DNA of 63,648 nucleotides, counting the filler, from Choristocarpus tenellus KU-1152 (lineage: Eukaryota > Protista > Phaeophyceae): assembly GCA_964200185.2 (NCBI GenBank). It is 12 parts of 12 records of this genome, joined end to end, with 100 filler letters (N's around TTAATTAATTAA, not from the genome) between each part and the next. Parts side by side here need not be neighbours in the genome. Positions count along the whole stretch, not along the records: positions 25,177 to 33,551 come from CAXNAD020004793.1; 11 more parts are not named here. One strand, written 5' to 3'. This document shows positions 1 through 63,648 of this stretch, in pieces. The notes below the pieces were generated by a model. That model was not told the origin of the DNA and made no database searches. It worked only from the letters and a program-made list of their open reading frames with translations. The translations under genes were made by a program, and so were the position numbers. The first letter of the stretch is position 1. Each line of letters begins with the position of its first letter.

Positions 1-11007: not shown

Positions 11008-14000
11008 CTTGACAGGGATTCCCTTGCAGAACTCCACTCGAAGCTCCTCACATGTGTTCGGCGCCTGCAACGGGTTTGCCAAGTGCAATTTGATGAGAAC
11101 CCCAACAAACCTTCCTACAAACAGACCCTTTGTGTATGAAAGGACTCACGCATGCCCCAACAAAAATGCAGCCATACATACACAAGTGTGTGCGTGTGTG
11201 TGTGTTCATGTCAACTCTTTACTCTGTGAAGCACAGGCAGGTGATCAAGAGATACAACACACACTGCATAAAACAACACGAAAAGGAAGGCTTATGAGCC
11301 ATAGTAGACAGTACTGGAAGCTTCAATAATCAAGACCCCACAGTCAGTTACAGAATAGACAAAAAAAATTATAATTAACTAACTCAAATCAAGTACTTTG
11401 TACCAACAAGCGCGCATGACAACTACACACACAAATAAATAAATAAAACAAGTCAAGGAAAAAAGAAAAAAAAAAGATGGGAATTTCAAGCACGTGTGTC
11501 TTGGGTGATATATGTGTACAGACAGATATAGATAGATACCTTTTTGGGGTCGGAATGGATGATAAGACCACAACGAACAACACAAGTCCACAATCACCAG
11601 CCGCAAAAAAGACTGCGGGCATCTTGGGTGGGGGTCAAATCAATATTCAAGCAACAGCGCACGAATCACTCCTTCAGAGTTGTGCAGGGGTGGGGGGGAA
11701 GCAATCTGCAACAACAAAAAACCAACATAGCACCTCCTGCGGAGAGACCGTCATCTTGAACATCTCTGCAGGTGGGGACACCATGGGGTCCTCTAGCATC
11801 CCGCTTTCGTAGGAGGTGTGGTAAAGGTTCTCATCGATGGAGTACGACGCCTGCAAAAAAAATAATAATAAAGAAAAATAATACGTTTGTAAACAGAAGA
11901 GGTTGACCCGTTGATGAAAGGAAATGCATTGTTGAAGGGGACGGCCATTCAAGTCACGAGCACTTTCTTCAAAATACCCCTTGGTGTATCTCCAAGGCAG
12001 TTACAATGAAGCCTCACGCTGCAGTCTCTTCAACAAGAGCAGTCAGTACAGACAAAGACAAAGACAAACACAGCCGGCGGTGGAAACAACGGTTCAACTC
12101 AGAAAAAAAAAAACTCTAGAGCAGAAAAGACCAAAGCATATCGCTGCTGACATTTATCATCACAGATCAAACCAACTCGGCACATTTGTTGTTGCACAAC
12201 CAAAAAGCATACACAATCATTGTAACACATACAAAAAAATAAATAAATAAAAAAACTAACTCGAAATACCCTGTACAAAACAAGCCATTGCTACAAACAC
12301 AGCAAGTCTCTGGTAATCACATGGACAGGAAGAACCGACCTTGGGGGTAGAAGACACAGGGATGTTGTGTTTTGCCGCATATTCAAGGAGGTCTCCACGG
12401 CCCTGCCATTTCATGGATAGCACACAACAAGCGCACAGAAACGGAAAAACAATCAAAAACAATCAATGGGGAGGGAGAATGGGCGCAGGGGATGGGACAG
12501 TACACGATAAGGGAATGAGATAGATGTTGGCTTAACTAACCATACATCATCACCACTGTTGTAGTAGGACACAGATCATTGTATGCCGCACCTGAGGACC
12601 TCCACACGCCAGCTGGGGAATGTTTCTTGAGAACAATTCATCAAAAATCCTTAACTCCAGATTACTCAGAGGACATAAAGCACGAGCATACTTCCCTGCG
12701 CCCTAGTAGACGCTTTCTACGTTAAGCTCAGAGCAGGTAGGGTCTTGTCCTACCACACACCACAGCAGCTTAGTGGGGTTAGGGCTTCGTCTCATGAGGA
12801 GACAAACTCCACAAAAAAAAAACAATTATGCACGAAACATGATTAATGGGAGTCAAACATACATACACTAGTGCATCACACTGCTCTTACAACTCTTGAA
12901 AAAAATTACATCCAAATTTTCTAAAGAAGAGGAACCACCAAAAACCCAGATCCAGTGCATAAGTCCACCCCTCGAACTCACCTTGAACCGCTCCAGGAAC
13001 TCTGGGTCCCGCCATGGAGCAATCGTGGTGATGCTGGCATCCAGTGCCTGAGCACACATCTCAAAGCGTACCTACAGTTTGGCAACAGTATTGAACCAAT
13101 AGGGATAGTAGGGATACGAGGGGAAAAACAAAGGGGTTGGGGTTAGGGTTAGGGTTGGGGGGGGGGCAAAGTGGATTTTTTTTCAAGTACTTTTTGCAAT
13201 CACATACTTAAAAAAAAAAAAATTGTAAGTACACCTCGCCTGGAAGAGTTCTCAATTGATGCTCGTGACTCAGTTGGATGTGTCACTCCAAAGGTTGAAA
13301 CACGAGTCTTTCCCTCTCGTTCAAACCAATCCCACAATCACAAGGAAGGTACCTCCGTTTGTGCTAGGGATCACCAGGCTCCCCCCACACAGAACACAAC
13401 TATACTCACGACCTACATCAAAATAACTCAGAAGACTCTTCTTCTACCAAAAGAGGCATCAAGTGCCTCCCTCTGGAAGCACGGGACCCCAAGAGCACAC
13501 CTACAGACAAGCAGAGATTTTTTTTTTCACTGCAAGAACAAATTGACTGCAATGCATTCGGCCCTATACTTCTAAGGATAGTGTTACAAGTGCCAACTAC
13601 TTGGCAAAAGACTACCCGTTGGCCATCACTGTTTTTCTAGCACGATCTTTGCAATGATACAGGAGCAGTGCCCAAAATCTCCAGTCTGCAAGCATTTGCA
13701 CAGTGGCCACAAACTAATATAACAACCCGTGTCTGGGCACAGTAATTCGACTCCATACTTTGTGTGTGTGTGTGTGTGTGTGATGATAACGCCATCCAAG
13801 ACAAGAGCAAGCAATCAGTGATACACAACTATAACAACTGCAGGGTCATGTAGAAGGTCTCAAAGGAAACACCTCAAAAGACAAACAAATTTGTGGATAG
13901 ACCTACACAACTGAGTCTGAACAAAAAAGCACACAAACATCGGAGCAATCAAACAAAGGCCCATTCCGTTGTCAACTTCAAAGGTGCAACGGATTCAAGG

Positions 14001-14838
14001 AACCGCATCAACCCACCCCCCCCCGCCTGGTTGAAAAAAAACAAATGGGATTTTCTCGCCTGGTCATTCCCCTTCCCTGTAGCTCCATGGGAAACAAACT
14101 TGGCACCCTCTTTTTGGGCAATTTCCACCTGCCGCTTGGCAATCACAGGTCGGGCCAGGCTGAGCTCGTTCCATTTGCACAACACCCAAACACACAAGAA
14201 AACCATTTGATATTTAAAACACAGGGTCATCCCCCCATCACGCAGAAATGAGAATCGGGGCACCAGGGGGTGCAAGGAGGAGGGTTATAGATGTAGAAGG
14301 GCAGGCAGGGAGGGCATGGAGGAGCAAGGCGAGACATAAAGGAAAACAGCAGACAAAGGGAAGGAGGTGCACTGGCAGCAACGGCAGGCCTTGCATATGC
14401 TGAAGAGAAGAGGAGTAAAGGGCTTAGAAGGGACAAACGACATGGGGTCCATCCAATGACATAGGTCTCTAAAAGTAGAGCGGGGAGAGGTCGCTCTAAA
14501 AGAGATAACATAGAGCGATCAGTGAGCGCACTCAGCGTGGAAAAGCACTCGCTGGAGATAAAGAGCACCTAGGGGCAACAACCCACCCCGGCGCAGAAGC
14601 AGACCGTTCCCGAAAAATCCTTACCAGGTCGTCGGAGGTTCAAGTATCCACAAGTATCCACAAGTATCCACAAGTGTGCAGGAAAACAACTATCCCTTCC
14701 GTTCAGTAAGTGTACCCCTTACCTGTCTGTTCCTCACCTGGTTCCGAGAAGGTAGGTGCCTTCGTATATGGCGTTGGCCTTGACCCCCTCAAAAACAAAA
14801 TCAGTAACAAACTCGCGGCGCAGATCTTCGACGTATAC
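11008..14838 (-). CDS. ASS1: Argininosuccinate synthase (internal part, 6 exons)
   Basis: Phase-consistent exons 14838-14738 ([33 protein letters not shown]), 14159-14060 ([34 protein letters not shown]; GC donor), 13071-12982 ([24 protein letters not shown]), 12402-12340 ([16 protein letters not shown]), 11850-11734 ([22 protein letters not shown]), 11064-11008 ([19 protein letters not shown]). Contains the [14 protein letters not shown] and YSIDENL..SYE signatures. Confidence 0.96.
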
Positions 14839-15656
14839 CTGCACACAGACACAGACACAGACACAGACACACCAATAAAAAAAAAGAAGAGGGGAGACAA
14901 AAAAATATAGTAATATTTGTCACGAGACGTTGTTGTCGGCAATGTCATTTTCACATATATTTTTCTTCTTCTTCTTCTCCGGGAGTGGTGTTCAGCTACA
15001 TTGAAGGCGTGCAAGGCGGGAAAAATGCAATAGTTTGACTATGATGCACATGCATTGCTTCGTGGGCGGGGGGCATCTCTGTGAATTGGGTCAGGGTTAG
15101 GGAGGCATTGGGGTGCAAGAGCAGGCAGCAGAGATGGACTCCACAGATAATATTTTTTGAAAGTAGAAAACACGCGGTTCTAGAGATCTGAAAGGAGAAC
15201 AACTAAACAACATGGACCTACCAAACAAGAGGGAAAAAATATAATGCATTCTGGGCCGGAAAAACAGGGCTCTGGGTGCAGGGTAAGACATTATTTCCAT
15301 GTGTTCAAATAGAAACCTTACTATGAAAAAGATGAAGTTAGTGCAAGATGTGCAAGGGTGGGTGGAGTATGCAATCAATCGGGTAATAGGTTGCAGTCTA
15401 AACAACATTTAGGTATACTGGCTGTAGATCCTATATTCTGTGGGACAAAACTTGGATATTTCACAGAACGAATCTCCTCCTGCGTCAAGGGGATGTGCTT
15501 TGCTCGTTAAAAAAAAAAAGCGATCTACAACAACGCTTACTGCATCCAACTATAGTATGATATTGTGCCCGTGGGGAGGGTATGCATGCAAGCCGAGGAT
15601 GGCATGGATGAGAAGGGGAGGGGGGGGGGGGGGGGGATTTAGACCTTGGAAGGACC

Positions 15657-15756
15657 NNNNNNNNNNNNNNNNNNNNNNNNNNNNNNNNNNNNNNNNNNNN
15701 TTAATTAATTAANNNNNNNNNNNNNNNNNNNNNNNNNNNNNNNNNNNNNNNNNNNN
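15657..15756. other. Artificial contig linker
   Basis: N44-TTAATTAATTAA-N44. Confidence 0.98.
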
Positions 15757-16723
15757 CCAGTCAATTTTGGGTCAAGCCCATCCTCAATGAAAAGCTCCAT
15801 CCTCAAATTTTGAAATCGACTGTTATTGGGGCTGAAAAAGTAATGTTACATTTAATTCCGAACGAAGGAAGTACTCCAGAGCACAAAGTAAAAAACACCA
15901 TTAATGATAGATCACAAAAAAATTAGTGGATAGGTGTTGAGTTCTAAGTGTGTTTATATACCTAAACACATTGAAGGTTCAGACAACAAGAATACATGAT
16001 GGTTGACAATATTGAAAAACTGTTAACACAAAAACAAAGATGCACACAGAGGCACAAGAACAACTAATGATGCATTCAGCATTATTGTGCGTTATGTGTT
16101 ATACTTCAGCATGACCTGTACATTAAACCCGACATGGCCAACGAGGTTCCTACCAGTCAGTCAAAATACATACCACTTTAAACACGAGTGCTTCAGAGTG
16201 GTACCAGCACCGTGTCTGTACCATGATCATCATCAGTCATCACCAGAGCAATGCTAGCCACCTCATGGCATGCGCAACGTAATGACAAGGTATGTGCTTG
16301 TCAGATCATTCTGGAAAAAGGAAGCCACAACAATAGCAACTAGAGAAGCCACATACATGAGTGAACAGAGAGAGGTGCCCATGAAGTGTCTGTACCTTGG
16401 TGTCCTTTTTCTGAGAAAAAAATAACAACCGACTCTACGCTAGTATTAAACACATGTGACAGATTCTCCTTGCTTGCCCACGAGTGGACCACAAATATCG
16501 CAGTAACCCAAGCGGTACCACACATACGTACATGGGTGAGAAGAGATATGGACCCACCCCAGTTCGTGCAGAGCTCCAATCAAGCATGGCACCCAATTTC
16601 TCATGGTGAGTGTATTGTAGTATATAGGTCATCAACAAGAGCACATTATGTGTAACCTGTTGATGACTAAAAGCAAGCAAAGATAAATCAAGAGACGCAA
16701 TTAGCTATTTGGCCTTAAAGAGG

Positions 16724-19700
16724 CTATGGCATAATATTGTCGAACAAGGACAATCCTCCCCCTTCCTTGACCTCCTTGTTTGTGTGCATCATTTCAACTG
16801 GGGATCTGAAACAGTCATCCTCCCCCCCTTCCCCACAATCTTCTTCAGACACCCCCCAAAGGTCTTCAAACTCACTCTTTGTTGCTCTCTGTCTAGAATC
16901 TTTTGTCGAGTCTACAGGTGACCTATCAACACAAGGTGCACATCCCTCTTCCATCTTTCCCCCACCCCCTGTCACCCCAAGCTCTCTTTGTGTGAAGACG
17001 TTGCTATCCAATGTCGGAACACTGGATACACCCTCTACATCACATGGGGTCCCATACTGCCTGTTTTTCTCATCAAGACTGATTTCCAACACTGCCCCCT
17101 CTCTTGTCACGGTGACTGCATTTTCACCTGCACCTGAGGCAGGACCCCCATCATTCACAATTGTAGTCTTTACTGTGGGAACAGCAATGGCAACTGGGGT
17201 GGGGGTTGAGTTTGACACCGAACCTACACTGGTTGTTGATAACTCCTCAGCAGCCTTTTCCGCTAGGCGGTCCCGCTTTGTGCGGATACGCAAAGCACGT
17301 TCCTTGGGCTTGAAGCTGTGGCTTCGGCTGGCAGTAGCTGGAGTCATCCCCCACCCCCCTCCAACTACCTTGTTATCCCATGCATTGTTCCCCCAGGTCT
17401 GGTTTGATGTCTTCCAGGCTGCACCACCTCCACTATACCAGCTATTACCTACCCCATCCCCACCTGTCCCACCTCCATCCCCCCCTTTCCCTCCTTCTCT
17501 TCCCACTCTGTCTCCTTGCAGTGCCCTGGTCACTGAGGCCTTGGCAACAGGGGTAAGCTGCAAGGCTGGCTGCAAAACATCCTGCAATAGCAGCAAGTCC
17601 CCATCTGCCAATTGCCAAAGGCGGTCAGAAACGAGCTCGTCCTTTCCTTGTAGATCTTCCCAGCGACAGGCCCCCATTCCCACTCTTCCACTTTTGTCCA
17701 CCCCGTTGCCCCATTTGTATTGACTTGCCCTAACACCACTGGCACCAACACTTTGTTTACCTTCAGCTTCATCAAAGTCAGCCACCAGGTCGCCCAGGCG
17801 CAAGGTCTGATGAGGTCCACATCTGTGAACACGAAGATTGTCTGGGTCCACTCCAACCTTTCCAGCAAGTTAGACCAGTGGCGGCAGAGCAAGGAGTAAA
17901 GAGAATGATAGGGGGTTCTGGTGGGTCTATGTGCAGTCCTTATCTGTCTGCTTCTCTATTTGAAAAATAATTGCTACACTCCTGTTCCCACCACTGACGC
18001 CCTTTCACAGTAAGCAACTGACCTTTCCATATATACCTATGAGAGAATATGGCATGGTGGATTAATTCAAACCCTTAAACATTTAAAGTACAGATGGAAC
18101 CACTTCCGCCCTTAGATTGCCTCACCAACCAACGATGTTTTCCTTGGCAAAGCGTCGACTTCCTTTCTCATTGGCAAGTTTGCCGGCTAACCCACCCCTA
18201 TTCCACTCCTTTTTAAACAAGGAAATAGTGTTTGGAACTAGCGTCTTGAGAAGTCAAGGGTGTCAAAACTTGGGTTGAATTTCCTGGCAAGCTCTGGTGG
18301 ACCAACAAGTGTTCCTTTCTGGGCCTATAAAGGTGGTTGCAGCATGTATTCTTATGTTTTTCTTTCAACACTGCCTAATGCCAAGGGAAGATGCATGTGT
18401 TAACCAGTCTCTAGTATCAATGGGAAACTACATCAATATTGTGTATGCTGTACTGAGCTACACACATGTTCCTCACAAAAGGAACTCTGTACAAGCACTC
18501 CAGGGTACTCAAGAGTGCTATAAAAGCACAGAAGGGGGAGTCGAGCATGAAGGAAAGGAACGGAGAGCATTCCAGGTGCAACAAAAAATCGATGGCCACT
18601 TCTACTGTCCAATCTATTGAAGACTCAAAAATAGGAGTATGATAAAGAGAGTAAAAACACTAAAAAAAACACCACTATAATCACAGCACCAATTTAAACT
18701 CTTTCTTGACCAAATCAGTTCAAGTCAAACATGTATGTAACCGGATGGCATGTATTCCACTCTTCACACTTCCTGCTCTGTACCTGTCACCATCCATCCA
18801 TTCAAACATCTCTGACCTGACCTCTAACCTATCTTTATACAAACTCACCTGGCCTGCAAAACGTGCCCTCGCCTCCTCCACAGTCTCATCAAGCCTTATC
18901 CAGCCCTCATATCTGGAAGAAAGTTCCCAGGTAGAGCGATTCCACCACTGCAAAACAACAACATGTGCAGTCAGTGGAATCTCCTCTTCCAGGTGCTCCT
19001 CCCATTCCATGACCTGGACTGTCATTGTTCGTGGCAGGTTTGTTGGATGAACTGCTGTCAACCTCCGTCCCACCCAGGACTGCTCTCCTCCTCCCCCACT
19101 CCCACAGACTTTCCCGCCAGGGCTGTCCTTGAGAATTCCTGCTGAGCGGTTCCCTATCTCCCTGAGCCTCAGGTGAGCCGGGGTTAATGCTGTCACACCT
19201 ATCTTAACCTCATTCTTGCACTTATCCTCACATGACTTCAGGTTCATCGGATAAGAAAGAAGACCACGTGCTCCCATCTCCGCAAAGACCGCTGCACGGA
19301 TTATTTCCATTGTGCTATGCTTTGGCACGACCACCGTGAATGGCTCTCCCCACTGGCATGGTTGCTGGACTGACCCAGTCAACGCCAGAGCCAGACCTGC
19401 CAATTGCTCTTTCTCGTCCACCTCTCCCCTTCCCCTCACCCCTGCCCCCTTCCCCTGAGTGAATTCAGGACCTGCCACTGTTTCTGCACCTGTGACAGCT
19501 TCATTCCCATTCCTGTTACAGCCATCCCCTTCCCTTCTGCTTTGCCCATCAACTGTTGTAACTGTAGTAGTGGCAACTGCTTGTCCTACCACTGCCATCA
19601 GCCCTGCTGCTGTAGCAGTAGCCACCATTGCTGTTGTTGCTACAGAAACTGCCCCACCATCAGGAAGTACTACAAGTGCTGTAGACGCCTCTTTTTTTAC

Positions 19701-22160
19701 CTCACCCTCATCTCCAACAGCACTGCCCTTTTCCAAGGCTTCTGCTTCCAACTTGGCAGTCGATAATGTCGACAACAGTGAAACAGTTTTCTTTTCACCT
19801 GTTGGCCATAGCCACTCGCCTGAGCCTTTTCTTTCCCCCCCATCACTGTTTAAGGTGGCAACTGTAGTAGTGACAGGACCTTGACAGAGGTCACCAATAG
19901 TAGTCCCATCAACTGCAGTGGGAGATACATCTAATTTCCCCTTCTCCTCCTTCCCCTCATCTACACCCTTGCCTTCCACCTCTCTCACCTCCTTGGTTGC
20001 TGCAGTCGCAACTGCTACCACACTCATATCCTGTGTTGTTCCATAGCCAAAGAGTTTGTCTCCAGGTGTGTCCAGACTTTCCCCCACAGACACATCTCTA
20101 CTATTCACCACTCCTGCACTAATCACCTGATCGCCCTGCCTGTACTCAACACTTTTGACACCTTCCTCCTCTCCTAACCCTTTGCCAAGCTTAACGTCAT
20201 CCTTGCTCCCCAAGCTTTCCAATACCTTATCACAGGAAATCTCTGCACTACCTTCCACAGTGGCTGACACACTATCCCGATCTCTTCCCTCACTTTCGTT
20301 CATGTCTCCCATTTTGACTGCTGTTATGCTTAGCATATCTAGCACACTTTGCGGTGGACTCCGGAGCCCTGGACTGAACCCTGTGTCACAAGGGTAAACA
20401 GTTACAGCTTCCTCACCTCGCTCTAGTGGCCGACCAAGGGACAAGTGTAATGACATATGAGAAAAGAACCCTAGGCTTTGAAGGGTCTCTTCTCCTCCCC
20501 CTGCCCCCCCAGAGTGCACATCCCCTCCCCCCTGACAATGCAAACCTCCCCCAATTTCTGCTCCTCCACTGCTGTTTTTCTTGACTCGGAACCCTTGAGG
20601 ATCGAGCCTCAGGACCTTGGCCAGGGTCTCCCGGAATTGGATCACTGTCCAGCGCTTATCTGCTACTACTGTATCAGGGCATTGTGTCATCTTGCCACTG
20701 CTGAAGAGTCGAAGAATGATCCTTTGGAACATTCACATGAAGAGAGGTTGAGGAGGAAGGAAATTGGGAGGGGACAAAGGGGGGATGGGTTTGTGGATTA
20801 TCATGCAGGGGATATTTGCTAAGTACTTTAGAGGGGGCAAGGGAAAAGTGACACGGGGCAGGGAGGAAGATGTTGATTACTTGAGAAGGAGAACAGTGCA
20901 CTCAGACTTGAAAGGGTATAGCTGAGTTCCGCCAAAAAGAATTTGATATATATAATTGACTGGCATGCTCGTTGACTAAACGTACGGTTGATGGACCAAC
21001 CACATACAAAATGACATTCAGTACATGAGAGTCGGACGGCCTACTAGACAGCACCTCCCCCTGTCGGGGAGTCTTTTTTGGGGGAAGAGCTTTTCATTCT
21101 GCTTCAATTTCTCTTAAGAGTGGGTCCTAAGAATACCAATTGGGAGACTAGCAGAAGGAATAATTTCAATTTTAGCTGGGGAAGTGGCATACCACATGTT
21201 CCCTATGAGCTTTGTATAGCGTATGTGCATGATTGCACACTAGAGAGTGCATAAAAAGAGTACTCACTTAGCTGTCATTCCCACATCCAATTTTCAACCT
21301 CAACCAGAATCAATCGAAAATGGAACTAAAAAGACTGGTGCTGATTCAAAATTTCATCTGCAGGCACCATGTTGAATGATGAGATTTATCACCAAAGGGA
21401 TATCCAAATCATTCCTGTCATTGCATATTTCTGTGGGCAACAAACAATACATAATCTAAGTCACAGACCTGTTGATCTGATCCAGGTAAACTCCCACAGC
21501 AGGAGATTCCAGTTCCTCTTCCCCAACAGGCACCTCCTCCACATACAAACGGTGGGTGTTCTTCTCCCCTAAGCATGCCACATCATCCTCTGATGGCAAT
21601 ATTGCCACACCACTCAACCACGAGTCTGGATCACATTTGTCCCCTTGTTGTGTATCAGAGGACTCCCCAACCTTTGTAACCCGAACCCCTTCAAATTTCT
21701 CAGACTTAGAGACATATCCTCCAGTTAATGCAGTCCCCACCCCATTCTCATTTCTTTCTCCTACTCCACCCTCCTCTCCCTCCCTATGACCATCTTCACA
21801 GGAAGTCGCAGGGAAGTCATTGACTCCCGTCAGCACATCAGCAACACTCACCACTGTCCCGATCCCCTCTTCCCTTTTGACCTCTGACAAGCCTCGCACA
21901 ACAACTGGGGCCCCAGCAAGTCCAGATGCAACAGGGCTTATCTGAGAGGGACAGGGGCAGATGACCTTGAATATGACAGCCCTTCCATTGTCACGGGGAA
22001 TGAGGCTGAACACCCTCGTGCGTTGCTCATCAGTCCCCATACAAGCTGCCAGTTGTGCCCTTGCCTCCCAGACTGTAGCCCCGTAACTGACCCAAGTATG
22101 GCATTCCTCCTCCAGGGTGCCAAGAGGCACTCCTAATGGTTCCAGATTCACTTCTGCCCG
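16724..22160 (-). CDS. C-terminal part of a large USP40/USP47-like ubiquitin-specific protease (UBL-like modules separated by long low-complexity inserts)
   Basis: Three large phase-consistent exons: ~22160-21469, 20700-18849, 17857-16724 (stop). Motifs VADKRWTVIQFRETLAKVL, LRLRE, VVLQWWNRSTWEL, WQLADGDLLLLQD and KERALRI resemble USP47/USP40 C-termini. The catalytic domain is not in this contig. Confidence 0.6.
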
Positions 22161-22265
22161 TATACCTCTCCCCCCCCCCCCCCCCCCCCCCCCCTCCCCC
22201 CCCCTCCCCCCCCCCCTTAATTCTTCTTCCCCCCCTTTTTTTCCCCCCCTTTCCCCCCCCCCCTT

Positions 22266-22365
22266 NNNNNNNNNNNNNNNNNNNNNNNNNNNNNNNNNNN
22301 NNNNNNNNNTTAATTAATTAANNNNNNNNNNNNNNNNNNNNNNNNNNNNNNNNNNNNNNNNNNNN
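22266..22365. other. Artificial contig linker
   Basis: N44-TTAATTAATTAA-N44. Confidence 0.98.
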
Positions 22366-24334
22366 CCCCCATACCGAGGTCCCCCTTCTCTTCATCGTCC
22401 TCATCGTCCTCGTCCTCCTTCTGCCCCTCCTCATCCCCCTCCTCCTCTTCATCTTCCTCCTCGTCCTCCTCCTTGTCGTCGTCGGTGTTATCCTCCTCTT
22501 TGTCCCCATTCTCCCCCCCCCCTCTCCTCTCCTCGTCCCTTGAATATTGTCTTCCGTCCTTTTCCCACAAAACCTCCCCTTTCCCTCGCCTCGATAGCAG
22601 ACCGTAGAACTGTCAACACCTTGCTAGGAATCTTTTTGCCGTTCCCAACAAGTTTGTCGCACGTCCAAACAATACCCCTCACGGGTTCCCAGCTTACGTC
22701 TTTAACCCGCTTCGGTTTCCCAGTTCGCCCGGATCTATCACCAACGTGTATCTAGCCTTCGACAAAACTACTTTTCCCGTACTTTTCAAGGGTCAGAAAC
22801 GCGGTGTTGTCACGTGTGTGGTCACTGATCGGCCGAAACCAGTGAAGATCCACCCCACGCTCCCCATCGTCGCCGACGCGCTCCGCTAGGATCTTGCCAA
22901 CCAAGAGCGGCGCGTCCATTGCCACGAAAAAGGCAAACCTGCCTTCCTGCATGGTGACAAGGTTTTGACTGTTCGCCGATCTCAAGGTAGCACGAGGCCA
23001 ACACCGTCGACAGAAGCCAGCTTCTTCCGTGTAACTGTCTGATGAGGAAGAGTCTGTTTCCTCGAGCCCGCCGAGATCATTGTCACCGCTGACGAGATTA
23101 CCTCTTCTACCCGAATGTTCGCCCTCATCAGTGTCTTCGACATCGCTGGTACCGGTTCCAGCGCCATCATCATTGGTGGGAAGCCAACCTTCCTACACGG
23201 TGACGATGTTTTGACTGTTCGCCGATCTCAAGGTAGCACGAGGCCAACCCCGTCGACGGAAGCCAGCTTCTTCCGTGTAACTGTCCAACGAGGAAGAGTC
23301 TGCTTCCTCGAGCCCGCCGAGATCATTGTCACCGCTGACGAGATTACCTCTTTCACGTGAACGTTCGCCCTCGTTGGTGTCTTCGACGTCGCTGGTACCA
23401 GTTCCAGCGCCATCATTATTGGTGGGAAGTCAATGGACTAGGAGGTCAAACTCTCGTTCCCCTGTCTTTTTGAGAAGCCGCACAGACTCGCTTTGCTCAT
23501 GTTTCGCTCTCTGAACGGCTTCATCGTCTACGAAGGTGGATGGCATGAGCACGAGAATATCAACAGTATGGAAACATGAATGTGACTTTGTAACCAGCCG
23601 TAAGGTTGCACAAAGGCGCTCGGGGAGCATGTAGTGAGAGGGAGGGTGTAGATTTCGTCGGATTCGTCGTTGTTGAGTACAAGACCGGTACCCTCAAAAC
23701 ATTTATCGCCAGTAATCTATAGTACTTGTTTATTGTGACACGCGACGATCACTACGTATGAGAATGGAATATTTTTCTAGGTTGTTTTTGTAAAGGCTGT
23801 AAAGGCTACCTCGTACAGAAGTTGCACCAGATTTTTTTAGCTGCCACCGAATACAAATATTGACCATCAACTCCCCTCACGAAATGTCCGACTTACTCAG
23901 TGGGTACGCAGCAGCAAGGCGCTCGTGCGACGCCTGGTACCGCTGCTCCACCTTCAGGATGACGTCTTCGGGCATGCTCTTGAGCTGGTAGGGAGGTGCA
24001 TCTTGGAGACAAGGCGGACGGCCGATGAAGAGGTCGTGAAGAGGGGCGTTGGGGTCGATAGCAACGTTGGCGCCTATCCCATTCCATGCGGTGCTGTGCA
24101 TGTATTGCTTTACGCTAACCTTAACCCGCCCATCACCACCTTTTTCAACGCAAAAAGCCCTGTAGCTCGTGATGTTGGGAACACGGTTGACACGACCGCG
24201 AAGGAGTCCCTTGAAGTTGCCCTCGTTCCGTAGGGTCTTGCAGTAGACTGGAACCTCCGTGTAAGAGGCCTGCAGCTCTTCACCCAGCTGTGTTCTTGTG
24301 AAGATGTTCTTCCCTTTGATACCACATGCAAACC
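22366..24334 (-). pseudogene. Decayed DNA-transposon transposase, C-terminal part (Sola-like/DUF7869-like), with in-frame stops and an acidic tail
   Basis: Exon ~24333-23880 reads RFACGIKGKNIFTRTQL...NITSYRAFCVEKGGDGRVKVSVKQYMHSTAW. The frame from ~23540 to 22366 is continuous apart from stops (LLVH*LPT, IVTV*EGW, VEG*IHVG). The region is richer in GC and CpG than its neighbours. Confidence 0.45.
22942..23433. repeat. Tandem duplication of 246 bp (82 codons, in frame)
   Basis: GTTCGCCGATCTCAAGG at 22971 and 23217; about 23 mismatches by manual count. Confidence 0.95.
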
Positions 24335-25076
24335 TGAAGGTGAAATGCAAGCAAGTTAATTTTGAGGCGGACGCGAAAAAAACGTTGAGCACGTTTGCGC
24401 TTGTGAACTCAACCCCATAGAAGACCTAATGTTAGAAGAATAGGCGGCGATCCACGTGGGGAAGGAGAAAGGACTGGTTGGGTTGTCTCCAGGGGGGGTA
24501 TGTGGTCGAATCAGTAAAGCAGGCGGTGGAAGAAGGTGCAGGAGGTTTCATGACGATGTGGATTTTTGTGTACAGATGATGCTAGGTGTAGCTACGGGGA
24601 GGATGAAGAGCTTAGCCAAAAGCCGTCATGGTCGTTTCCTCGCGAGAAGGATTAACGAAGACAGAGAGCCGTTGCCGTTATGCTCTTGTCCGGTGTAGAT
24701 GGGTATTACTTATTGTATTACATGCTAACATAGGATGTGTTGGATTTGGTGTAAAATAACATAAAAGTGGAGAAGCAAGATATATATGCAGGCACATGCT
24801 CTGATGCATGTATATGGAAGTATAAATATAAAAAGGGGTGATGCGTACATATATTTTTTGTTTTGTTTCGAGGCTAGGTTACAATACAGTTTTACCAGCT
24901 GCTCTTCTCGTGCTATTTTGTTGTGGGGAAATCAAAAGTCAATCAATCAATTGCAGTGCATGGCCATAAACCTTCCAGAGTGGCAGCAAGCGTGAATTGC
25001 AAGCCTCAAGGCAGTATCTGTCCATGTAAAAACACCATGTATGGAAAGCATGTTTGTCTGTTATTATACCGTAGAT

Positions 25077-25176
25077 NNNNNNNNNNNNNNNNNNNNNNNN
25101 NNNNNNNNNNNNNNNNNNNNTTAATTAATTAANNNNNNNNNNNNNNNNNNNNNNNNNNNNNNNNNNNNNNNNNNNN
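25077..25176. other. Artificial contig linker
   Basis: N44-TTAATTAATTAA-N44. Confidence 0.98.
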
Positions 25177-25242
25177 CCCCCCCAGATACTTTGACCCAAC
25201 TCAATATTATTTTTTTGTCGTTTCTTTTTTTGACCTTGGCAG

Positions 25243-28200
25243 GTGTTCGTGCGTGCTATGATGAGGGAAAGCGTGTGGCAGAGACTCTGTTCTTTGACTT
25301 CAACAGGCAGCACCACTTAGCCATTAGGGTGGCAAGGATCTTCAATACGTATGGCCCTTTCATGCACCCCTATGGTGGGTTTAAAAAACAAACAGAATTG
25401 TCTAACAGCTACGCCCTATGGTTTGGAAAATAAAATACTTTTTTTCCTGTGGCAACGCCGCCTTTTTTTAAAATTTATTTTAGTGTCCCTTTAGTGTCCC
25501 TTCACATGTGGGGGGGTCTTACCGTGTATGAGACAGCAACCTATCAAAGTTTTTTTTTTGGTACTACAGTTCATTATTCTTACTATAATTTGTTATTATT
25601 TGTAAATACAGTTCATTATTCTTACTATAATTTGTTATTATTTGTAAATACAGTTCATCATTCTTACTATAATTTGTTATTATTTGTAAATACAGTTCAT
25701 CATTCTTACTATAATTTGTTATTATTTGTAAATACAGTTCATCATTCTTACCATAATTTGTTATTATTTGTAAATACAGTGCGTTGTTATTATGGTATGT
25801 TATTTTAGGAGTAATAAAGGACCAGACGCTGTGTTTGATTTGATTACTGCGTGTTCAATAATAATAATAATAGTAATAGTAATAATAATAGTAATAATAA
25901 TAGTAATAAATGACCTGCGCTGTTTATCTGCGTGTTAAATAGTATTTACACCTTGTATTTGGGAATAGAGGTAGCTGGTACTTTCCTGTATTGTATTGTG
26001 TTGTGTTGTGTTGTGGTCCTGTACCACTTGTGGACAGAGGCAGGTGCAGTGGACAGAAAAAATCATGTTGGTTGAATGGTAAGGCATGTAGGGCGTGGAA
26101 ATGTTGAATGAGTGTACCACAGCAGAGCTTTATGAATTAGCTCTTGAGTTTATGAATGTTATACCATAGTATTTCAGGGTTATGCTGCTAAGACTTGACA
26201 TCTATGCTCTTGAGAATATTTTTGGCATTGGAAATGCCCTGTCTTTAAGTGCAATGTGGAGGTGCTCTCTTTTTATTTTTTTCAAGATTATTCTCTTCAC
26301 ACTGTTTTCAAGATTGTATGAAATTGGTTATTCCCAGGACTACTAAGCTGTTCATTTTTGTTAAAATCATATTTAGCTAGGGTGGTGATGTTAATGCATC
26401 CTCTGCACACATTGTCAACCTTGTTCATTTTTGGAATTTCAATCTTTACATATTTTTTTCACACCTGACACATGTTTTTAGCGTGAAATTTGTTTATTTC
26501 AAACTTTACATACATAAAACTTATTTTTATTTTTATTGTTGTTGATAAATTTGGACATTTGGATAGAGGATGAATAGTTGTGTCCTGGTCAAGACTTGGA
26601 AAACTTTAGGAATTGATAATTTTTTTGTCAAAGTGTCCCCTGTGAGTGTTGCCAGATGTAGGCAATCAAAGGTACTCTGTGACCAAGGAAGGTGCTGTAT
26701 TCTTTGTACCGTGACTTGCTCAGAAGAAAAAAATCGCGTGTTAGAAGTTATGGGGACAAATCACTTTCACTTCAGTGGATCCATTGTCTTTTTGGTTGTG
26801 AATTCGATTGAGTCGATTTGTTTAATGAAAGGAGAATCGAGATAGTGAAAGTGTTAATCAATCCTCTTGATCACTCTACATTGTTTTTTTACTTGAATGT
26901 GTGTGCTGTGTGATTTCATTCCTCTGAAAGACCCCTCTTGGGACCTCTCACTTGGATTGAACGACTCGGATGGATTTTTTTTTAGTTTATTCTGTTCTGT
27001 TTATAATATTAATAATAAATAATGAATAATGAATCCATTTTGAATCACGACAACACTTGGGCTCTGTCCTCGAAAACCAATCTTAGATGGAAGGGTTGTG
27101 AGCAACTTTGTTGTTCAGGCTCTCAATGGGGATGATATCACCATATATGGTGATGGCAGCCAGACGCGATCTTTCTGTTTTGTGGATGACCTGGTGGAGG
27201 GTCTGATACGCCTCATGAACAACGAGACAGAGGTGAGTTGGATACAGATTGATTCTATTGGCCCATAGTGACTCTGAGGCATTTTTTGTTGGTGGAAATG
27301 TTGATTAGTGTCCTCTACTCTTCCGTCTTGTTCAAGACTCCAATGTATTTTAGTGTGAACAAGCGCTAGCTATAGCATGAGTTGAATCACTGAAACTTAG
27401 GGTGTGGGCTTAGGGTGTGGGCTTAGGGTGTAATATTGTGCCCAGGCACTGTCCAACCCTCATGTTGAGAGGGGTGCCATCAGCGAGATGTAAGTATGTG
27501 CGTGAGAGCTAACTTGCACCTGTGCCTTCTCTTTTTTGGAATGGGTTGGAATGGGTTGGGATGGGTTGGAATAGGTTGGAATGTGTTGGTGCTGGAGAGG
27601 AAAATGTCCGTTGCAGAATGGGTCACGTGTGAAGTATGCTTACCTCAAGTTCTTTTTACAAGGTCTGTGTGGTCGGTCACACACAGGTTTAAATTGTTTG
27701 CGATAGTATTGAACTGATACCAATAGTACTTACCAATAGTACTTACCAATAGTACTTACCAATAGTACTTACCAATAGTACTTACCAATAGTACTTACCG
27801 ATAGTACTTACCAATAGTACTTACCCACATATTGATCCTTGGGCATGGGGTCAATTAATTGTCTAGCAGTGGTACAACACTTTTTTTCTTTTTTGTATAC
27901 ATGTAGCTATATTGCTGCGCACTGATTGGTTGGTCCCTCTATGTACCAATTACTATTTTTTGCCTGATTTATGTGTGATCTTTCCATTGTGTGCTGCCCA
28001 ATGAAATGCCCAGATCGGACCCATGAACATCGGCAACCCAACAGAATTCACTATCAGAGAGCTGGCGGAGCTCACTGTGCGTCTGAGTGGATCGAGCAGT
28101 AAGATCATCTACATGCCCTTGCCCCAGGTTAGTGATGGCCTTTTGAGAGTGTATGTACTATTTTTTTCACGCATGCATGACTTCACTTGGAGTGACCAAC

Positions 28201-29467
28201 GCTAGCATGGGTAGGGTGCAAGGCATTGATGGTTGAATCATCCATTCTTGGCAATGTTTTGTATTGGTGATATTGATTAATTTTTTTTTATTTTTGTACC
28301 GTGTCTGATGCCCTCTTTAATGCCCTCCATACAACTACAAGACCCTCTATGCCATCGTGGAGTTGTTTGAGACATAAAGGCGGTTCACATGTCTACCTGT
28401 GAATGTGCTTGATGGTTGATGGCACTTGCCATATGAATCTGCATGTTGACTGTTGTGTTAATCTTCTGACCACACGCTTGCTAATGATGTGAAGATAGGG
28501 GTTAGGGTTAGGGTTAGGGTTAGGGTTAGGGTTAGGGTTGAATACTGATGGGATACTCATACCAAATAGGGTTGTTTCTTGGAGTGTTTTCAGGGAGGAT
28601 GTGTCTTTATTGCTATTGTGTAAAAATTCATGTCAGCATTTTTTACTCTACCCTTCAGATTGCACTAGCAACCTCACGGAATCTGTCAGACAACAATGTG
28701 TACTCAGTTGCCACAAAGCATTCACTATGGGGAGCCTCGTAGTGAATGCTTCCTCACTCATGGCATTGTAGAAGGTTTGGGAGACATAGAGCTTTGCTTG
28801 GTGGAGAGTGTGCTGGGATACCCGATGCTGTGTACATGATGATGTTAAGAGAATTCAAATTGGGTGCTTTGTGTGTATTCTAGGGTCAGATCATGTGTTT
28901 GCACCAGTGCCTCAGGTATTTTTGACGTAAAGGTTGCTTGGATTTGATGGTTGTGTTCATTACTGTATACTATATTCTCTGGAGTTACTGATAGTGTGCC
29001 ATACCTAATAATTTGCAGTCTTTAGAGATGAATAGAGCTCCTCTGAATGATAAATATAAACAATTTAATGCAAGGCCTAGTTACAAAGTTTAAAGGTGAG
29101 AAAGGATGACTTAGAGATATTCCAGGATATCCTTGTCAAGGACGAACAATTAGGTTATGGTAGTGACAGTTGTGGAATTGATACTGAAAAATGGTCTTAT
29201 GTGAGTATAGGCATAGCAGAAACTGAGCATGTGCCGTAAATGCTTGAGTCTTGTCCACATCGCCATTTGCTTGTCCTATGAAACAAACACGGGGGGTGGG
29301 GGGATCCAACGTGCTTTTAACATTAGAATATCTCCTCTATGAATACCCCCAATCCAGGATGACCCTAAGCAACGTTTGCCAGACATCAGCTTGGCGAAAC
29401 AGGCCTTGGACTGGGAACCCAAAGTGAACCTAGAGGAGGGTCTCAAAAAGACAATTGAGTACTTTAG
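25243..29467 (+). CDS. UXS1: UDP-glucuronate decarboxylase (UDP-xylose synthase), C-terminal half, 4 exons; last exon not located
   Basis: Exons 25243-25374 ([38 protein letters not shown]), 27087-27232 ([44 protein letters not shown]), 28014-28127 ([19 protein letters not shown]), 29358-29467 ([36 protein letters not shown]). All GT-AG and phase-consistent. Confidence 0.96.
25565..25780. repeat. 42-bp minisatellite x~5 in a UXS intron
   Basis: TACAGTTCATYATTCTTACTATAATTTGTTATTATTTGTAAA in tandem. Confidence 0.95.
27718..27826. repeat. 13-bp minisatellite (CAATAGTACTTAC) x~8
   Basis: Tandem array seen directly. Confidence 0.95.
28497..28538 (+). repeat. Intronic interstitial telomeric tract (TTAGGG)6
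   Basis: Perfect hexamers. Confidence 0.95.
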
Positions 29468-29696
29468 GTGGGTATAACAACGGGCAACAATCATGTTCTT
29501 GGGTTTTGAGGTAGTCTTTTTTATTTGTCCACTCTCACCTGGGGACTATCCCGGCCTGTGGTCAGAGGCACTTGATATTGCACTAGTTGTGGTATTGTAG
29601 CTGATGGAAGCAACTGTTGCATCGCGGCCAATTGTACTGGGCTTGATTGTGCCTTGATTCTTTGTTTCTCGTGGGGGTTCAGACATCCCTCGACTC

Positions 29697-30000
29697 ATAG
29701 TAATTTCTTTTATTTGCTTTAGGGCTTGAATTATCTATTGAAATGTTAAAAGCAATTTTAACCAAAATACATGTTTGGTCTCGGTTCATTGTAAGTTTTA
29801 GTAACTTCATTTTAAGTTTTAGTAACTTCATTGTGAGTTTTAGTAACTTCATTGTAAGTTTTAGTAACTTCATTGTAAGGTTTAGTAACTTCATTGTGAG
29901 TTTTAGTAACTTCATTGTAAGTTTTAGTAACTTCATTGTAAGTTTTAGTAACCGGATTAATATTAGCTGTATTTATAATGTTGATTGCTGAGGATAATAT
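29697..30000 (+). pseudogene. kefB: Fragment of a bacterial (Rickettsiaceae-like) KefB/KefC CPA2 potassium/proton antiporter
   Basis: With two small indels it reads IV/FLLFALGLELSIEMLKA/KYMFGLGSL*VLVT..GLILAVFIMLIAEDN, matching the CPA2 motif G(I/V)VFLLFxIGLELSxxRLxxMxxYVFGLGSLQV. Very AT-rich and intronless. Confidence 0.75.
29786..29953 (+). repeat. 21-bp minisatellite x8 derived from kefB codons S-L-(Q>stop)-V-L-V-T
   Basis: TCATTGTAAGTTTTAGTAACT from 29786, 29807 through 29933, in register with the kefB frame on both sides. Confidence 0.9.
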
Positions 30001-30269
30001 TTTATGTGCTTTTTCTAATTTAAATTCAATATTTAATTGTGCAATATAATAGTAGAACGTATTTATTACGTAAGGGCGAGTTGTATAAACAAGAAATACA
30101 AGACACTAAAAATCACTGGTTGTTTAAAATAAATGTTCATGATAGACTGCAATTTTATCACGCAGAATTTTTTTCAATTTTTTTAATACCTTCTTAAAGG
30201 AAGCAGAACAATGTAGTTTTTATAATATTTGTCTAGGAAATAATTTAGAATGACTTCTAATTGACGCAT

Positions 30270-30486
30270 TGTCCAATTTTTATAGTATCTCCAACGTGGT
30301 ATATAGATGTTGGTTACCCAAGATACAGAAATCAATATTTGAGCATTTGTTTTTGATATACTCAAGCATTGCTTTTGTTCCATATTTTGCTTCGCCTTCT
30401 TCATCAGTGGTAATGAGGAAACTAATTGATCCATTGGGATTTTTGTTACGGATTAAGAATTCTTGTACTGCTGCTAAAGAACAAGG
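30270..30486 (-). pseudogene. dapE: Fragment of bacterial (Rickettsiaceae-like) succinyl-diaminopimelate desuccinylase
   Basis: CSLAAVQEFLIRNKNPNGSISFLITTDEEGEAKYGTKAMLEYIKNKCSNIDFCILG(-1)EPTSIYHVGDTIKIG. Contains the DapE motifs GSISFLITxDEEG, GEPT and GDTIKIG, with one frameshift. Confidence 0.88.
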
Positions 30487-30617
30487 ATGAAAATGTAAAG
30501 ATTATGGAACTGAAAGCCAGTAGTAATATGACAAAAGATTGGATTAACAATAAGTATGGAGATGTTATATCTCAAATAGCTATCAACATGGGATTAGAAT
30601 TAAGAGCGATAAAATAA
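30486..30617 (+). pseudogene. 3' end of a DnaA_N-domain protein resembling rickettsial plasmid DnaA-like replication proteins
   Basis: DENVKIMELKASSNMTKDWINNKYGDVISQIAINMGLELRAIK* fits the DnaA domain I pattern (xLxAPxxFxxDWIxxxY), here located at a protein C-terminus. Confidence 0.6.
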
Positions 30618-30663
30618 CACGCAAAATACATTTTTTATAATGCTGCAGTTTCAAAAAACTTCT

Positions 30664-30817
30664 TAAATGTGGGATTGTGAAAAATACAAAAACAGATATT
30701 GCAGTTATTTTGATTTAAACTACTATATTATTGAATTTTTTGCTCTCTTTTGTTCCACTGTGTAACATAAAACCAGCGAGTAGTACAATAAAAAAGGAAG
30801 GGAGATTAATACAACCT
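30664..30817 (-). pseudogene. Fragment of a bacterial APC-family cationic amino-acid permease (Rickettsiaceae-like)
   Basis: GCINLPSFFIVLLAGFMLHSGTKESKKFNNIVV*IKITAISVFVFFTIPH matches the GxINLPAxxI...GTKESxxxNxIxVxIK motif, with one stop. Confidence 0.8.
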
Positions 30818-33551
30818 TAAAAGGTTTTATATTGATGAAACAGCATTTCTACTAAATAATGTTAAACTTGAAGTTATCAAAATACGGCAGAAATCAAGTT
30901 TACTATGTTATCCCTACGTTCAGCAATATGACTAATAGATATGCTAATTACTAACACAATTAGGACCTAATCCATAAATTTTTGATACACCATTTCTTTC
31001 AATGGTATATCTTTGAAACATATTACTTTTTTCCAAATCAGATTTTCAGTAAAACCTGGAGCGGCTGAGTGGTGTTGAGCAAATGGAGGAGATACCAACC
31101 TGAACAGTGATGATTGCCTGATGTTAGGAGTGCATTTCCCATTAGTTTTCTTCTAAACTGTTTTGCATTGCATCCTTTCCTCCACTCTTGTACTCAGGAC
31201 ACTTGACATGCGCAAGTTCAAAAAGCCCACGAACCACAGTGCCCATAAGAGCTCCAACAATGAGAGAGCACGAGAAAGGACAATGTCGCCGATACCTACG
31301 ACTAAGATTGACCATGATGGCAGTAACTGAGGCCATGTTTTGTTCAATATCTAATTATGGTTCCTGTCTCAGGCTACTGTATCAGTTATCATTGATGAAG
31401 TTGATAACTTCATGACGTGCATGGCAGTTTTCTATCTTGCCCAGGCAACCAACTATAGTATCTGTTTTTCAAACTGTAGAGAAATACAGACGATCTTGGT
31501 GGTGGTGTATCAATCCTTGTTTTGCTTGGCAGGTCTGTCTGGCGATTGAGTATGTTGTGGTGAAGCATTCTGGATTTACATATGTGGTGTGTTAATGTTT
31601 TTCTTCAGGTGTACGAGGTGATTGAGCTGAGCTGACTAACTAACCAACGTTTGTAAGCCGTAGAGATAGCTTTGGGGTGATGAGTTTGAACTGTTTCTGG
31701 TTATAGTTCTACTACTAAATGCCTATTTCCTGTTTGTGTGTGTGGCAAACCAACCTGATCGCAGAACAAAATCACTTTCTACTGAAGGTGGTAGGTGATC
31801 GGATGGGTTCATTGGGAAAAAGCACACACACAGGTAAAGAGTAATGGGTTAGATTTTGTGTATATCCTGAGAGGCTAAGTTGTTTGAATCTCTGTGTTTT
31901 TATCGATATTTGGAACCCTGCATTCCCTCATCACTGGACAATCCGCCTAACAATTGCAGTGCAATTATTTTAGCTAACATTGATCTCTGGTGGGTCAAAA
32001 GGGTGTTTTGTTTCTTCAGTGATGATGTAATGCTACACTGACACTCATAGCGAGAATTCCACAGTCTTTCCATTGGCAGTCATGGCCTGATTGATCTGAT
32101 CACTCTTGGCATTGTTCCCTCATACCTTGACCCCCTTCATAGGGTTTGCCTATCATTTCGATTCATATTGGCGGTATATTTTTCATATGCATGGATACAT
32201 TGCGGAAAATTGCTACTTATGTAAGAGAACTTCCAATATCCAAGATACGTGTATTGCGTAGTAAAAACCCCCTTTCCTATCTATACAATTGAAACAGAGG
32301 CGGTTGTGTTACAGTTAAAAACGACGACTGACTCCTTTCTGTACAAAATACTGTGTATTTTTTGTGAGAACATGAAGCATGTACGAGGTAGTATATGATG
32401 ACAGAACTGTTAGAGAATGTTCTTGAATGGACTGGCACTGTATATTGATCTTCACTTATTTACATGATATGTAGTACTGTACGTATTTGATTGAGATGTT
32501 TGGATATTACAAAGACCCAACTATATCATCAGTACTTCCTAAGTACTGATTGTAGTATGAAATGACGCAAACTATGCCTCTGAAAGTAATGATGTTACGC
32601 TCAAACGTTCATCCATAATCGGTGGGTATTGTCCGTTTTTTTCTACACCAAACAAAAGAACTCAGTTTGTTCTTCCATACTTGAGGTTTGTCATTGCCAG
32701 CAGGAGGATTACATTCAGGAGTCACCTGCTCTTGAGCTGTATGTCCGCTTTTTATATATCATTCAGAGCCCATTTGCTCTACAATGTCCATTTTGCACCA
32801 CTACCATATTTTTTGTGCTAAACACCTAATGAAATGTTACTCATATCTCACTTTACTCTGTAATGTTAGTTGTCCATAACAAACGAAGCAGGTTTTATCT
32901 TGGTTGGTTGTTTTCATTATTTCACACCATCTTAATCTCAAACCCATGGTCAGATGGTGATCGCTGTAAATTAGAGAGGAAGCCATACCATTATATGTAG
33001 GTATGGCGCAAATATGGCAATGTACACATTATTATGTAATGCTTCTTCCATTCGAAATATAGCCACCAGTCCTGGTGGTAAGACTTGATTTTCTGCCCTG
33101 GGCTCAATGATGCTGTTGTCCTCCACCATCCTAGGATGTCAGTGTTGACTTACTCGATCTTCTCTACACAATTCTATATACTCCAAGTAAATCTGTACGA
33201 CTACTAGAATGCTATGCCAATGCTGGTGTGTCACCCACAGTCCTTGACATCTTCTGCCTACTCATAGATGGGAACGTTCTCCTGTTATGTGCTGCCCCCA
33301 GTGTCACACCCCTGTCCCAATACCAGTGCTTTCTCTTCCTGAGACACCTTGCAAGTATTGTGGAAGGAAGGGTAGCTTCTCTCCTCAGCACTAGTGGACC
33401 CAATGTGATCCATCCACACATAGCTATGCATGAGGTACTTCCATATATGAGCACTGGCCCACGAGTGAGGCAGATAGCATACTGCAAGGAACAGCCTCTC
33501 AGCAAAATTGAGGATGGAGCATACTATGGAGGATGGTTTTGACCCCAAACT

Positions 33552-33651
33552 NNNNNNNNNNNNNNNNNNNNNNNNNNNNNNNNNNNNNNNNNNNNTTAAT
33601 TAATTAANNNNNNNNNNNNNNNNNNNNNNNNNNNNNNNNNNNNNNNNNNNN
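33552..33651. other. Artificial contig linker
   Basis: N44-TTAATTAATTAA-N44. Confidence 0.98.
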
Positions 33652-35382
33652 CTACGCCAAATTGTTTCGGTGACTACACAAGTGGCATTATCTCGATGTG
33701 CCATGCCTTTTAAGCTGGAGTCACCAGGGAGATGGGCACTGAGGGGTCTGTTGGATTCTTGGGATGCTTCCTTAGCGCCCCCGGGGCACAGGAATAGGTA
33801 GATGGGAAGATAAGGAAAACAGTAGTACAATATTTGATAGTGGCGAAGTAACTGATAGACTAGTGGTTTCCACACTTCCAATGTTTTATAGTGTTCTTAT
33901 GTTTAGGATATTTTATCTCTTTAGGGCTAATAACGACATTATATAGTTTTCATTTGGTTTCCCTCCTGACACATCTGCAAAATGTCAGAGGGCATAATAA
34001 TAATAAAAAATACATCTAACTCACATTGTGAGAAAGAAAGGGTGTTGGCTATGAATTGTGGGGATTGAATTGATTTGATTGGATGAAATCAAAGTTCTAT
34101 CAAAACCGAATCCCTTGGAACCAATTATTAGGCGATTTATTATTTTTCAACTCTGGAATGTTTGGAGAACAGGAGAGGTAACATACAACACACACCAACT
34201 ACACAACAAACCTTCACATATCTAGGACTACAAAAAAAGTGATGAGTTTGGCTACGTGATCTGAAGAGAGTGAGGGTGCGTTCCTGTTTGAGTATTACGT
34301 CGTTCCACCTCACGAATATGCCCTTTGGCGTTATGTGGAGAATGACTTTAAGGAAGGTGAAGGATCAGATGATACAGAACCTGCCTAGAATGGTTGAGGT
34401 CACATTTGACCATAAGGAAGAGAAGTGCGCTGAGCAAAATGGCAAACGATGAAGTCCCATGGGTTGAGTACTGATATCTGGTGCTTTTTTTTAGTCTGTA
34501 AACAAAGGTGAGAATCCCCAAATGTGCCTGTATAATCTCTGTGTCTTCGATATTCAGAGGGAGGTTCAGGAAGATCTGCAGATCAAAGGTCACCAAGATC
34601 CTTGCTGATCAGGATATATCTGGCTATTGTCACAGATGGTTGGACAGGTCCCTCCGGTCACACCTTTCACTCTCTCAACGTGGCCGGCATCGATGATGCG
34701 TTTTGAGCTGATCTTTTTCTCTGTGAACTCCATCAGAACTTGTTGAAAACCTTAGTAGACTAGGTAGAAAAACGAGGGCTTGCTGGAAGGGTGGAAGCCC
34801 GTGTGGTACGCTGTGAGCCATTAATGGTGAAGATGAGTCGCTTACTGGAGAAGGGATCATCACATCGTCACCCATACATATATAAATTGCCGTTTGGATG
34901 TGTGGCAGGTATAGCTTTCAATGGACGGGATAAAGATGCCATGAAATCAGCCTAGGCAGGTGTTGGCACCTACTCCAAGTCCAGTCAGGGCAAGGAGAGC
35001 TTGGAGGAGATATGCAGCATGTCAAGAGATGAGCCCAAGACAGTGATGAAGGATGGATGCACTGACACGCTGGTGGTTCATATGTTCGATGGTGGAGTAC
35101 CTTTTTGGCGATTAGCATTTGTATCGTTACCTGCACTTTAGCTGGCGTGAGCAGCAAGTGTGCGCACAGACAGTCCAAAATATGGAGGTTTGAGGTCATC
35201 TTACTGGCACAGTGTAACAACTGAATCTCAAGAAAAATTGGAATGATCAGTTGGCATGGATGGCGGATAACAATCCAATGTACATGGTGTATGAGACTCC
35301 TGACAAATTGAGAAGCATTTGAGGTCCAGCACTTACTCCTGAAGTGTTTTTCGAGACAGTCAAACATCAAGGTGGAAATATC

Positions 35383-36270
35383 ATTTTATTTCTTTATCAA
35401 AATAACTTGGTAACATTCTCTGAGGAAGAACAGGGTCCCTAACTCCACCTGCATGATTTAATAGTGGAAGAGTAAACAGACAACTTAGTAATGGACATTC
35501 ACACTCCCTAGTCATTGCCCAGTTTCACTCATGTTATGATATGGCTTATATATCATGCATGTGTTTATGCCCTGGACCTCAGAGAGTGGTGATAATTTCT
35601 ATCCTTCTGGACCACTGCTGCAATGGTCTTGGTGAACAAAAAAGAGCATGAGATCATACCTCCGTTCCCTGTGCCTTTTTGGAATTGCTGTATTAACAGC
35701 CTGGCTCCTACTCATACACACCTTCATACAACTCTCTGAGTTAACAATCGAGCATTATGATTGTGTTGGTGCTCGTACGGGGTGCATGATTGCATGCAAT
35801 ATGATGTGGAAGTGAGAGCAGCCCCTCACCACTCAAGCCATACACAGTTCATGGGTAATATGTGACTGATACCACCATTACATGATTGGCAAGGAACCAT
35901 GATTGCCCCAAAACTTCATTGCACAAACACTTTAATTCAATTGATCAAAAAAAATCTTCCTTTCTTGGTGCTGTGACGTCTGTTGTGAAGACTATCTAAG
36001 CACGGTATCATGCCCTACAATTAAATAAAACAATGATTGCTCACCTTGCATCGTTGTACCAGTCACTTCGGTTTTCTCGCCTCCCGAGTATGATATGCAC
36101 TAACATGAATAAACAATAATCCGGAGTATATACGACCCAACAACAAACGCAGTTGAGTATTCTACCATTTATATCAAACATAAAAATGGTATGGTGGTGT
36201 GATACAAAATCAAAAGCATTGCTCCCCTATTACCTTGTTGAAGTCTTCGTCGTAAAGGGAGGAGGTTCCT
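35383..36270 (-). CDS. Possible small multi-exon gene divergent from the USP gene
   Basis: Four short GT-AG-bounded segments can be joined to give NLLPLRRRLQQVHIILGRRENRSDWYNDARLLIQQFQKGTGNGGGVRDPVLPQRMLPSYFDKEIK*. No homology recognised and other joins are possible. Confidence 0.3.
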
Positions 36271-36771
36271 GGTACGTTGGTGGGGATTTTATCCTGTTGT
36301 CTAGGTCACCTTGGATTCTCGGTTTCAACTCATCATTTCCCCTTTTAGTTAAAACCTACAATTCAAACCAATATCTACCGCCCGATATCTTATTCTTATT
36401 GTAAATATATATTCTCTCCGATTTCTATTTCGCGGTCTTTTTCAAAAACTTGAAAGGGAGAAGGAGAGACACTCAATGTTCAGGTGAACCCACAACAAAT
36501 ATGAAGAAATGGTCTCAAGTGACACAACTCAACACTTCCATTTGACCGGAGAAAGATTTGAAGGGCACAGCAAAGTTGTTTCCGTGGAGGAAGGAAGGTT
36601 TAGGGTCTAGGGTTCCCTTCTTCAATGGCAAGAATGTGTTGTGAAGAGGTGAGATGAGCATTAGGCATGGTCAAGGAGCCAGAATATGTTGAGTGTTGCA
36701 CAGCTGTTCCAACACACGATACCACCTTTGTGAAGACAGTGTCGATTTTTTATCCTTTTCTCCTCTGAAAG

Positions 36772-39700
36772 GTTGAGGTGACGGTGTTTAAAGTACGTCT
36801 GGCAAAGCCGCCCAACAGCAGTATTGGTCTGAGGTTCGACGGCAAGAGACTAGTGGCAGGCAACACCAGCATCAAGGTACTGTATGGGCCCTATTTCAGT
36901 TTGTAAGTTAGTATGCAGTTGTTGCCCTTCTTATCCCTTGCCAAACTATTAGTCCCCATTTCTCTCTCCCCTCAAACTCTTAATCCACTTGTGGGAGTTG
37001 CCGTAAGCTATCATTTCCGCCCCCTATACATCACAAGGTTCATTCTCTTCGCTTGCAAACCGTGTCAAATCTACCCCTGCCTAGCACTCCTCTTTTTTCC
37101 TCTCTCTCGTTCTCTTTTTATTTAATCTTTATTGCTCTTCTGTTCTTCCCTTTTGGCTAGACATCGGACCTGTTGCGCGTGCAGGCATACCCCAATGACA
37201 GGGTGGAGTTCGTGTCCAAAAATTACCGTTTCAGGGTACCATGGTCAAAACAAGTCGAGGCAATCCGTGCTGAGGTTGATAAGGCAGTGGAAAATGAGCG
37301 GAATACATCAAAGGGTAAGATTGGAAGGGCATATATGCCGTACAACAACCTCAATGCACCATCAAGACCAGGTAAGACAACCAGAGGCATTAACCGTAGC
37401 TCCAGGGGAAAGGAGATGGTGGATCTGTCCAAAAAGGGCAGAGGGCACAGCAGCACGGGTAAAGGTGTGGGAACAGATATATCGTTGCAAGCATCATCAG
37501 CATCGCTCGTCAAGGTTTCATCAGGGCCGATACTCAGGGATTCATTGAATCCTCCAAAGATGTTGGGGCGAGAATTGAACATACAGGAGCAAGGTGGGAT
37601 CCTATCCTCTCGGCAGCAGCAAAAAATCACAACACATTCCAGGCAGGCGAACAGCAAAGGTTCAGAGAGTAGGACCCTGCTGGTGAGTGATGAAGAATGC
37701 CAACATGAGGGTGGGAAAGAGGTGGGATCTAGCAAACAGCAGTAGACTTGAACTTGGCCTTCCTTTCATTGTGTGTGTAAAGTTGTGCATGCTGATCCAT
37801 AGCAATGTTTGATACCCATTGTTGAGACAAAGTCTACACATATCTGTGTGCCTCCTGTAGGAGCTTGGGGGCCCCACTATTCCTTCCTAGGCCTGTTGCC
37901 AAATGCCTTAACGGAGGACTTGATTCCTCACTGCCCTGAACAAATTTAGGCTCCCTCCCCCTTGCCCCCTCACTATCATTCTTCCCCTTTGGTGGCCTAC
38001 TAACTCTGATTATTTTTTTCGGCTGCTCCTGCAGCTGCCGTCTACACACACGGTCTCTTCAAGGTCTGGTTTTGTTGGCGGCCATTTGAATAATTCAGGG
38101 CACCAGCAGCAACCAAACACAACGCATTCCAGGCAGGCGAACAGCAAAGGTTCAGAGAGTAGGACCCTGCTGGTGAGTGATGAATGCCAACATGGGGGTG
38201 GGAGAGGTGGGATCTAGCAAACAGCAGTAGACTTGAACTTGGCCTTCCTTTCATTGTGTGTGTAAGGTTGTGCATGCTGATCCATAGTAATGTTTAGTGC
38301 CCCTTGTTGAGACATAGTCTACACACATCTGTGTGCCTCCTGTAGGAGCTTGGGGGCCCCACTATTCCTTCCTAGGCCTGTTGCCAAATGCCTTAACAGA
38401 GGACTTAATTCCTTGCTGCCCTGAACAAATTTATGCCCCCTCCCCCTTGCCCCCTCACTATCAATCTTCCCCTTTGGTGGCCTACTAACTCTGATTATTT
38501 TTTTCGGCTGCTCCTGCAGCTGCCGTCTACACACACGGTCTCTTCAAGGTCTGGTTTTGCTGAGAGTCGTTTGAATAATTCAGAGCACCTCTTGATAGAT
38601 GACTTTTCCAGTGCCAGCAATGGCAGTGGTGTTCAACAATACATAGTGCACCAGCACCTACCTGCAAGGGTAAAGGGATTCAGGAACCTTGGCAACACTT
38701 GCTACATGAACGCAGTCTTGCAGGTATATCCTTGGACACTGGCTCTATTTCTTGTGGGGTGTAGAAGGAAGGTATTGGAGTCTTAAGAGAGGAAAATCGT
38801 GATTGGGGAAGAAGCAAATTGCCTTCGCCAAGGTGGATCTCAGGGGGGTTTTGATTTTGTCCAAGAACCTACTTCCAAAGTGTAACTGTAGAAACGACTC
38901 CCAGCAATATATAGTATGCATATCTGTATTTTGCTGATCAATATGGTGGTGGTAACTGTGAACAATCTGTGTCTAGATTTCCTTCAAAATCAAACTTTGA
39001 TGCTTGTTGGGCGGCACTGGTCTGCAGTGTGCATGAGGAGCTGTGTCTCTTTTCCCCTCAACTGTGTCGGAGTAGACGGAAGCTCTATTTTGTGGAGGGG
39101 GTCGTCCTTTCTGCGGAGATGTTGGCCTGGATCGATTATATGCATGGAGGAGGCGTGTTTTTTTATTGATTGAGATCTTGAACTACACCTAGAGTAGCAG
39201 ATTGTCGAGGTGGAACTGTGCCATTTGCTCTTTTTCTGCTAGGGTTTAACAAGTGTTCAGTTCAAAATTTGAGAAGCTCACAATATTTTTGTTTATGGTA
39301 CAGGCTCAGGTAAGCAGGAGGTGAATGATGTTTTCTCCCTTTGTAGAGTGGAAGAGAAGCACACCTGATGGTAGGGAAAGGGTGGGATTGATTGAGCTGT
39401 GCCATTCGCTGTGTGTACCAAAAACTCCCTCCAAAGAGGTGTGCTTACACAAAGGCGTCATTGTTGAAGGAGAACTAGTATTTATAGCATGCTTGGCAAG
39501 GAATATTGTCAACATCTTCGAATAGGAAGACAAAAGTTGCAGAGGGGAGGAAATAGCACTCTTAACCCAGGGCTGACCAGAACGCTTGCGATCCTGCTGC
39601 TGCTACAGTTGCTGCTTTTGGTATCATTTGATTACCCCTTAACTCTTTTGACCTCAGCGTTATGTTTCCTAAGCTGTTGTCCTCTGCAATAATACCCAAT

Positions 39701-40784
39701 GTAACCCAGGCACTAACCCATACATCAGTACATGGGCTCAGCACATGCGATTTCATTGTGTTTTGTTGTACTTTTTTTTGTTTTTTGTTTTTCATCTTGA
39801 CCCACGTGCATACCCCCAGCCCATCTTCTCGCTCTCGCTTCCAACCTCTATCCATCCTCTGTCATCCCATCCTGTTGCTGTCCTGCTTGCCTCCACCCTA
39901 TAGGGCCTGCTGTCACTGCAGGGTTTCATGGATGACCTCAAGCCAGTTTGCTGGGTGCGATCCATGCTGGAAAAGGGGTCTATCCAGGGGGAGGGTGCGG
40001 AGAAAGGTGGATTTAAAAAAAACAACTGATCTTTGAATGTCGTTACACCCACCTGTCATTTCTTTTTTTTTTGGTGTTAATGAAAAAAATGTTTTTTGTG
40101 TAGGTGCTATTGCTAGCACTTTCGCACTGTATATATGTGTATATTTATATGTGTATTTATATATGTGTATGTATATATACCTGTTCTCTTTCCCACTATT
40201 GATAGTGAGGACTGCCAGGATAAGGTGGAATGTGCCTGTGCTCCTGGGGGGGGGGATGCAAACTTGGTAACAATCTTGAAAAGATGAAAAAAACGGATGC
40301 TTTGGATTTCGACTGCTGCCTCACTTCTTAAAATTTTGCACCTTCATCTGATCTAATGCTCCCATCGTCCCGTCTGACCTGATTGGGGCCTTCTTTTTCT
40401 GTGTGTAATGGTTGTTCACTGCACCGTTGTAGCCGTATTACAAGGTATACCTCAAAGTGTCGAGGATCCTCGTGGGTGTACCTATCAACCTATGACAGTT
40501 CTTTGCTCTTTCCTCCACCCCTCCCCCAATGAATCTCCTTTTGCAACCACTACCCAATGATAACATGAAAAACAAGGCATTGCCTATTCTGGGGGAGAGG
40601 AAGGCAGGGGGAAAAAAAAGTCCGAGGCTGCAATAGGGATGGGGACAGCCACCTCCAAAGCTATTAGTACCCCTTCAATGAATACCAGATTGTACAAGGC
40701 CCTCCTCCGCATCTCCCTTGTAGCCTGTGGTGCCCAGGGCCTGATGGACCCAGCTATGCTCAAGAATGCGATGGATGGTTATTC
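36772..40784 (+). CDS. Ubiquitin-specific protease (peptidase C19), N-terminal region and Cys box; possibly USP37-like
   Basis: Exons 36772-36876, 37161-37682, 38035-38172, 38520-38723 (KGFRNLGNTCYMNAVLQ Cys box), 39904-40006 (GLLSLQGFMDDL) and ~40577-40784 (LYKALL..MDPAMLKNAM). Phases are consistent. Confidence 0.85.
37629..38590. repeat. ~490-bp intragenic tandem duplication (exon end, intron, exon start)
   Basis: 37629-~38100 and ~38119-38590 are near-identical. Confidence 0.93.
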
Positions 40785-40808
40785 GTAAGTTTAGAGTTTC
40801 ATCTCCCT

Positions 40809-40844
<36 letters not shown>

Positions 40845-40903
40845 TTTTTTTTTTTCTCTTTTCTCCTCCCCCCCCCCCCTCTTTCTTTTTTTTTTTCTCT
40901 TCT

Positions 40904-41003
40904 NNNNNNNNNNNNNNNNNNNNNNNNNNNNNNNNNNNNNNNNNNNNTTAATTAATTAANNNNNNNNNNNNNNNNNNNNNNNNNNNNNNNNNNNNNNNNN
41001 NNN
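40904..41003. other. Artificial contig linker
   Basis: N44-TTAATTAATTAA-N44. Confidence 0.98.
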
Positions 41004-43210
41004 CCCGCCCCCCCCCAAAAAAAAAAAGTATATTTTTTCAATTGATTCCACACGCACGTATTTATACCACCGATGGATTCTTCTTACCCGTGTACCATAC
41101 CGCCTACTAAACTGAAAACCTATTCAAAACACTCGTGCGTATATACAAAAAGAAGAGAAAAAAATAAAGTATCCAGTCACGCAATGCCCGCATTTAAATG
41201 TTAAAATTAAAAAAATGTGTATCTGACCCTCTGCACGCACACCGGTGACCCCCTTAGCAGCAGCCAAGAGGGTATTGATTGCTATTCTATTCATAAAACC
41301 GCTGGTTTTTTTGTTTGTTTTTTGGGGGGGGAGTTCGTCGTTGGTTGAAATAATAAAAAGAAAAATCATACCATAGTGATGTTGGTGCTGTCCTCCCCCA
41401 GCAGGGACGGTGTGGAAATATTTAGGTGGAAGGCGTGCGCGCTCATTTTCATGTCCAGAGTCAGACCCTCAGCACTGCAGTGGGAGGAGCAAGGCGCAGA
41501 TTCTAGTGTTTAGTCTAGTATGCTATTTTCTATCTTGGGTATTTTGGACAACTGCATTAGCGTATGGGGGTGGGAGTAGGGCTGAGGGGGGATGTTGGGC
41601 ATGGGACCAACAACAGATCGATTAACTGGTTACTTCTGTCACTCTGGAGGTGAAGTTTGTTTTTGTTTTTCTTTCCATCACTGCATAAATAATGTGCTGG
41701 CATCCCTAAAGTTGAAGTGGTGATTAAGGTGTTACGTTAACAGTTGCATTCCCTTCCCTGCTGGTCACATGACCGCTTCGACCGAAATGACGTAGTTCCG
41801 ACTGGTTTCACATCGGAAAATACTCATCCTGGTACACTAAGCTCCTGCATTTCTATTGGATAACAAGAGGCTAGGGCTTATCAAGGACCACAGCCTTTGA
41901 TGGCGTGCTTAACCTTTCCATGGTTAAAAAGAGTTGGATCATTCAGGTAATCCTGTTAAGCATGCCCACTCCAGTACTCGTTGCATTGATGTTCCCAAGC
42001 TTCCTGTGTCTAAAACATCCGTGTGGTTTTGGCAACCCGTAAGTACGACCACTTCAGCTGGTCCTTGCATTGGTCAGATCTCACATACACATGTCACTCA
42101 GAGTAAGCCACAGAGAGGTTAAATTTCATAGTCAAAAGCAGATGCCTATCGCCCCCTACACTTACTGGCCTCACACTCACTCTACAGAAGCATCCCTACC
42201 TAGCCACGATGGTAGACCTTGCTGCCAGAGGATGAGATCTGTTGAGGTACTCGACATAGAAATCTTTGGATGCCACAAGGAAGAATGTAGCCTTCATCTA
42301 GGGTAGGCCAAGCCACCAATAAAAACGACCGAGAGGTTGTGAGGGTGGGTGGGTGCTGAGGATGAACGGGTGGGAGGGCGAGCGGACCAGTTGCAATGCG
42401 AGAACTAGGAAAATCTTAGACAGCAAGCCTTCACGATTAAGACTCTTGCCTTTGTCCCCTCCTTCCACAGGGGCTCTACCGCTGCCTCTCCTGGGGCCAA
42501 TGTGATGCCACGGAGGGGGTTCATGACCCCATGCATTCTATAACACACAAATATGATATAGAAAAGAAAGAGCGTCACCTATGAGGTGAAAAGAAGAACG
42601 GGCAATGAGGAGGCGCGACAAAGAGCATTTCCTTAGGAAGGCAGACAGGCACAAAAGTGCAAGCAGCAAATTGCAACAAAATGGCAACACACATGGGCAA
42701 TGTATGCCATGGGTTCGACAATCAAGCACACAACAAAGGTCAAGAAAACAAGTGGACGCATGGAACAGCGGGATCTAGGTAAAACAAGTGGAAGCTTGGA
42801 CAGTCAAGCATAGACAAGCAGGCCTATTGATCGATGCTAAGGTTCCTGAAACATTTTGGATTAGGGACAAGATCCTTACAGACACGCAGGAGACGTTCAC
42901 GGGATTCTTTTTCTTCTTTGCCTCAGAAGACATTTCGTTTGCCATATTTCTAGCATGCACGAATGTCCCCGCTGGGCCAACCTCTTGCAGTCCAACCTTC
43001 CTCGCCAACACCTTGAGAGGTTCACAAAGGAACACACATTTGAATAATCCCCTTTCAATAAAATAAAAAATAATGAAAAAGTACCTGTACTAGGGTTAGG
43101 GATTACGATCTCGTTGAAACGACTTTCGACTTTTCGTGGTTTGTTGTCCTTCCCCTCCCACATGACCCTCAACCACACTACCCCAAGAGTGCTTCCCTAG
43201 GGAGAGATCC

Positions 43211-46200
43211 ATGAAGGAGGCAGAGGCTGAGCAGTGTGAGAAGGGCTTCTACGAGTACACTCCCCTAGCAGCAAGGCAAGGCGATGTATCTCCACAGTAC
43301 TCAACTATTGAGAACGGATTTGGCGTACTCTCTCCCACTCGCTTTCGTAGAAACAACCTTCACATCGACGTCTCACACGACACCCCTTCCGAGAGGGAAG
43401 GGGAGGTGAACACAGCAACTGACAGATGTGGAATGAGGTGTGTTCGTCCACAAAAGTGTTTCTAAGGCGCATCTGGGAATGGCAGTCGAAGATATTGTAC
43501 GACGAACACAACCAGGCTTCACGTGTTCCGATGTCATCACCACTGTCTTCCAAATCTCCATAAGTTCTCACATTCATTCAGCAACGAAAAGCTTTTTTCT
43601 GCAAACCTTGACCGCGTTCACCAGTTCGAGGGGACAGAGTCCTCTCACGTCTCCAGTTACCGATACATTCCCCGTCCTGGTGCAAGGATCTACGGGCTCC
43701 GTGCTAGGGCACAGGGGCGACCCAGCGGTAGTGGGAGACAGAGATACATTGTGGATTAGCAATGAAATGGGTACAACAGTTTTGAATGGAGGACTAACGT
43801 GTCAGGTAACCACTATCGCCTGCTAAGTTGACCAATGTGGAAATATCAGGCGAGAAAAATATGTAGTCCAACCCCACGAGAGAGCACGCAATGATCATCG
43901 GTGATTTTCACAATACTGTGTAGTTCAGTACACGAAATATGTTATACGACAGATTTACTTGGAGTTCTTTGTGCTATTCATTGTGCGCTAATTCCTTTCA
44001 AACCTGAGTCGATTAGTTTAGCGGATGGTTTAGGGCCAACATTTTCTTTGGTGGGAGAATCTCAACGGGGCGTTAGGGTTGCTAAGGTTGACGAGGTATA
44101 GGCCGAGAATCCCATTGGCTCAACACGACATACGGTGCAATGCAAAAGTTCTATAGGTGCAAACAATTTTCTTGGGGTCATACTCCCAACCCCTCGCACT
44201 TCAATTTACTTAGATACTTATCATTGTGCACGAGGTATTCCTTTTTTGAAGTGACCAGTGCTCGACTTTGCTTACTTCCTCAAGTTGGAAAGGAGGGAGA
44301 AGGGATACCGACCCCTAGACATATGCCCCCCCACTCTAAGATTTTTTGCTTACATACAGCCTGTGAATCGCATCAATGCTGTGAATCGTGGACATCTTCA
44401 CTGTCGGCCTTACATATATCGCCAAATATTGTGCATAAAAATGTCTGCACACTTCCATATTTTCCTCAAACAGCTGTGCATGTCAGCAGTCAACTAATGA
44501 TTTTGGTGGCCAATTGGTTGTATTGTGGGGAGAGGAGTTGTCCTGATCCTTGGAACCGGGCCAGTTAGGGTCCTGATGCTGTTCCGGTGAAAGTGGAGAA
44601 AACCCAAGTCATCGAGGATAGTTGGCAATGGAATCCACACACAGCGGGTTTATCCGGTATACTTAGCATGTGATAGAGCCGATCCAGAAGGATGCATATA
44701 CATTCTGAAAATTTAGTTGCATATATGTTATTTTGTGGTCACTCCTAGAGCATATTGCAGTTGAGGAAAGGTGGATGACATGAACATCAACTAGATGACC
44801 TGTATATTTGCCAATCCAAACAAGATTTATTTTGCCCCTGTATTACCCCCTCCACCTCAATATTTTACCAGCAGAAATTTCCGTTCATCTAGGCACGCAT
44901 CAATCAAAACCACACTACCCTTTGGTACTTCCTGATATATCTCTTCGCCCCTTGAAACCACAGCTGGTCATATTGATGGAACTGAAAATATGTATATATA
45001 TAAATATATATATATTTCCTCCGGAGTGTGTGTATGTCTCGGACGCGTAAAATATCACATGAAAAAATCAGCCGTACAGACCATAAGCAATATTGAGTCA
45101 GTCCGGCATGACAAACCCACTCCATTCGGTGGAAGCAGCATAGTTTTGTTCCATATTTATATCTCTACTACACCCTAAGCCTTAAGCCTTTGGAAGATAC
45201 GATAGCACTGGGTTGGGGTGCAGTGACCACCACCTAGCTCATGACGTAGCTGAGACGAAACTGAGGGAAAGCTGCTTCACATAGATAGGACTGTGACCCA
45301 TGATAGTGGGGTGGTCTGGAGCCGGAAGAGGCGGTTGGGTTGACCGGATCTGTACTATTATCGAGTGAAAGTATCTTAGAGGGTTATGGACAAACGAGTT
45401 TTGCCCTGTTTGTCCATTTGGGTCTTGGCTTCCCATGGGGTAATTTCATGACATTTTCCTACTCCAAAATGTTTTGGAGTAGGTAAAACGTATACGTAAC
45501 GAAAAAGTGTGTTCAGAACAGGGATATTGACACTTCCTAACAAACACGGTAGCCAAAATTACGTCAAAATCGCAACATTGGATTTTGTCCCCTAAATGGA
45601 CGCGGCTCTACCCTCTAAGATACTTCTGCTCATCCTCCTGAGCCGAAGTGAATGAGAGGTTCCAAGGTTTTGGCCTCTTTGCAATTCACTAACATTTCTA
45701 AGCATGAAGTCATAAGGTTGGGTTGAGAGCGTTTTATTTCCCCTATCGTTTGAAATTTTTCCGACACAATTCAGAAAAGTTACAAAAAAAATGTTTTTCC
45801 CGCGCCCATTTGTAAAAAAACGAACAAGCAAACGGATTTTGCCCGCACTTGTCACCATCCTTAAAGCGCTAGACTGGGGGTACCCTCTAAATTACTTTGA
45901 CTCTCTACGAGGTACACTGCATCGGTGACAACCTCACTAAGCTGCCTTCTTGTGGTCATGGTCACAATACATACACCCGTACTCTATGATTCTCATTGAT
46001 TCAACCTTCAAGAACAAGATCGCAATGAAATGATAATTTTATTTTTTACGGTCTATTGAAATTCCTCCCTTGGTTCAGACAGTGAGAACACAGCCCTTAC
46101 TTGCTTTTGGTCTCTTCCATGGTGATAATGGCCCCCTGCTTGGTGTGAAAAGCAGGGCAGTTCGATCCAAAGGCTTCCCAAAACTCTCTTGGATGTCATG

Positions 46201-46679
46201 GAGGAGACAGAGGAGGCCCAAGAAGCTAATGAGAAAAGTGATCTTGAGAGCTCATTGAGGAGTCCGTTTTTGGAAACCAGAGTCGAGGTGCGTGGTCCTC
46301 TTCCAGCACATCACCCTGGATAAACTCAGATGTGCACGTCACTCACACATACTCATACACTCAAGAGTACATTGGTGAGCATGGGAATGCAAGCAACCCA
46401 TGAGGTTGGCTACTCCCAAGAACTTGCCAGACCCCTCCTACCAAAGACTGTCTCTCGTCTCAGACCTGAGCAAACCACACCTACCTGCCTGTACTGCACT
46501 AGAACCCTTCAACAGTCTCACCACTCTGCTGTGCGCTCAGTTGTACACACACAAACACATTTGAACACTGTTTTTTATAATACTATATCAACCCCGCTTG
46601 CTCTGCCATCATGACAAATTTAAGTCGGAGCAAAGGCGGCCACTGCAAAACCCAAGATTCACACATAGTACCAACACCA

Positions 46680-46723
<44 letters not shown>

Positions 46724-46927
46724 ACACGCACACACACTCACACACTACCGCTTCCATTTCCCTTGTGTGGTGGACGTTACCCATGCCGCTCTCCTCAGGA
46801 GCAAATGCCCCTGTTCGTGAAGCACCACCAGGTTCCGTTTGCAGTCGCATTTGCAGTCTTCATTAACATCATGGATGCCTGCACTTTTGGGACCATCCTT
46901 TTTCCTACAGAACTGGCAGAGTTCAAT
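43211..46927 (+). CDS. N-terminal part of a SulP/SLC26-like anion transporter (Vsb1/YGR125W type)
   Basis: Exon 46832-46927 VPFAVAFAVFINIMDACTFGTILFP resembles the PAxxxGLLxNILDALSYGMIxFP first TM motif. Candidate upstream exons 43211-43437 and ~46161-46287 join in phase but are less certain. Confidence 0.55.
45363..45631. mobile_element. MITE copy 2 (269 bp), TSD ATC
   Basis: ATC|GAGTGAAAGTATCTTAGAGGGT...ACCCTCTAAGATACTTCTGCTC|ATC. Confidence 0.9.
45640..45903. mobile_element. Second MITE subfamily (264 bp): same TIR type, different interior
   Basis: CCT|GAGCCGAAGTGAATGAGAGGTT...TACCCTCTAAATTACTTTGACTC|TCT; left TIR degenerate, TSD matches at 2 of 3 bases. Confidence 0.6.
46681..46745. repeat. 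(CA)n microsatellite
   Basis: Seen directly. Confidence 0.95.
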
Positions 46928-47213
46928 GTGAGTAGATAGAGCCTGCTCTTCTTGCCGTTGTACCTACCTGCTTCAGGCACAAAAGTGTAAGAAGACTCTG
47001 CCCAGCATCATGAGGACTCACACTTGCCTTGCACGAGTCTTGTCGGATACAAGTAGTGAACATATCCACCTCTGGCCTATTCCTTGAGCGTGTGCAGCTT
47101 CTCTAGTGATAACTATGTTTTCATACCAGGCTGTGAACGATCAACACTGTGTGTTTTGTGTGACTGTTGTGTCTTGACTGGTAAACTTCAGCTAGCTATG
47201 ATGCTAGATGAAT

Positions 47214-47256
47214 GACCCAAAGTATCTGAGGGGAGGGGGGGAGAGGGGGTCTACAC
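47214..47256. mobile_element. TIR end of a MITE-family relative at a contig end
   Basis: GACCCAAAGTATCTGA(G)n..TCTACAC. Confidence 0.7.
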
Positions 47257-47356
47257 NNNNNNNNNNNNNNNNNNNNNNNNNNNNNNNNNNNNNNNNNNNN
47301 TTAATTAATTAANNNNNNNNNNNNNNNNNNNNNNNNNNNNNNNNNNNNNNNNNNNN
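47257..47356. other. Artificial contig linker
   Basis: N44-TTAATTAATTAA-N44. Confidence 0.98.
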
Positions 47357-47517
47357 GGGGGGGGGGCAACACCAGGGTGTCTCTTTGGACCATAACTAGG
47401 AAAAGTGTACTTATATTATCCATCCGAAATGTATGCAACCCAACCACACAAAAATCGCTACATGAAAAAATTGGCCCCAAATGGACAGCCACCACCCCCT
47501 CCTAGATACTTTGAGTC
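47357..47517. mobile_element. Truncated MITE-family relative
   Basis: AAATCGCTACATG..TTGGCCCCAAATGGAC..CCTAGATACTTTGAGTC shares the subterminal motif and TIR with the complete copies. Confidence 0.65.
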
Positions 47518-47610
47518 TGAGCTCTAGCTCAGGCCTAGAGCTACCACTGAAGCTACGACTGGAGCTAGGGCTAGGGCTAGGGCTAGGGCTAGAGTTTGGG
47601 CTATGGTTAG

Positions 47611-49555
47611 TCCTGATTATGAGCAATTTTATATAGACGGCATCCAGCCAGTTGATTGCATTTGGTCGTTCATGTATTATTCGCGTTGCCACCTGAAGAA
47701 AAAACAAACAAAAAATCTCCCACAGTACCTTCTGTGGTATGTAGGAATGTGTAGAGATGACAACGCACTATACTTGACTAATGCAGTACAGTAAATATCA
47801 TTAACGTATGTTTGCATATTTGAGTAGTGGTTGGTTGCCGTTGTTACCCTCCCCCCCCAACAACGACCACCCCCCTCTTCGCCTGTTTTGTGAGTTGTGT
47901 GATAACCAGCAGGTCGAAAGAGAGATCCCAGCTATAACAAAAAATATATTATCGCAGCTAGCTAGCTGTGGCACAGGAGGGAGAGGCGACCTCAGGGTGG
48001 GGTGTCCCTAACCGCACCAGTTGATGGGGGGGTCAGCGTGGCCATGGAAATGATCAGTGCTGCTACCAGTCGGTTCTTTGGGCTGCCATTGTCAACCACG
48101 ACTGAGCAGTCACTGCACCAAATGAGCATAGACGGAGATTAGACTGGGCAGTTGAAACGATAATCGTCGTTCTGTGGATGAGTCAAGTGTCAGGTTGAAA
48201 AACGCCTGCTAGGTGAGGGAGCGTGACTGGCACAATAACAGCATACCGTATTGATGTGTGGGATTCTCTCGTGTGTGCTACTACACACGCGTAAAGTACT
48301 ATTATTAGTGATCTTCAATTCTTCTATGCAGTATCCCTACAGTACCAGTATCAGTATCAGTATCCCTGCAGTTGCCCTGCAGTGTGGGTTTGATTCGATT
48401 GACGAGCTCCAGGTCAGGTCTCAATCTACATCTGGAGCTATGAGTCAAAGTATCTTAGAGGGTAGAGTCACGTCCATTTGGGGTCCAAAATCCAATGTTG
48501 CAATATAGATGTAATTTTGATATAAGGTTTGTTAGGAAGTGTCAATATCCTTGTTCCGAACACACGTTTAAATAACGTATCCATTTTACCTACTCCGAAA
48601 CATTTTGGAGTTGGTAAAACGTCATTAAAAGAACCGTGGGAAGCCAAGTCCCAAATGGACAAACAGGGAAAAACTCGTACCCTCTAAGATACTTTCACTC
48701 TATGGCTAGAACTTCAACTATGACTATGGCTACGACTTGGGCTAGGGCTATAGCTAGGGTTTGGGTCAGGGTTAGCCCTGATTTTGGGTATTTTGTTGTA
48801 TGTGAAGCCCGTACTTGCAATGTGCTTGCAAAGGATCCATGAAACTTTCCCAAAGTGACTAACCTGGGTCTTTGTGAGGTATGAATACGTCTCTTGGAAG
48901 CTTTGATTGGTTGAGGTTTAAGGTTTGGTAATGGTCCCAATTACCGTCTGTAGTGTGGGTCTGGGGCACGTGGTATATTTTTCATATCTGTTGGAGTATC
49001 CGTGGTGGTGCTAGGAGGTTGACCTTCTTTCAGCCACCCTGGTCGCTCAGTCAGAAGAATTTCGTGAAAAAGATGAAATTCACGAGAAAATTTGTAATGA
49101 GAGAGTATGTCAATGAGTATCGAGTTGAAGCTGAGTTTCGTTGGCCAGATGAAGTGACTGGAATAATGTATGTGTGGATGGCTTAAGCCATAACGTTGAA
49201 GGCGAATATTGTTGCAGTAAATGGTAATGGAAAATGTATACATAGTTGATGAGTATAGGTTTGAAGGAATGGATCCCGCCCTGGAGTTCAAGGTCCGAAA
49301 AGAAGAAGTGAGTAGTAAGTTATTGGTAGCACAAACCTCGCTGACCAGTCAAGCCCTAGCCTAGGTTGCCCTTGGCCGAGAACTGGTTTTGACTTAGAAA
49401 TATATGTATGAATATATTTATGTGGTCGGGTTACAGGGAGGTTATGGGATGTGGTGAGTTACTGCTTTCCTCAGTTGTTAGTAACTGTGGTGATGCAAGC
49501 GCGTGCGTCCATTTTCATAAAGTCGTCTCTCATTCAGGGAACTGGTCCTGAATAA
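47611..49555 (+). CDS. C-terminal exons of an unknown small protein
   Basis: Phase-consistent exons 47611-47664, 49015-49167, 49259-49307 and tentatively 49538-49555 give PDYEQFYIDGIQPVDCIWRLTFFQPPWSLSQKNFVKKMKFTRKFVMREYVNEYRVEAEFRWPDEVTGIMFEGMDPALEFKVRKEEGTGPE*. Confidence 0.55.
48442..48700. mobile_element. MITE copy 3 (259 bp, opposite orientation), TSD TAT
   Basis: TAT|GAGTCAAAGTATCTTAGAGGGTA...TACCCTCTAAGATACTTTCACTC|TAT; TIRs match at 22 of 23 bases. Confidence 0.92.
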
Positions 49556-50702
49556 CCCAAATCCTTGACCAAACCAAATGCAAAATATATCGTAATACCT
49601 GGACGTTTCTTACATATTTTTGATATGAATGATCTTTGTTCTCTGGAGGACTTCAACTATAGAATGTACATACTCTTTGAAGTATCGTGATATTAATGTA
49701 AATACTATAGGGGATAGTAGTAGTAAGTACGGAGTATGTAAGTCCATAAAATTGTATTCTCAGACCTCAAGATATAAACAAGAAACAAACGCAAAATTTA
49801 GGTCCTATGATGGAGTGGTGCCAAATCCTCTGTTGACAATATTTTCTTCTTTACTTCATACATCAATACGTCAGTGCTGTTCGTTGTGAGTATTTCCGAG
49901 GTAAGTTTAAGTTTGGGTAGTGATGCGTACCTACATCGTAAAGCCTATAATATACTAGGAATTTCGATTAGTAGATACATAGATATGTGCACATACTTAG
50001 AAGTTGAGAGTGGGGGGCACCTCGCGGTTTTATAATTGAGGATCAATGGCATCCTGTTTTAAAGGTTGAGGGCTTAGGACCCAGTCTCGACATGTTACAT
50101 TTTCAAAAACGAAAACCGTTGAGAAATTGAGTTCATCAAAGTATTGTGTAAGCTTTCAGACCTCCCCACACTTTCCCCATCAAATGGTCACTTCTCATAC
50201 GTCACACCCAGATAGGTAATCAAACACAGAGTAGTAGTGGCCTGTTTGTATGGGCGCCACTATCTATCCGTGACTGGTACTACTGTACTGCTTATGGAAG
50301 AGTTGTGAGTAAAGACTTCACTATAGCCCAGAGGAGTGTGAGCTGGCGCTCTATGGATGAGTCATATGATTCAAAGGATCCACGCAGTCGACGTCACCAG
50401 GTCAGTTGTCTCCTGTATCTTAAGTGAAGTGTTGGTATATAGTAGGTCTTCAACTTCACTTAAGGCCCACAAGTTGGCAGCGAGTCTGGTAGGGTTAATC
50501 CTCCAACCAGCTTTTGTGTATCATGGTCGGCTGGACGATGGATCGCTCCGCTGTACCGCTTGAAACGTAGATAGTGGTGGTTGGATCCTTGAGCTGACTC
50601 AATGTTGTGGACACTCCCATTGATCAATGCTCGCCCTTTCCCTCCCCCTTTCACTGTCTCTGGGCCTGCGGTGGTGCAGAAAGGTGTAAGGCACGATCAT
50701 AG

Positions 50703-50908
50703 CTAACGTTCCTCCTCATCCTCCTGGATATCCAAAGGGAGAGGAATTCCTATGTTCTCCTGCACCGATGACAGCAACAGCGACATGGCAAACGACGAAT
50801 CTTTTTCTTCGTCCAAACTTTTCTGCGTGTCTCCTGTCCAGCATACGCCAGGGCAACTTGGCGACTTGTCAATGTCCTCTCCCAGTCTCACGGGCGTCGG
50901 GGATGTTC
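50703..50908 (-). CDS. Possible terminal exon of an unknown gene
   Basis: Open frame RTSPTPVRLGEDIDKSPS...PLDIQEDEEER* with coding-like composition; no homology recognised. Confidence 0.3.
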
Positions 50909-51299
50909 TTTTGGAGAAGGTGTGTTACTTGTCTTCCAAACTAATCTTGCGTAATATAGGTTTGCTCATTTCCGATACGAAAAGGCGAAGAAAACTTTCC
51001 CTTCAATTTTTTATTCCCGTATGTATCACACCACAGAGGATGGAATATTGGGCGTGAAGTTTAGGATATATCTTTACATAGTCCGCTACCTGCGTATCTG
51101 CTAGTCGAGGGAATGGTTCTTGATAGGTTGTGTTCGTGCAGTTTGGTTTGTAAGTGGGTCATATAGGACATTCTCCCACAGGTAAGAAATTACACGACAG
51201 GTTGTTGAGTAAGAGACGTAAATAAAAGGAACAGCACCGGAACTTCCCACGTGGTCCCCCACAGTAGTACTAGCCCGACCCGACGCAGCTTAACTTCAC

Positions 51300-51399
51300 N
51301 NNNNNNNNNNNNNNNNNNNNNNNNNNNNNNNNNNNNNNNNNNNTTAATTAATTAANNNNNNNNNNNNNNNNNNNNNNNNNNNNNNNNNNNNNNNNNNNN
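51300..51399. other. Artificial contig linker
   Basis: N44-TTAATTAATTAA-N44. Confidence 0.98.
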
Positions 51400-52937
51400 A
51401 AGATGGTGTGATTGCTCGGGGCAACAGTGGGTTTGGGGGGGGGGAACTGGTTTTTTACTAGCTGGGAAGGTTGTAGAGAAGAAAGGGTTAGGATGTGTTT
51501 GTCTCTTATGTGTGTGTATACTTGTGTGTTTATGTGTATGCTTTTTGAAGGAGTGTGTGGGAGGGGATTGACTGCGAACTGCTCATGTGGCAGGTCAGAT
51601 GTATTGTGTATATTGGGGGTGGAACAGACCCTTGATTGGTGGCAGTACATAGTATTGTGTGGAATAAACACAAGGCAATGGAATGGAGTACGACATGAGT
51701 GTTAGAAGCACACACCAGGAGGTGACTGGGGTTCTGTACAGCTTACCACATACTGGTGATGCTCTCCTTTTTTATGGGAACAATGTACTGGATAGGCTGC
51801 TCTGGTACTGTTCATTAGTCTTGTTGTGAGGCACAGAATTATAATGATAGACCCAAGACGGTCACGTGAGTGAACCGTAGCTGAACAGGTATTTTGAGGG
51901 GATGTGGCAGGAGTTGAGAGACAGTGAGTGAGGAGGTTACACGTATGTGTGGTACTGAAGTGAGAGGGGGGCAAGCACGGTTCTTTTGCTTAGTGGGAAG
52001 CCACCGCACAACAGCATTGTTGGAAGGCTCTTGAGTTGGGAAGAGTCCATCTGTGTGTGAGAAGGAAAATGCTACTGATTAGGGTGATTTGAACTGAAAT
52101 AGAGCAGAGGCGTGTCATACATGAGGGAATTGGTGGAGCTGGTGAATTGCACAGGTCCTACTTTGTTTTTTTTTATAAACACAGCTGTCTGATGAGAGGA
52201 AGGCATGTTACATCTGGTGGTATAGATTGTGATTGGGTGACGTTTTGGGACGAGGCATGAATTTCTTGCATCCTTGCTCTGTGTGTGAAGAGATCAGACC
52301 AACTCAGTTGCTTGCAACCCCATGCCCTGCCTTTTTGCAGTTGTTTTAAGCTGGTGTTTTGACCTTAATTTGGGGGCAGGGTCCTGTATGCATGGGAGTT
52401 TACAAACACAGAAAGGCGGTGGGTAAACACCTAGGGCAAGCATGGGGCAGAGTATACACAGGACAAGATCCATGTGTCACGGAACCAAATATACCCGTAC
52501 AGCTCCACACACCTCTTGTGCACACCTTATCTTTCATGCTGCTGGGCAGAATGTGGACAACATAGGTGATGCTCCATGTATGGATTGTGTTGGGTTTCCA
52601 GAGTCATGGTTTTTATGTGGTCATTCGCAGTCAAGGATATTCATGTGCCCCCCCCTTCTCTATTTCAGTTGCATGTTGACCAGGCAATAGGCAGTCTGCA
52701 CTACTCCCTGAGGGATGCAATTTGCTCTTAGCGCTATGAGATTCTAGTATATAGATTAACATTAATAGCACTACATCAGTACATAACTAGGCTGTGTCAA
52801 TGATAACGATTATATGGGATGGAAAACTGTGTGAGGGATAAAAAGCGAGCACACTCGACAGGGACTCTTCATCGACATCAAGAGTCCACAACCTTGTTTA
52901 TAATTGATTGAAATGTTTCGTACATTTAGTGGAGAGG

Positions 52938-53063
52938 GCTGCATTTCCAATTAAGAAAGTTGATGTGTTTTGATTGATGACCGTGGAGGGTTGTGCTGCT
53001 GCATTTCCAATTAAGAAAGTTGATGTGTTTTGATTGATGACCGTGGAGGGTTGTGCTGCTGCA
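52938..53063. repeat. 60-bp tandem duplication
   Basis: GCATTTCCAATTAAG at 52941 and 53001. Confidence 0.93.
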
Positions 53064-54060
53064 CTTCAACTCAACTCACTGATGTACTCCATGCCTAGTT
53101 TACTTTTTTGTATTAGGTAACACGATGGAAAGTTCCTGAATTGGAAGCTCCACATCCGCCCAGTACAGTAAATCCCTCTCCTTACAAACCTACAGCTTCC
53201 ATAAACTTGCTTTTCCTCTTTCCAACTTGTTTGACCACAGTTATTGCACACAATGAGCATTTCTACTCAATCTATACCTTACCATCTCATTTCACCTCAA
53301 CCCCAGTACCAGATCTCTTGGTCCTGCATAGGCTCGCTTGCCCATTTGCTTGTGCATGCTTGTTTCCAATTGGGGCCCTCTCACGTATGTACCGTGTAAA
53401 ACGAAGGAATTCCTGCCTTACCTTACCAGAATTGACTTTTTGGTCCCTCTCATGTACACAATGTATAGAACCAAGTGATTCCCGCCCTTACAAAACCTAT
53501 AGTCCATAGAGCTAGAGATGGTTTCCTCTTTCCAGAGGTAATGTCATTCATCCACCTCTACGACCTTCACCTTCCCATCCTGCTTCACCTCGTTTCCAGA
53601 ATTGGTTCTTGTTCTCGTGTGTGAACTCGACTGGAAGAAACATGGTCTATTGAGGTTTGAACTCAATTGAATGTGTTGGTATCAGTGAAGACTGTTGGGA
53701 CACATTTTTGGGGATAAACCAACCTTTTTCTTTATGGGTTACTCTCCTCCTGCTGTAGAGGACATTCATGAAATGCAACCGCAAAGTATGTGAAAACTAA
53801 TGCTCCTGGTACAGTTACCTCTGTAATGATATAAAAAATATCACCACAAATAGACGTTATGATTCATTGTCAACGAGCCAAACCAATTGAGAGGTAGGGT
53901 GGTCTGGACCCTTTTGCATTCGAAGACATCTTTCTTACCCCATGCTATGGACTCTATTTCATTGCTTTGTGTATAATGCCATAGCGTACAAGCCGAAGTA
54001 AACAATAGGTACCCAGTTTTTTTTGCAGTTTTGCATTTTATAGGCAGTTTTTCAATCTAT

Positions 54061-54160
54061 NNNNNNNNNNNNNNNNNNNNNNNNNNNNNNNNNNNNNNNN
54101 NNNNTTAATTAATTAANNNNNNNNNNNNNNNNNNNNNNNNNNNNNNNNNNNNNNNNNNNN
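54061..54160. other. Artificial contig linker
   Basis: N44-TTAATTAATTAA-N44. Confidence 0.98.
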
Positions 54161-54240
54161 AAAACACGACAGGGAAAAATGGGCCCCGAATGGACAACCC
54201 CCCCCCCCCCCTCCCCCCCCCCCCCCAGATACTTCAAGCC
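54161..54240. mobile_element. TIR end of a poly-C MITE-family relative
   Basis: GGCCCCGAATGGAC..(C)nAGATACTTCAAGCC. Confidence 0.6.
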
Positions 54241-54250
54241 TTTCCCATAC

Positions 54251-57200
54251 CTTATTGGGCGAAATCTTCAGGAAGGGCTTCTTTATCAGCTTTCGTCCCG
54301 CAACCATCCCGCTGCATACCACAGGTTGTGTTGTTACACCAATCAAACAAATAGAACAAGGGTAAAAAAGACAAGACAGTCCAATCACATCGTCCAATCA
54401 CATTGCGGGCGCCTCGGAGGTCAGCCAGCAATCAACCAATCAAAAGAGCAAGAAATAAATAAATAAATAAAAATAAAAAACTAGCGCCATGAAAAAAGTT
54501 AATAAAAAAATAAATAATAAAAAAATAAAAAATACTCAATTATATCGTGTACATAATTTATCTATCTACCTCTACCTATCTAGCTCTATCTATCTATCTA
54601 TCTATCGATCGATCTATCTATCTATCTATCTATCTATCTTCTTTGACCGAGGTCATCCTTGACTCCACCAGGGAACGGGCACACTCAAGAACATGAGCAC
54701 ACAACACGGGCATCATCCCCTTCCAAGGTACATCTCGCTAGAACACCCCCCCCCCTCTCAAAAAGGTGTTCTGTACGCACACGCCCTTCCCATTCAAGGG
54801 TGGGCTCTTCACTGCACACGCGGCATCCACCTCCTACTTCGAAGGATGATCACATTGTTGCAGCAAGGGACGTTGGAGTCTGAGGGGGGACAGTCAACAA
54901 ACAGCCCTAACCCTAACCCTAACCCTAACCCTATCCCTAACCCTATCCCTATCCCTATCCCTATCCCTATCCCTAACTGTGCAGAGGTCGTTGCGGCAAG
55001 GGACGTTGGAGTCTGAGGGGGAACAGTCAACAAAGAGCCCTAAACCTAACCCTAACCCTACCTACATGGAGGAGAGTGAAAAACACATTCTACCCTTCGA
55101 GATTATTACCGTCGAACAGGTGCGTCATATGCCGTCAAGCCTATACAGCTTGTTCAACAGATTGTAAGTTTCACTCGAGCGAGGCCTAGATGGGTTTTTT
55201 TTTTTAAATGACAACAAAATAAAAACTAATGAAATTAATAAAATTCAAAATTAATTCAACATCTCTTCTTTTTTTTTAAAGAAAGCGCGCATCCAAACTC
55301 TTTGTATGATGAAGCAAAAAAGCGTGCGTGCACTATTACAGCGTATGCTCTCTTCGACCGGAAAAGAGCGAGTTAGTTAGTAGTTGTCCATGCACCTTGA
55401 CATTCTTTCATCACAGAACTAATTGCCTCGACTGCACCTCTCTCATCGGAGACAAAACAAGCCCATGTGCGTGTCAGAGGGAGGGACGAAACAGATGAGC
55501 CAAAACCAGGCAGGCGTATTCAGACCGATGGCCTAAATAAAACCTCCGGCCTTGGTGTGTGTGGAGGGGTGGGTTCTCCTCGAAACGGACACCGGGCTAG
55601 CCCCAATCAATACACACTTGTATTGGACTCAGGAGGCTCAGAAGCACCGATATAATAGCAAAGGGTGACAATCCATACACAAACCTTACAGTATATTGGT
55701 ATCCGATCACACGCCTTGGAAGTGGATTCGGCCAATCAAGATCACTCCTTCTAACAACTTCATACAGTTGATTTAGGTAAACAGAAATATAGAAGTAATC
55801 AAAAAAATTAACCTGTGGTTTGAGTTCATCAACGCCATCGCGTTAGAGCCCTATTTCCTTCCTCCCTCGCAGCTCTCACTTTCAACAAACTGTGTCCCAA
55901 CACTTCTTCAAAGATGTCCAGTTGCTCAGGAGCACATCCAAACACACATCTCCTGAAAAAATAACACAATAGCAATCCCCTTTTCTAGAACAATCTATAT
56001 ACTGTCATTAACTGTCACTACGGGTCCACATCGTGAGAAATGTGCTGGCCAATGGAGGCACATAGAGCAAAAAGCTCCAACAAAAGCAAAATAGCTTGGA
56101 GGACAAAGCACTGAGAAACCCAATGTAAAATCTGCAACACCAATTGCTGCTAATTAATTACTTCATATTTCCAGTAGCTTGGGGGCGATGGGTGTCTTGT
56201 CAAGCGCGACATCGCCACCTGATGCAACAGTCCTGTAACAGACTACGATCTCCAGTCGTTAGTGGTTCTTTATCTCCCATCACAGAGTTTGCATACATGC
56301 CATATTCCTATGACTTCAGTCCCCCTGTTTCACTTACCAAACGTATGCAGAGCAATCGTTGCAGATGACCAAGCTTGCTGGGAAGAAGAACCAGAAAATC
56401 CCATTGAAAATATTATGTGCCACAAACTTCAATTGGGCAACAATCATGAGGATTGTCACTATAGTCCATGTTAGTTGCCCAACCTTCAACAGCAAGGCGA
56501 GAGAAGCCGAGCAAGGTCAGAGACACCAGGAATGCATAGAAAATTATTCCTTGCAGATTATTCTAGAGAAAATTCAAACAATAGTACTGGCCTAGCAAGC
56601 ACATCACACTCACAACTTCCATCATTTGAATCAGCCCAGTCCGACAGATCAGATCGGAGGATCTCAACAACATGTCTGAGTTGAATATTGCGACGTCTTC
56701 AACTACTAGAATTGCGTCAAACTAGAGACGAGACTGAACACTCACCTGATATCTGTACAGCCCCTTCTTCAAAGTGAGCACCGACATGACGAATACACAA
56801 CAATATGCAAGGAACGATATCCATGCATGGTATATGGTGATGTGGGAAAGCCACAGCAGCGCTCGATGCTGCAATACAAACTCGTGGAGGAAGTCCCCAT
56901 ATGTATAGAAGATGGCAACGGAGAACCAGCTCCACTGAAGGGTACGGAATAGGGGCATTTCCCTCTCCTTCGCCGCGCTGTATCGTACGTTAACCATTTC
57001 CTTAAACACCAATGCCTGTCGCAATCACACCAGATACATAACGGGTAGCCATGGTAACTTAAAGCTGCAATGCTGTATTTCCTTGAAGTTGATAGGAACG
57101 ACCGTGTGGACGAACACCAATCCAGAACCAGGAGACCCCACTTACCTGCAGTAACATAACAAGAGCGCTAAGGTATAGATGACCAGCCCAAACTATTCCC

Positions 57201-57415
57201 AAGAATCCCGCGACCATACCCACCCCCACCACAGTACGAACAAGTATCTTCCGCCCTTTCGACTCTGCTAGAGCAACTTCAGCAAAGCTTTGGGGCTGCG
57301 ATTCTTCTCCATTGCACACCCCTGCAATGGTCGGAAATATTTCTTCGTCTATATCCGACTCCTCTGGTTGCTGTGTAGACATCACAGATGCATGGCGCTG
57401 CCGAAGCCCACTCAT
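54251..57415 (-). CDS. CDS: Phosphatidate cytidylyltransferase (CDP-diacylglycerol synthase), first 4 exons
   Basis: Exons 57415-57146 (ATG..GHLYLSALVMLLQ), 57015-56746 (EMPLFRTLQWSWF..LKKGLYRYQ), 56483-56338 (VGQLTWTIV..NIFNGIFWFFFPASLVICNDCSAY) and 54311-54251 (GRKLIKKPFLKISPNK). Contains the ICND..AY and SPNK signatures; phases are consistent. Confidence 0.95.
54560..54639. repeat. (TCTA)n microsatellite
   Basis: Seen directly. Confidence 0.9.
54857..55062. repeat. Duplicated ~48-bp unit, each copy followed by a CCCTAA/CCCTAT telomeric tract
   Basis: GTTGCRGCAAGGGACGTTGGAGTCTGAGGGGGRACAGTCAACAAA at 54857 and ~54990. Confidence 0.9.
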
Positions 57416-60340
57416 AGTCTTTGGAGGAGGTCAACGATCTGGGCTGAGATAAATTTGGAATTTGGGACAAATACGCGCGCTCGCGCGTGAACACAAATAC
57501 TCTATGTCCAAACTCTTCGTGGTAGAAACCTATATAATTTCAGGCATTGGATCCCTCCCAACGTTTGAGTGAAGAGCAGATGACATACTCACGCATTCAA
57601 AGAGCGATCGTTCCTATGGTATTATATCTACTGTCGTAGTTATTACGAAGGTGTATCGCTCAGTAGAACGTTATTGAAGACCTCTCCTTTACACGTTTTG
57701 AGCAATAAAATATCCATTTTGAGTACTTCAATTAGTTGCAATCCGCTATTTTTGGAAGTGCCCCATAGACACTTACGTCCACATCTTTGTAAAATGACCA
57801 TTGATAATATCTCGCGATCAAGTAGCCTTCGCGAATAACAAAATGATCCTGGTAGGTGTACCCCACGAAAAACTGAGTCGTAGGGGACGAAACCCTGAGA
57901 TGTGGAATAACTGAAGTGCGAAGCGACCACACTGTGTTCTCCATGAGATGTAAGCATTCTTATTACAATCAAGCTATTGGCTCATTTTTCTTCCCTACAC
58001 TCCAACCCAGCACTTTCCCGGATCCAGCACAAGGTCCAGACCTACTCAGCCTCAAAAATGTGATACCTACCAGCTATGGGGTTCAATGGATAAAAGTAGC
58101 GCTTGTTGGTGAATAGATGGGGTTGAGCCTAGTCAATATAGTATAGCCTATTCCATTGCTTATTGAAAGGTTGTGATATAGTCAAACAAAGGAGATCGAT
58201 AGTGAGGTGTATATCAAATACAAATACAAAAAAAAAATTCCACCACCATACATGCATAGTCAACGCACATCGTAGTCGAAGCACATACCCCAGTCGTAGC
58301 TGAGAGTACAGAGAGAACGGAAAAAGATTATGTGTTGCCCGCAAGATAAACCCATTGATACAATTTCCCCTTTTATTCAGTATTCTTATTTCACAGTCTA
58401 AGTGGTAACCGCTTTCTCCAACACACCTACTACCCCCCTTTCCAACAACATACCTTGTTCACTTCTTGTTCCCCAGTCAGTAGAGACAGACAGCTCAGGA
58501 CACTTCAATTTCACAAACACATGAAGATCTATGCAGTCCTCGCAGTTTAGCAATGTTACCTGCCAGTACCCTCATCAATGGCAAGATACCTCATGCCAAT
58601 ACATGGCACAGACATTCTAGACATGGGAACGCAATCTCAAATCATTTGGCAATCTGCACTTCAAAAGAAGTCAAATCTGTGGAAGACGCCAACCACTCTC
58701 ATACCTTGGTCTCACTTTTCTCATTAAAGCTAAGCGAAATGACTTCACACCATGGTGCTCTACAGATACTGCTTGACCCTACGTTCCGACTCACATGACA
58801 AATGGTTCAGACACATTCAAAGAACCCCTTAAGAAAGAATGTATCCACCCATTGCCTCATGTAAATATTTCACGCAAGGGTTGCCTGAAAAAATAACAAG
58901 GTCATTCCACTCTAAAAAGTAAATAGCATTGCTTGTAAACAGGGTTGGACAATTGAGATATGTGGAAATTCCATCACAAGACTGTGCTTGCTGTATGGAG
59001 GAACATAACATAGGCAAATCACTGATCGGAATAGCAAGGGAAATACCTGTACACTATAAGTGGGATCAATTACCCCACCGCATCAACAACTATTCTCAAG
59101 TGTGGCAAACACAAATGTTGTCCTACAGTAGTTACCTGAGGCTAGCATCACTCTCTTCCTCAATTTCCTACACCCCATCTCGATCATATGGAGCAAGGAC
59201 AGGAGTAACCATGATTTAAATAAAAAAGAAAAAGCTTTACACGTAGGGAATCTTGGACAAGTCAGTTGAAATACACATCCACCTTTGACAAAGAAGGCCA
59301 TTCAAGGTATCTTCATCATCCAGTTTGAATTGCTCTAATTCTAGCAAGGGAACAGGCCGTGGGAAGAAAGAACGAATAGACACACAATCCAGGCTTGTCC
59401 TACACACAGATCCACTTGGCAACCATTATATATCTAGAATCTGTGTTGCACAATTACTTAAGCAAGGGAAGCATATTGGTCAAGAACAGAAATAACATAA
59501 CACAAGACACTATGTACACAGTTCACTTCCAATACCCATAAGACATCACCCAGTCATCCCAACCTAGTTTCAAAAAACACCCCATGTCCACAACAGTAGC
59601 AAAATAAACCATGAAAGGCTTGCTGTAAGAAAGAAAAACATAGGTAAAGCACCACACATGGTAGAGAAGAACTGCACATAATCATCAAGGAATGTAGCAT
59701 TAAGGTAGAACATATTGTACAAGGCTAAACAGTGGCAAGGTAGGGGGGAAATGCCATCAGAGAAGAGGGGAGACAGCAAGAGATGTGAGAGGTTATCCAC
59801 CCACAGAGGTAGCAAGACATCCTGGTTGAGACTGTGAAACAACTCCAGCCAATATTTTAAGAATGAGCAATCACGTGATGCTTGAGGGGGCTTGCAGTGG
59901 TTTGCTTAGAGTGCACCTGCCTGTTAATATGGTCTCACACAAGGGGTAGGAGTCAACGAGCCCCTGGTTTCCACACTGCTTGAAGTTAAATGAAGCGGTT
60001 CACAATCAAATGAAGTTCAAACACAAAAGTGAAGAGTGGAAATACCCTATGGCGATGTGCCAAGGGTAGACTGAAACAGATTGAGTGAAAAAAAAAAGTT
60101 GTTCCATCTTATTGTTTTGTTTTGTGAAATGACACCACCCTGCAGCACAGCACAGCAGTACAAGACTAACAAACACCTTGAGTGTCTTGGACCGAACATG
60201 ATTCACTAGCCAAGTATGCAAACTTTGGACCTCTCGTGTTGTACACCATCTTCTGTGTTCCCCTCCCCTGAATGCTCAGGGTTCATCGGAAACCACGCTC
60301 ATCCCTACGCTGGTAGTCCCTTCTATCGTCCCTCCTATCT

Positions 60341-60440
60341 NNNNNNNNNNNNNNNNNNNNNNNNNNNNNNNNNNNNNNNNNNNNTTAATTAATTAANNNN
60401 NNNNNNNNNNNNNNNNNNNNNNNNNNNNNNNNNNNNNNNN
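60341..60440. other. Artificial contig linker
   Basis: N44-TTAATTAATTAA-N44. Confidence 0.98.
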
Positions 60441-61041
60441 CCCACCCCTCAGCCCCAGAGCGACACTGATAGCGAGCGCCGTAATCCCTTCCCATCCAGA
60501 CTAAATTTCAAACTGGACGCGGGGCCAACAGGGTCTTCTTGGCTTCGGACAAGTACGCATTCGCCACTGCATACATGGCATCCGTTTCAGGGGCACATCC
60601 TTGACCACACACCTCGGAACAACAGTAGCAACTCCCATCCTCCCTGGGGCCGACCTGTATCAGAAGATGTTACCTCTTGAAAGGACATGTCACGCCAGGA
60701 TCGATGAACCCCTTGCAACCTGCATCCACCCAACTAACTGGTGTGCAGGGTCTGGCGGGACTCAATCAACCCGGGGTACACGGGCTCGTCCGAGATGGAA
60801 CATCATCCTGAGGCACATATTGACCCCAACTACGGATGACTGTCCCTTATTGTGGCGTGTTTGTCACCACCAGATAGATATCCAGAAGGCACAAATTGAG
60901 ATTCATTCCTCTTGCCAGAAAAACCAGAAGCAAACTTGATATATAGTCCCGAGTGAGTAACCCTGTGTGGGACGGAAGTAGTCCTGTTTCCTCCCAACCA
61001 CTACCATCTAGATTTAGATTCATAAACATGGAACCAGCCAT
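60441..61041 (-). pseudogene. Possible decayed coding sequence of unknown type
   Basis: One frame of ~200 codons with 4 stops, Cys/Pro-rich (GCKGFIDPGVTCPF, GSCYCCSEVCGQGCAPETDAMYAVANAY). Confidence 0.3.
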
Positions 61042-63648
61042 GTTCCCTTGGTATTATTTGATGTCGACCGATGTCTTACTGGCGTGCACAATAATATTCT
61101 TGGCTTACCCTCATAAAAGCCATGGTAGTCAATCAAGAAGAGTTTCGGTGTTCCGATGGGTCCTCTCTCAAAGCCCTTCCGAGATTGTGAGTGACTCTGA
61201 CAAGCGATGACACTTCTCCGACAACCTTAGTTTCGTCGATCTTCGAAGATCTTGACTTCACCGCGTAATTAATTGTCAACGATCACTTTTCTACTTTTTT
61301 CTCACTTTTCTTTTTCTCTCATTACTCTATCTTCATTAATGAACTAAGTGTGTGGTGTCTACATCGAAAATCTGAAAAAGAAGATTTGAACTAAATACTA
61401 CTTCAATATTGTTAATGGTCCTATGTTTGATGATGTAGTATTTAAAATGCAAACTCGAAACGGTCTTCTTTGTGCGTCCTCTCCTCGCGTATTTGCTTCT
61501 CTCTTTGTGACAATGCAGCAAACCAGAAGTGGTCGACACGGCTAAGTACACACCACCCATCATCATTTTGCAGAGTTTGCAGAGCGAGGATCATTGTTGG
61601 GCTAGTTTTTATAATATGCCGACTACTCTATCTACCTCTGTGCCCACCTCATCGTTTCGCCATCCCCAGTCGTTCCTTCAAATACGTCCGAGCACATCGC
61701 CTCACACGGACCGAGAGTTCCCTCTCCTCCTCTCTCGTCCTTGTACCCATACTCGCGTGCCCTCTGATGAAGTGGGATGCCTTGCGGTAGTCGATTGAAC
61801 CCACAGCATTGTCTCCTGCGAACAGCAATTCCTTAGGACTTGAGGAATCGAGTAGCCTCTATGGTGTGGATACACACCGATTTGTTGCACGATATTTCTT
61901 GTGCGCCCAACGAAGTTTGTAGTGCCTGTTTAATCCCGACGTTTTTCTTAAGAAGGAAGGTGCTCGAACTAAGGGAATGGGCTCGAGACAGGACTCCATT
62001 CGGGATTCCGGGTGTTGTGCACTGCGATAACCAATAAAAAGATGTGATTCTATGATGGTCCATGAATTTTCTAATATTTGCTGACAGCACGAAACGTCGA
62101 CTTATCCACCAAAATGAAGGATTTTGATTGGTCAGATATATTTTTTAACGGACGAGTGCGTACAGACAGCGCGGTAAAATTTTGTCCATTAAAACAAATG
62201 GGTCATTGTTTCGTCCAGTGTGCAAACGTTCGCATACAATGTACAAATGGAATCATGGAAATTTTCGACTGAACTGGGCTTCTACTTACAAAGCAGACTG
62301 TTTCGCAACAACACCACTACTGTACCAACACTTCTGTTGTCGTGAGCTGCTGCACTGGCATTCAGAAGTGCTGTCATACCATTCGTGTGTGCAGTAGAGA
62401 TTCCTCTCCGCAACAGTTGCATCACGTACCAGTGTATCATTGCAGCCAAAGCGCTGCACAGCACTCCTACTGTTGTGAGTTGGTCACTATGTTCCGAGTG
62501 TTGTACTATTCATCGATTCGTGGGCTACAGGAAGGTGTCGCGAATAACAGCGTTTTTCACGTTTCACTGAATATGTGTTTCATATTTTCTTTTAGTAGTG
62601 TACACACACGGGAATTCATTCACCACAATCTTGAACACATCCCATAAGCCATCTTTCAAAATACACGCACCCCCACACAATATGGTTTGCTATGCACTAT
62701 TTTTCACTCTGTGGTCTACACTCTAGGCCAAGATGTTACAGGGAAATGCTAGTCTCACACTGGAAGCAGTATGTAAATCAAAATCGAAGTCCCAGTAACA
62801 TATAATGGTGGGATGGAGATTCTTTTGCAACCATGAAGACACGCTGTACTTTAAAAACGTTCGTTGGTCAGACTGGCACTGTTACGTACCGCCACAAAAA
62901 AATATGCCTGGTGAGATACGAAGATGATCAAAAAACCAGCATACCGTGTTACTGCATCAATACCCATTTCTAGGGCTAACCAGCCCACGGTGCTCCTTGA
63001 ACAGGCGCTCAAGCACATTCGCCCACACGTCTACCCACTCCTGCAATAGTCTCCCTCGAACAGAACTGGATTGCTTGGTTGATTCGAAGTGACCTGGGTG
63101 GGGCCCAACCTCCAATGCTCTCAGACTTGTAGATCTTACCATATGGGGGAAATCTAGAACCAAATGTACGATCCGAGAACGTTCCCCTTTCTGGAATGTT
63201 CTTCTGGAACATTCTCATTCCACGGAGAGTTCCTACTTTGTTCCATCGCATATATTTTGCTGCCCTTTGCGGTCATAGCATTTTGACTTGTCCTGTTAAC
63301 AGCTGTACAAAGGTATCAATCAACATACAAGAGTACATAGGCTACTCATCTGTTTGTTCCTTGATACGATACAGTTCCACCAGTCAAAGCTGACTGTTGA
63401 TTGGTCTGTTGCGTTCAGGACGTTACTTTCACCAGTTCGTCACCACCACATCAACTACAATCAGAACAACGTAGTACAGAACAGTCGCTCTGCATTCCAC
63501 ACAAATAGTATATAGTACAGTGTACGTCACTTGAGTTGCATCACATATTGTTTCAATTCTGTTCTTTTGTTCTGTTGTTTGTTTTTTCTTTCACTCTTTC
63601 TTCTTATCAGCAGAAGATGACAGTTGTACATTGATGGTCGATTATTAT

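What the first reader, a model, noticed from the sequence alone, without database searches (positions are those of the whole stretch)
29697..31053. Patchwork of Rickettsiales-like endosymbiont gene fragments integrated behind a UXS splice donor in an algal nuclear genome
Seen: a sharply bounded, very AT-rich ~1.35-kb block about 230 bp after the phase-2 donor of the last visible UXS exon, so probably intronic. It is on the same contig as spliced eukaryotic exons. It holds 130-300-bp pieces of at least four unrelated bacterial genes in alternating orientation: kefB (+), dapE (-), a DnaA_N-type protein end (+) and an APC amino-acid permease (-). Unidentified pieces lie at ~30000-30270 and ~30820-31053. 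Three of the four pieces carry stops or frameshifts, and none is a whole gene. Knowledge: the motifs and low GC recall Rickettsiaceae orthologues; Rickettsiaceae such as Ca. Megaira infect algae; NUMT/NUPT insertions are often such mosaics. Inference: fragmented DNA from an intracellular bacterium was end-joined and captured at a chromosome break. That would make it a molecular fossil of a past infection. A contaminant contig would instead be collinear and intact.
Basis: partly seen in the sequence, partly recalled or inferred. Interest (0 to 1): 0.92.

Follow-up and report, generated by a model that had tools for sequence, protein, structure and literature searches.

The report
Shattered symbiont DNA inside an intron
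A eukaryote carries, inside an intron of a working sugar-metabolism gene, a 1.35-kb jumble of broken gene scraps from a Rickettsia-family intracellular bacterium; it is a real genetic fossil of infection, of a kind already known from Volvox and from Wolbachia in animals.

Summary
Real and nuclear. Block 29697-31053 is 27.9% GC with sharp edges (flanks 41-43%). It lies in the last intron (29468-31197) of a UXS gene; one run holds a spliced contig at depth about 900 that removes it. Contigs from independent samples bridge both edges and the internal junctions, and the block is about as polymorphic as its flanks, so it is not a chimera. It is a patchwork of short gene pieces: kefB (+), dapE (-), the C-terminus of a plasmid-type DnaA-like protein (+), an APC permease (-) and, newly, probably yciB (-); two pieces stay unidentified. 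dapE places in an unnamed Rickettsiaceae lineage on the Ca. Megaera side (82% nucleotide identity); genus Rickettsia is rejected. kefB carries a stop that a host-style 21-nt minisatellite later copied eight times, so the insert has aged in place. Best reading: fragmented symbiont DNA end-joined into a break, like a complex NUMT, now neutral. The joining mechanism is inferred, and the host being an alga was not shown. Precedent exists (Volvox carteri, Wolbachia inserts), so this is a new member of a known kind.

The parts
25244..25374 (+). UXS (UDP-glucuronate decarboxylase) exon; upstream exons lie outside the piece
   Evidence: tblastn 76-81% to UXS-type proteins; joined to the next exon in the spliced contig, loose end at 27086
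27088..27232 (+). UXS exon
   Evidence: best PDB hit human UXS1, E 1e-14; spliced contig
28014..28127 (+). UXS exon
   Evidence: spliced contig, GT..AG joints
29358..29467 (+). UXS penultimate exon, phase-2 donor
   Evidence: spliced contig; translation
29468..31197 (+). last UXS intron, 1730 bp, GT..AG, holds the whole insertion
   Evidence: joint 29465 to 31196 (cut +2), depth 912 in run X2; boundaries
29697..31053 (.). AT-rich bacterial mosaic insertion, 27.9% GC, no target-site duplication found
   Evidence: edges bridged by contigs in X1, X2 (both) and X3 (right edge)
29697..29998 (+). kefB (CPA2 potassium antiporter) internal fragment, about 155 bp once the array is collapsed; 1-nt and 4-nt insertions and one premature stop
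   Evidence: 65% aa to Rickettsiaceae KefB 64-111; 73% nt to L163
29785..29952 (+). 8 x 21-nt tandem amplification of seven kefB codons; every unit carries the premature stop
29999..30270 (.). unidentified AT-rich piece or pieces (25% GC)
   Evidence: no credible hit in Pfam, NCBIfam, PHROGs, PDB, plasmids or 1.8 billion protein representatives
30271..30484 (-). dapE internal fragment (residues 111-181 of 378), one 1-nt deletion near 30315
   Evidence: 82% nt to L068 and L069; trees
30485..30617 (+). 3' end, with stop codon, of a rickettsial plasmid-type DnaA-like gene (C-terminal DnaA_N domain)
30618..30667 (.). 50-bp spacer, probably the 3' flank of the DnaA-like gene
   Evidence: no match; assignment is inference from position
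30668..30818 (-). APC-family amino-acid permease internal fragment with a premature stop at about 30715-30717
30822..30966 (-). probable yciB/ispZ (septation protein A) internal fragment with two 1-nt frameshifts
   Evidence: 7-sequence YciB HMM, rank 3 of 20,001 shuffles; a second copy in the runs reads in frame through the family's KxKPT-like motif
30967..31053 (.). unidentified terminal piece (24% GC)
   Evidence: no hit
31198..31330 (+). UXS terminal coding exon with stop; 3' UTR appears to run to about 32128
   Evidence: X2 contigs 31196-31934 at depth 1142 and 31936-32128 at depth 134; translation

Best explanation
A dead nuclear insertion of endosymbiont DNA, the bacterial counterpart of a complex NUMT. 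An intracellular Rickettsiaceae bacterium (unnamed lineage on the Ca. Megaera side) released DNA in an ancestral host cell. Five to seven short pieces (about 90-270 bp) from unlinked chromosomal genes and from a plasmid-type replication gene were ligated in mixed orientation and into a break in the last UXS intron. The spliceosome removes the block, so it was tolerated and drifted: small indels, stops, and then a host-style minisatellite expansion of an already broken kefB stretch. It encodes nothing. SHOWN: intronic position, host linkage in independent samples, gene identities, donor family for dapE, mid-gene truncation, decay. INFERRED: the order stop-then-array, one donor for all pieces, end-joining at a double-strand break, one capture event, neutrality.
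For: Spliced contig skips the block at depth 912 while block contigs are at 11. Edges and inner junctions are bridged in X1 and X2, the right edge also in X3, at flank-like depth. 4 variable sites in 1357 bp against 11 in about 4540 bp of flank. dapE places with P0033/P0242; genus Rickettsia and non-Rickettsiaceae branches are rejected on a fixed backbone, AU p<0.01; it sits in a 100/98 clade with Ca. Megaera venefica. In relatives dapE lies between dapF and tig, and kefB between rsfS and an SH3 gene; none of the window's neighbours is adjacent there, and kefB, dapE, APC and yciB are cut mid-gene. All 8 array units carry the stop. Amino-acid changes are in excess: 10-11 non-synonymous against 14-16 synonymous codons to the nearest relatives, versus 1 and 7 between those relatives. 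Complex organelle insertions show end-joining signatures (PMC6215612).
Against: No empty site and no exact donor sequence, so junction microhomology could not be scored. Only dapE was placed on a tree; no Rickettsiaceae orthologue was in hand for APC or yciB, and the DnaA_N piece is only 41-52% identical to known ones. About 360 bp is unidentified. The tandem array is not spanned by one listed contig. An unconstrained one-clade AU test was uninformative (p 0.30).
Confidence: 0.72

Rival explanations
1. Same donor and nuclear location, but the patchwork arose later: a much larger insert was whittled down by deletions and inversions, or pieces were added one after another at a break-prone spot, or were copied in by template switching during repair.
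For: The insert is old enough for many lesions. An interspersed host repeat lies 125 bp to the left and the host introns are full of unstable arrays.
Against: The pieces come from unlinked loci and from a plasmid-type gene, so a collinear precursor would have been enormous for an intron of an expressed gene. No host DNA is seen between pieces (all 24-34% GC).
Confidence: 0.13
2. Two-step route: the scraps were first joined in an organelle genome or in a degenerate symbiont replicon and then moved to the nucleus in one piece.
For: Degenerate rickettsial inserts occur in a fern mitochondrial genome (PMC10027690). Unidentified AT-rich pieces could be organelle spacers.
Against: No mitochondrial or plastid piece was recognised; no Rfam hit; no high-depth contig carries the mosaic in the four runs.
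Confidence: 0.07
3. Mixed donors: a phagotrophic or multiply infected host captured scraps from several low-GC bacteria, only some of them Rickettsiaceae.
For: APC best hits in the only collection searched were Bacillus plasmids (that collection holds no Rickettsiaceae chromosomes). Two pieces are unidentified and the host is unknown.
Against: Three pieces independently point to Rickettsiaceae, and GC is uniform and matches the relatives' 31-39% after drift.
Confidence: 0.06
4. Assembly or library chimera joining contaminant bacterial reads to a host contig.
For: The pieces are about read-length, and no single listed contig spans the whole block.
Against: The same junctions occur in separate samples with their own SNPs, a spliced contig joins the two flanks, and the pieces carry stops, frameshifts and an amplified array that a living bacterium would not.
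Confidence: 0.02

Closest known systems
[quoted passage not shown]
   Same: Rickettsiaceae DNA in a eukaryotic nuclear genome, truncated, joined from at least two donor loci (16S rRNA next to murB-ddlB-ftsQ), and distinct from the symbiont found in a related strain.
   Different: There: larger, mostly collinear, in-frame pieces in about 9 kb with host repeats between them. Here: five to seven pieces of about 90-270 bp packed without host spacer, mixed orientation, a plasmid-type piece, heavier decay, inside the intron of an expressed gene.
Complex and mosaic NUMTs/NUPTs (PMC6215612)
   Same: Several non-adjacent fragments joined in one nuclear insertion, no target-site duplication, decaying.
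   Different: The donor is an intracellular bacterium, not an organelle; junction signatures could not be scored here.
Nuclear Wolbachia transfers in nematodes (PMC4046930, PMC2882956, bioRxiv 10.1101/2025.03.17.643741; abstracts only)
   Same: Rickettsiales DNA fragments in a host genome used as fossils of past symbiosis.
   Different: Animal hosts and an Anaplasmataceae donor; here a Megaera-side Rickettsiaceae donor in an unidentified eukaryote.
[quoted passage not shown]
   Same: Many degenerate Rickettsiales-type coding fragments in a eukaryote.
   Different: Mitochondrial location and mostly Caedimonas/Caedibacter-like donors; here nuclear and intronic.

Membership tests
Nuclear insertion of endosymbiont DNA (NUMT/nuwt-like) | physically joined to host nuclear sequence | tested here: met
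   contigs bridge both edges in X1 and X2 and the right edge in X3; flanking exons are spliced together
Nuclear insertion of endosymbiont DNA (NUMT/nuwt-like) | depth and polymorphism like the host locus | tested here: met
   X1 flanks 12.8-21, block 17.5-21; 4 variable sites in 1357 bp against 11 in about 4540 bp. Contig depth is a coarse measure.
Nuclear insertion of endosymbiont DNA (NUMT/nuwt-like) | sequence nests within an endosymbiont lineage | tested here: met
   dapE tree and placement test; kefB and DnaA_N best matches; APC and yciB donors not tested
Nuclear insertion of endosymbiont DNA (NUMT/nuwt-like) | decay of coding sequence | tested here: met
   stops in kefB and APC, frameshifts in kefB, dapE and yciB, excess amino-acid change
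Nuclear insertion of endosymbiont DNA (NUMT/nuwt-like) | empty site in a relative | tested here: inconclusive
   run X4 (another organism) covers only one exon edge plus two low-depth 151-nt records
Complex (mosaic) insertion formed by end-joining | fragments from non-adjacent donor loci | tested here: met
   gene neighbourhoods of relatives; mid-gene cuts
Complex (mosaic) insertion formed by end-joining | blunt or microhomology junctions | not testable with these tools
   needs the donor sequence; nearest relatives are only 73-82% identical
Ca. Megaera (Megaira) as donor | groups with named Megaera in gene trees | tested here: inconclusive
   same 100/98 clade as Ca. M. venefica but not its sister; 66% against 80% to unnamed relatives; the M. 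venefica subgroup branch was rejected in the placement test; no 16S available
genus Rickettsia as donor | DapE nests within Rickettsia | tested here: not met
   placement on or inside the Rickettsia branch rejected, AU p<0.01; 58% to R. bellii
Transposable element | terminal repeats, target-site duplication, transposase | tested here: not met
   none found
Functional horizontal gene transfer | intact, expressed gene | tested here: not met
   all pieces partial; block depth 11 against 912-1142 for exons in X2

The most novel reading that the evidence does not exclude
This host routinely patches chromosome breaks with shredded DNA of a resident Rickettsiaceae symbiont, chromosome and plasmid alike, so its genome holds many such micro-mosaics. 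The second dapE and yciB copies at host-like depth would be further inserts, and the symbiont would be acting as a DNA donor in the way mitochondria and plastids do.
Probability: 0.3. Interest if true: 0.72.

Novelty: new member of a known kind. Interest (0 to 1): 0.52.

Why it matters
Of the literature searched, Volvox carteri was the only algal nuclear precedent for Rickettsiaceae DNA. This is a well-supported further case with an unusually fine-grained patchwork that includes a plasmid-type gene. It ties an unnamed Rickettsiaceae lineage known only from metagenomes and assemblies to a eukaryotic host lineage. It gives a dated sequence of events (capture, stop, minisatellite growth) and a marker that can be scored across relatives. 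It also warns that rickettsial hits in such assemblies need not mean a living symbiont. It adds no function to the host.

Tried and rejected
Earlier findings could not be consulted. Nucleotide search of the block against plasmids gave only a low-complexity hit from the tandem array. The 29999-30270 and 30967-31053 pieces found nothing credible in Pfam, NCBIfam, PHROGs, PDB, the protein atlas, plasmids, local Rickettsiaceae loci or 1.8 billion representatives; the single hit there was a repetitive sequence at 29%. A weak nucleotide match of 30839-30889 to an M23 peptidase was out of frame and rejected. Chromosomal dnaA as source of the DnaA_N piece was rejected: lower score, and the domain here ends at a stop. 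No Rfam or special fold. Accession searches for the nearest relatives found no paper. Unconstrained one-clade AU tests were uninformative, so a fixed-backbone placement test was run. A first yciB test used a wrong third frame and was weak (rank 7 of 5,001); the corrected frame came from the second copy seen.

Full report
Observation. The piece 25177-33551 is eukaryotic nuclear DNA with long, repeat-rich introns. The block 29697-31053 has 27.9% GC against 43.4% and 41.5% on either side, with both edges sharp at 50-bp resolution. No other 1357-bp window in the piece falls below 32.4%. No terminal repeats or target-site duplication were found.

Host gene and position. The flanking exons encode a UDP-glucuronate decarboxylase (UXS; best PDB match human UXS1, E 1e-14). 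Four public runs of one study hold the stretch. Run X2 contains a contig at depth 912 that joins the exons across GT..AG introns, including a skip of 1730 bases from 29467 to 31198; the next exon and its downstream region stand at depth 1142. X2's type is not on record; I infer it holds RNA from this spliced contig. The gene is expressed and the insert is spliced out. TTAGGG repeats occur in many eukaryotic groups (PMC3622300), so 'alga' is neither shown nor excluded.

Not a chimera. X1 contig 28546-29847 and X2 contig 29470-29784 cross the left edge. X1 contig 29923-32900, X2 contig 29926-31225 and X3 contig 30991-31617 cross the right edge, the first two also all junctions right of the tandem array. 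Depth in X1 is 17.5-21 on the block and 12.8-21 on the flanks. The samples differ from the window at four sites inside the block and eleven in about 4540 bp of flank, a similar rate. Only the 21-nt array is not spanned by one listed contig, but kefB codons continue in register on both sides of it. All four runs come from one study, so this is three samples, not three studies.

Anatomy. (1) kefB, + strand, 29697-29998, matches KefB residues 64-111 of Rickettsiaceae (65% aa, 73% nt) once the array is collapsed; it has a 1-nt and a 4-nt insertion and a stop where relatives have Gln. All eight 21-nt units carry that stop, so the stop most likely came first and the array grew afterwards, as with the other intronic minisatellites of this host. 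(2) 29999-30270, unidentified. (3) dapE, - strand, 30271-30484, residues 111-181 of 378, one 1-nt deletion. (4) 30485-30617, + strand, the last 43 codons and stop of a DnaA_N-type protein. Best matches are on Ca. Megaera and Rickettsia plasmids, where this domain lies at or near the C-terminus of DnaA-like proteins; it scores lower against chromosomal DnaA. (5) APC permease, - strand, 30668-30818, with a stop. (6) Probable yciB, - strand, 30822-30966, with two frameshifts. A small HMM of seven YciB proteins ranks the read-through third among 20,001 shuffles; this call is moderate, since the frames were chosen after seeing the sequence. (7) 30967-31053, unidentified.

Donor. A scan of 185,579 prokaryotic genomes with the dapE piece ranked seven Rickettsiaceae first, 77% at best. 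A wider search found closer unnamed relatives, P0033 and P0242, at 80% aa and 82% nt. In trees the piece sits in the strongly supported clade (100/98) that is sister to genus Rickettsia and holds Ca. Megaera venefica. On a fixed backbone its best place is beside P0033/P0242; Rickettsia and all outgroup branches are rejected at AU p<0.01 or close to it, while several neighbouring branches are not. Identity to Ca. M. venefica is 66%, so the donor is an unnamed Megaera-side lineage. No Rickettsiaceae orthologue was in hand for APC or yciB, so a single donor is inferred from three pieces and uniform base composition.

Mosaic. In relatives dapE lies between dapF and tig, and kefB between rsfS and an SH3-domain gene. 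None of the window's neighbours is adjacent there, and kefB, dapE, APC and yciB are cut inside the gene. The joins are therefore not inherited gene order. Against its nearest relatives the dapE piece has 10-11 non-synonymous and 14-16 synonymous codon differences, whereas those relatives differ by 1 and 7, as expected after release from selection.

Mechanism. Most likely (0.72), fragmented symbiont DNA was ligated together and into a break in this intron, as described for complex organelle insertions (PMC6215612), then tolerated because splicing removes it. Shown: location, linkage, identities, donor family for dapE, decay. Inferred: end-joining, one event, neutrality. Rivals are later erosion or serial capture (0.13), passage through an organelle or symbiont replicon (0.07; compare PMC10027690), mixed donors (0.06) and chimera (0.02).

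Open point. The runs hold a second, diverged copy of dapE (X1, X3) and of the yciB-like piece (X1, X2, X3). In X1 these lie on contigs of 514 and 4432 nt at depth about 19, close to host depth; the yciB copy appears to read in frame where the window's copy is broken. They may be a living related symbiont or further nuclear inserts.

Comparison and verdict. Rickettsial gene fragments from two donor loci are known in the Volvox carteri nucleus (PMC4324946), and Wolbachia inserts serve as fossils of symbiosis in nematodes (abstracts only). This case differs in degree: smaller and more numerous pieces, mixed orientation, a plasmid-type component, an intronic site in an expressed gene. It is a real, well-supported new member of a known kind with no function for the host. 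Interest 0.52. No step had to be referred.

Noticed in passing
runs X1-X3, matching window 30316-30336, 30439-30475 and 30839-30879: Second, diverged copies of dapE and of the yciB-like piece on other contigs (514 and 4432 nt in X1, depth about 19): a living related symbiont or more inserts.
   Followed up: partly
window 29538-29572: A 34-nt host motif shared with about ten other contigs in each of three runs, with unrelated flanks: a short interspersed repeat 125 bp left of the insertion. No Rfam hit, no unusual fold.
   Followed up: partly
window 25565-25780, 25857-25909, 27396-27431, 27536-27589, 27718-27825, 28499-28539: Host introns carry many minisatellites (42, 3/12, 13, 10, 13 nt units) and an internal TTAGGG-type tract of about seven copies.
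   Followed up: no
window 30384: Sample X2's allele gives His, as in the nearest bacterial relatives, where the window has Tyr; it may be the ancestral state still segregating.
   Followed up: no
window 31331-32128: Apparent 3' UTR of UXS; contig depth drops from 1142 to 134 at about 31935, perhaps two polyadenylation sites.
   Followed up: no
run X4 at window 28011-28051, 29725-29875 and 29924-30074: The second organism of the study appears to share the UXS intron position at 28013; its two 151-nt low-depth records over the block look like cross-contamination, not a second host.
   Followed up: no
L069 (GCA_024449895.1) and L068 (ERZ3929068): Nearest relatives of the donor are intact, collinear dapF-dapE-tig contigs in unnamed assemblies; their source could point to the donor's host range.
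   Followed up: partly
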